A stretch of 64,000 nt of DNA from Takakia lepidozioides (lineage: Eukaryota > Plantae > Bryophyta). The stretch is from contig CM060732.1 in the NCBI GenBank assembly GCA_030704615.1, positions 42,780,001 to 42,844,000 on the forward strand. Direction: 5' to 3'. Made by a program: the position numbers and the translations under genes. The notes under the pieces were generated by a model, which saw only the letters and a program-made list of their open reading frames with translations, was not told the origin of the DNA and did no database searches. How positions within the stretch are numbered: position 1 is the first letter of the stretch; each line of letters begins with the position of its first letter. Below, one piece after another: positions 1-64,000 of the stretch.

Positions 1-399
1 CTGACGTCGTCGAGGCAGCAGCTGCACTAGATAAGGACGCTGAGTTACGACTAAAAGATATGGAAGACCCAATGAATTCCTACTCGAGTCATGCTGGAGA
101 GTTGCATGAGGAGGCCCAACTTACCTGTACTGCAGCAGGCTTGGCCTCCTTATGGAACCGACAATGTTGTGGAGCACGAAACTTCTATACCCGAAAATCA
201 GCAACATTTTTATGCCTCCTGGCAAGGATTTGCAGACGTGCCTAGAAGAAACGACCGTGGCATTATACCGAACTTCCTCTCGCATCTAAGAATTCTGAGT
301 CGATGGGTCCGAAGGTTTTTCGCGAGCTTGGGCGGGGCTCTACGATATCCGAGACGGATCCGAAGGAAGATAGCTGAGAGAACTGTGTCCGAGAATGCA

Positions 400-696
400 A
401 GTCATATTCTGGCACCGGATTCTAGGGCCCTACAGACAGAGATAGACCAGGACCCTGCAGACGAGAGCCCTTAAATCCGGCCCTACTAGGAATTAAGTGA
501 ATGGAGGCTGCAGGATGGCGGCTGAAGGCCTCTGATCGAGCAAAGTGCTCTCACGGAGCTGATTTGTCTTCACTCCTCGATTTTCAGACACCGAGGGAGG
601 GGCAGAGGAGTGTGACACATAAATATCCACGTCCGCCGAAAATTACACGCATGAAAAAAATTAAATTAGATTTAATTTTAGTAATTTGAGAGGGCC
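400..696 (+). repeat. Dispersed repeat (unit Y) containing an LTR-end-like motif; other copies at ~32898-33195 (+) and ~49242-49552 (-)
   Basis: agtcatattctggcaccggatt...gagggaggggcagaggagtgtgaca...ttttagtaatttgagagggcc recurs almost base for base at the other two loci. Confidence 0.85.
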
Positions 697-2641
697 TGTG
701 ATGCATATATTGGTACAAATTTCTTTTCAGATCGTTTTTTATCTTAAGACAGACAGTTTAGGCATTGTACTGCCAAAGCAGGGCAATTTGCGAGTTATCT
801 GGGAATCGCTAATAAAGCACGTAGGACTTTAGATCATGTCTGAGACGACCATGGAGAAGTTTTGGCGTCAAAATGACCGTAGGGAGCTGCATCGACAGCG
901 AGTTAGGCTGCCAATTCGGTACCAGTAACGACAACATGCACTTGTTTGAAACATTACATGACGACTGTTCCAGTCCCGGATTGCGATCTCTCTATTCTCC
1001 CGCCTTTCAAGTCCAGTAGGAGCACGCGGCGAGGAGTCTTGGCAATTGGAGGAAACAATATGTATAGCGATGAAATATCGCGACAAAACAAGTGCTGCAT
1101 CGGAGCAAACGACGGATGAATGAGCTTCCCGGCGAAGTTTTGAACTCCTCAATGATGCAAAGTGTGTAGGAGGGAACTCCAGATGATCTGTGACCTAGAC
1201 CCTGGGGGCACCACCCGTATTTTTACTGCCAGGAAGCGGCAGACTGCTTATATGGCAAAACCATGGAAACCAACCAAATGTATGTCTTTTCTTTTCCGAT
1301 TTCCTTGAGATTTTACAAGAAGCTACGGGGCATCTAATTATAATTTGTCACCAAGTTTGGGGATTTTTTGAGGTGATGAAAGACGGCATCAAATTATCAA
1401 GCCAGAGGCAGTTGCGAAAGATGATTAAATGGAATTCTAGTTCATCCAATGGATGAAAATTGGAAATAAGACTTGCAAGCTGGATGGATGAGAAGACAAC
1501 CTAGCGCCAACTGGTCATCCATTGGATGGATGAAAAACCAGATTTATCATTACACCAAGGTTTTCCATCTATGGTTATTATTTTATGGTGATCTATCGTT
1601 TTTAAATTATAGACTCATGTAGGAAATAATAGTTTCAGACTATCCTTCACTAGTTTAAGAGGCCCCAAAAACATAATAAAAGAAGAGCATGCTCCTCGAT
1701 TAATTGAGCCCCAAACAATCTTGATGGCATCTTAGTTCTATCCATGATGTTTATTTTAGACAGGATTTAGCAAGCTAATTTCAGGAGCAGTAGCCTAGTG
1801 GGGATGAAAGCACTAGAGGAGAATGGCTCAACAGGTTAATTATGTTAATAACTTCCTCTACTTTGAACCTCTAAGGTCATGTAATATCTTTAATAGATGG
1901 GGCTTTATGTATGACCAATTCTAGTGACGACTCAAGGTTGGAGACTAGTTTTACTGTAGAGCATGAATAGGGTGCCATAGTGCCACGTCATCATCGTCAT
2001 TTGTTCTACATCTGCCTTGTCTGCCCGAAAAATTTATTACCTATAAAAAGTTAAAATAAGAAGATGTCATCTATGTTCGCCACGTTTCCAAGGCCATGTC
2101 ATCAACATACATTCTTGAAGCTGCCCGGATTGCCTAGGAGAGAAAAACTGAATTATGAAAATCATTTTTATTAAATCTGCTATAATCTTAATTATAATAT
2201 ATAATATATAATATAATTAACTATAATTTCTATAATCCTTTCAGCATTGTTGTGGTGCAACAATACCCTTGATATAGACTTGTTCATGGTCTGAGTGTAG
2301 TCACCGCAAGATATGACATAATGTTATCCCCCCGCTACCTTAGCATAATTCAATAATCCTAAATAAAACACAAGTTTTTGCTTTGTAAAGTTTTTATATA
2401 TTTATATTAATATAGCATATCAAATATTCATGTTGCTGCTGATATTTAAAAATAACCTATTAAAAAATGTTGTATATTAGAAAAATATATAATTATAGGG
2501 TGTAGAAAAAACCAAAAAAATAAATTAATACCCCCCAGAAAAATACCTTTTTTATCTCACGTGTCTACCAAATTGACAAGGAGCGGCCCCCCCGAGCTCC
2601 ACATAGACGATCTTCATGTTAAATTGTTGTCGTCACTCCGC

Positions 2642-4965
2642 CTAACGAATTTGTCTCTTCAATAGATCTTTTTGTGTATCCAAGTACACCAACGGTTTAT
2701 GGTCTGTCTCCACTACGAACTCTTTGTCTCCAAGATAGTGTTTCCAATGTTTTGTAGCCAAAACAATAGCCAATTCTTCTTGTTCGGTTGTATGATAATT
2801 ATGTTCCGCAGGTAACAATTTGCAAGAAAAATATGTCACTGGATGTCATCCATCTTCTCATTCTTGTTGTAACAATACTATTGAGCCTGACGCATCTATC
2901 GAGAGCTTGATTGGTCTTGTCGGAGGGTGACTGCAGCCTACAATGTCCATTTTTGCTGTCACAGCACTGTTTTTTCCTGACATAAAATAGTGGTAAATTA
3001 TCATACTCCTACATGACAATGTCATCAATAAAAAAAAACTAATACACAGAGACTCATCTACAGATACTTTCACACTTATCAAAAACCAAAATCTCTAGAT
3101 GCTATGGACTTTTAAGAAATCCATATAGAATTGTCACAGTCCATTAAAAATGATGTTATGGATTTTTTTTAATATAGGAGTTAGAAAAAAGTCAAGAAAG
3201 TGGACTTTCTCAACCTTGCTTTGGAGAATGATGAATCTGGAATAAAAACTATAATTCAAAAATATGAAGTTAAAAAAACATTATGTATTATATTGAGCAT
3301 AAAAAATAGTTATTTCCATAAAGTTCTTTATAAATAAATTCTTTTGAAATAACAAAAAACAATTCATTAGACGCATTCATTCACCATAAATGGAGGGCTG
3401 AATATGATCAACTTTCAAAAAAATATGTGAATTGATATTATCGCAATTTGAAAATCTTGGTTTTAACAGTCAATAATAGACGGACAAGATTGTCAGTTGA
3501 AGCAAATCCGATGGTTGAGGATTCACCACATCCTCTTTTATGTACTCATGATCTGTCGTTTTTGGTCCACTCTAGTTTGCAATCACCCCGGATCATACCA
3601 TTTCAAGATCGGAGCATGAAGCAACGCATCTTTGAAGGCCTGAAATGCTAACTTCTCTTCTGTAGCCCACTTCCATCTAATTTCTTTGCCCAAAAGATTT
3701 GTCAATGGTTGGGCAATCTTCGAGAATGTTCGTACAAATCGTCTGTAGAATCCAGTAAAGCCAAAAAAAACTACTTAATTGGGTGGTGTCTTCAGGGGCT
3801 ATCTAATACTGAATAGCTTCTATTTTGTTACTTATCACCTCAATTTCTTTCTTACTCATGCGATGCCCCAAATAATATACTTCTTGTTTTCCAAACTCAC
3901 ATTTAGATGCTTAAGCATATAGCTGATTCTCACGGAGAACTTGTAGTACTTGTTTGAGGTGGTCTCTATACTCGACAAGGTTGTTACTGTAGATCAAAAT
4001 ATCATCTAAAAATACTATCACAAATCTATCTAAGAATGGGCAGAAGATATCATTCATGAGGCCCATGAATGTGGTTGGGGCATTGGTGAATCAAATGACA
4101 TAACCATGTATTCAATGTCCATACCTAGTGCGGAAGACGGTCTTATATACATCTTCATCCGCGACTCGAATTTGGTTGTATTCACTCCTCAAATCCAGCT
4201 TCGAAAAGTATTTTGCTCTTCGCAATTGGTCAAATAGATCGTCCATGCGTGGTAACGGGTATTTATTCTTCATTGTCTACTGGTTGAATGCTCGATAATC
4301 AATGGACAACCGCATTGCTCCATCTTTTTTCTTCACAAACAACACCGGCACTCTATACAGGCCCCGGGGATACACTTGGTTTTATAAAGTCCTTTGATAA
4401 TAGGTCATCCACTTGAGCCTTACATTCTTCCAACTCGTTTGGTGCTAATCGATAAGCGACTTTACAAGAAGGAGTACTACTTGGAACAACCTCAATCTTA
4501 TGATCTACTCTTCTCTTTGGCGGAAGGCTGTGAAGCGTGCTGGTAGGTCATCTGAAAATACACCTTTGAACTCTTTCAATACACTACGTAATTCTATAAT
4601 GATCTCACTCATGTTTTTTTCTGGATTTTCCACGTCTCTTATTAAACCTACAAATAATAAGTCATTCTTACATATAGTACAAACGATGGTAGGTTTCGAT
4701 ATAGTGTCCTCACTTGATCTCCTCATATTTTCCAATTCTGGGTTTTGACTATCTTTCAACGCCAATCAACATCGGGGTTGTGAGATTTCATCCAAGGCAT
4801 GCCTAATGTTACGTCATATCTAGCTAGTATGATCACTCGTCATTCTAAGGTTTCTTTATATTTACCGACCGTCAACTTTATGCTTTTAGGTAGTGTCTCA
4901 ATGGCCTCTGTATGTCCATTTGGCATTCCTACTTCATCTCTTTCATCTTTCTCTAAAGTCATAGT
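2642..4965 (-). pseudogene. Decayed Ty3/Gypsy pol (RT-RNase H), interrupted by unrelated sequence at ~2930-3660
   Basis: The RNase H-type ORF 2642..2839 reads YFSCKLLPAEHNYHTTEQEELAIV...ETDHKPL. ORF 4505..4765 reads VLKEFKGVFSDDLPAR. The nucleotide sequence is the reverse complement of the RT copy at 9800-11335. Many stops and frameshifts. Confidence 0.85.
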
Positions 4966-5904
4966 TTCAAGGCAGCCTTTCTAGATAAGAAGTTTTACTG
5001 GTTATCTTCGTTTTCCTGCTCATTGTGATGTTCGTCATTTTCTCCTCTCTTTAAACTGTTAAGAGGTCTTCGATACGTTTGTCGATTGTACCTTCCACTT
5101 CGATAATTGGCCGTAAGATACGGCTCGACCTTACACGTCTTCGTCATCTTTTGTAGTAATGGCTCCGACCCACCAGCAACCAGTCCCAATGCGGTTGATT
5201 GTCTTACTTGTTTAAGCTCCTCTATCAACACGTTATTTTGTTGTTGGGTCATGACGAAAACATTCTACAAGTCATGGTTTGCTGAGTAGTGTAATTATAT
5301 CTATTCTCTTATCTTAATACAGTACATAAATAGTACAATCCCAAACCATCCCGTACGTGACTATTGATAATACGAAATGAACTTTTGAACTGATGACAAG
5401 GTTCATGAATTCTACTCCAAATTCTGCAACTAAAAATCTTATGTTTGTCAATTGCACGCACATTGATACTAAATATATTTGGCGGTGGAAAATTTGGCGG
5501 TATGTATCTACCTCGATCCATGAACTATGTATATAACATATGTATACCTTCCAATTTTTAATAATATGAAAGACGACAGGTTGTGGGTTTTGTAACACTT
5601 CTTGATATCGTTCCTCTTCAAGTATCCGTACTATCAATTTCTATCTTACGTCGACATATAATTTTAAATTCACACTCAGAAGGAAAATCACGGAAAGGGG
5701 GTCGATTTAGGTCCATAAAATTTTTATTTTATCCGGCCGAGGCTCGCGTAACTAAGAACCACTTCGACTTGCAGCTACTGTCCCCTTTCAAGGGTGGGCC
5801 CTATATACATATAACATATGTCCACATGACACCAAATAACCAGGGGTATGAAGTACCTCTGAGAATCTAGGGTACCCGAAGGTATCCAGGGATACCAAAG
5901 ATGA

Positions 5905-6780
5905 GGTGGATTCGAGTTTCCGCTTATTGGTTATGATGGCTGTGAAAGAACGAAGTGTCGTAAGGTGGATGTCTTTAAAGCATGTATGGATGGAGATGGT
6001 GGGGATTTTAAAATTATTTTGAAGTGTTGAAATATTGTCGTTGTGTACGCCCCATCTGGTTCGTGCGGAGTCTGGAGATGACGGAGAGCGGCGAATAGCA
6101 AAGATAAGCGGAGCGTATTTTTGGCGCTTTTCGAGGATGGAGGTGTGCGGAAAGCAGTCGTGGCAGTACGTAAATTCGATGAAGTGTATGATTAGTGGAG
6201 GGGTAGGAATAGAGGATGGAAGGACATTGGTGGGGAGTCCCTGAATTAATAGGATGTCCAGGCAGAGCTTAACAGAACATGTGCATGTAACAAGGGGTTG
6301 GCAAATACAGGGTAATAGCCAGGACGGTACTGTATGGTCTGGGGGTCTACCTTGGTAAGTGCCAGCATTGATGAGTGAGAACCATCTGGTTTCTTTATGT
6401 CGTTGTAATAGTTTGTAAATGTATCATAGAGCTTGATTGTGTCTTGCGATACAAAGGCCATGCAAGACTAGGTGGGAGCATTTACTGAGGATATGTGGCC
6501 AAGTATCAGGTACTGCATGTATATGGGAGCAGAGGGGGCAGTGTGTGGATGTAAAAATGGTTGGCCAGAAGGTATGCTTACGCTGGTGCCCCATATACTG
6601 GGCAAATCTAAACCTAAGTGTTTGTTTGAATTGTGCGTCAGATGCGGCTTTAGTGTGCCAGAAGTGGTTCGACAGTTTATGATAAAGTATTGTGGAGTGT
6701 GTCCATTGGATATGTTGTTTGGTATAATGAGAGATGTAGCGGCTTGTTTGTTGCTTCTTTAGAGAGAGTAGAGTGGAGAT
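5905..6780 (-). mobile_element. 3' fragment of a non-LTR retrotransposon with a restriction-like endonuclease (RLE) C-terminus
   Basis: Manual minus-strand translation gives HCPLCSHIHAVPDTWPHILSKCSH...IARHN (CCHC knuckle plus RHN), then KLCLDILL (PD motif position)...IHFIEFTYCHD...KRQKY...NKRKLE. This is the typical RLE layout. Confidence 0.7.
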
Positions 6781-6879
6781 TAAGAATAGGTTTAGGTTCA
6801 GAGGAGGTTTGGAATTGAATGTATTAGCCAGAAAATGTGGGTATGTGCAGTGTGGATCCTAATATATATATATAAATCA

Positions 6880-7010
6880 AAACCACTAGAGTTCGCGGTC
6901 CCATTGTATTAGATATTTTCTTAAAAATGGGGACCGCCAAAGCTGGCGGTCCTGAATTTATTAAATAATTTTAATAAAATCGAGACCGTCAGAACTGCGG
7001 TCTCGAATTT
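6880..7010. repeat. Short array of GACCGCCA-N(2-4)-TGGCGGTC hairpin motifs in AT-rich DNA
   Basis: gggaccgccaaagctggcggtcctg at ~6929 and gagaccgtcagaactgcggtctcg at ~6982. Confidence 0.75.
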
Positions 7011-7439
7011 ATTAAATAATTCTTAACCCCTAAACGACGATGTAACCTAAAACTGGTCACGTCGTTCTTCATCCAATTTGTATCTCGTCGGATGAATTCC
7101 AATGAAGATTGGCCAGAATGAAAAATTGCAGCACACTCGTTCTCTCTCACATCGGCAATCGCACACTAATCAAATCGCTGGAAAAAACGAGAGCCAAGGG
7201 TGGGATAGATTAAAAGATATCGTCTGCAATGACTGAAAATAGTCAATCAATCCGCGGAAATAGGTGTCTCCTGCAGAATTACGCCCTGTAAGTTCCAAAT
7301 TCAAATATGACATGACGTAGTCTATGTTGGGCTTACGGCTCCTGGGCTCACCATGCTCAAGCCTTTAGGCACGGAACAGCACTCCCTACAACTTGTGTCT
7401 TCTAGAAATGTTTTATTAGGGGTGGGAAGTCACAAGTTG

Positions 7440-7905
7440 TTTGCACATATCAGCGCTTCTATGGATAGCACGACATACAATGAACGTTTTATCAAGGTAA
7501 AAGCGGATGATAAGGATTTACTGGAGTTGACGAGAGATGATTTACAACACTTGGGTGTAAAAGTACTCAAACATGTCAAATGTTTGATAGGCTGGATTAA
7601 GCGTTATACCATAGATCTTTGTTCCGATGAAGATGATGCATATAGTCCAATTCTGCAAGAAGAGAAAACTCTTCTAACTTTCAAATCCATGCTATCTAAC
7701 GACCACAAAGTTAGAGCATCATCTTCAGCCCGCGTAGAAGTCAGTAATAAAGAAACAGGCTTTTGATAGCATGGTTCTTGTACAAATCGTTAGGTATAAT
7801 GAAGGAAGCCCAGAATGTATGATTCGTTACGAGTCACTTCTTGACGATACGTCAAAGAAATTGGAGGAATGAGATGATATAAAGATGATCCATCCAATCC
7901 CTCAA
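7440..7905 (+). pseudogene. SAM-domain plus Agenet/Tudor-like gene fragment with premature stops
   Basis: YNERFIKVKADDKDLLELTRDDLQHLGVKVLKHVKCL is SAM-like. RVEVSNKETGF**AWF...RYESLLDDTSKKLEE*DDIKMIHPIP fits the Agenet pattern VEV-S-E-GF--AWF...IRP-P. Confidence 0.6.
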
Positions 7906-8934
7906 TCTCTTCTCATTTTCAACTGGTTATTGGTGTACTTTGTTTTCATGTCATACACTACGGCGATTCAAACAACGTACGTCATTTTTCAACTTCTCAA
8001 ATGAGATTTGGAGCATCCAGCACCCAGCCCAAAACATCGATTGTAATTTTTTGTCTATTTAGAAAACATATTAAAAAATTACACATGCTTCCATTCCCTC
8101 ATCAATCACCATAAATGCCTCAAAAATGCTTAAGATCATTCATCCCTCACAGTACATGATTTTTGCTTGCATAAGCTTGATATCGCAAATTCAGTATATT
8201 TCGCTTCGAAACTTTTGACGTATGTTTTTCTTTGCAAGATGAACGACTGATGTTTTGTACCACACTTTCTTAAGTTACTTTCGAGCGTCATATTTCTCCA
8301 ATATACATCGAATATTTCTTTATCATGTACGCATGACGTACATCAAGACTTGAGCCTCTATGAAACTGTTGTTTGATCTTGCGATCAGTTGCAACGAAGC
8401 ATTTCATACAGTACATCATAGTAGACTTCCTCAAGTATCATTTTTAGCTCTTTTGTGCATAAGATTAACACTTAAAAACAAACTATTGTGGTTTGATAAT
8501 CTGCAGTCCAACATTGTTCTGCATAGCTCGAACAACTAGTAGGGTTTTTGTTTTGGCTTCTGTGTTCATTTCTTTTCTCTGTGTTCAGTTTCTCTTCCTC
8601 GCAAGTACCATCTCGCTTCATGAGGAGAACGGAAGATGAGGCGTCTTCCTCATCGAAGAGACATGTCTACGTCATCTTATCATACAGCAATTCCGTTAAT
8701 GAAGTGGAGAAGATCGCGAAGGATGAGGTGAATCTGGCGGGCCTAAATCGAACCGACAAATTATCACGTCTGACTTGGCATCCCAAATTATCAAGAAACA
8801 AACAATCAATTATATTTTCAAAAAAAAAAATAAAACGACAATTGTAACTGGCGGCAATGGCCACAGCTGGCGAATTTTATTTTTCTTTGTTAAATTCAGA
8901 ACGATCCCGATATTTTTATTATTAAAAATTAAAT

Positions 8935-9345
8935 TAAGAACCGCCAAAACTGGCGGTCCTGATTTTTTAAATTTTCTACATTTTATTGATTTTGAAACTT
9001 TCAAAAGTGGTAGGCCCGATTTTTTTTAAATTAATTATTTATTGATTTTGGGAACGTCAGAGGTGGCAGTCACAATTTTCTTAAATATTTTTAGTTAAAT
9101 CCAGGATCGATAAAGCTAGCGGTCCCAAAAAAAAAAAAAAATTGGATTTTTTTTCCAATTAAATTGGGACCGCTAATAGCTGGCAGTCCTGATTTTATCC
9201 AAAAAAATTAAATTAAATCCAAACGCTAATTATAGCATTATCAAAAAATAATTCTTAAAACAAATTAAAAATTAAAATAATTGGGATTACCACTATAGCA
9301 ATCTCGATTTTATCCAATAAAAATAAAAATCGGACCGCCAGCTCA
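8935..9345. repeat. Array of the same GACCGCCA/TGGCGGTC hairpin motif with AT-rich spacers, ending in (TA)n
   Basis: Examples: gaaccgccaaaactggcggtcctg, gggaacgtcagaggtggcagtc, gggaccgctaatagctggcagtcctg, cggaccgccagctc. Confidence 0.75.
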
Positions 9346-9799
9346 ATTTTATCTTTATATATATATATCTTAATCGTATCCTCCCCAAGAGGATATTAAC
9401 TCTCAACTTCAAGAAAGACTAGGCTCTCATACCATTATAACATCCAGGATCTACAAAGACTATAATTGAAGTGTTTGTCAACTTTTTCCCAAAACACTCG
9501 ATGTCTTTTAGACTTTCATTGCAGGTTTATATATCCTTCACAATATGATTATTTGGTTTTACTTGAGCGCCTCAAGTCAAAACTTTGTAAAATCAACCTT
9601 CGTAGGTTTGACATATTCATCCACAATATGACTTTCTAAAACATATGACCTATTCTTCATAATATGAATATCTTATAGGTTTGACTTGAGAGCCTCAAAC
9701 TTCTTAGGAACATTCCTAATTATTTTGGAACTTCTAGGGAACTTTCATCTTCCATCTAGAATCTTCTAGATTCTATCATGTTACACTGCCTTGAAATTA

Positions 9800-11335
9800 T
9801 GACTTCCATTGGAAAAATAAAAGAGATGAAGTAGAAATGTCAAATGGACATACAGAGATCATTGAGACACTACCTAAAAGCATAGAGTTGTCGATAGGTA
9901 AATATAGAAAAACTTTAGAATGACGAGTAGTTAGACTAACTCGATATGACGTAATATTAGGCATGCTTGGATGGAATCTCACAATCCCGATGTTAATTGG
10001 CGTTGAAAAATAGTCAAAGCCCAGAATTAGAAAATATAGGGAGATAGAGTGAGGACACCATTATCGAAATCTACCATATTTTATTATAGGTACTACAGCT
10101 ATATGTAAGAAAGATTTATTATTTGTAGGTTTAATAAGATCCGTGGAAAATCCAAAAAAAGACATAAGTGAGGTCCATATAGAATTACAGAGTGTATTGA
10201 CAGAGTTCAAAGATATATTTCCAGATGATCTACCATCACGGCTTCCACCAAAGAGAAGAGTAGATCATAAAATTGAGGTTGTTCTAAGTAGTATTCCTTT
10301 TTGTAAAGTCCCTTATCGGTTAACACCAAACAAGTCGGAAGAATTGAAGGCTCAAGTATATGACATCGCCGAAAAAATTGTGGCAGCAAAAATCCGAGAG
10401 GTCTTACCAGACCCACCCCATTTGGACGGGGGTCGAAAAACGTTTGATGGAGGTAGAGGTCGATGTAATAGGTGCAAAAGTATCCACATTCTCAATCCGA
10501 AGGCAGTTGGAACACATGAGGCCGTGACCGCCGGGCTTTGGATGTTGTCCACGTCCATTTAGGCGATGGAGGAAACATTTCGCATAGCTCGGCCCACAAT
10601 TTACCAACATGACGGTGCAGGCGTTGATCCTATGTGAGTTCCGGGGCCGAGTTCAGTTGCAAGAACCTGTGAGCCTCTATAATAATCACACTCCAGAGTG
10701 CCGGTGTTGTTTATGAAGAAAAATGTTGGATCAGTGCGGATGTGCATTGATAATCGAGCTCTCAATCAGCAGCCGGTGAAGAATAAGTACCCGTTACCAT
10801 GCATAGACGATCTATTTGATCAACTGCGAGAAGCAAAATACTTTACAAAGCTGGATTTGAGGAGTGGATACAACCAAATTCGAATTGCTGATGAAGATGT
10901 ATATCAGACTGTCTTATGCACTAGGTATGTACAGTTCGAATACATGGTCATGTCATTTGGTCTTATCAATGCCCCAGCCACATTCATGGGGCTCATGAAT
11001 GATATTTTTCGTCCATTTTTAGATAGATTTGTGATAGTTTTCTTGTATGATATTTTGATTTACAATAAGAGCCTTGTCGAGCATAGAAACCACCTCAAAC
11101 AAGTATTACAAGTTCTTCATGAGAATCGACTATATGCCAAAGCATCTAAATGTGAGTTTGAAAAACAAAAAGTAGATTATCTTGGGCATCGCATGAGAAA
11201 GAAGGGAATTGAGGTGATGAGTGACAAAATAGAAATTATTCAGCATTGGATAGCCCCCGAAGACATTACCCAATTAAGGAGTTTTCTTGATCATACCGAA
11301 TTCTACAGACGATTTGTACGGGCATTCTCGAAGAC
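9800..11335 (+). pseudogene. Ty3/Gypsy pol fragment (RT), 3'-truncated, with an unrelated insert at ~10340-10690
   Basis: DIFPDDLPSRLPPKRRVDHKIEV...PYRL, then PVLFMKK..MCIDNRALN..KYPLP..LDLRSGYNQIRI..MSFGLINAPATFM..FLYDILIY (YxDD mutated)..ASKCEF..LRSFL. Confidence 0.9.
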
Positions 11336-11754
11336 CGACAAAGATCAAAATAAAAATAATATCCCCATACAATTTTTATTTTTTTTCGCACGTGATGTAA
11401 TATAAAAGATATAAGGAGTGGCTCCCCCAAAATCAACACATTGGTACATTGCTGGACTGCGATTAAAATACACTAAGATGGCTGCAAGGAAAATCATGAT
11501 CTAGCGACTAAATCCGACTTATGCTACCTCGTGGATTTGTCTGTGATTAATGAAATGTCATACAAAGAAAATCGACTAAGGAAAGTATCATTGAAGGGCA
11601 AATGTGACCTTCCAATGATGATCGAATGAGTGAACATCATATACTTGAAAATTGAATTATCTTTGATTTTCTCTTTCGCTGTAGTCAAGAAATAAATTGT
11701 GATCTAACTGACAACAAACTCCCAAATTTTTAAATAACACTTAATAAAGCGTGA

Positions 11755-12460
11755 TCGTCAGCTTTGGTGATCCCCAATTTTTTGAAAAAAAATAAAAAAA
11801 AAAATCGAGACTGTCAGCTCTGGCAGTCCTGATTTTTAAGAAGATTTAATAAATTCGAGACGGCCAGCTCTAGCAGTCTCAAATTTTAAGAAGATTAATA
11901 AATTTAGGGCCGTCAACTCAGATGATATCGACTTTCAATAAGAAATTTTAATAAATCGGAACCGCCAGCTCTGGTAGTATTGATTTTAATTTAAAATAAA
12001 TATATAAAAACCGTTAGCTCTGAATACTGATGGTCTCGATTCATTAAATGTTTTCTTAAAAATCGGGACCAGAGAGTTGACGATCCCAAATTTATTAAAA
12101 AGATGGGGTCTGCCAACATTAACAATCTCAAATTAAGTTACATATTTCAAAATTTTATAGAACCACTAGCACTGGCGGTCCGAATTTTATTTAAATAAAA
12201 TCTGAAAAAATATATAAACCTAATTAGATTTAATCAATTTTTTTAAATATATATATTGTCTATCTAGCTGACATTGTACCTTTTGTTTTTTTTTGTTTTG
12301 GCCACAATGGTTATTTTATCCTATTTTTAGCTTATGCGACATCTTTCTTTTATCTCCTATATGTTTTTGCTTATTTTTATATAAGATTGGCATGACACAG
12401 GACATCAACATCAGATGACGTGACTTAGTGTAACCTGATGTCACGTTAGTGTGCAACCTT
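11755..12460. repeat. Hairpin-motif array (~10 units) plus a conserved flank shared with 34250-35420
   Basis: Examples: gagactgtcagctctggcagtcctg, gagacggccagctctagcagtctc, ggaaccgccagctctggtagt. The downstream ...cctgatgtcacgttagtgtgcaacc matches ...cctgacgtcatgtcaatgtgcaacc at ~35400. Confidence 0.75.
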
Positions 12461-14174
12461 ATAAATTGGAATCCCCCATTGTAATTATGACATGTCGGTA
12501 GAGAAATGTCATACTTTATTATTTATTATATTTTTACATACAAAGGAACTTCCTCAAATCTTGAAATTTGCCTACAAACTTTGCTAACAACGTCTTGTAG
12601 ATAATACGCAGTGTCACTGTAAAGTTGATTTGTCCAGGAAAAATTAGGAAGATTTTGCACATACTTGATCAAATCAAATTTTTAAGTATAATTTGGTATA
12701 GACTTACAAAATCAAAATTTTATTTTATTTCATAATATTTGCATTGCAATGGTGAAATCTTGTCACCACCTAGATGATAATCTTAGGGATGATATAGTGC
12801 AGTCCATGCATGTGGATGAACCGCAGTAGAAAATTACATCCATTTTTGTTACGGTATATATCATTTTAGCTCGAATACTAGAAACCATATGTCGTTGCTT
12901 AAGGGTTACATAAGCAAAGATAAGGGTTGGATGATAAAACGAGAATAAAACTGGATCCTAATTAGAGTAGAAAGAGATAACAAGGGGTCAGATCTTAGAC
13001 GGGAGATTACACAAAATAAAACATAATTCAATGTATGCACATGAAATATTGAGAGGACAAAGAGTGCATTTGTACGACCTTTTAGAAAAACGACTAGCGA
13101 CCAAAGGGATATGGTAGTCTACAAAAGAATGACCCTGAGGCCATGAAAAATCATGACAGAAAAAACCATGACAGTTCTTTTAATCAGTTATTGAAATGAT
13201 GTGTGTTAAATGAGCTTACTAAATAAGTGGCTTGTTGTGTAATCATGATGAGATACGTTAATACGTTATACAGTTTATAAGTTATATAATATTAACTTAT
13301 TTCTTACTCAGTTTATATTTTAATTGAAGTATCTAGGTACGAAAAATCATAAATAATATTATATAAATCTATCATAAATATGAATAAAAACTCAATAATA
13401 TCTGATAGATTATATAATGTAATTTTATAAAATTAATCTTAGTTGATATAAATAATATTAAGATGGTGCGTAACTTGATGGATTTAAATGGATTTGAAAG
13501 GATTTGAGTTTTGGGAAAAACTTAAGGTTTTGAAAAAATAGATATTAGTGCACCAACCCATATTAGTGCTTTGATGAGCAACGAAACCGCTCTTGGGATC
13601 GATTCCACACAACAGCAATAAAATATATTTTTGGGATAAAATATATTATAAATTATCAAAAGAGGTAATAAAGTTTTTTGATAAAAGCTTAATCAAAATA
13701 GGGATATTCAGTGGAGGTTGTATTTCGAAAAAGTTATAATATAGATTGATCTTTTTTACAGTAATTTATAGTCTCATCCTTAGGGACGAGACAATAAATT
13801 GACTTCAATGATTTGAAAGATAATACAATAGAATCGAGACGTAATCTCAATATCGTATATGAGGTTAGAAGATATGATGTTTTAAACCATGATATAATAT
13901 TACTTAATACAATCTTATTACATATACATGTATAACTGTTAGGGCTTTGGAGATAGATCTAGTACTACGATATTGTCATACATTGATGTTTGTGTGAAGA
14001 GATTTCTAGAGGATATAATCAGGAAAATCCGGATCAATTGTTTATTTCAAGGTAAGTTTTACTACCGACATCAGTCCCTGACAAATGTAAGTTTTATCCC
14101 CTTATGTTCCGCTCAAACTGGGCACCGGGTCAATGACCAACCATCAGCAACTTATCATTAGTTTGTAACGTCAT

Positions 14175-14540
14175 GCAAACTACACACAGCTCACTCCCGC
14201 TCCAAGCAATGTTGAGCAACAACTTACCACTTAGTCGATCAGCAACTTAGAACTAGCTTCTGATGTCCTGACAACATCATCTCCAGCAAACTGCACACAA
14301 CTCACTCCCGCTTCAAGCAGTATTGAACAACAACTTACCACTCAATCCATTAGCAACGTACCACTAGCTTCTGAAGTCCTAATAACGTCAGCTCGAGCAA
14401 TCTGCATACAGCTCACTCCCTTTCCAGACAGTATTAAGCAACAACTTATCACTTAGTCCATCAGCAACTTACCACTAGCTTCTGAAATCTTGACAACGAA
14501 CTTAGCTGCAGCAAACTGCACACATGCTCCCCCGCTCTAC
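14175..14540. repeat. Tandem repeat, ~111-bp unit, ~3.3 copies
   Basis: Units beginning gcaaact(a/g)cacaca(g/a)ctcactcccgc start at 14175, 14286, 14397 and 14511. Confidence 0.9.
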
Positions 14541-14689
14541 ACAATTAGGTTTGTGTCATCTGGAATGAAGTAAAAAAAATCATACATAATTAGTTGTTAT
14601 ATACATATGAGTTTTTTCTCTGCCATTTATTCACTTTAGGGCTTCGTTCCCATTTTTAATTATTTTAAATTTATTAAATTTATTTTTTA

Positions 14690-14723
<34 letters not shown>

Positions 14724-17201
14724 CTACACAACAAGGTTGTTGTCTGGTAGTAATTCACTAATGTATTAACCTGCAGGTCTGAGGTTTAACCCTTGTCATC
14801 TGTCCTCTTTGCCTTCGGGTTGGGCTCTACTATGATGCCTCCATAGCTCTGTTGGTGTTTCCTCATAAAATAAAAAAAATAAAAAAAATATAAAAATGTC
14901 ATGTTAGCATAAAAATCTCCCCTCCCAAGTGGCAAGAAAGAAGCTTTTCAAAAACTAGTAGATCACTTTAGGTTCGCACATAGTACGTCTACAGTTCTAC
15001 GTATTAGTAGAACTGTATTAACTATACATGACATAACTAATAGTTACGTTTTTCCATACAGAATATTGTAGTCACTCCAAACTTAATTACTAGGTCTACA
15101 TACACGTCTAACTAGAAGTTGTATGTTTTTTCTTAAGACTTGACGGAAGATGATACAAACCTAATTTTGCCATCATTATCCATTGTGTACGTATTATCTA
15201 GCCCACCCAACTCCACGGTGCAGCCCTCGTCATACAATGTGATATGACCAAATCTTATCTTGGCCAGTTGTAACACCCAAAGATTAGGATCTACACAAAC
15301 TATCATTGAAGTGCGTCTAAATTTTTTTCTCAAACAACTCGATGCTTCTAGGCTTTCATTGTACGTTTATATACCCCCCATAATATAACAATTTTAAACA
15401 TTTGACTTGAAAGTATTTGAGAAAGTCATGTTGTGGAGAATATGTCAAATTCATGAAGGTTGTATTTTAAAAACTTCTAGGAAATTTTCCTCCTCCATCT
15501 AGAACCTTCTAAATTTTACTTTGTTACACTGGCATATAACTCCATCTTGAAAATAATGAATAACTTCAATTCTGGAAGTGACATGAGAACATACAGAGAG
15601 TGCTCTCTGCAACAACTCGACAACAAGTGTTATGGAACCCATGACGGTTCACGATGCACATGTGCAGTCCTCAATGATAACTCATATCCGCCATTATATA
15701 GAATGCACGATGCACAGCGAGCCTCGACAGCAACTGTATCGCTCTAATCAAGAATACATCTGCCACACCCTAATTTGGTACATATCACCGAGATACGTTA
15801 TGGAAACTGAGCCACATAAATTTTTAATGCGACAACATGACTCAAATTCACAATATATATATTTTTTAAATTAATACATGCAACAACATGGCTCCAAGTC
15901 ACATTTTTTTTTAAAACTAAATCAAACATTGTCAATGTCATGTATACCCCACTAGTGGATTATGATATGACGTTTCACAAATACGTCAGTGTCACGTCAC
16001 GTCTTAAGCCGACTATACGTTGTGTAATATATATATATATATATTTTACTTTCACGCGATCAAATTTATCTCATTGTTGAAGTGACGACCTATGTATACT
16101 GCACTTGAAAAATAAATTTTGGACAATGGTTGAACATCCGGTTTCGGGCCACCACAAGGCGACATGACCATACGTTTATTTATTTATTTATATTTGGGCG
16201 ACGGTGGCCATACCAATTTGGTTCTATTTCCTATTTTTTAGTGGTTCAGGCGATGCACGAGCAACCGTAAGACGACGATGACTATATATTATATTTATTT
16301 GATGTTAAAAAATTAATGGTCCAAAACATGGTTCCACTAATTTCAAATTGTGTTTTCATGTATGGCACTCATGTTTTTTTCCCTAATTTATGTAAAAACG
16401 AACAAATTTTAGGGCGTAATCAGGTTCGATCTTAGAATTTCTTTACAACCCAAGATCAGTGATCTATACCATCAAGTGCATGGCAATCATTGAATATCAT
16501 ACCATTCTAGAATCTATATATTATAAGTTTTAGTCCTAATTTCAAAATCTGTTTTCATGTGGTACTCATATTTTTTTTTCTGGATGGCCAATGCTTACTT
16601 GACATGCTACAATGTTGCTCAATCCATTTGAAATAATTTCTCACTGATTTAGTCTTATTCTAAGTTTGAAATAAGGTACCCCTTGATTAATGATATATCG
16701 GATTTGGGTGTTTTCCGGTTTAGGTGTTTACTGTTGTAGGTATTTTCGGGTGTAGGTGTTTATTGGTGCAGGTATTTATTGGAGTAGGTGTTATATAGAG
16801 AAGGTGTTATGTGGAGAAGGTGTCAACAGGGAGTTGATTGTTTTTTGACACTGATAATTTTTTATTTATTTTTTAATTCACAAAAAACCTCCAGTAGGGA
16901 TCCTTGGGGGAATCCAGAGATACCATTGGCACCTCCAATGGAACGTGGGAACTCCCTGAGAACCAGCCTAGAAGCCGGGAATGCCCGGGAACCATTCCCC
17001 GGAGCGGGGAAGCGGAGCCCCCTTGGATGGATGAAAGTCAATTGGGAAGATTATCGTTCTGCTTTGCATCCGTTAGCCCATAACTTGTTTGCTTAAAATC
17101 TAAAACTCAAGTGGTGGGTCCCGGCCTTGCTCCACCTATTATTATAAAATTAATGCATGAGGTTGCGTTCTCTCTTTGGAAAGAACCATCTTCTACCTCT
17201 A

Positions 17202-17213
17202 GCTCTGACACCA
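17202..17213 (-). promoter_or_regulatory. Primer-binding site (tRNA-iMet type) of the host LTR element
   Basis: The minus strand reads TGGTGTCAGAGC, an 11/12 match to canonical TGGTATCAGAGC, 1 nt after a CA end. Confidence 0.6.
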
Positions 17214-17493
17214 TTGGTCACTGTAGCCTATATTATAGGCTAGTATAGTTTGTGCCCTCGTTGTCTCGGTGTGTACCTCGGGACCTAACTATCCCCTAAG
17301 CCTTTGCTATGGCTTAAACAAAAGGTTCCTCCACGGGCTACCTTCCCCCAAAAACTCAAATTTTTCCTACTATACATCCCTATATATAAGCTAAAGACCC
17401 TTAAGAGGGGTATAAATTAAAAGCAATAGTGAAGGGTAAGGAGACCCTCCTTAAAATGTGGAGGTAGCCCCTCTACTGCTGCTTTTTGAGCCC

Positions 17494-17914
17494 TGTCATG
17501 GTTTTAGTCATGGTTATCTAGAATTACCTACTTCTAGTTAAGTAGGACATTTTAGATATTTATATTTATATTTTGTGTGTTGGGACTTCATTTGGTCTCA
17601 CATGCCAAGTGAGGTGTCGAGCCTCACTTGAGACATGGAGATAGGTTTTCCCCTTGTGAGTGTTGAGGAGGCTCATCTTCTTGTAGTTGAGCCTCCATGA
17701 GCTTCTCTCACCTCCATAGCTCTAGGTATTGAGAGGGAGTGTGTTGAGGGCTTTGTAGGGTGGATTCCTTTAGCAAAGGTGCCCTTGGCTTGACTTAGTT
17801 TATGTGATAGAGTGGATTTCACTTGGAAGGACTAGGGCTTGTTCTTCATGTGATTGCTTCATGCTTTGAGAGCTTTCATTGTCTTCTACTTCTCTCATTT
17901 CTCATCTCTTATCA
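17494..17914 (+). repeat. Terminal repeat A1 (421 bp, TG...CA)
   Basis: Identical to 27714-28134 except for 2 transitions (ggag/ggaa and gttc/gttt), by manual comparison. Confidence 0.97.
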
Positions 17915-19221
17915 CTACAAGAAGATCACCTTATGCTTGTGAGTGCGGAGTGTAAGGATTAGTTTTGCACTTGTATTTTAAAGAGGTTGAGAGCTAGGAG
18001 AATTTAGCTCTTGTATCACAAGGCTTGCAAGGGGTTGCAAGGAAAGGTGCTCGAGTATTGCATGCACCAAGGAGTTGGAGAGCTTGAGAAGAAAGCTCTT
18101 GAGTCACAAGATTTTGCAAGGATTGTAAGGAGAAGTCTTATGTGTGTGGAAGCATGGATTCTAGGGTTTGAGAATCCTTTGTATGCATTATGGAGTCGAT
18201 GGTGTGCGCCATGGCTTGTGGAGAGTGACTAAAGGCTTGTTAGTGCTCATTTCACTATCAAGCTAGGGTTAAGCAAGTTCAAAGTGTGGATGTTGTGGAA
18301 GAGAAGCCAAGAGCTATATATGCTTGGGCTTGAAGACAACAAGGGCAAGCACTTGGAGCACTAAGAAGCTCAAGAGGTTTTGAAAGGGAGCATGTGAAGA
18401 AATCTTCCAATCATGGTGGTGTGGAGCCAAGCTTAGGGTGCCATTGGAAGGGCTTGGAGAACATGTGGTGGGAAATCCTTGAAGGGAAATCATCATTCAA
18501 TGTATGCATAGCTTCACCCTAACTATGTAATGTGACAAGAGGGGGAGGCAATACTTGGCTATTCATGCTCTTGGTAGTGCGAGCTTTGTGGTGGATAGTT
18601 GACCAAGCAAGTGGTGCATGTGTGGAGCATGCTCGCTTGAGTTTGTAAGTTCAAGTTTGAGAAGGGGAGCTCTTGAACTAGCAAGAGGTGAAGGCCTTTG
18701 AGATCCATTTGTGTGTGAAGTGGAGAGGGTTTGATTCATGTTATGATGAAGGAGAGCAACACATAGGCCAAGAGGTCATGAAACATGCATTCAAATGACC
18801 ACGGGGAGCACATGGATGATGGATTGGTGCAAGACCCCAAATGAGGCATATGGCGTGAGAGTGGGATCCAAGGCGGATTGCTTGGGAGCATTATTGTAAG
18901 TGACAAGCATTGCTCCTACACATTGAGATAATTTGTGTTGATTTGGAGCAATTGTCAAGTGATGAGGAGACAAAAATGCATGATTGCTCGGCAATGGAGA
19001 TATGGTAGTTTGCAATCAAATCCCAAGGACTAGAAGGGGGATTGATTTGGTGGACAATGACTTGCAAGTTGAGTTGGACCACTCTTGGTTGCACATTGGG
19101 GTGGAAGAGAGCAAGAAGATGCCTCTTATGACCACCTAGAGACCATATTTTTGCTTGAGTAGAAGCATAGAAGTCAAGGACTTGCATTCTAGCTCTTCAT
19201 TACAAACCCTAATAGTCTATG

Positions 19222-19602
19222 CTCAGACTATACCTCTGTTAGTATACCAAACAGGAGCTTGTCCCTTTGACTATACCTCTGTTGAGGTATCACCATATGT
19301 GAACCCTAATGTGAGACTATACCTCTGTTAGTATACCAAACAGAGCTTGTCCATTTTACTATACCTCTATTGAGGTATCACCATATGTGAACCCTAATCA
19401 GCTCAGACTATACCTCTGTTAGTATACTTGTCCTTTTACCTACCTCTGTTGAGGTATCACCATATGTGAACCCTAATCAGCTCAGACTATACCTCTGTTA
19501 GTATACCAAACAGAACCCTCATTTTTCAGACTATACCTCTGTAAAGGTATCATCAACATAAGGGACCCTAGCAACCTCAGACTATACCTCTGTTAAGGTA
19601 TC
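19222..19602 (+). repeat. Tandem array of 9 CTATACCTCTGTT-core units in the retroelement 5' leader
   Basis: Cores lie near 19228, 19270, 19316, 19358, 19407, 19439, 19486, 19530 and 19581. Alternate units form the hairpin ATACCTC-TGTT-GAGGTAT. Confidence 0.9.
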
Positions 19603-20358
19603 AACAGTGAAAGGACTTAGTGAAATTTAAGGGCCTTTGGAGGATTGTTTGGAAGATATTTGAGGGCCCTTGGAGGAGTATTTGGAGGATCTTTGGGGTC
19701 CTTGGAGGACCCTTCGAGGAGCTTTGGTGGACAATGTTGAAGAGCTCTTGAAGGATTGATTGAGGGATATTGAAGGATACTTGCCACGGCCATACAAGCG
19801 AGTGGATAGAGACAGGAGGGAGAGTGGTGGGATGAGAGCATTCTGGGGTTAGGAATTGCTTTAGTTTCTCTTCTCCATAGTCTTTCACCCTCTCTGTAGG
19901 CCAAAACCTTTCCGTAGGTGGAGGCAAGAGTCAGTCCGGGTTTGGGCTGGGGTGTCCTTGCAGGAGCGACACTGTGGAGTGTTTTTGGTGTGGGGGAGTT
20001 GCTGTCTTGATTTTCTTGTGTTTGGATCCCCTCCACACCTGCATGCTTGACTGTGCGCCATGTTAGCTTTGTGTGGGCGCTTGTTTTCATAGGAGGTTGG
20101 TCCGGATTTGATCACCGGCCAATCCTAGAGTATGCTGTCGGTGGTGAGGCTGGAGTGATGACCAGCAGACCACCAGTGTTTCTTCTATGGTGAGGCTGGG
20201 TTGATGACCAGCAGACCATAGGAGTGCTTGCGGTGGATGCAGGTGCAGTACAGGTCTACGTTAGAAACCTATTATTCCTGCTTGAACCAGTAGCCGCAAC
20301 AGGTTCTTTACCCGGTTACCTTGTAGAAAGTGGGGATTAGAGACAGGTTGACAACCGG

Positions 20359-21800
20359 TTGGGTTGTGAGTTTTCATCACGGAGGTGCCACCAGCTGCTG
20401 AGGGGAGTGCCGGTACAAGCACCAGCGACTAGTGGGTACACAAGACAAGGTGTGCGGTTTAGGCCACTTTCACCTTCAGTGTCTTCTGAGGAAGGTTCAG
20501 ACTCGGAGTCAGGAGGATTCTCGCCGAGGGTGCAAGTCATTTCCGTGCCATTGTTGTGGGACACGATGGAGGAGATGTATGGAGCTACCAAGGGGCCACG
20601 TAGGTACTCTGGAGCTGTGGGCACCATCGAGCTTGATGACTTTATACAAGAGTTTGACAGTTGGTGTGATTTGCAGCAAATGCGCAATCCACAACTGTTT
20701 ACGCCCTTTATGGCGTGGAAGGGGCTATTCCAGCACCTTGAGGGGCCGCCCATGGATGATTACCATGAATTTAGGCGGGACATGCGGTGGAGATTGAGGA
20801 GTGGCGAGAGTATTGGTCACCTAACTATGTCTCAATCACTAGAGGCACAAGGGCAGCGGTGACACCAGCAGCTACACAAACATCTCCAACTACAAGCACT
20901 AGTAGTGGAACAAGTAGTGCCGGCACTTCTGCAGGTGGTACCAGTTCAAAAGGTGCTACTACTCCTCCTGCCACAATTACAACACATGTGCCTAGATTCA
21001 ACCCGGTGGTGGAGTTCTTCCAGGAGTTGCGGAGGAACTACCAAGGTGTACGGACAGAGAAGCTGCGAAGTTTGCAAGACTTCCAGCGCAAATCCAGTGA
21101 GAGCTTGCGAGAGGCCTACACTCGTATGAGGCGCTTGATAAATGTGACCCAAGGGGTTACTGAAGCTCAGGCAGTCCTGGTATGGAATTTTGGACAAGGA
21201 GCTCAAGAGAAGGGTGCGGGATGCAACCCTGTTACAAGCGGCCCAACCCACATTAGCGGATGTGTTCTGCTGGCTGAGCGGATTGAGCTCAACATGGTGG
21301 AGGAGCGAGTTGTTACCATTGGATTTGGCAAGGACATGCCTGCACGAGGTGCAGCTGCCAGCCAACAGGTACAAGGGACTGCCCAACAGTGGTCAGGGGG
21401 GCAAGGTTGCCCAACCCAGTTCCATGGAGCTTACAGGGACCTCAGGTGCAGAGGCCCGTGGCATCTTTTGCAGGCCAACAGCAACCAGGGGTGATATGTT
21501 GGACATGTGGAGGACCCCATGTCAAGAGAGATTGCCCAGAGAGTGGCAGAAGGCCGGCACAAGCACAGCCTGCACAGTTGCAGTGTGGGCATTGTGGCAA
21601 GTATGGGCATGGAGATGCCCAGTGTTATGACTTGCACCCTGAGTTGCGCCCAGGCCAGTTCCAAGGGAACAATGGTGGCCGGGGGCGAGGTGGACCAGCC
21701 CAGAGAGGGTGGTCGGGCACGAGGTGCAGGCCAAGGGCAAGCTCAACATGGCCAAGGACGCGGAGGTCAGGGTGTTGACCAACATGGCCAACCGGCTTCA
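20359..21800 (+). pseudogene. gag: Gag with two CCHC zinc knuckles, frameshifted
   Basis: ELDDFIQEFDSWCD...; LRSLQDFQRKSSESLREAYTRMRRL; knuckles CWTCGGPHVKRDC and CGHCGKYGHGDAQC. Spread over ORFs 20359, 20787, 21190 and 21389. Confidence 0.85.
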
Positions 21801-22514
21801 GCAGCTAGAGCAGAGGCTCGCTGCCATGGCTACAGCTCAGGTGGTACCGGCTCCCAGGCGGGATGGTCCACCTCCTGCTCCTGAGGGAGGAGATATGGGA
21901 GGCATGGGATTCATGTGCGGAGCAGCACTACCACTAGTGCAGGTGGAGTCTGCTGCAGCCGTGACTCGAGGAGCAGCACGAGTTCCTGAGCCACGAGGTG
22001 CAGAGGTGGAATTGGATCCACAGCGTGGGGAGGCAAGCCGTCAGGCGAGGCTTCCTCAGTCATTCACATTGGCGGAGACAGTGTCGACGCCATCCATGGC
22101 ACCTAGTTCTCGCCCGACTGTTACCGAGGCGAGGTTACTATGCCATTGGGGAGCTACACGTGCAGCACTGACACCTGCTACCAAGGCTAGTGCAGCGGTG
22201 TGTTATTGGGGCAGCCACCTCTGTGTGTCAAGCCCCACTGTTCTCGGCAACCATGATTGCGACGCCGGGGTAACCAGCTGCAGTGTTCACTAGCAGCAAC
22301 ACTCTGCGAGAGTGGGGAGTCACTTCATCTTCTGCGGAGTTACTGGAAGGTGTAGTGGCAGAGGGATCCTCGGATTTGAGGGTCAAGACTGCCACGGCTG
22401 CGCATGGCAAGCTGCAGCTGCCAGGTTGACGGAGCTGCCAGCTAGGCCAGCCTTTGAGCGCGCCATGGTGACACCTGGAGTTGTCTTGTTAGACAACCAG
22501 GAGGCATTTTCACT

Positions 22515-22957
22515 TTGAGTGGACCGGCAGGCAAGAAGTACCGGCCACTGCGGGTCTTGTTGGACTCAGGAGCTCAGCCACTGATGTTGGGCAGAGCTGC
22601 TATTGCAGGTTTGGGCCTCATGGAGGCGGATATGGAGCCTTGTCCTTTCCAGATACAGACATCTCTGGGAGGATCAGAGCAGGCTCGGGGCATGACACGG
22701 CGTGAGTTGGCCATTGGACTACAACCAGATCATCCTGCTCAGTGATGCGAGCCAAGGCCATTGTGACAGACGCGGTCTCTTACGATGTCCTTGTTGGTGG
22801 GGCAGTGTTATATCCCATGGGCTTCACCCTGGACTTTTGGGAGGAGTCAGCATCCTACAGGCCTGGATGGCAGTCAGGGGATGGTCGTCGTGCACAGCTC
22901 CCTGTGACATTCATTGGGGTATTGCGGCTGCCCAGCGGGGCAAGATGCCAACACTAG
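22515..22957 (+). pseudogene. Retroviral-type aspartic protease, frameshifted
   Basis: The catalytic motif RVLLDSGAQPLMLG is followed by YDVLVGGAVL (the ILG-type motif). Confidence 0.85.
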
Positions 22958-23267
22958 CCGCCTTTACAGCTGCAGTTAGTTGGCCTGGAGAGTTGCTGGA
23001 AGGCAATGCCCATGCAGAGGATGTGCCACCTCCAGCAGAGCAGGATGACATGCATGGTACGGCGGAGTTGCCTGCCATGGTTGCTCACACTCCATTATGG
23101 GTACGAGCAAGGATTTGCAGCAGGCTGCTGATGGACGGGTACAACAAGCCTGGGTAGAGGCCTTCGTACCGTCAGGAGAAGAGGAGAGTGCGGTGATTGC
23201 ACCAGGACCACCTCAGTTGTCGCCATTGGACACCACACCTCTTGTGTGGCAGCCCGGATGAAGGCAT

Positions 23268-24392
23268 ATGCTTCTGGACTTGTTTGGCGGGATCAGCACT
23301 GGATTGGCTGCAGTACTGCAGGCAGGTGTACGAGTTCGACGTTACCTGTATGTGGAGAGGGATGAGACTGCACGACGCGTCTCACTGCGCCATGTTGCTC
23401 AGTTGGTACAGCAGTACCCTGATTTGTTGCCAGTGTCTGCAGTTCGTGGATACCAACAAGCCTTGCCAGCAGACATTTCGTTGCTGGGGGCGCAGGATTT
23501 GGAGCGGGTTGGCTCCATTGATCTGGTAGTGGCAGGTTGGCCCTGCCAAGGGCATTCATCAGCCCGGCATGGCAATGGATTGCGAGACTCGAGGACGGGT
23601 CTGTTTTGGGAGATGGTGCGGATTTTGCGCCACTTGCAGCTTCATCAAGCTGTATCTCCAGCATACATCTTGGAGAATGTGCCACTGATGGGTGATTCTC
23701 GGGCCAGGGTGATGGCCAGTGTGCATCAAGTCCGGTCGTGGCTTGGGTCAGCAGTGTTGCTGGATGCAGCTGCAGTGGGGTCATGGGCTCATCGTCCACG
23801 GCTATGGTGGACTAACTTGATGCCACCCGCACTGCTCAAGCGTGCATTTGATGGGGTGCAGCGGCCAGCACACCTCACAGTGGATAGCATTTTGGACACA
23901 GGGAGGCAGTCTCAACGTGTGAGACACGATGACCGTTCGCCTTTGGCAGTGGTCAACAGGGTGGGTCAACCACGAGCAGCATTACCTACACTGCTCAGCT
24001 TCCCAGGATCCCATGCTTTTCGGGATGGTGGACCTGGCCTCTTGTGGGATAGCCAGTTGCAACAATTAGTGGAGCCCAATGCTGACGAGCGCGAGCGGGC
24101 GATGGGTTTTACCACAGGTACCACGGCGGTGCCATCTCTTTCTGAGGCATCACGTCGTCAGGTGTTGGGGCAAGCAATGGATCTCAATTGCTTGACCTGG
24201 ATTATCAGCTTGGCTATGGCTGAGCAGCGCAGAGTACGGAGTACACTTCCCTTCATGGTCTCCCTGCCTACCGAGACGGTACAGGCAGCGAGTGGGGGCG
24301 AGCAGGTGAGACCACGAGGTGCAGGCCGCATCCATGGCACACGTGGGAGGTGCTCGAGGTTCAGAAGGAGTTGGCAGCCAAGGCGGCGGTGA
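23268..24392 (+). CDS. C5-cytosine DNA methyltransferase domain, DNMT3-like, embedded in pol
   Basis: All motifs are in one open frame: I LDLFGGIS, II YVERD, III ADI, IV DLVVAGWPCQGHS (catalytic PC), VI YILENV, VIII HRPRLWWTNL, IX ERERAMGF, X RRQVLGQAM. Confidence 0.93.
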   Translation: MLLDLFGGISTGLAAVLQAGVRVRRYLYVERDETARRVSLRHVAQLVQQYPDLLPVSAVRGYQQALPADISLLGAQDLERVGSIDLVVAGWPCQGHSSARHGNGLRDSRTGLFWEMVRILRHLQLHQAVSPAYILENVPLMGDSRARVMASVHQVRSWLGSAVLLDAAAVGSWAHRPRLWWTNLMPPALLKRAFDGVQRPAHLTVDSILDTGRQSQRVRHDDRSPLAVVNRVGQPRAALPTLLSFPGSHAFRDGGPGLLWDSQLQQLVEPNADERERAMGFTTGTTAVPSLSEASRRQVLGQAMDLNCLTWIISLAMAEQRRVRSTLPFMVSLPTETVQAASGGEQVRPRGAGRIHGTRGRCSRFRRSWQPRRR

Positions 24393-24639
24393 TGGATCAG
24401 GTTGGGGATTTTTCTCGGATTGAGGAGGTCCTCAAGGATGGGATGATGGGGCAGGATGAGACATTGTCACTGACAGAGGAGGCAGTGGTCACTGCTCAAG
24501 AGGTTGCAGCATAGCAACACGGACGCGTCTTCTACCTCTAAGCCTGCTGGACTCAAGGTTGCAGTCACGGAGGACAACTGGGAGCCTGATGTTGGACCTA
24601 TAGTCACCGGAGGAGAGAGACGACGTATACGGCGGTTCT

Positions 24640-26000
24640 TGAGGGCTTACAGAACTGCTTTGCCTTCAGTTTGAAGGACTTAGGAGCACTGAAGGGTCAA
24701 GAGATTCGCATTGAATTGGCTACTGACACGCCAATCTTTCGGAGACCCTATAGATACAGTGACATGGAGAGGTCCTTGATTCAGATGAGAACTCAGGACC
24801 TTTGGGAGGCTGGTTTGGTGGAGCTATCTGGGGGAGAGTATGCTTCAGCCACAGTGATGCCAGCCAAGAAGGATGTCTTTGGCAATTGGACGGAGAGACG
24901 TATGTGCGGTGATTACCGGCCTGTAAATCGTCACCAAGTCCGATAGGTATGCCATGCCAACACCAGAGGAGATCTTTGATGCCATTGGGCATGCCAAGGT
25001 CTTTAGCACGTTGGATTTACGATCCGGATATCACCAGTTGCCGATCAAGGAGGCGGATAAGCAAAAGACGGCATTCTGGGGTCAATGAGCACGGGAAGGA
25101 TTGCCTATACCAGTGGCGGTTCTTACCATTTGGGCTTAAGAACGCTCCGGCAGAGTTTCAGAGAGTCATGGACAGGATTCTAGCAGGGGTGGAGTTTGCT
25201 CGGTGCTACATAGATGACATCATCATCTTTAGTGCTACGGTGGAAGAGCATGAGAGACACCTTCAGGGGGTATTTGAGCGCTTGAGGGCGCACGGATTGA
25301 AGTTACATCCGGGAAAGTGCAAGTTTTTCCACAACCAGATTGAGTATCTGGGTCACATGATATATCCTGGAGGATTGGGGGTACAGCAGACTAAGGTAGA
25401 GTCCATTGCACAGGTTCCACGCCCCACGGATGTGAGCCGAGTTCGAGCTTTCATGGGGTTAGCAAACTATTATAGACGGTTTGTTAAGGGATTTAGTGCC
25501 ATTGCAAAGGCTCTAACCAAGCTGACCAAGGTGGACCAGGAGTGGCAGTGGGAAGATGAGCAAGAACAAGCTTTTCAAGAGCTCAAGGCGAGGTTGACCT
25601 CGGCGCCATCTTGAGACCTACAGGGGGCGTCTTTTCAGTTGCATACAGATTGGCATGCTGGGGCTTGGAGCGGTGCTCACACAGGTGGATGATGAGGGAA
25701 GAGAGTTCGTAGTGGCTTATGCTAGCCGCTCGAACAACGTTGCAGAGTCTAAGTATAGCTCATATGAGGGAGAATGCTTAGCTGCAGTGTGGGCCGTGGC
25801 ACACTTCAGGTGCTATCTATACGCAATCTCTTCACCCTTGTCACGAATCACCAACCACTCAAGTGGTTGATGGAGTCACAAGCTTACGGGGAAGCTTGCA
25901 CGGTGGGCACTCATCCTTCAAGAGTATGACTTTCAGGTGGTGCATCGACCGGGTTTGGTCAATCGCAATGCAGATGGGTTGAGTCGCAATCCATGCACGA
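24640..26000 (+). pseudogene. pol: Reverse transcriptase and RNase H, frameshifted
   Basis: RT: PIFRRPYR, RMCGDYRPVN, FLPFGLKNAPAEFQR, YIDDIII, GKCKF, VRAFMGLANYYRRF. RNase H: [35 protein letters not shown]. Confidence 0.95.
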
Positions 26001-26337
26001 GCCAGCAGGATGACACTGGAGCTCGGTGGCATGGTGAGACGGACGAGGAGATGGTGCCCGGATGGCATGCATTTGCATTTCTGTGTATCTTGGCAGCGGA
26101 AGGCCAGGTTGGACCTGCAACAGGGATGACTGTAGATCAAGTGTCTGAGGACCCTGAGGCCAGCAATGAGCAAGGTGGCGCCAAAGATATACATGAGGAT
26201 TCAGTTGTGTTGGACTACCTCCGCACTGGAGACACTGCAGCCACTGTGACTGCCAAGGAGAGGGATCGGATCCTACAACGAGCCAAGAGGTTCAAGTGGG
26301 AGGGGACACACCTGCTCCGAGTGTGGAGGATGGTTGA

Positions 26338-27594
26338 GTGAGGATTGTGCCTCACCCAACACAGCGGGCACGGTTAGTGCGGCATGCCCATGAGGAGTTG
26401 GGGCATTTTGGGGTGCGACGCACTCATAGTTTACTGCAGGGCAGTATTGGTGGCGTGGTATGCACACAGAGGTGCAACAATTTGTGGCTAGGTGCATGGT
26501 GTGTGACAGGGTGCGTGCTTCATTCAACGCCCCTACTCCACAATTGCACCCTCTTCCGATCATGGGATTGGGCTACAGGTGGAGTCTTGACTTCGCAGGC
26601 CGTTGCCACTGACCATGCGCCACAACAAGTACGTGTTGGTGATGGTGAGCACTTCTCCAAGTGGATTGAATTGGTTCCATTGCCTGATAAGGCTAGTGAG
26701 GGAGCTGCGTATGCATTCTTGGATTGTGTGCTTAGCCGATTCGGTGCTCCAGCTGAGGTACTCACGGACCAAGGGAGAGAGTTCTTGGGGGAGTTTCAGG
26801 CTTTGTGTGACAAGGCCTTGATAGACCACCGCACCACTTCTCGGGATCATCCTGAGGCCGATGGCTTGGCAGAGAGAGTTGTTCAGACAGTAAAGAGGGG
26901 TTTGCGCAAGTATGGCTTGCAGAAGGGACACCTAGGAGATTGGGACCTTCAGTTACCCTGGTTAGCCATGGGCTACAGGTTCAGCAAGCAAGCATCACTT
27001 GCCTCCTTCTCACCATACTTTCTTCTCTTTGGCCGAGAGCCAGATTTGCCTACATCCATTCGCAGAGAAGCTGCTACAGTTCTTAACCTTGACGATCCGG
27101 ACGTGTGGGCACGTGCATGTGAGCAGCGTGCAGAGTTGTTCAAGAAAGTCATGCCCATGGCTTTCGAGAACCTTGCCATTGCACAACATCGTGATACGTT
27201 GAGGTATGCTACCATACGTGGTGGGGGCTATCGTCCTGGGGTTTGGAAATTCAACCCTGGTGACTATGTCTATCTGCAGCAGACTGCTCCTACGACATTG
27301 GATGTGACTGCAGGACGTGTTATTTTGAGGGTTCGAGAGGTTTTGCCCTCAGACGTCTTGGTCTTGGAGGGTCGGGATGGCATAACTTGGAAGGACCATG
27401 TGCGTAATTGTGCGCCATGTCACCTTCCGAATGTCGATGGCAGGATTGACCCAAACCTGGCAGTGGTATCTGCAAGTTTGAAATGCATGTTGTGTGGGTC
27501 TGCTAGAGGGACAGCCACCATGCTGGTGTGTGATCGATGCTCTAGAGGTTGGCATATGGGATGCTTGACTCCACCTCTTGAGATGGTTTCCTGA
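26338..27594 (+). CDS. Integrase (HHCC, DDE core) with a C-terminal, truncated PHD finger; N-terminal part frameshifted
   Basis: HAHEELGHFG; VLTDQGREF; EADGLAERVVQTVK; WDLQLP; SPYFLLFGRE; ends CMLCGSARGTATMLVCDRCSRGWHMGCLTPPL. Confidence 0.9.
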   Translation: MRIVPHPTQRARLVRHAHEELGHFGVRRTHSLLQGSIGGVVCTQRCNNLWLGAWCVTGCVLHSTPLLHNCTLFRSWDWATGGVLTSQAVATDHAPQQVRVGDGEHFSKWIELVPLPDKASEGAAYAFLDCVLSRFGAPAEVLTDQGREFLGEFQALCDKALIDHRTTSRDHPEADGLAERVVQTVKRGLRKYGLQKGHLGDWDLQLPWLAMGYRFSKQASLASFSPYFLLFGREPDLPTSIRREAATVLNLDDPDVWARACEQRAELFKKVMPMAFENLAIAQHRDTLRYATIRGGGYRPGVWKFNPGDYVYLQQTAPTTLDVTAGRVILRVREVLPSDVLVLEGRDGITWKDHVRNCAPCHLPNVDGRIDPNLAVVSASLKCMLCGSARGTATMLVCDRCSRGWHMGCLTPPLEMVS

Positions 27595-27629
27595 TACTTG
27601 GTTTAAGTGACGGTATAAAATGGATGACA

Positions 27630-27711
27630 GGTATAGCTTTCTAGGATTGTGTGCTTAGATTGTGTGGTGGACAACGATGTATGTTGTGGCACGATGCTTA
27701 GGTGCACGACA
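27630..27711 (+). repeat. Repeat B1 (82 bp), directly upstream of A2
   Basis: ggtatagctttctagg...ggtgcacgaca, one mismatch to B2 at 28139-28220. Confidence 0.95.
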
Positions 27712-27713
27712 GC

Positions 27714-28134
27714 TGTCATGGTTTTAGTCATGGTTATCTAGAATTACCTACTTCTAGTTAAGTAGGACATTTTAGATATTTATATTTATATTTTGTGTGT
27801 TGGGACTTCATTTGGTCTCACATGCCAAGTGAGGTGTCGAGCCTCACTTGAGACATGGAAATAGGTTTTCCCCTTGTGAGTGTTGAGGAGGCTCATCTTC
27901 TTGTAGTTGAGCCTCCATGAGCTTCTCTCACCTCCATAGCTCTAGGTATTGAGAGGGAGTGTGTTGAGGGCTTTGTAGGGTGGATTCCTTTAGCAAAGGT
28001 GCCCTTGGCTTGACTTAGTTTATGTGATAGAGTGGATTTCACTTGGAAGGACTAGGGCTTGTTTTTCATGTGATTGCTTCATGCTTTGAGAGCTTTCATT
28101 GTCTTCTACTTCTCTCATTTCTCATCTCTTATCA
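27714..28134 (+). repeat. Terminal repeat A2 (421 bp)
   Basis: Copy of A1 with 2 mismatches. Confidence 0.97.
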
Positions 28135-28138
28135 TTGT

Positions 28139-28220
28139 GGTATAGCTTTCTAGGATTGTGTGCTTAGATTGTGTGGTGGACAACGATGTATTTTGTGGCA
28201 CGATGCTTAGGTGCACGACA
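28139..28220 (+). repeat. Repeat B2 (82 bp), right end of the element
   Basis: Copy of B1. Ends CACGACA and is followed by the TSD GCCC. Confidence 0.95.
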
Positions 28221-29647
28221 GCCCCTAGAACTATGGCGCGGCTCCCGGGCCTACCCCGGCTACTCACGTTGCTGGGCAGATCCTAAGGACCAAAAGAAAA
28301 CACCACCAGAAAACAAACACTCTCTCCTTCCCTTGTCCCCAATCTTCCTTATTTGGAGGAGAGTTAATAGATTAATATGGCCCTTCGCGGCCTCTATATT
28401 GTCACTCGAGCTTACTGATCACACGAATCTGATGTATGGTGTAGTTCTGCTTCTACCACAAAATGGAAATAATTAAATGTTCAATTATTTAAATCAATGG
28501 TACAATGGGTCCTTCGGCCAATGGTCTTATGGGGCCTTCCCCTGTCAATCATGAATTTTGGACACCTGTATATCCACAAGTATCTTCACCTCTTTGAGAG
28601 GGCTATATTTTCAATCAATTATCAAGCAACAAGTCATGGTTTGGTATATCACATAAATCTCATATATGAATGAAAAAATGACATAAGTGTCAACCTTCCA
28701 ATGTGAATGAAGCTTGGGATGCTCTATTAACTCGGCGAATTGGTACTCTATGCGAGCCTCCTTCGACACTCGTCAACTACGTCCAACCCGGCCTTTCCTA
28801 CTCGTCTCTAAGTCTCCACTTCACATTCAACTTGCAATAATCTTTCTTTTATAACTTCCAAAATGGCTCCAAGGCCTGTACAAGTTGTGACCTCTCTCGT
28901 TAGCTTCTAAAATGCTTTCATATACTAAAGAGCTCAAGCTCCACTCTCTAGAACATAGGCTCCATCTAGCCACACTCACAAAGCTAGACTACAACAAGCA
29001 AGATGAAAGCAAGCAAATGAACTAGGTGAAGAAACAAGGAGGCATTGCCCTCTTTATATATCGTTTTTTGGCTTAAAAAACTATTGGAATAATAATAATA
29101 AATTAGTATAATCTAGATGGAGTTATAATTTAAAAACATAGAATGAAATAAACTAAGATGTTGGATGGAAACCTTAGAGGCAAATGATAAATGTTTTTTC
29201 ATCCATCCCTTGGATGGCTAGTTGGCACTAATTGTCGTTTATCATCCACACAACCTTCAGGGCGAAATTATGATTTTCATCTCATGGATGAAATAAAATA
29301 CCAAAATTTTATAACTCAAAATAGGGTGTCTACATAAAATCCATTACAAAATTATGTAGTGCAAGCATACCAAAAAACAAAAACCAAATAATACCCCCCA
29401 ACTATACATCCTTTGTTTGCAGATGGTAACAAAATTTTATAAAGAGTGATTTTCTTGGGGTGATGGTTTCTATACAATTACTAATCTTACCGGCAAAGAA
29501 GGGTTTAAGTTCTCCTTGACAGGGCGCATTTGCATTCTTCGTACATGTTTATGTGTTTGTAGTCTTGTAATTGCCTTCCAAGTCTTGTTTATTAATTACT
29601 AAATCTTACTAGCCTAAACCCCCGAAGCACTGATAGCTGGGACTTCA

Positions 29648-31030
29648 TTTTTTTTTTTGTCCATTCATTAAGCACCTACCGAGTTTAGGGAAGAAGAGGG
29701 ATACCTCTTCCCACTACCCTCCCAATTCCTGGGTGCTTAGGGTCAAGCAATCCCGCAGGAAGGGCAAAATCCCTTTAAAACTTCACTTTTTGGGTTTTAG
29801 AGGGGTCAATTTAATCAAAAGCCTCAATGACTATTTATCCACTTTTAATACGATGTATTATTTATTATTTATTTTCTTATTTTTAACGGAAATGGACAGA
29901 GGCCCTTTAGGTCACATTGGTAGAAGTCTTGGAAAAAATAACCAAGACAGAAAGCCATGAGGCATACATCGCAAGTGATTGGGAAGCTCCCCAAAACCAT
30001 GCTCCTAAGGCTAAGCTCTAGTCACAGTCAACGGCTTACTGGTGGGCTAGCGAGCCATAAGCCAGACTGATTGAGAAACTAAAGAGACACTACAGACCAG
30101 AAGGGCAACAGCAAGTTCCTCTGGATAGGACCAGAAAACAGAAGCCTACCTCATCCAATAGCAAAGGGCTTGGTGAATAGCAAAAAATAGAGCCCAGCCA
30201 TGTTCCTAGATGGGAGAAGAGAGATCGCAGCAGCACTGCAGCTAGCACCAAGAACCTAACATACGTCGTCCAGCCAAAAACTTGAACCAAAACAATAAAA
30301 GAAAGCGACGGGAAGGCCAGCCAGCATCTGAGCCTGCCAAGGAAACATCATAACTACCAACAGCCTAGAGAGTAATCAGCCTAACACCAAATGCCACCAT
30401 GTGGCACACTCCAACAGGGCACTTAGGACGAGCACCCTCAGCGTTTCTGCCTGAGAGACTCGAAATTGAGGTGAGCGCGGACTGTGGTATCTCAATTTTT
30501 TCTTATGCTTCCAGTTGATATTGATATCATCGGGAAATCCAGGGGAGCCCCTGAAGCTAAGGGGGTCTCCAGTCGACTGGAGGTCGAGGTGACCAGGTGA
30601 CCCTGTCTTCCTCGTGAACACACAATATTCCAAGGTAAACCCATTCTGCATCAAATTGTGTGTGCAAGGCTGCCTTTTTGCTCTCAGAACATCTGCCAGC
30701 TGAGTCCATCACCACCCCCCACATCTTACTACCTTCAATTACAATGTCATAATAAATGTGTTGCAAGATAGCCCAAATGTCAACTGGCTTTTTTTTATTA
30801 AAAACCAAGGAACAACTGGCCTTCCAGATATGCCAGAGGGTTAGTGCCCGCAGGCAGTTCTATACTTGGCAACCGCCTGATGGGGATTGGTTATGTCCGT
30901 ATTGCATTGGATAGTGGGAGTGGATACAACCATGGAAGGCTAACAAGAAATGCAAGGCCAAGCTACTAGGAGACCAACACACGAGATCCTGTCTCAAGTT
31001 CACAGATTGCAAGACGGCGACTAACGATGG
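29648..31030 (-). mobile_element. 5'-truncated L1-like LINE 3' end
   Basis: Minus-strand NCLRALTLWHIWKASCS (~30810-30860) matches ECLRGSTLWHIWKSSCA at ~38170. SPGFPDDININWKH matches SPEFEREINWRH. There is a poly-T run at ~29648. Confidence 0.6.
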
Positions 31031-32489
31031 GGTTGCTCTTGTACCCGGCCTCTTGTTCTATAGAGTTTGAGTACAATAGGGACAGTGATAGAGGACTTAG
31101 TATGACTGTGGCTATTGCATCTTGTAGCTATCTGGAGTTAGAGGGACCTAACCACCAGCTAGGGGCAGGAATGAGAGCTAGAAGAGTTAAGCAAGAGAAT
31201 AAGGGGATCCGAATAGTCAAACCTTCGCCAATGATTGTAGAGGGACCAAGATTCTTCCATCTAGTCTTATTTCTTCGCTTTGGCCTCTTGCTTGTGTAGT
31301 TAGTTTTGAGCTTGAGGTAGCTAGATCCTAGAGGGTTGAGCTTGTGGCTCTCTAGTAGTAGAAGCAAGCATAGTGAGAGCAGGATAGTCCTAGCTCAAGG
31401 CCTTGTGACCATTTGAGGCAAGAAGTAGAGGAAGCGCTCCATGAAGTGAGAGACTTGAGGACGAGTAGGAGTGCCGGAGGAGGACCAGATTTGAGTACCA
31501 TTCTACCGAACGATTTAGTGCATCCCAAGCACCACTTGTTTCAGAGGGTGACTTATCATATTATCTTGACCTTTGAATTCATTTGTTTCATTTGTTGTTC
31601 AAGCTTGTTCCAAGAAGAGACCTTATAGCATTGCTTGCTGGAAATCTATAAAAACTAACCATCTTTTAAAGAGGATGTGTGTACATCTCTATGTGCATGT
31701 GTAAAGAGCACAAGAGACAGGGAGCCCAGAGACAGGGAGGAGAGAATCCCTGGTAGGGATTTCACAAGGTAGAAGATGACATGTTCCAACTTCGTTCTAG
31801 GCTGGTTGCTTACATAAATTAATGAGATTATATTGTAAGTAGGTGGAAGAGGGCAGGGAATGGATCCTGGGACCCACTGAAGATTAAATCATTGTTTACA
31901 CACCAGGGTGACATCGGATGAGAAACTGATGAGCGGCAGATTTCATTTATCCTGGCCCGGTGATTGTTGAAGTTGCTAATTCGTTATTGATTGGTTTAGT
32001 ATAGTAATTTTGGGGCGCTCCCAAATAGAGAGCGGTTCCCCAACGCTCCCGACATAAAGAGCATTCCCAGGGCGTTCCCCTGGTACCTTGAGGGTAATTT
32101 AGTTAGCTCTAGAATCCCATATGATTCTCTATTTCTATGAATTTCATGCATTTGTAGGAAGGTTTTAATTATTTGTTCTTTATTATTCAGCAAGGTAATT
32201 CGCCTTTAATAAGGGATTTTATCCTGACCCTGTTTTAAGGGAGGTATCGCCCCCTTCCGCCGAGGATATTTGAAGGCAAATACCCGGCCGCTGGGAGCCT
32301 TGGGCCAAGGAACGGCCATTGTTGTATTAGATCTCGGGAATTACCTAGAGGTTTGAATTGTTATCATTCACCCGATGGACTGACCATTGAGGTTGAAACT
32401 TGGATCGCTCTAACTTGGATCGCTCAGGGGAGACTGACTTGGGAAAGCGGATCCGGTCCCTATCTAGAAGGTAGGAAACTAATCCACCC

Positions 32490-33700
32490 AATTATCGTTA
32501 GACCGTCACCGTCAAAATAACACATAAAATAAAAATAAATTGCATGGCCACTATTATCTGACCGTCGCCGTCGCCTAGCAGTATCCCAACGACATTAAAA
32601 ATAAATAAATAAATAATAAAAATCACCGTCATCTAATGGTTGCTCGAACCTTAGATTTAAAAAATAAATAATTATTAAAATAAAAAACAAAAAACCGCAT
32701 ATCGCCCTGAGCTAAACGATCGTTCATCGTCCGACGGTTTATTTTCAAATAAAGTCGGCATTGATATCTATCATTTTACTCTATCCGAGCACATAATATG
32801 CACCGTCAATGCAATTTGATAGCCACCCATCAATATGTACTCTGTCATCAAACCTAACACCGTATCAAGCTACCAGTCAGGGTCACAATGCCCATAGAGT
32901 CATATTCTGGCACCGGATTCGAAGGCCTTACAGACAGAGACAGACCGGGACCCTGCTGACGAGGGCCCTTAAATCCGGCTCTACTAGGAATTAAGTGAAA
33001 GGAGGCTGCAAGATGGGCTGCGGCAGGCCTCTAACCGAGCAGAATGCCCCCATGGAGCTGTTCTGTCTCCACTCCTCGATTTCCGGGCACTGAGGGAGGG
33101 ACAGGGGAGTGTGACATACAAGTATCCACGTCCGCCAGAAATTACACGCATGAAAAAAATTGAATCAGATTTAATTTTAGTAATTTGAGAGGGCCGTCAC
33201 GTCGCTTTGCTGTTGCCGTCGATATGGCGATGGTGGCGCGGGGATCGCGGGGTCAACCAACGGTCATCCAACTATCGTCCGGTCGTCACCGTCGCACAAT
33301 GGTCTAATGGGAAAAAAAAACAAAAAAATAAAAAAAAATAAAAAAAAATAAATTGCTTGGCTACTGTCACCTGGTCGTCGCTGTCGCCGTCACCTAGCAG
33401 TCATCCAAACGACATTAAAAATAAATAAATAAATAATAAAAATCACCGTCGTCCAACGGTTGCTCGAACTTTTGATTTATAAAATAAATAATTATTGGAA
33501 ATAAAAAATAAAAAAATAAATCGCAAATCGCTAGGACGTAAACGATCGTTCCTTGTCCGACGGTTCATTCTCAAATTTGGATGGACCAAAGTCGGCATTG
33601 ATATCTATCATTTCACTCTATCCGAGCACATAATCTGCACCACCAATGCAATAATATCAACCCATCAATATGTACTCTGCCATCAAACCAAACATCTCTC
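32490..33700 (+). repeat. Composite X-Y-X repeat (~830-bp period); inverted copy at 48740-50040
   Basis: Blocks ccgtcgccgtc(a)cctagcag...aaataaataaat...cccatcaatatgtactct occur twice here and twice on the minus strand at 48740-50040, each pair separated by unit Y. Confidence 0.85.
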
Positions 33701-34249
33701 GCCATGCGGATACTTTTTGCAACTGTAGATTCAACTACAGACTCTAGCCGAAGTTAATATTCCCACAATCTATCTCTTGAAATTCTGATACTCTTGGCCA
33801 GACAATCTGACTGTAACACCTCATAAATCATAATACATAACCTGACAAAATATATACTCTTATGGGAATATCCATTCAATCTATTTATAAATAAAATAAA
33901 ACCTTTCATCAATATATATTGAGATACAACCTAAATAATATACATGAAACTAACTCTAGACATGAATTATAAGAAGAACAAAATTCATATCTCAAATCAT
34001 AGTTGCACAAAATGACGTAACATGGTATTAACACGTCAGCGTCTCGTCTGAAATCACGTCCCGATAAGCGTCACATTACCTCAAAAACCGACTCAACGTT
34101 ATGTAATTTTAATTTTATATTTTTTTTTCATTACGTAATCTATCATAATAACATGTAAGCCATCAAGTAAGCTATGACGGTTTCAAATTTTAAAAAATAT
34201 ATTTCAAAAAAAACTTTCAAAATAAGATTTAAAAAAATTATTGAATAAA

Positions 34250-35420
34250 TCGGGATTATCAGATTTGGTGATCCTAATTTTTTTATAAATTATTCAATAA
34301 ATCAAGACCGTCAGTTCTGACGGTCAAATGACGATCCTAAATTATAATTCTTTATTTAATTTGGGACCACCAGCTCGGGGAGGTCCCGATTTTTTATTTC
34401 ATTTTAGGACAAAATAGGGGTCGTCAAAGTTAGGGGTCATAAATTTTTTATTTTTCTTTTGGGCTAAAATTGAGACTGCCAGAGCTGGCGGTCCGGGATT
34501 TATTTTGTTTTTTTTGGATAAAATCGACACAACTATAACTACTTATACCTATTTTTTTAATTTTCAAAATTTAGAATAAAATCAAGATCTCTAGGGCTGA
34601 CAATCCTGATTTACTTCGAATTATTTAGAAAACAATTATTTTATTAAAATAAAAAAATGAATATAATCAAGCATGTTAGAATTGGCTGTCCTTAATTTAT
34701 TTTACTTTATTTGGATAAAATCGGGATCAATAAAGATGACGGTCTTGGTTTACTTATGATTATTTACACAAATTAAAAACTTATTCTAAATTTAAAATAA
34801 AATATATAATCTCGACCGCAGAGCTCGCGATCCGGATTTTGTAAAAAGACGTTATGGACAAAATTGAGATTATCACAGCTAACGGTCCCGATTTAATTAA
34901 AAACTAAATAAATATATATGTAGTTGGAACTGCCAAACCTCACGATCCCCATTTGTTAATTAAAAATATTTTGGTTTAAATCGGGTATGGACCCCGGCGC
35001 TCCCGACTTAAGAGTGAAAATAATAAAGTCGGGACCGATCGTTTTGGCTGTGTCGATTTGCTTTAATATTTTATAATTGATTTTTAAGTCCGGACTACCA
35101 GCATTGGCGGTCCTAAATTTATTTAAATATTTACTCATTATATATGGAGCACTAGTACTCGCGGTCCAAATTTTATTTAAATGTTATTTGAATATATCTG
35201 GATTTTATTAGAATTAATTAGACCTCTTAAAATTATATATATTATTTGTTAAGTCGATGACAACTTTTTGATTATTTTTTTAAGCTCCGTGGCTATTTTT
35301 CATATTTGTTTAGCCTATGTGGCATATGGTGTTTATCCCTTATATGTTTTACTTATTATTATATAAAACTGACATGATACAAGCATGTGTTACGACCTGA
35401 CGTCATGTCAATGTGCAACC
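34250..35420. repeat. Long hairpin-motif array (roughly 15-18 units) plus a conserved flank
   Basis: Examples: gagactgccagagctggcggtccgg, gggaccaccagctcgggga, ggactaccagcattggcggtcct. The flank is shared with 12250-12460. Confidence 0.75.
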
Positions 35421-37707
35421 CACCTTAAATTACAAATAGCTCAATACAAAATCTTCAAGCAAGAGGACAATTTATCCTTAATAGGGAGCCACTAGCCCCG
35501 CTATATTTCTAGATTTTGGTCCATAGTGGTAGAGATAGATACAAAAATTCGTGTAGTGCAAATTCAGATGGTAGATCAGACTTTGAGTGTACATTGTACA
35601 GTTAAATAGATGTTGATTGAATTGATACAGAAGAAAGACAAATTTGCTTAGAGAAACTATACGGAGAGCAAATGCAAGAGAAGAAATGAAATAGCGATGA
35701 AGCGGGATAGAAGAGGAATACATCCATTTGCGTAATTATCAGGGTCAGTAACGTCAGGTCACGTTTTGAGACGTACAAATTCAATTTTTTAAGGGGTGAA
35801 AAATGTGATACGTAAGCAAAATTAAATGTAATGATTTTTTTTATTAAAAACATTGAACGACCATTTGGCGATCGTCTGACCGTCGTTCAACCGTCCCTCG
35901 ACCGTCGCCTTCGATCAGCCATAGCATGAACGAATAAAATAAAATAAAATAAACAAAACAGTCCAATTGTCGCCGGCGGCAGCGGTCATCTGAACCTTGA
36001 CTTGATTCGATCAACAACAGGAATCTTAGTTCTTCTGGTATCCAACATGACCCCGTGTGTTATGCCTTATGGCAACCTTCGGGCACCCAAGGGTTTTAAT
36101 TTTTTCCCTTTCAATAATTATAAATAAAGCTCCAAAGGGTTTCCTCCCATTTCCCCCAAAAATTAAAAAAACAAAAAAAACAACCGACGTACCCACCGCC
36201 CCCCGTTGCTCCGCAAGATGCTACCACAGCGCGGATTGGCGCCGCCGAAAACCCCGAGAGATAAATTGAGTTTAATATTCTGCCACGTGGCACTCTATAC
36301 GATGCTGCCATGTGGTGCAGCGTGGACAGGCACCGTCTGAAAAAAAAATTAGAAATTGATGTGTTGCCACGTGTCGCAGCGCCGACAAACGCCGCCGCCG
36401 CCGTCGCAAAAAAGAAAAAACATCCATTTTTTTAATGCTGGAACGTCGCGGTACCATGCGATTTCGCCATGTTGCGCAATACAACATGCGCCAAAAAAAC
36501 AAAAAAAAAAAAAAAAAACAAAACGACCGATCGTTGGTTTGTTGGTGTGGCGGGACGCAAATGGTTTTTTTTTTTTTTTCCTATAATTAATAGTGGTTGT
36601 TCTTTTGTGGACTGTCACCTTCATATCGAGGCTAATTTTGAACGTCCGTCCAAATTTGGAGTGGAGAACAAAGTGGAGAGGTGTCGCAAAAGTCAACAAG
36701 TGTGACTTCGGGTTAGTGTGGGGGTGTTGCATTTTATAACTTGATTACCTGCCTCAAATTCCATGTGGCGTTAGCTGCCATTCTCTCGACCACTCTGTGA
36801 ATTTTCACTACATCTCCAACCAAAGCCTCCCTCATTCTCCTCTCTATATTCTGCTAGAAAAAACCGAACCTCTCTCATTAACAATTCTTTTTCCAAAATA
36901 CTCTTGCGCGTTGACCTGACTATCTCGCTCGTGGGCATGGTTTTTCTTCCTGTTTTTACCCCTACTCCCAGACAAATCCCCCCCCCCCCCCCCCCCAGTA
37001 TTTGAGCTCACATTCCCCATTATTATATAATTTGTTTGCCTTTTACATGTGATGAAAAGAAAATAATGGCAGTGTAGATGTTATATTCTAGAAAAAAGGT
37101 AAAAAAAAAAACCACACAAGATCCTAAAACGATAAAACAATGAAGAGAGACGAAAAAAGGTGGGAGTGACGAGATGGAGAAACGACAAAAACTTCCCTCC
37201 CCCCCCCAAACACCTCTCCACGGTCCCAAGCAATGAAGTCCGAAAACTAGAAAAAGCCAATCAATCACTTTCACAGAGGAGCAAAAATGAACATAGAGGG
37301 ATGATAGGGTTTATATAGCCTCTCAAGAGCGACTGGCCAATCGCGCCTCGCCACGTGTCCATATGACTGGCCAATCACACCTCTCTTTGTTTTTCGGGGT
37401 TTTTTTAAAATTAAACTGCCGAATTTGACAGTCGCATGCACTTTGATATATATATATATATATGACATTTGAAAAAACTAAAAATCACATGGTATAACAA
37501 CACTTGGCCAAGTTGATTGGAAACAATTTGATAATAAAAAATAATACTAAAAATATGTACAATAATTTATATGATTAATTAAAAAAACTACATGTTCCCA
37601 ACAAGTTTCATGGGAACAATCCATGATATTTAAAAGAAGCAAATAACTCCAATGATATAAGATTAAAGACCACTTGGGCAAATTGATCGGAAGAAATTTA
37701 ATAATGA

Positions 37708-39004
37708 ACTTCAGTTTGACCCCAATGAGTGGGCCTGGTTATTCTCTCGAACAACAGAACCATTTTTTCTAAAAGGACTTACAAAGCCATTGCCGCTCCA
37801 CTTCCCCTCTCAGCCAAGTGGAAATGATAAATGGGCATCCTATGGCTTTCAAGCACAAAATTGGAAGGCCATCTGGGCTAAATCTAGACCAGCAAAAATT
37901 TCGGCATTTCTCTGGCAGATTGCTAATAAAGTTCATGTCGGTGAGTGGCTTCAGTTTCAAGATGCCCTCCTTTGCTCATGCTGCTCCTTTGGTATAATGG
38001 AAACTCTAGAGCACTGCCTCCTATTTTGTCAGGCCCCAGCCAAGGTCTGGCCTTTTGCGAAGCAATTCTATTCACATTGGGACAATCAACCATTGTCACC
38101 GATTAACTTGCTTCTTAATTATGATATGGGATCCAAGAACAGAGCCTTTCACTGCCCTATTTTCGAATGTCTGAGAGGCTCTACACTTTGGCATATCTGG
38201 AAATCAAGTTGTGCCTGAACTCTCTCAGGCAAAATTTGCTCTATTTCATCCATACTCTCCCGGGTTTTTTTAGGACCTTCAGATTGAAGCAAGGAGGGCA
38301 TGGTCTAAACTGTGTACAGATATGGCGAGGAAGCCCCAACAGGCAGATGCTCTCCACTCAGTCTTGGGTCTTCCGATCTACATGGGCCAGAGATGGCTAT
38401 ATCTGCAACAGTCCCTCACCATCAAACCGCACCTGGACAGCGCTTCCACCAGTCACCTGAAGAAACATCGGGACGGCCCTCCATGATGTCGCCAGAATTT
38501 GAGAGGGAAATCAACTGGCGCCACATCCGAGCATCCAGCGAACTCCGCTTCACTTAGGCAGTAACAATCTCCAATTCCTTCGCTTCTCTGTTTTGCTTTT
38601 CAAATGCTCGGCCCTCCAACATCTTCTGTCCCACACTCGACACACTTCGGTGCAGTCTTCTTCAACACCCTACCAAACTTTAGGGTTGCTAGGGCCAATG
38701 CTACCCTGCTTGATGACACTCCCTAGTAGTTCTCTCAGGCGATCTACCTGATTCTCCTCCACCCCCTAAGGGATGTACCCAAGTAGGGCTTCTCAACGAC
38801 AGGGTCTCTGTCTCTCCACTCGGGAGGTTAGTTCTATTCTGTCAATTCCCTTCGGAGGTTTGTTCAACTGTCACTGATCACGGTGTGTGTACCTCTATGG
38901 TGTATGACGGGGTTTTAATTTTTTTCCCCTAATAATCTTCATAAAGTTCGGCCAGGGCCTTTGCCCCTGTTCTCTCAAAAAGAATAAAAAAAGAATAAAA
39001 AAAA
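37708..39004 (+). mobile_element. 5'-truncated L1-like LINE: ORF2 C-terminus (zf-RVT), 3' UTR and A-rich tail
   Basis: WKAIWAKSRPAKISAFLWQIANK...CSCCSFGIMETLEHCLLFC..VW is the zf-RVT region. The tail is ctcaaaaagaataaaaaaagaataaaaaaaa. Confidence 0.85.
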
Positions 39005-39065
39005 TGACAATAATACTAAGAATATGTGTACAATCATTTATGTGATTAATTAGAGAAACTATATG

Positions 39066-42000
39066 GGTGGATAGAATTATAGGGCACCAAATGGCGCTCC
39101 GCAGCTCGCGGAGAGAGCCGCAACGGTCTTTTCGTCTCTCCCGATTTCTGTTCCTTGTTTCTCAGATTAGGACTTGTCTCTCTATTGTTTTATCAACATT
39201 ACTGAATTCTCTAGGACTCAAGCTTCATTTCTATAGGTTATTTGTCCATGTTCCTTTTTCTTTCGCAGCTTTCACCACTTCTTGAAAATTTGCTTTTCTG
39301 TGATCTGTTCATCCCCTTTCCTTTAAACCATGCTCTATCAGGCGGCGCTCTGATGCCTGCCCAGTCAGAGAAGCGATGGCTAATTAAGATCCGGCCAGCC
39401 AGTCAATAGTCCCTAACGCGGGAATTAGCTCCCTCACTCCTTCACTCTCTTCACTCTGTTTTTCTCGTTCTAAGTTTTGGTCTTTCTTTTTGTCTGTTTT
39501 GCATCCTCACTATCATTGTGCTCGAGTAATCACGTTATGGGTCCCAGCGGTCAGGCTAACCTCAAGATGAAGGGCAAAATGGAGAATCGCCATTCCAAGG
39601 ACCCTATGCAGCCTCCTTGCAGATCATTTGCACCATCGTCAGGGACTGGTTTTTTCCTAGCTCATCAGGCTCAGTTTAAATCTGCAGGCTCGGCAGGGCT
39701 TGTAAGGATTCCCCCCCACCGCCCCTCTTTCTCCTTCTACAATCCCCCCTCCCCTCTGCTACCCCTTCTCAAAATGCCCCGACTAAATCCTGCTATGCTT
39801 GGAATCCCTCCCCCGTCCCCCCAAGCGGAAGACCTTGCAGATGAAACTGCTACGAATCAGGACGCCATAAACAAGGACTATCCTCTTGCGGATATTGATA
39901 TTCCGACCTTCTCGATCGAGTGTCATCCATGGAACAACATGGGATCCTCATTCACTTTCCTGGCAAGAAAGTAGACAAGGCCCATGTAAGGGACTGGGCG
40001 ATCAGGCATCTTGGAGGCCATGGTGAGCTGAGACAACAATTTTGTCACTACAAGGGTCGTGGATTTTATTCCATATTGTTTGAAACAGCAGAGGCAGCTG
40101 CTCAGGCTCTTTGTTTCAATCCTCACACAAGAGGTTTTAATGTTAACATTTTTCCATGGAACTCCAACGGAAACAGAAATGGTAAGTTATGGGGCCCAAG
40201 AATTGTTTCTTTACCTTTTATCCCTGATCAATACCTAGTTAACTTGCCGGATATAGCTAAGCTGTTTGGATTCTACCTTGGATGCCTAGCTGTTTTCGAT
40301 CCTCAGATGGATACAGGAAAACTCAGACAGAATCCGGCGTGGAAGGGAGCTACCATAGCATCCAGACTCCATGAGACAGGGTCTGCAAAAATGGTGCTTG
40401 TCATGCCAAATGAAGATATCCTGCCTAACTATGTTAGCTTACCTATTGATGACAAAGGTAACTACTACACTGTTCGTCTAATTGAAGACTGCTCATCGGT
40501 GGCTTGCTTCAACTGCGGTCAACTGGGGCATATCAAGTGGACTGCCCAACAGGGAAAAGAAAGCGCTCTCCAGCAAATGTGCCAATTGACAATCAAACCA
40601 GGATGGTGAATGACAAAGCCTCTCCCCTGGGCCACAACAACTGCCGGATGCTGAACTACAGGAACCCTTCCTCCTCCCATCCTGTCCTCCCAGTGATCAC
40701 CTACAAGTCAGGAACCATGGAGGAAACCCAAGGATCCAGAATAGCAGCATGGACCCTATGCACCTGGAAGCAGGCTCCTCTTCTCACAGGCAAGTACTGG
40801 GGCCGAAGGACAAGTTCAATGCTAAACTACAGGGACGAGCTCCACCATCAACACCAAGAGCTCAACCTTCTGTAATGGTGCATTCACCTAAAGTCCTCAC
40901 AGGCATCGCCAACAACCCCACTTTTGCAAAAATATGCCTTAGACAAGCCTCGTTTCCAGGCCTTGACTTGAAGGGCTGCTCGACCTTGGAATCCACGGAG
41001 GCACCAACAGCAACGTGTATCACACCAATCATCTACAGGAAAGGGAGAACACCATCCTTGCTCATCACCTCTGATGACTGGGAGTTTGTTGAATCACTGT
41101 GGGTCACAACAGAGGATGTAAGGCAATTCAAAAGGACTTGTCCACCTGACAGCAGCCCTGACATCATGATAAAAAACAAAATACAGGAATTCTTACGGGA
41201 ATTCCAGCCACACTGCTTGCTGGCACCAACAACAACACTTCACTGGGGGGGCTTACCTCGAGGAGCATCCAGGGCTTAGCTGCAAACCATCCACGCATGT
41301 TCTGGCTTTGATGGAGGAGGCAGATATTTACCATTTGCATCCACCCCTTGGGGCTTTATGGGTTTATGAACAATGTCTGGACACACCAGGAGGAGGACAC
41401 AGACTCCAAATCAAAAACCAAGATACCTTGATCAATGCATTCCAGATTGTGAATGCAATTTTTGATGCCGACATTGACGAGGAGAACCATAAGATGGAAT
41501 TGCAAAGAACAAGAGACTACCTTGCAGGGGTCAAACCAGTAACACCACCCTTGTCTTCATCTGACGACGGGGGAGACTCCCCACTCAGTCGAGCTCAACA
41601 CAGGCAAGACGAGGTGCTTGCATCTACAGTCAAAGATCTACGCAATTCCCCCCAGGTCAACAACACCTCAACCACCCAAGCGCCGCACGGAAGTCGGGTC
41701 CCCCCACCAAGTGCATCCATCTCTGCAAACTCTAACGCTCAGATATCAAACGGAAGCCTCGAATCGCAGCTGCCAGCCATCATAAGTTCTGCTCCACCTA
41801 GGGGAATCAGGGCCTCATCTGCTACAGTGAATCCCCAGACTCCTGCATCTGGTCCGACCTGCCACCTCCCTCATGGAGGGGACTTCGTGCAACACTCCAC
41901 CGCGTCTCCCGAGTTTGAAAGGGACATTAATTGGAAACATCTTAAGTGTTCCACAAAAGCCTCACGGCTTCACTATACTCAGGGATAGGTAGCCTCAGTC

Positions 42001-42302
42001 AATATTCAGGAAGACACTTTTAATGCCCACATAACTGCTTTATTATTCCGACAATCTAGACTTAAGGTCGAGGATCATGGTCCATACAAATCGGTAGGAA
42101 CCGATAAGGTCGCAAGTTCAATTCCAGTCAAGGAGGTTTCGACAGATTCCCTTTACAAGGGGTCAAGGTTCGTTCTTTCACTGAATACGGTGTGTGTGCC
42201 TCATGGTGTAAAAGGGGGTTTTAATTTTTTTCCCCGAATAATTTGCAATAAACCTAACCAGGGCCTCTGTCCCTGTTTACTCAATAAATAAATAAATAAA
42301 TA
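39066..42302 (+). mobile_element. ORF1-only LINE derivative (non-autonomous retroposon) with a 10-bp TSD
   Basis: The TSD AAACTATATG lies at 39056-39065 and 42303-42312. There is a (TAAA)n tail, and the 3' UTR is homologous to 38870-38978. No APE or RT motifs were seen. Confidence 0.8.
39537..41988 (+). pseudogene. LINE ORF1 (gag-like, CCHC knuckle), frameshifted, ending in an ORF2-tail-like peptide
   Basis: An ORF1-like N-terminal region (HYKGRGFYSILFETAEAA), the knuckle CFNCGQLGHIK(VDC across a frameshift), and the C-terminus SPEFERDINWKHL. Confidence 0.7.
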
Positions 42303-45300
42303 AAACTATATGTTCCCAGCAAGTTTCTTGGGAACAATCCATGATATTTAAAAAAAAACAATGTCGCTCACACCACCACACCGGGTGTTTCTCTTTCTCT
42401 TAAATTTAAATTTTTAAAAAAAAAGAAAAAAAGGTGCAAAGTGAGAAGCTGGCCCATTACCTTTGGGGTCACTAGTTTATCTCGAAGTGGTGGTGATCAG
42501 TCATTATGCAGGATGCCAACTACTTTCACTACTTCCAGGATGGGGCTTGTTCTTGCAGGGATTACTGGTGAAATGAGCAACACTGATGGAAAAAGAGGTG
42601 AGGTGTGGAAAGTTATAATCGACTCTTGTTTTTGTTTGGGAAAGTGGAAAATATGGCCTCAACAAGGTTGAAAGTTGAGGCCTCACAAGGTTGAAAAAAC
42701 CAGTGTGCAACCTAGCCAAGACTAGAGTTCTCACTGGGTTCTGAGGTACAAAGGTGTGTCTGATGGTGGTCTGTCTCCTGCTCGAGTAATAACAAACACA
42801 TCCATTGAAAGCTCTCTTGCATGCTACCTCACCAAGTTGTTCCCATCACACAACAGAGCTACATTGATGCGAAAAAATTTCCACGGTTAGTGCTTGTTGC
42901 CGTTACAGCATTCATCTTCTGTTATAGTCAGCATCACATAAAATTCATCTCGTCATTCTCACAGTGTGAGAAATTAACAAGAGCCCAAGCCCCACAGCCA
43001 TCGATATGATCCCGACACATGTGAACCGTGATCTCCAAATCTGCTCCCTTGAACACTCCCCCTTTTGCCCTCTCCCAAGCTTGATCCTGCCCAGGTGTAT
43101 ATGATCTATTGGTGCTGCTTGATCTTTGTGGCCTGCCTCCACCTGGAAATTGACTGCCATAGGATCTGCAGTCATAAGCTGGAGTGAGAGGGGTATATTT
43201 AAAAAAGAGGGGGAAGGGGAGGTGGGGAGAGAGAGATGGAGATGGAGTAGCCAGGCACACCCACTACAGTGAGCTCATAAGATTCTCACTGTAAGTCTCA
43301 CATAGAACATGATCACCACCTTGGGCCTATTTCACATGTCACTTCTGAAGACATTTCTCTACTATCCAATTGTATACCATCAAAAACTAAGATTCAGTGG
43401 TTTTGCAACAGTAGTTAGTTTATACAAGTGTGACAGTGTAAGAACAGGCCATTGCGTGAGGTTGAAAATGTCTACCTGCATAGCATTCTTGGTGAATGTC
43501 TGTACAGTTTGCTGAGAGGAGATACTCTCCAGCCGTCAGGCCTACAAAAGTCACCGAGGATCGTATCGGAGTTTTCCAAACAGGTGGGTCTTCTGTGCAA
43601 CCTACCTCAACCGAGACAAGTTGAAGCCAGATGCTGCAAGCTGCCTTGCACTCAATTACATCTGCTCCTTCAACTGTTACTGTATGTATGGTATCTGGTA
43701 AAAAGAATCCTGTACCAACCCCAAAGATGTGAAAACTTAGCATGGTGGAGGAATGATGATGGTGTAGGGAAGCCCAGCAGCCCCAAGCCGGGATGTACTG
43801 TCCCTATCAATCAACAGAGCCTAAAAAGAAGCAATACCAGAATGTGAGCGACCTGTATAATGTACAAGAGGGTCATCAAGCAGATGTGCTGGAGTTTCAA
43901 TGAATGTTCATGTGCTTGTCAGTCAAGGACATTGTAAAAACTACAGATATGTTGTCATAAGAAAACTTGACTACATTTAGCCATCCAGTTTTGCAGAGGT
44001 GTATGCACTACATTTGTCAAAAAAGCTTTCACAAAAGAGTGAAAGGTTACATGGAGGAACCGACCAGCAGATTCAGCAGATGCAGCCGGCGTTGTTGCTG
44101 ACCAACCATCATCCCCATAGGCTTCAGCAATTTCAGAAGGATTTGACCGTGCAAGGGCGGGCCGTTGAAGTACACAAATCTGCACTGAAACCAAAGATGT
44201 TAACTAAAATTCGAGGCAAGTGAGGATTGTTGGACCCTCCTTAAGAACCTGGTAGTCAAGCATCACACGCATTGTGGTATCATCTTAGGGAATTAAGATG
44301 CAAGAAGAGCCTGCTGAGGTCTTCTTAGTAGCGCACTGTTCCTGCATTCAACAATACTAGGAGACTTCTCTTGATGTCAAACTCCCAAACCATCCAAAAA
44401 AATCAACAATTACATAATACGAGGGCAAGATGGAGAAGCAAATGCCTTCAGCTCTCCAACACCGCCAGTAGTTTGTAGGTTCCACTTGAACTACATGATG
44501 TACGACATATAGCAGCAAGTGCAGCTTTTGATCATTCCTCTGACACTTGATGTGTTGAGCGCTAGAGCATGCAACCATACATTTTAAAGACATCTGATTC
44601 AAACAGTTTCCTGTTTTACTAACTAGACTTGCATTATGCTGGTCAAGAGATAATTTACTGTCAAAGAAGCAATCAGACAGTCCCTTAGGGTGGACGCATC
44701 ATCCTTTAACTGCACCTTGCGATTCTATAACTTTCCAGAAATGGATGGTACTATGGGGGATTCCCTGGTCAATGTCCCATCACACGAAATTGTCTCATGT
44801 CTCAAGCGTATGTCCCATGTGGTGTTAGCACGTTCCAGTCTCTCTTTTGTATGAATGTGTGAAACAGAATGTGATTCAATTCATGAAGTTAGCCCATGCA
44901 TTGGCCTCTCACATGAAAGCTCTGTTCATATGAGAAAAGTGGTCATTTGTGTGAGATTTTTCCAGAACACCTGAGTTTCCAAATGTATCTTTCACAATAC
45001 CAGTGGCGAACTGCCTGAATATGGGAGAAGTTTTCTTCAGGGACTGTGTGCACCCTTGCCTCTTCAGCTACTTCTGACCATTTCCTGATATGATCTCTAA
45101 TATATGTCCAAATTACTCTGTTCATCTAGTTCGGTTTGCCACTCTTATTCACAGCAGTGCAGTTGCTGTGATCTGCGTGCACCGGGGTGCAAGAGAGCCA
45201 GTCTGCCGACTAAAACTTTGGAAAGCTCTCCAGGAAGCAGAGGCGTACTCATGGAAAAAATGCTGTCCCGCCTGCTCAATTCGAATTTCCAATGCCAATA

Positions 45301-47741
45301 GGAAAATTTCACACAGACGCAGGAACAACATTAAATCTTAAACCGGTAGGCAGTCATGATTTGCGTGCAGAATGGAAAAAGTTGAGGCGGTCGTCCTTAC
45401 CAAGCAATTCTTCACCGATAGTGTGCCGTAAGCGATTACGACGATGATCATCACAAGAGCGAGCACACGATTGAACTGAACGTCCATCGAAAGTCCTGCA
45501 GAGCGAGAAATGCGCCAACCTACAGGTCCGCCATCGCCCCTCTTGCACCCGACCTCTTCGTCATCGGTCCCTTCTACTTGAAGCTTCCCGCGACGCAGCC
45601 TGGCATCTTCTTGTGAATATTCGTTTGAACGTTCGTTTTTAGATTCTTAACAGTGATGCGAGTCTCGTCGACGGAGCAGACGAAATTGGATCCAAGCCTT
45701 CTTCCCCTCAATTAGCAGACGGAGTGAAACATCTCAGTCTCTTACCCTCAAAGGTGAGGGAGCACCTTGCCTTCGAAATATGCCGCAAAACTGGGATGGA
45801 TGCCAAGAGAAAGAGGAGTGGACAAGTCCCCAGACCTGTGCTAAATCATAATGATTTTGGAGTGACTGTTGAGCTCTTAGCAGGTCTGCTAGCTTATGGC
45901 ATACTATGCTATTCCCAAAAGACACTACAATTGAAGAACTAGGACAAAATTTCTTCGATTTTGATTATCGCCAGAACCACGCAGTGACAACCTGCAAAGA
46001 TGGCGGTTGCGAGAGAGGGAGGGCACAAGCGAACACCAAGATGAGGCGGCATGTGGGCCCACTTATTACTGGAGGAAGCAAATGGCGATGGCATGTGGGC
46101 CTGGCGACCCCACAATAGATTGTAAGCTTGGATGGAAAGGTGCTAGTGACGTTGCACCGCATATATGTCGGAGCTCTTGAACTCAGACATGTACTGAGAA
46201 TACTGAACTCAAAATATGTACCCCGAGTCCTTCAAAAAATAAATCAACCAAAGCGAGCTAGACGTCCAAGAGGCTGTCTGAAGGAGGGCAGCTGAACGGA
46301 AAGGCAGAAATGTGACACTGGCAGAGAGAGAATGATCGCAGACATTTGAATGTTCACCATTCGCCTCAGCCTAGAGACCCTCTCCACGTCAAAACTGTGG
46401 TTGCTTGGTTTTTGACCTGCAATATCGTATCTTCGCCCTGTGAGTGGACGCCCTGCAGAGATTGTAAATCAAACTGAAACTTGTAGGCGTGTTCTCGCTG
46501 GACGTTAGACCGCTCTCGTCAACTTGTCCACGCCCGCGGCACAGCTCTTGGGAAGATCGACAACCTCGTAGACTAATTACAAGTTCTGTATGCTCCAAGT
46601 CAGTCTACATTTGACATTGAACTGTGAACAAGGAGAGTCCACAGTCCCGTTGACGTTGAATAGGCCCGGGCCCGAGCAGGACCCGAGCGGTTCATGGCCG
46701 CTCATGAATCTCATGCATGTGTCAATATATTTGTGTGCACAAAGAAATTGGATTAGATCATCCTACTGTTCCAGTCCGGTTTTAGTGATCAAGTATGAAA
46801 CTTCGTAAGATTGACTTGGCTTGAAAAATTTCGCTGGACGAAGCATATGACCAGTTAACACATGTTCCTTCGTTTGCATTCTTGTCTGCATGTGTCTTTT
46901 AGTGTGAGACACTGGAAGTTTGGTATGATTCCAGTGAGCACTTGAGAGACGTCTCAGGCAGGTACAAACAAGTGCAGCTGTGCAGGTGTTTGTTATAGGA
47001 GAGCGCTCTTCTCCTTTATAAACCCTAGCCTAGGCAGAGGAGCAATTGAGTCTTTTGGGCGTGAGGGTATAGTTGAATCTATTGGTGTGTCCCGGATTCA
47101 AGGTGGTGTTTGACACAAATCCCAGTAATCAGCACATGCCAATGCCAGCACGCACTGGGAAGATGACGTGCACCCACACACTGGTCAGAATTTCGCCGCG
47201 AGCCTTCTCCATATCAATATTAACTACGGAGATGGTCAGGTGTTAGGGGCTTGGGCGCTTAAGGGTTTAGTTAGCTTCATTGAAGAGCCCCTTCAGTGAA
47301 GTGAAATTGCTGCGGGGGAAGTGGAAATCTGGTCCTGGCTACCATGACTGCGCAGAGGAATAACTGAAGGACAGTTCTGACAATTGTACTGTAAATAAAG
47401 GCCCAGCATCATGATAGACTGGACAGGGGTCCAAGGTTTGAAAAACAATTATATGTTATGTCATTTCAACATGTTGAACCGCGCAACTCCTTGCTCGTAC
47501 ATTGCAACATTCGATCTCTGGATTGAACATCAAAAGAAACAGCTACATTTGGCTTCCAGAGATTCCTAACTATGTTGCAAGTCAGATCCACTTGCAAAAC
47601 TTGGAACGCCACCTAGAACTCGGTAGATTACCCATGAAAGGGACCTCAATACCGACACTGAAGGTGCCTAACTTGAATTTCCTCCTTGCTAGAGCACATG
47701 ACTGAAAACTTCATCATAGTTTCTGGCTGTGTGCAAAATAG

Positions 47742-48812
47742 TTACGTACAATGACATCCTTGAAGAGAGTCCAGATCTATGGCTTTCGATGCAACATCCG
47801 GTCCCTTCACCATCGGAACCAAATATGCTTGGCTTCTGATTATTATGTTGCTCACCCGAAAACCAGGAAGAACCATGAGACCAACTTCCAAGGCCAAAGA
47901 TGAATCGTCATCGCGCAAGTACGTTGCATCAAATGCAACACCGGTCGGAACTCGAAAAATCCTTGCTATGGGATTGAAGGAAAACACCAGCCGGTGGACC
48001 AGCCAGACGGACCAAGCAAGATGGAAGAAACTCCGGTATAAGCTGCTCTTGGAGTGTTTACAAACTGATATATCCTGTATGATGTCTTCAAAGAACATTG
48101 CACCAAGCAAACATTTCTTCTCAAGTGAATCTGCGATTTTTGAAAACTTTTGAAAGCAAAAACTACTAAACATGTTATGAGAATACTTATTTTGCACCTC
48201 GTTCCACACAGTTTCAGACGAAAGCATAGATTGATATTGGCGAAAGAAATCGTCCCTTTGCTTCTCGGCATCCAAAGTTGATGGCATGCAATCATCAATG
48301 TTGTAGTACTCGTTTTCAAAGCCTCCAACATATCGGCATACGAAAGCCTGTAGCGCATACTTGCAATGAGCTCGCCTCTGAAAGGCCAGCCCGGGTACAA
48401 GATTAGAAGCTGCCTGTTCCACATCATTCGTGGTCATTTTGAAGGTAAGTTCCCTTATGAAACTGTTGGCAGCTTCCAGCACCCCTAACGCAGCAGACTG
48501 AAGGAGCGGGGGAGTAGCTCCTGCGTCCAGATAAGGCCCACCCGCGATATACAATTTAGCGTTTTGTTGCTCCAGTGATCTCAGTAGTTGCTCCAAATTC
48601 TCGTTTTGGTCTCGCGTGCTGATGAGAATCTCAGTAAGATGCTTGATTTGTTCGTCCTTTTTCCTCAAATCATTTTGGGTGACTTGCTGTGCAGAAGAAA
48701 GTTTCCCACACGTCTCACTCAATTCATACTTAAGAGGCAACTGGCTCGTAGCTCGATACGGTGTTAGATTTGATGGTAGAGTACATATCGATGGGTGACT
48801 ATCAAACTGCAT
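47742..48812 (-). CDS. GIL1/IRK-interacting (DUF641) family protein, coiled coil plus C-terminal domain; first ~24 aa come from repeat X
   Basis: Coiled coil NDLRKKDEQIKHL; KYALQAFVC..GFENEYY; FSSFCFQKF; YRSFFHLAWSVWLVHRLVFSFNPIARIFRV; VGLMVLPGFRVSNIIIRSQAYL. Confidence 0.8.
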   Translation of the reverse strand: MQFDSHPSICTLPSNLTPYRATSQLPLKYELSETCGKLSSAQQVTQNDLRKKDEQIKHLTEILISTRDQNENLEQLLRSLEQQNAKLYIAGGPYLDAGATPPLLQSAALGVLEAANSFIRELTFKMTTNDVEQAASNLVPGLAFQRRAHCKYALQAFVCRYVGGFENEYYNIDDCMPSTLDAEKQRDDFFRQYQSMLSSETVWNEVQNKYSHNMFSSFCFQKFSKIADSLEKKCLLGAMFFEDIIQDISVCKHSKSSLYRSFFHLAWSVWLVHRLVFSFNPIARIFRVPTGVAFDATYLRDDDSSLALEVGLMVLPGFRVSNIIIRSQAYLVPMVKGPDVASKAIDLDSLQGCHCT

Positions 48813-50040
48813 TGATGGTGCATGTTATGTGTTCGGTTAAGATGAAATGATAGATATCAATGTCGACTTTAGTCCATCCAAATTTGAAAATGAACCGTCG
48901 GACGACGGACGATCGTTTAGCTCCGGGCAATATGCTATTTTATTGTTTTTTAAATAATTATTTATTTTATAAATCTAAGGTTCGAGCATTGGACGATGGT
49001 GATTTTTATTATTTATTTATTTATTTATTTTTAATGTAGTTGGGATGACTACTAGGCGACGGCGACTGTCGGATGACAGTGGCCAAGCAATTTATTTTTA
49101 TTTTTATTTTTATATTTTTGTGTTTTGTTTTTGTCCATCGGACCGTTTTGCGACGGTGACGGCCGGATGATAGTTGGGTGACCGTTGGTTGACCCCGCGG
49201 TCCCGTCGCCATACCGACGGCGACCGCAAAGCGACGTGACAGCCCTCTCAAATTACTAAAATTAAATCTAATTGAATTTTTTTTCACGCGTATAATTTCC
49301 GGCAGACGTGGATACTTATGTGTCACACTCCCCTGCCCCTCCCTCGGTACCCAAAAATCGAGGAGTGGAAATAGAGTGGAGACATAGCAGCTCGATGGAG
49401 GCACTGATCTGTTAGGTCAAATTCCTGCAACCGCCATCCTGCAGCCTACATTCACTTAATTCCTAATAGGGCCGGATCTAAGGGCACTCATATGCAGGGC
49501 CCTCGTCTGTCTCTATTTATAGGGCCCTCGAATCCGGTGCCAAAATATGACTGATGTGGGCATTATGACCCTAGCTGATAGCTTGATACGGTGCTTGGTT
49601 TGATGAGAGTACATATTGATGGGTGACTATCAAATTGCATTGGTGGTGTATATTATGTGTTCGATTAAAGTGAAATGATAGATATCAATACCAACTTTAG
49701 TCCATCCAAATTTGAAAATGTCGGACGATGGACGATCGTTTAGCTTAGGGCGACATGCAGTTTTTTGTTTTTCTATTTTAAATAATTATTTATTTTATAA
49801 ATCTAAGGTTCGAGCAACCATTGGATGACGGTGATTTTTATTATTTATTTATTTATTTTTAATGTCGTTGGGATAACTGCTAGGCGACGGCGACGGTCGG
49901 GTGATAGTGGCCATGCAATTTATTTTTATTTTTATTTTTGTGTTATTCTTTTGTCCATACAACCGTTGTACGACGGTGACGGCCGGCCGATAGTTGGGTG
50001 ACCGCTAGTTGACCCGCTATATCGACGGCAACCGCAAACA
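48740..50040 (-). repeat. Inverted copy of the composite X-Y-X repeat, abutting the DUF641 ORF
   Basis: Reverse complement of 32490-33700. ORFs 47742..48812 and 32809..32994 start with nearly the same peptide, MQFDSHPSICTL.SNLTPY.ATSQ. Confidence 0.85.
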
Positions 50041-51499
50041 TAACATATTGAAGCAACTCTACGATACTCCCTAAATAACCTCCCCAAAAGAGGTATGTCA
50101 GTATAATAGATGTTCTTTACACGTATCCTTGTGCCCGAGATACCATTTATCGACTTGTTGAACCGGCTATGGTCGGTCATGACCATATGGATGACCGGCT
50201 CCCATATGTGTATTTTTAACAAATGCGCAAGATTCAAAATGTGCATATGTGCCAAAAATTCATTATGATGCAACCTCCAAAATACTATATATGGTTCATT
50301 GAAATGTCTTAATGACTAACTGTATAATCCATTCACTTTAAATTTGACCTTAATGACAGTCCATCCTGGTATCAACCAACCATTTCATTTTAATGGCGGT
50401 TCATCTTCACATCATCTATATCCAACCACCACACATTGTCAATTAATGCGGTTCATCTGTGCATCATCCATCTATCATCGATGTCTCGACGGACAGTACA
50501 TGCTTGCGTCCAATGGTCGATCCCATAATCCAATGGATTAATTGTTTTAATAGATCTTAAGTCCATATAGCATTCATTCTTGAGGGCTTGCACTGGCACA
50601 TGGTATATATATGTAACTCATCATTTGCAACACTTGTCTTGATATTTGTACTCGTGAAAGGTTGTAAAGCCCCATATTTGCTCAGTCGGAAAATAGCCCG
50701 TTTCATCTAAAACGGCGATACACATCTATAGTATATTTTTTTGGCGTATGAAGCCGTTAAACCTTTACAATGATATTTAGGTTAGGGTTAGTTTTTGCAG
50801 GTGGCTCGATCCTGGCCCTTCATGAGATCTAGGGCCACAAGGCAGCGTCGTGGGCTTTGGCCTGTGATGCATCGCCATGCGGCGGGCCACTACGGCTAAG
50901 GCTTTTTGTATAAAGACGGCGCCCTGACACAAGGTTAGGGCGATGCAACGACGTAATGGTGTGAGCCTTGCGCGTGAGCGCGCGAGCGTACGCTCACGCA
51001 GGAGTGACGTGGCGTGAGCCTGTACCCACGCTGACGTGGCGTGAGCGTCATGTCAGCAGGCTGATGTGGCGGCAAATGATGACGTGGCACTGCGTCGTCA
51101 TCTGCCACGTCAGCATTAACATGCGCCGCCTATAACCGAGGATGGTCCTATGACCGTGGGATTAATGCAGGGAATCCTTGGCTGAATACAATCAAGACTA
51201 CCATGAGGCCTACAATTGTAGCATCCAACATTGTGCAATTACAAATGTTTGTTTCACTTTTATAATTACGAGGACGAGAAAATATCCTCACAAAGTGTGC
51301 GCCATAGAGGCTGCCACGGGAAGACCTTCCTCCCTCCCCAAATAACAATGAGAGTTAGGATCATCTTCAAAAGATGATTGCAGTGCATAGCGACAAGAAG
51401 GCATGTAGACTTGCACATGTCCTGATTTTGTGAATATGTTATCAACCAGTTTGGGCAAGAGAGGTAAATTCATACCCTGCAAACATTTGTATTTCATAT

Positions 51500-54400
51500 T
51501 TTTGAAGATGATGGTTTGCGATCCCAAACGTGACAACTTCGTTCACCAGGGCACTCTGAGTTTCAACGAGGTCGATACTCTATTGCAGCGGGATACAATA
51601 CATGGGTAGCATCAACTATGCAATGTGGTATGTGGACGACCATGCTATGAATGTGAAATTCAAATCAATTCGTTTGCAACATCGTCGGCGGTGCAATGAT
51701 ATGGCGTCCCTTATCCCTCTATTATGCTTCCAACTATACTGAGTGAGCTCTGAGTGACAACTTTTAAAAGCACATGCATCATTGGGTCGTAGGCCCTGTC
51801 ATGAACAGCAGATGTCGAAGTGATCATTGTGTACACCCGACCATATCTTGGATCGGGCATTTCCGTGGTGCTTGCAACACGGGCTTGGAGCATTCTTGCG
51901 GACTCCACTTTGCCAAAGTGTTCAGCGGTTGGAGGGAAACGCCGAACGAGCTTTCCATCCCGTTTGGTTGGCCACAAGTGAGGATTTGCCGGAGGGACCT
52001 GAGAGGACGTAGAAGTAGTAGCACATGCATGCAGTTGGGGTTGTCTCGCAAGGGAAAAGTCTGCCTCCTCCAGCATTGCAATCTCCTAACTTGTGAGATG
52101 TGTTCCCACCTTGACGAGCCAAACGGTTGGAAGAGCTGGCTTCATCACCACGGAAGGACGCACAGTTCCATGCACACATCTACCACAATCATCTGCGCAG
52201 AACCAGAACTTGTGGTTCTTGGCTTCTGGTTGATGGACGCATCAAACCCGTGAAAGTTGGAGCAGGAGTCCGGGCACCACCTCTGGATATAGATGAAGTG
52301 TACTTCTTGAAATTAGTTGCCCTGATCGCTGTATTTCACATGAGACCCTGCACTTGTGCGTTCTATGTACCAAACGTGGTCGGGGCATGCGGACTCAAGC
52401 ACATCAAGGGGGTTGTTTCTCTCCTGCACCATTTCAGTGGCACTGTTTGATGCTGGAGCCTGCCGTCGTGTTGGAGGTTCCTTTGAGGTTCCGGACATGG
52501 ATCTGTCATGCAGGGAAACACGAGGCTTCGAGAAGTTATCACGGTCTGCCCTATGCGAATCGGAATCCGAACCAGGTGGAGTGTTCAATTTCCTCTTACA
52601 CGAATCTCTCCTCCCCTTCAAGATGTGGAACTCTAGAAACAAGTGGCGTTCCCTGGGCATACATGCTCACCGCCCGTAGTATCTTGCTTGGATCCCCAGA
52701 TCTGTTTGCAGCACGCAACATCAACTCCAATTTGTCCGGACCCTTGCCACCAACCCCACCTCGCAAGAAATCACGGTATCGGGTTTGTTGTTGCAAGGCA
52801 CGTATCAAATCATCTGTTGTTGTCACATACAAATCCCGACCTCGTTTCCCAAACTGTTGCAACCATGCGTTGTGCACAGTCTCTGCCAAATTGCAAGATG
52901 GCATGTCCGTCATTTCCTCAATGGACATGTTCTGCAAAGTGGAGAACCACACTTCAGAACAGTGCACAGGGAACAACATAAAGAAAGCAATGAGTCAAAA
53001 ATATGGAAAGTAAATGTATGAATAAAGCAAGAAATAGAAGCCTCGCACCATTGTCATGGCTGCTCCCCACTGTCTGTACCGGAAGTGCCAAAACGCCAGT
53101 CAATCTTCCAATGCTCTCATACTCTCAAGCGATGCAGCTCCAGAAGAACCACCAGGCACGAATTGTCTAGAACAAAGTGTCCGCCTCCTTCATTGTTCTA
53201 GCATCTTTGTACTTTTTGCACAATTTACGGTGCTGAGACTGCATCTTTGGTTTGATGTCCGACTTTGTATGTTTCTCCAAAGATTGTGTCCAATGGAATA
53301 GACATGTACGCTCTCTTCCCGGCATTGACACTTTTGAGTCGCCCGATCCGAAGACAATTCGAACAGCATTGAAATTCGCCTGAGCACTATCCGCCATGAA
53401 ACCTGCAAAATTTGGAGATGGCATCCCGTGGCAGCCCATAACACGTATCAGGGAATTCCACATGAGCTTATGGGATTCCGTATCCTCGGATTGCATGTCA
53501 AACTAATTGTCATAACTCGTTGGTACACTGGATCGTAGACATGACAAGCCATTGTCGTCCAATCTTTCACTCATTTCACATGATCAAACATAAGAAAACA
53601 ATTCTGCAAGTCCCCAGTCTTCTGCATCCGCTTTACGAGGCTAACCCCACTGCCCTCCCCAACAGTCGACATTTTGAAAAGAAATACTTTGATGGCACCT
53701 TGACCTGGGAAAACATTGTCCTGGATATAGTCGTACTTGCTCAGTCGTTTCAATTCCAAAATGTTGTCTATGTAGCCTCTGATCCCAGAGCCCATTCTCA
53801 ATGCATTGATCTGATGCCGAATGTTAGGTGAACTCAAAGTGGAGAAATGATCCATGACAAGGTCCAATGCTGCACCGTCAAGTTTAGTCCCCACAAAATC
53901 CCCTTCACTCAAAATATGGCTTTCCAATAAGGACTTGCTTGCGCCAAGAGCAATTGCAGATATTGTTGCGGATGGGTTTCTCTCGTACTCCTGTTTAATC
54001 AACCTCGATATTGTCTCAACACTCTCCCTGTAATCCCCCTTCGAGACAGGATGGTTATGGAAACCGAAATGCACACAAGCTCCTGTCATTGTTTTCAAAC
54101 GGTGGACAACATAGTACATTCTTGCTCCGCACAGCGCCAGGCAGGATGACACAAGTTTGCAGAATTTGCAAACGAAAGCGTTTGCCGGGTGGAGGGGCAG
54201 TCCCAGGCTTAAATGGATTTTCCGCCAGACCCTCCCACTCGCTTTGATTATAAACCCCAGACTGAAGAAAGTGTCTGCAATTCAAATTATCACACCTAAG
54301 GTGTCCATTGCAAACTGTTCTCCTGAAAACAAGCTTGTCTTCATTTTGAATATTGAATGTTTTTGTTCTGCACCATGGGTGCCCGTCGTGTTTCTTGTCC

Positions 54401-55056
54401 ATTCCGTGCATCATGATTGTTACACCTCCAACTCGCGGAGGAGGAGGCAGCTCGAATAGGATATCGCCATAAAAAATCTCTGGCAGGAACTTCACAGGCA
54501 CATGCTTCAAAGATTCCCAATCAATTTCTCGCAACTCATTTTTGAAACCTGCCATTCCTCCCATCGCCCGTAGCTTTGGAATGACACTACAAAACTCTAC
54601 TTCATCCGCTTCTCCAACTACAGTAGGAAGGACTGGATTTGGAATTTCACTTATGTCATCATCGGACGAATCCGAAAGCTCAACGATTGGAGTGGAGGAC
54701 GTCTGTTCTTTTTTCACCACCACCTCCCTCTTGTCTTCAACGACTGAAGCTGCAGTCTCGGGCGTCACATATGATCCAAGGGACTTTCGCCGAGGCTCTC
54801 TAAGTACTCTGTATCGACCAGGGCGCACTCTCCACTGGCTAACATGAGCCGTCTCATCACGGTTTTGGAAAGAGTATTTCAACAACTTCCCTTCCAAATC
54901 GTACACCTCTTTCTCCAAAAAGATGGAGCCATACTAAAGCTCAAACCGGGTAGCCAAGACATGTTCTAGAACAATTGCGAATCCATTGTCAAGGGCTTCC
55001 TTGGAGAACGGCACTGGTTTGTCGTCAGAGAAGAACTCCGCTTTAGAGGAAGCCAT
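51500..55056 (-). pseudogene. MULE-family DDE transposase with an N-terminal GCM/WRKY-like Zn domain; stop and frameshift lesions, at least one intron
   Basis: ATG at 55056 (MASSKAEFF..., in-frame TAG at ~54935). Zn-binding region: DGHPWCRT..CNGHLRCDNLNC..CGARMYY..CVHFGFHNHPV. Core: FLMFDHVKR; GFMADSAQANFNAV; TCLFHW (CxxH); CNLAETVHNAW. GT-AG intron at ~53048-52932. Confidence 0.8.
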
Positions 55057-56172
55057 CTTGCCTCCTCTCGTACGAAGATGCCTTGCTATCGCAGCTCTTC
55101 AGTGAAATCTGTTGACTGAGGTCTCCAGAACACTGTTGAAGAATGAGCAGAGAATATCACGGAGAAAGCTCACACGATGATTGTGCACATTCTGTTATTC
55201 CTTCCAGACATGCAGCCGTCCATTTTAATTACTTTTTTTGTGGGCCCTGTAGACAGAGTATCCCTAGGAGCAATTTCGGCAGCTGTTAAACCTTTATTCA
55301 GAACCTCATCAATAAACATAATAACCAGCCGACTTCTCGGAAGTGTGCCAAAGGATCTGAGGGTGGGATAGCAGATGAAGTAAATGCATCTTTATAACAA
55401 TATCAATTGATCATGTGCACCTGGAAAGTCCAAACTGTGAAACGAACGTGGGGTTGGCTTACAAGGATGAATGTGTATGATATCCAAAAATTGCTCATCA
55501 AACACTCGTTCATTTACATTTATTTGTCTGAGATTGTGCGCCAAATGGCCTTATATTTTTTATTCCACGGTGCCACGGTTCTGATGGCATAGGCATTGTC
55601 TCAGGGTGAGCAGTCAGACCAGCTAATTGTTTATATGCAATGTTATATTCATCTATAATATTTGTCGTTGTTATTTTCAATTATTGAAACCGTTCAAATA
55701 AACGACACGCCGTTCATTTTGGGCGACACACGTCAGACATCGATAACTACATTGTAGACGAACAGCTGTCCACTAATGGCTGGCAGGTGCACTAATAAGG
55801 GAACGACGTTTGTGTAACGGTCACGCGAGAGGGAATCCGATGCTTCTAGAGACAATCCCCAACGCAAGCAACTCCACAAGAAATCGAGAGTCACTTTGGC
55901 TTTCTAGTTTCCGCACTTAGAGGGAGAGAGGTAGTCAAGCTGGAGAGGGTTCCTTCTACGATACAAAAGATAAAGAAGTCATTTTATTTTACTTCCCTTA
56001 GAGAGAGACTGAAAGAAAGAGAGCAAATGACGAGGCGTTGTTTGATGGAGAACACAGGGCCACGGCAGCAGGTGAACGAATAGACTGCAACACAAGAGCA
56101 TACCGACAATGAGGCACTATGAAGCCATGCTGATTTGCTTTGTACTCCTCTGTTTATCCACACCAGCTATTT

Positions 56173-57006
56173 GTGACTGGCGGTACCGCCATTCACAGTT
56201 CTTGAGATCATAGAGTCAGTCTGATTGCCTTTCAAGCACTCCTTCTCTTTCATTCTGTAGCAGGAACCTGTGATTGTCAGCAACGTCATTCTCTTTCTTT
56301 TCAAAACCCTCATTCTGATACAACAGAAAGTGAGTGTCGGTGCCGACATCAACTATGATCCAGTATTGACTTACACCAAACGCAATGCATTCCATTCTAG
56401 TGTAGTGCGAGTGTCGTTAACGCCATTCGATTCTCCTCATGAGCTTCCTGAACCTGTATGCGTGGAGAGAGAGTGATGGTCGACATATTCAGTCATATAG
56501 TCTTGCATTGCATTTTCTCTGTTTCAGGTTGAGCAGATTAGAGAAGTGGAATGGCGGTACCGCCAATCACTTTTTTTGAGACCATACTGTAGATTCATGT
56601 AGAGTATCGATTGCAAAGTACATTCCAGACAGACAAGAAATAGTGATTGTTTGTGAAGATCATCACAATGGAGTCTCTCTGACTTATCTGCACTCACTTT
56701 TTGCCCTAAACTAGAGTGAGTGTCGGTGCCGCCAATCACTAAGACATATATTTCATTGCACCAAACCGATCCAGTAGGTCCTTCAAATGTAATGTTTTTT
56801 TATTGTCGTTAACGTCGTTCGCTAATGCTCAGAACCTCTCTGTACCTGCTGCCCAGAAACATAGTGATTGTCGGTACCGACCATCACTATGTAGTCATAT
56901 TGTCTTGGTTTGCATTCGTCTATTTGTGTAGATGGTTGTGAATGTCGGTACCGCCATTCAATGTTATTTGAGACGAGACAGACTGATGGTTGGTACCGAC
57001 ATTCAC
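56173..57006. repeat. Array of 24-bp palindromes, consensus GTGAATGTCGGTACCGACATTCAC (upstream cluster)
   Basis: Clear copies at 56173, 56330, 56407, 56547, 56716, 56864, 56938 and 56983. Degenerate copies at 56270, 56473, 56643 and 56799. Confidence 0.88.
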
Positions 57007-57056
57007 TATTTGCACATAACTCACTGTCTGATTGGCATGGCATCGTGCAGAAAACT

Positions 57057-60000
57057 ATGAAGTCCAAGCAGATAGGAACAAAGGCAAAAGGTTCTAGAGA
57101 TGGGGACGAGTCTGCCAAGAGCTCTGAGAATAGCGATGAAGCAGATGAACCTGAAGTGCACTACCTTGACAAGGTGAAAGAACTCATGTCATTCCGGAAG
57201 GTAAACTCTCAGGAGGTTATTAGGGAAATGCTCGTCTCTGGAGGGCGTCGGGACATCCCACTATGCCGGATGATATCTATGCCTGTTGTACGTCCTCCTC
57301 TTTTCCATGACATTACAAAATTGGAAACTGATTTCGTGCATGGATACAGACTTGGTTCACAAGTTTCTTATGTGTCACTGACGGATACAAATGGGAAAAG
57401 CACATTGGTGTCTCCCGAGATCACAGATACCTGGGATGAGTGCTGGAAGGATGTTAATGAGGAGTTCGAGCGAGGCCTCATGATGGGAAGAAACACCCAG
57501 CAGCAGCAAACACATGTTCTACGTTGGACAAACCACCGATTGCTGGCATGGATGGGATATATTCAGAAACATCACAAAAGCAAGCATGTTGCTGTAGAGG
57601 CAATGGTTTTGGATCCTGGAAACGACATCGCTAGACTTCTTACAGCTATGCACGACGTGAACAAGTAAGTCATCCTAGAGACTCCATTGCCTCTCCAATG
57701 TCTTGTTAATCCCACCAAAAAATGATGTTTACCAATGCATTGTTTCCAATCTTTTTGCAGATCAACAGAGAAATAGCATGTGACAACAAGCTTGGTCCAC
57801 ACACTATTCCGAATTCAGAGGATTGGTCTGATGAAGCTGGATGATTTTCGCACAGTACTCCACCCCGATATAATCAAGAAGTGCGAAACAGGAAGAGCTG
57901 CAGGCACTTGGTATTCTTTGACTCGAGAGGCGTTTCTGGAGTACATGTATGCGGTAAGGCCGAGCATGTACTCATTTGTCTTTCTGAATACATGTTTGTA
58001 TTTCGTTTTGTACTCATCCCTATTTTGATCAATGCAGCAAGAACTGGCAAAGGCAGCTGAGAAGGGGAAATCCGAATACTACCGCACTACAACAGAGGGA
58101 ACTTAGGACATTAAAGGGTATGAAGCAAAATAAAGGAGTATGAAATCCGCATAACCAAACTGATGTCCGCCTTCTCAAAGCAGCTTAGAATAGTAGATCC
58201 TGGCCTTGGAGATGAGTTCATTCTGCAGATCAAATCTCACTATGACAAGCATGTGCACCCGGAGATGCGCAGGAGAAATTGCACCGGCTGGCCATCTCCA
58301 TGGTCGACCCCCAAACCAAAATAAGATGGTTGGAGATTTGGAACTCAGATCAGACAGTGAAGGACTTGAATCAGTTCCCAAAGATCACTATACAACCTGG
58401 CACAAAGGTGGAAGGAATCAGTGACATTGTACTGGCTTCACAAGGTTACATTTTGGAGTCAGGTGTGTATTCAAAGAAATTCCATCTTTGTTGACTTCAT
58501 GAATGTGATGAGTACCTTATTTGCAAAACTGACAAATGTACCATTTGCAGCTGGAGAAGCGCGCAATCATTGTGCTCGAGCAGACTTTGAAGGACTTGAA
58601 CATTTCTATTGTTTCCCCGCCTCAAATGACATTGGAGGCATACATAAGGAAGTGGAGAGGTCTCACCTGGAGATACTGTTTTTTCCGAGAATTCTCCAAG
58701 GATGGTAACATTTTACGGTCCAACGACTTTGACAGTCAGGTTGGGGGAGAGTGGGCCATGATGCGAGTTGTGTACAGGTGCAATGTCCTGCTGGAAACTG
58801 TGTTGCCTCTTGTGAGAAATTGTTAGGCTTTGTTAGCAGTGTAATCACAGATCCAAAGTGAATGTCTGTGTCCTTCCAAAGCTAGAGATTGCATTCACCT
58901 GAATTAGGAACTTAGGGTGTGATTGCAGTGTCCTTGAATGGAATTTTGTGAATGTCGTTGACGACATTTAGATCCAGAGTTGTTGTGAGCTCCTGAGATT
59001 TATTGTACGTTTTGTATGTTCCATTGACTTTTTAGTGAGAGTTCCTCACTCGAGTTTTCTGAATGTCGTTGCCGACATTCACTTTCCTTGCAATGTTGTT
59101 GCCTCTTGTGAGAAATCGTTAGGCTTTGTTAGCAGTGTAATCACAGATCCAAAGTGAATGTCGGTGCCGACATTCACTTCTATGTCTGTGTCCTTCCAAA
59201 GCTAGAGATTGCATTCACATGGATTAGGAACTTAAGGTGTGTTTGCAATGTCCTTGAATGGAATTTTGTGAATGTCGTTGACAACATTCACATCCAAAGC
59301 TGTCGTGAGCTCCTGAGAGTTCCTTAGAGCTGTTCTGAGCTCCATTTCCTTCCTCATTTTTTTCATTCTGTGCTATTGGCATCTTACTCACTTCGCGCTT
59401 TGGTGGGTTGGGTTTTGTCTCGTGTTTCACAGGTACACGAAATATGTGCTTATGGATGGAAATCACCTCAGCAGTATTCCAGACTATCTTGACAAGTGGT
59501 CGGACCCTGCAAACGATCCAACCATGTACACTGCAGGGATATTGAAGGACTGGAGTCCTTCTCACTTCAGAGACTGTGGTTGGTACCTAGACTGCCCACC
59601 TGAGCACACGACCTTTCAAGAGCAGCACATGAAATATATGAACAATAATGCTGAGATGCTGGCGCCTCTGGATGACGAGGAGTACCAAAGAAACATAGCA
59701 ACATTGGCTGCCAAGGAACCTGATTCTCAGGAAACGACGCAAAAGGGCAAGAAGGCGGGGCGCAAACCAAATGACAAAGCTCCTGATGTCATAGCCATGT
59801 CACCGGCAAAGCCAAAGGACAAAGACAAGTCCAAGGACAAGGGGAAGGAGAAAGAAAAGGAGAGTGGGAAGGACTTCACTGCTGGAAGGTATACCCGCAC
59901 AATTCAGTGCGTGTTCGATGCCAGGCCACACCCTTCCCGTGCTGATTCGACAGGAGAGATTAAGATTGTCAATGAGGGTTGGCTGGCGATGATGTAGAGT

Positions 60001-61294
60001 CGAAAGAGAGGATACATTGGGGTGCCATCGCCTACCTGGGGCAACATGATCTCATTCCTTAATCTGGTAAGAATTTGATTTTCTTTCCTTTGCATCTGTA
60101 AGTGTCATTTGCAGTATTAAAGTTTGTTTCACCGCACACGAAGGTGGGACCAGTGTTCACCTGCAACAGACATGTTCAATTTTAGAATGAAGACAAGATT
60201 GTTTTCAAATAAAACATTTGCGGCTGACATGGTCATTCTCGACATCCCGGACGGCCAAGCTGTGCCAGAAGTTCTTCCGAAGGGCAAGACGTCAAGCTGG
60301 AACAAATTTGATGACAACTACTGGAGTTGGGTGTTCGGGTTCTGTAATAATTTCCTCTCTGATGTAGGGACACTTCTGGTTTTTCAGTCATGTGACAAAG
60401 ATAATCGTCGAGCATTGGCATCATACCTGAAGTCCTCTGGGTTTGAAGTTTTGCGCACATTGAATTGTGTGAACAGCCTCTACCTTGTGAAAGGGGGTTA
60501 TCCTGGTCAGCTGGTATGCCGTCTCCTTTCTGTTTGTGCTTTCATGCTGCGTTTCAATGTTCTTTGCAGCTCCACTCTAGAAGAATCTGTAATGATCGAC
60601 ACCGATCATCATAGATTCGTGACAAAACATATTGTTGTATGCATGTGTTTTGAATAGCCAATGTACAAACTTCCACTATAGTTTGTGTTTACCACCCTAA
60701 CCTGCAGTCTTTGGCAGACGAGGATGTTCGAGGCGGTCTGCCTGCGGAGGATTCGCACCTCAAAGACACCATCCTCCGTCCGTAGCTTTGAGATTTCTGA
60801 CCAGGGTTGTTTCGTCAACCCCCCGTATGAGCCGCATGTCGATGACATTTTGTACAACTTCATGCAGTCCAGTCAGACTCTCAAGAGACCAGATGGCACT
60901 CCCTGGAGAGGTGCAAAGGAAAAAACCCCAGCGTTCATGCAGACACTGCTAGAGTCATGCAGCCACCATTCTGCACAGGTGGTCGATCTTTCTGTGTCCA
61001 CAAGTTCGTTCTCTCCCTTCTGAATTGATTTTCTTTCACCAGTTTCATCTTCTTAAATCCCCCACCCACCAACCTGTTCATGTCCTCATGTCTGGTGCAG
61101 GAGCAACTTACCATGCATGCAAGGCAGGCGGAAGAAGCCTTTTTGGCATGGAGGGTGATTCTGACCTTTACAAGACAGTGCTCCTCCCCCTTTTGTCTGG
61201 CTCCACTTCAGGCACACAGACTGAGAGGATTCAAATCCGAAATGATGACGATCCCGAGGATAAGCAGGTCGACAACAACTTTTCATGTGAGTAA
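57057..61294 (+). pseudogene. Multi-exon gene: ParB/Srx-like N-terminal domain plus a beta-class N4C/N6A DNA methyltransferase-like C-terminal domain; carries stop and frameshift lesions
   Basis: Exon 1 has RRDIPLCRMISMPVVRP...(MFYV-/-)NHRLLAW, the ParB DGxHR box with indels. Later exons have ADMVILDIPDG (motif IV position), FCNNFLSDVGTLLVF, PWRGAKEKTPAFMQTLLESCSHHSAQVVDLSVST/GATYHACKAGGRSLFGMEGD (motifs X-I-II). GT donor sites near 57665, 57954, 58463, 58779, 60067, 60514 and 61004. Confidence 0.72.
58800..59320. repeat. Intronic ~296-bp tandem duplication carrying 4 more 24-bp palindromes
   Basis: tgttgcctcttgtgagaaat starts at 58801 and 59097. Palindromes lie at 58948, 59059, 59154 and 59268. 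Confidence 0.88.
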
Positions 61295-61719
61295 GTCCTA
61301 AACCCACTTTGGGAGCCATATTCAATTTCTCGGACATCAATTTTACAGTAATAATTTTTTTCGGGCAAGAAAGGCAACGATGGATCTTCAGGAGATACCC
61401 CCATTTGTGGCGAGACTGTTTTCGACAGCCCCCTTTCCAATTTTCTGCTTCCCGTGTATGCTGAAACAATGGCACTTCATGCGGCCGAGTCTCTATCCCC
61501 TGACTTTTTATTGCCCAGCCGCACGAAGCCAGCGTAGATCCGGAGTTCTTAAATACTTAGACTTAGATGCAGAGGACGCGGGGATACATTGTACTGACTC
61601 TGAGTCAGACTGAACTTTGTTCTTTTAATGTTCTATTCCATCCTCTTCGGAAAACATTGAATCCCCTTACTCCACCGTAGTTGTTCCGGCAGAAAAAAAA
61701 AGAATCAGAGAATCCACTT

Positions 61720-62100
61720 TCATTAAAATGGCAATATGTATGAATCCATCCCACAAACCCCACTCACTCTTGTCATATCCATTGTGCATTCATCTACTGT
61801 GTATTCATGCGTGCTCCATTCATGAATGTTTTCCATTATTCAACATCCATTGTACATTCATCCATTGTACTCTGTAATCCACCCCACAAACCTACCACAC
61901 TCATGTCATATACATTGTGCATTCATCTACAGTGTATTCATGCATCCTCCAGTCATAAATGTTTTCCATTATTCAACATCCATTATACATTCATCCATTT
62001 TACTTACCCATCCACATTCATCCATCTACTTTCATTTTTCGCACTCATCCATCTGTTTATCATCCACTCTACATTCATCCATCCTTCATTCATCTGTTGC
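61720..62100. repeat. Low-complexity CATC/CATT-rich imperfect tandem repeat
   Basis: Blocks such as cattcatctac, tgttttccattattcaacatccat and cattcatccat recur. Confidence 0.7.
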
Positions 62101-63021
62101 TTTCAGGTGGGAATGACCACGTCCTTTTATTATGTCGTCCAGCTTGTTTCTGCGGTAAAGGGTGCTCTTCCGCGGGAATACACTCCACTTCTTCCTTGGC
62201 GCGTGGTGACGCGGCCTTCAAGCACGATGACGTGGAGTGAGCCCTGTGATGTGGCGTTGGCGCAAGGTGACGTGGCGTGAGCGCAGCGACCAGGCTCACG
62301 CCGAGGCATCCCTGAGGGCGATGTACTCGGGTGTTAGTGTACATGTGATTTTGGTGTACAAGCTTTGGATGAGAGCTGCTTAGTGCCTGATTCGTGTGTT
62401 CCTCTCGCGCGTTGCTTGCTCTTTCCACTCGCCTCTTTGTTATGCAACCTCGCTTCTTGAGAGGAAAGGAGTATATGCTTCAGGCTTGTTTTATGGTGGA
62501 GAGAAGCCGGGTACTCTAGGCGTGGTGGATCCTGCCCGCACTGTCAGGATCAGTTAGGTCTTTTCGCGGGATTTGCTCTACATCCTGCTGCCTAAGTGGT
62601 TCGCTAATGCGTGTGGGCGCTCCTCGCTTTGCCATATTTTCTCCTGCTGCTGCGATTTTGCCGTCTCACGATGTGTGTTGGGGTGTGATTGCAGGGGATG
62701 GCTGCTGTTCATGACCTGTCTTGTGTAGCTCGCAGAGAGGGGGAGAGCCTATTTCTTCAGATTAGAGTGGCACTTGCTATCGAAGCTAATCCTAGTGTAG
62801 AGGCTGACCCTGCTGCAACTTCTCAGTCTGTTGGTGTTGTTATTGTTGCTCATCCCGTTGTTTCTCACCCTGTTGACATTCTTGCTGTTGCTAACACTAC
62901 CAACGGCGCGCGGCCTGGCAGTGTTGCTTTGCCAGCGTCGCCACTTCCTGAGCCGGCTACTTGCGTTCCAGCCCTTGTTGTTTCATTGGGTTCTCCTAGT
63001 GGTAATGGAGGTTTACTATTT

Positions 63022-63455
63022 CATGAGCGCATGAGCCCATGAGCCCATGAGCCTATGAGCTCATGAGCGGACATCCGCGGAATTGGAATTTTCCTGCCTT
63101 TATTGACGGTGTTATGTCCTCTTACCTCGGTAATAGGGTCTGTTTCTCCTGGTCCAGGATGTGGAATGAGGTATTTCGGCGCCATTATTCCCAAGAGCAG
63201 TGTGCTAAAATGGTGTTTTGAAGACATCCACCGGGGTATTTCGGCACCGAAATTACCTCTTAAAATGTGATATAGTGCGGTATTTAATGGCGCAGAACGG
63301 GCTATTTGGGCGCCGAAATACCCAAGTGGAATGTGCTGAAGTGCCTTGTGCTGAAGGCTTCCATCGCGATATTTTGGTACAGTAATTCATCCGTGGAATT
63401 TTTTGAGGCCCATATAACAAGGCGCGCATTGGGCTATTTCGGCGCCAAATTTCCC
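63022..63455. repeat. CATGAGCC octamer run (63022-63068) and palindromic TATTTCGGCGCCGAAATA motifs at ~65-bp period
   Basis: Motifs at ~63172, 63237, 63303 and 63435. Confidence 0.7.
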
Positions 63456-64000
63456 AATAGGAATGTTAGAAACGGCAGGGTTTTCATGGCTTCAAGTTCT
63501 CGGCTCGATGGTGTGCATAAATTACTTGTAGGGTTCTTCAATGAAGTTTACGTCTCTTCTGCTTTTATTATACATTTTGGTTGGCGGAAGAAATGTAGGG
63601 AATCGGACAAGCAGTCTGAACACAATGATTTTTCAAATCGTCAATATTTTCATTAAGTGTTTCAGAACTGTACAACAAAAGAATCCAAATGAGACTTTGC
63701 TATGGTGAGGATCCGCTATCACTGTCCGATGCATCCCCGGCCTCATGCAAGGATGGCTGCCTTCCACCTGCCTCCGAACCTGCACTGCCGCTACCGCTGT
63801 TACTCTGAGAAGCCCTCCCCTCAAAAATACCATCCTCACCAGCCGGAACTGTCCACCTGGGTGCGGAAGTGTCCTCAACATTCCCCTCGCTCTCGGACGC
63901 GGATTCTATTACGAACTTCCCTACTCTGCCTTTTTCACAATTCTATGTTTGGCCTCACGCCTCATTATAATTCTCTGCTCATTCCCGTATGTCAATTGCT

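Follow-up and report, generated by a model that had tools for sequence, protein, structure and literature searches.

Organization of the locus

In the window, by which the whole 64-kb stretch of DNA analysed here is meant, a decayed Mutator-like transposase gene and an accessory gene diverge from a common spacer. Arrays of a 24-bp palindrome occupy this spacer and one intron of the accessory gene (Table 1). No second copy of either gene was found elsewhere in the 64 kb. In DNA sequence data from the source organism, 6691 contigs of one run map to this stretch. Spliced contigs derived from paralogues, present in a run that is probably of RNA, confirm two of the introns of the accessory gene.

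Table 1 Positions of the genes, exons, protein motifs and palindrome arrays in the window
Feature	Position	Strand	Remarks
Decayed Mutator-like transposase gene	51711-55056	-	Stops and frameshifts; divergent from the accessory gene
Upstream array (24-bp palindrome, 10 copies)	56173-57006		Spacer between the divergent genes; core TCGG-TA/TG-CCGA
Accessory gene, ParB/Srx plus beta-class amino-methyltransferase-like	57057-61294	+	About 990 codons, 8 exons; pseudogene here
Exon 1, ParB/Srx domain (IPLCRM..VRP)	57057-57664	+	Gene model and relatives
Exon 2	about 57761-57953	+	Gene model
Exon 3	about 58038-~58470	+	Gene model; contains frameshifts
Exon 4	about 58553-58779	+	Gene model
Intronic array, 4 full and 1 truncated palindromes	58857-59291		Within a 320-bp duplicated block
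Exon 5	about 59433-60066	+	Gene model
Exon 6	about 60211-60513	+	Gene model
Methyltransferase-like domain	60226-61180	+	WRGAKEK..F..LL; VVDLSVST as motif I and GRSLFGMEGD as motif II equivalent
Motif IV equivalent DMVILDIPDG	60226-60255	+	Contains the tetrad DIPD
Exon 7	about 60720-~61009	+	Gene model
Exon 8	about ~61101-61291	+	Gene model
Second palindrome family TATTTCGGCGCCGAAATA, 4 copies	63167-63466		Same TCGG-NN-CCGA core; outside the element

This copy of the accessory gene is a pseudogene and the element is dead, in agreement with the lesions mentioned in the initial annotation. Premature TAG codons are present at 57774-57776 (in frame; TCG in other copies) and at 59996-59998, the segment 58038-58470 contains frameshifts (e.g., one base lost after 58268), and approximately 3 nt have been deleted at 57524-57530. 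The deletion has removed the DG of the DGNHR motif, leaving WTNHR where other copies have VWDGNH. The DGxHR box that had been ascribed to this copy is, thus, intact in its relatives only. All other motifs claimed for the protein were retrieved, namely IPLCRM..VRP, DMVILDIPDG, and EK..F...LL...S...VVDL..GR..FGMEGD.

The transposase gene

Homology of accessory genes has once misled a transposon into MULE classification (Petroll et al., bioRxiv 10.1101/2025.02.11.637652), and for this reason the transposase was judged on its own sequence. The minus-strand gene carries the motifs FDHVK, MADSAQANFNAV, CLFHW, and NLAETVHN and has relatives, at 32-77% identity, at 57 or more loci. An intact relative, L012, shows a putative zinc finger, the DDE-like pattern D..D..CxxH..N-x-x-E, and a C-terminal SWIM-type CxCxnCxH motif; C..C..HxH and CxCxnCxH can be read in its sequence, and Pfam SWIM matches its C-terminus with an E value of 0.04, below threshold. 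In the atlas, the named clusters closest to the transposase are MULE/ZSWIM/FAR1 (0.82-0.89), to be taken as a lead and no more. Pfam MULE did not match, even with the intact L012 and L011 proteins, and neither TIR nor TSD was detected between 49000-52000 and 61200-64000. These two regions share a 16-bp motif, GTGACGTGGCGTGAGC, in direct orientation (51004-51047 and 62223-62283), and no clean terminus emerged when the ends of relatives were compared. The transposase originally proposed for the minus strand is present as a decayed divergent gene of Mutator-like type, with a DDE-like pattern and, in the intact relative, a putative zinc finger; its assignment to the MULEs is tentative, and no Pfam match, TIR, or TSD was found for it.

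Palindrome arrays in the window

The consensus palindrome GTGAATGTCGGTACCGACATTCAC was matched five times when up to 3 mismatches were allowed, as opposed to 0 times in 100 shuffles. With up to 8 mismatches, 14 copies were found in the element, 10 in the upstream array and 4 at 58948-59291, in addition to one truncated palindrome near 58857. These numbers are in line with the approximately 14-16 copies reported earlier for the upstream region and the largest intron only: the rest of the 64 kb yielded merely two weak matches (41455 and 63234, with 7-8 mismatches), which is at chance level (0-3 per shuffle). The last upstream palindrome is located 51 bp 5' of the ATG of the accessory gene. The central variant in the intron, TCGTTGACGA, differs from the upstream version, TCGGTACCGA, by two mirrored changes and by a central dinucleotide that has gone from TA to TG; the mirrored changes preserve palindromy. 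The second palindrome family, downstream of the accessory gene, may belong to the margin of another, related element that is truncated where the window ends; no related gene was found in 62400-64000.

Related loci, linkage, and palindrome subfamilies

The accessory gene belongs to a large family, with 943 clusters (50% identity) matching at E<=1e-3 and multiple members in Adiantum. A search for related loci with a six-sequence alignment did not find anything. The head-to-head arrangement of a transposase gene and a ParB-methylase gene recurs at 10 further loci, seven of which are L016/17, L018, L034/35, L042-44, L045/46, L049/50, and L058/62, and three of which (L068, L069, and L070) were found through the ParB domain; paralogous copies are not independent events. 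The expected linkage between gene and transposase is, thus, recurrent albeit not universal, as L006 and L007 carry the accessory gene with no transposase within 4-5 kb and approximately nine distinct transposase loci are devoid of the accessory gene.

Palindromes were encountered in at least six lineages. L006 has 21 core sites, upstream and intronic, where 0.16 would be expected. The eight near-perfect palindromes of L070 end approximately 200 bp before the accessory gene, and their arms differ from those in L006, although both loci are from the same assembly. In L068, the palindromes are located upstream, in an intron, and at the far end, and L016, L034, and L049 contain decayed copies. Strict palindrome sites occur only at loci with the accessory gene. 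The subfamilies have kept a CG-N4-CG core (mostly TCGG-NN-CCGA) and differ in their arms; L046 has a palindrome with another core. The co-occurrence of gene and palindrome put forward in the initial annotation holds for these lineages, with subfamily-specific arms, and fails in others: arrays were looked for and not found in the gene-bearing L042, L069, and L001-L005 lineage, and L007-L010 have one copy only.

The palindromes could, alternatively, be cis sites for the transposase or for host transcription factors, with the ParB-methylase protein targeting something else. The arrays occupy a bidirectional promoter spacer, a putative zinc finger is located at the N-terminus of the transposase, and additional copies in L068 and L006 are found past the transposase gene, near a contig end. 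Repeated TnpA motifs of En/Spm are regulatory or subterminal sites, and the half-site CCGACA presumably resembles the TnpA motif, which is counted here in favor of this explanation. Nevertheless, we consider it rather unlikely: the approximately nine distinct transposase-only loci, each with at least 5 kb of upstream sequence, are free of such palindromes, L006 combines its 21 sites with an accessory gene and no transposase, and the arrays adjoin the start of the accessory gene and one intron rather than the ends of the element.

A second alternative is that the gene is a captured prokaryotic passenger without a role for the element, as in Pack-MULEs, and that the arrays arose by local tandem duplication and are neutral. 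The intronic array has indeed been enlarged by a 320-bp duplication, the copy in the window and many others are dead, and the linkage is not universal. On the other hand, long open exons have been retained in lineages whose ParB domains are only 24-54% identical, with invariance at the same positions; gene order is kept, transcripts are spliced, and palindromy and core persist while the arms change. A mere passenger is, in our view, very improbable.

The ParB/Srx-type N-terminal domain

The N-terminal domain of the closest intact relative was modeled with AF2 at a pLDDT of 87.5. The approximately 37 top Foldseek matches of this model were all ParB, Noc, KorB, PadC, Srx, SbnI, or SerK proteins. 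In an exhaustive VIA structure search, ranks 1 to 11 were taken by the ParB/Srx superfamily, with Z scores from 7.6 down to 2.8, and the folded domain gave no match outside this superfamily. The motifs DGNHR..AW and IPLCRM..VR are almost invariant across 62 aligned relatives. Pfam ParB_N did not match the domain at E<=5, and a profile of the domain found no ParB protein, nor anything else of relevance, among PDB sequences. Judging from the predicted structure, the N-terminal domain of the gene family is a ParB/Srx alpha/beta fold, as had been read from the motifs alone. In bacterial ParB, the N-domain itself does not read parS. The linker of approximately 500 residues between the N- and C-terminal domains contains no recognisable domain.

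The methyltransferase-like C-terminal domain

A profile made from the trimmed family alignment (A4) matched CcrM with an E value of 2.7e-6, the alignment extending from DLIFADPPY to DPFFGVGTT (motif IV to motif I), M1.HpyAVI at 1.8e-5, and M.RsrI at 2.8e-3. The order of the motifs, IV ... X ... I, is that of beta-class enzymes, and the atlas neighbors of the domain are PF01555. The AF2 model of the C-domain is poor (pLDDT 51.6), so that its Foldseek ranks are merely supportive; even so, M1.HpyAVI, M.BceJIV, M.MboIIA, and CcrM are near the top. PF01555 itself did not match the exon and ORF pieces, the fern proteins, or the intact metagenomic proteins, and the sole Pfam match was Methyltransf_23 (E 0.04) on a fern protein. 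On the strength of the profile comparisons, the C-domain is a homologue of the beta-class N6A/N4C DNA methyltransferases of bacteria, the class to which it had first been assigned by eye.

The catalytic tetrad (D/N/S)-P-P-(Y/F/W) has been replaced by DIPD in the window, DMPE in L001/L007, DLPD in L006, and DVPS in L016. The non-canonical motif IV seen in the window is, thus, a property of the entire clade (D-[ILMV]-P-[DES], intact copies included) and not of this copy alone. Motif I, the FxGxG SAM loop, reads A/S-S-T-G in the window clade, and the acidic residue of motif II, in G-[IM]-E, is conserved. The ferns have DLPF or DVPF as tetrad and FGCGT as motif I. An 'NPPY' at about 60820, in exon 7, was considered as motif IV and rejected as a chance occurrence, since it is not conserved in relatives. 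As the tetrad is degenerate and the FxGxG loop is lost, the methylase-like domain of the window clade is more probably a DNA- or cofactor-binding module than an enzyme; in the fern clade, with DLPF and FGCGT, methylation could still take place.

An active N6A/N4C methyltransferase, tethered by ParB and either methylating the centers of the palindromes (GGNNCC-like) or spreading over the element, with a mark that blocks 5mC silencing or flags self, has also to be weighed. The homology to active enzymes is significant, motif II and the fern motifs have been retained, and the same function was proposed for algal proteins (PMC12477816). Against it, even intact copies of the window clade have D, E, or S instead of the aromatic residue of the tetrad and have lost the glycine loop. 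In addition, decayed old arrays show CpG-to-TpG changes, which suggests that they were once 5mC-methylated. An active enzyme is, in our view, fairly improbable.

Comparison with known systems

Transposon-borne ParB and DNA methylase accessory proteins have already been described in algae (PMC12477816, with reference to Iyer et al. 2011 and to Petroll et al. 2025). As in that class (PMC12477816), a ParB-like domain and a methylase are combined in one protein of roughly 1000-1100 residues, the gene is part of a large DNA transposon and on the strand opposite to that of its transposase gene, and the hypothesis is the same, i.e., the protein binds and modifies its own element. The family described here differs in its hosts, which are land plants (ferns, as well as metagenomic contigs associated with plants), and in its transposase, which is Mutator-like rather than Sola1. 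Furthermore, it has documented palindrome arrays, and in most of its lineages the tetrad has degenerated, the likeness to the algal class being one of domain architecture.

In red-algal Plavaka elements, PAG2 consists of a PF01555 methylase and a SET domain and PAG3 of a ParB-like domain and a 2OG oxygenase (Petroll et al., bioRxiv 10.1101/2025.02.11.637652), and inverted-repeat arrays adjoin PAG3 (bioRxiv 10.1101/2025.02.11.637652). Both systems have a ParB-type and a nucleic-acid-modifying domain in a giant DNA transposon, with inverted-repeat arrays beside the gene for the ParB domain. The red algae split the two activities between genes and have ParB fused to an oxygenase instead of a methylase, and the transposon is EnSpm/Plavaka, unlike the present element.

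Fusions of ParB with N6_N4_Mtase and the methylases of ParB-Tls loci are known from bacteria and phages (Iyer et al. 2016, PMC4738411). CcrM, M1.HpyAVI, and M.RsrI are relatives of which structures have been solved. The N-terminal position of ParB, the C-terminal beta-class methylase with motif IV before motif I, and the profile similarity to CcrM are common to these fusions and the plant family. The latter is set apart by being encoded by a eukaryotic gene with introns, by the insert of about 500 residues between the domains, and by its degenerate DPPY and the lack of any Pfam model above threshold.

The Mutator superfamily offers a parallel in the VANDAL elements. VANC proteins, which bioRxiv 10.1101/2025.02.11.637652 also cites, are the anti-silencing proteins of Arabidopsis VANDAL MULEs, and they are not known to have a ParB or a methylase fold. 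An accessory protein and subfamily-specific arrays of short motifs in the non-coding DNA of the element itself are found in both cases. There is no evidence of homology, and the VANDAL motifs differ from the palindromes described here, so that the likeness is in mode of action only.

A possible mode of action

The reading that we prefer, and to which we give an approximately even chance of being correct, is that the window contains a dead copy of a very abundant Mutator-like land-plant element of which the accessory protein binds the palindromes of its own element and acts in cis, with a methylase-like domain that is probably non-enzymatic. The protein would bind the palindromes as a dimer and, once bound, would act on the very element by which it is encoded. 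By analogy with VANC and the algal ParB-domain proteins, its likeliest action would be to maintain access to the bidirectional promoter region or to label this region as self, and the methylase-like domain would serve as a DNA- or cofactor-binding module.

In a more elaborate scenario, land-plant transposons would encode a ParB-type nucleotide-switch clamp. It would load at parS-like CG-N4-CG palindromes, the arms of which would co-diversify with the protein, and spread over its own element to shield or mark it against silencing by cytosine methylation; the methylase-like domain would then be a non-catalytic DNA/base-flipping reader. We regard this scenario as fairly improbable.

In conclusion, the idea of a self-binding ParB-methylase accessory protein is not new, as it has been published for algal transposons (PMC12477816; 10.1101/2025.02.11.637652). 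Its novel aspects are the Mutator-like element of a land plant as setting, a palindrome core that is conserved, and a catalytic motif that has degenerated. Genes with a ParB domain and a PF01555-related domain form a large family in land plants that is unannotated, is missed by Pfam, and was not listed when eukaryotic adenine methylases were surveyed. Within a single genome, sister subfamilies with a common core and differing arms constitute natural specificity swaps by which the hypothesis published for the algal proteins becomes directly testable. Provided that the protein recognizes the palindromes of its own element, plant transposons would have a second route to recognizing and acting on themselves besides that of VANDAL/VANC, assembled from prokaryotic parts.

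Structure and copy number of the element

The window is eukaryotic, with short GT-AG introns, and its two divergent genes flank a common spacer (see the table). As the initial annotation had stated, this copy has lesions: the multi-exon accessory gene carries TAG codons, frame changes and a small loss. These lesions are private to the window copy, because public contigs of other copies aligned to the stretch read TCG at 57775 instead of TAG, have one more A after 58268 and carry extra letters at 57524-57530, where loose ends give W-D-G-N-H. The element family is present in high copy number, contigs from a DNA run of the source organism aligning to the stretch 6691 times with 85-100 % likeness. 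Probable RNA-run contigs connect 60066 to 60211 and 60513 to 60720; accessory-gene paralogues are therefore transcribed and spliced. In the DNA contigs, some copies have an "opposite strands" joint at 60130/60211, near a 27-nt inverted repeat.

Coordinates of features in the window and in related loci (L) on metagenome contigs
Feature	Sequence	Position	Strand	Remarks
Transposase gene	window	55056 down to ~51711	-	many stops
Spacer	window	55056-57057
Accessory gene	window	ATG 57057 to stop 61292-61294	+	multi-exon
Lesion, ~3 nt lost	window	57524-57530		family VWDGNHRL, here RWTNHRL
Lesion, in-frame TAG	window	57774-57776
Lesion, several frame changes	window	58038-58470
Lesion, TAG	window	59996-59998
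Palindromes, looser scan	window	56173-57006		10 copies
Palindromes, looser scan	window	58948-59291		4 copies
Second palindrome family	window	63167-63466		four copies of TATTTCGGCGCCGAAATA, spacing 65-132 bp
Inverted repeat, 27 nt	window	54324-54350 and 60181-60207		89 % complementary; transposase coding sequence and intron before methylase-like exon
Tandem duplication, 133 bp	window	61743-62008		86 % identity; rich in CATTCATCCAT units; downstream of accessory gene
Short unit resembling this duplication	window	50396-50474
GTGACGTGGCGTGAGC clusters	window	50960-51120 and 62200-62314		ACGT-core, G-box-like
Decayed-type palindromes	L016	1150-1306, 4676-5259
Decayed-type palindromes	L034	2678-2985
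Decayed-type palindromes	L049	2823-5050
ParB-domain gene fragments	L046	2458-2975, 18637-19366		separate, on one 20-kb stretch

The two domains of the accessory protein

The ParB/Srx-type N-terminus recognized initially can be regarded as secure on modelling and sequence grounds, since structure searches place this superfamily at the top and the motifs DGNHR..AW and IPLCRM..VR are almost invariant among relatives. A sequence search with exon 1 gave relatives of 37-52 % identity, the profile of which matched 943 clusters (50 % identity level) at E<=1e-3 and 450 at E<=1e-10, among them hypothetical proteins annotated in two ferns, Adiantum nelumboides and A. capillus-veneris. Pfam gave no match on any of these N-domain relatives or on the window pieces scanned. 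The AlphaFold2 model of the N-domain of P0001, the relative with the closest intact N-domain, had a mean pLDDT of 87.5 (62-row alignment). Foldseek against the PDB returned, at weak E-values (from 1e-2), only Noc, ParB, PadC, sulfiredoxin, KorB, SbnI and free serine kinase in its top ~37 rows. An exhaustive structure search, independent of Foldseek, ranked KorB first (Z 7.6), followed by PadC (7.3), pNOB8 ParB-N (6.4), serine kinase (6.3) and plant sulfiredoxin (6.1); Atu1540, SbnI, human Srx, Spo0J, SspE and BrxU made up the rest of ranks 2-11, beyond which zero rows matched the folded N-domain. The DGxHR box is nearly invariant as DGNHR in relatives but reads WTNHR in the window copy. The nearest language-model neighbours of the P0001 N-domain in the protein-cluster atlas were fungal DUF3723 clusters (0.93-0.94), a domain that the Pfam scan left unconfirmed on P0001-type proteins.

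The most complete relative is the fern protein P0175 (832 aa), which ends in DFIFLDLPFGG ... GWLLIMAS ... EPWRGALQRS ... LEFGCGTAPILAAC..GRACASIDSD. This region was aligned with stop-free exon translations of the window, L001, L006, L007 and L008. The resulting profile matched, among PDB sequences, CcrM (E 2.7e-6, spanning motif IV to motif I), M1.HpyAVI (1.8e-5) and M.RsrI (2.8e-3), with weaker matches to M.MboIIA and an N4C methyltransferase. The atlas neighbourhood consisted of PF01555 clusters, and although the AF2 model was poor (pLDDT 51.6), beta-class adenine methylases were near the top of its ranking. For these reasons, the beta-class amino-methyltransferase reading of the C-terminus is right.

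Motif IV is non-canonical, as had been noted: the window has the tetrad DIPD, its sister lineages have DMPE, DLPD or DVPS, and ferns have DLPF or DVPF. Ferns read FGCGT at the FxGxG loop, where the other lineages read A/S-S-T-G; the acidic G-[IM]-E residue is retained. The protein could alternatively be an active N6A/N4C methylase; judged by these residues, methyl transfer by the window clade is unlikely, while cofactor or DNA binding may persist. An "NPPY" in exon 7 was rejected as a functional motif, being a chance occurrence absent as a conserved feature in relatives.

The transposase and its linkage to the accessory gene

Scanning metagenome contigs with a transposase core piece yielded 57 loci of 32-61 % identity. 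The intact transposase of L012, which shares its intron position with the window gene, has a C..C..HxH zinc finger, the motifs FDHVK, CDSAQANFNAV, CLFHW and NLSETVHN in this order and a C-terminal CxCxnCxH motif (Pfam SWIM E 0.04, below threshold). This architecture is of the Mutator type. Membership of the MULEs, claimed initially, is putative: Pfam gave zero matches on the window gene and none at threshold on the transposases including L012, and neither TIRs nor target-site duplications were found at the flanks of the window element or the ends of its relatives. The named atlas neighbours (MULE, ZSWIM1-3 RNaseH-like, FAR1, FLYWCH and DBD_Tnp_Mut; 0.82-0.89) are a lead only. Caution matters here, because in red algae accessory-gene homology led to a false MULE classification (10.1101/2025.02.11.637652). 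The GTGACGTGGCGTGAGC clusters on both sides of the element are in direct orientation in otherwise dissimilar flanks, and may or may not be its own.

The proposed linkage of both genes held at ten further loci. Seven distinct transposase-anchored loci (L016/17, L018, L034/35, L042-44, L045/46, L049/50 and L058/62) have the ParB-methylase gene upstream in opposite orientation, and L068, L069 and L070, retrieved by the ParB domain alone, also have a divergent transposase upstream, that of L068 being 58-77 % identical to the window's. However, L006 and L007 have the accessory gene with zero transposase within 4-5 kb. The accessory gene might instead be a neutral passenger; about nine distinct transposase loci whose upstream sequence extends for 5 kb or more are without it, and the transposase family has lineages of both kinds. 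Related transposases without the gene within 5-9 kb upstream are L022/L023, L026, L028, L029/30, L036, L047 and L059/60.

Palindrome arrays

The consensus GTGAATGTCGGTACCGACATTCAC had five matches at <=3 mismatches in the window versus 0 in 100 shuffles. The looser scan gave one truncated copy besides those tabulated and just two matches, chance level, in the remainder of the 64 kb, bearing out the 14-16 palindromes reported only upstream of the gene and in its largest intron. The intronic copies lie within a 320-bp duplicated block and have TCGTTGACGA as their central variant where the upstream copies have TCGGTACCGA; the changes fall at mirror-image positions, and in the central dinucleotide, so that the palindrome is preserved. 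Just beyond the element, the second family has the core TCGGCGCCGA, of the same TCGG-NN-CCGA type. Because no ParB-methylase or transposase relatives were found in 62400-64000, this second family may mark the border of a related element that the window end truncates.

Gene and palindromes occurred together in L006, L068 and L070 and, with decayed palindromes, in L016, L034 and L049; L042, L069 and the L001-L005 lineage yielded no arrays. L006 has 21 TCGGGTCCGA-core sites (0.16 expected), five upstream of the gene, 12 intronic and four elsewhere. L070, from the same assembly, has eight mostly perfect copies of GACCCTCTCGGCGCCGAGAGGGTC, the array ending ~200 bp before the gene, and L068 has four copies of ACCTTGCGTCAACGCAAGGT around the start of the gene, four within an intron and three at the far end. 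L007-L010 retain a single intronic copy. In L046, four AACYCAAGCTTGRGTT palindromes, with a core unlike that of other loci, precede the first ParB-domain fragment. Arrays and accessory gene are linked in cis; the core of the palindromes is conserved and their arms vary. L016, L034 and L049, older copies, have 26-30-bp palindromes with TTGG..CCAA or TCGG..CTGA cores, which look like TCGG-NN-CCGA decayed from CpG to TpG; TTGG/CCAA versus the TCGG/CCGA of younger families is the pattern expected of methylated-CpG deamination.

The accessory protein would read the palindromes as a dimer and have its effect in cis, at the bidirectional promoter of its own element; in the window clade this would probably involve no methyl transfer. 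Less probably, the transposase or host factors read the palindromes instead. Under one strict site definition, sites were confined to accessory-gene loci, with 0 in transposase-only loci.

Relation to known systems

Ectocarpus has a 1104-residue protein with ParB-like and N4C/N6A methyltransferase domains, encoded opposite the transposase in Sola1-1_Ec32 (PMC12477816). In red-algal Plavaka elements, PAG2 combines PF01555 with SET, and PAG3, which inverted-repeat arrays adjoin, combines a ParB-like domain with a 2OG oxygenase (10.1101/2025.02.11.637652). A survey covering the adenine methylases of eukaryotes lists Dam-like enzymes fused to ParB-HTH for chlorophytes and chytrids; for land plants it lists few adenine methylases (PMC4738411). 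In view of the Ectocarpus and Plavaka precedents, the window element belongs, as a variant, to a type described only recently, the transposon-borne ParB-methylase accessory gene of algae. Four features are new here and set it apart from the algal systems: the host is a land plant, the carrier is Mutator-like, the palindromes are documented to share a conserved core but have arms specific to each subfamily, and the catalytic tetrad is degenerate.
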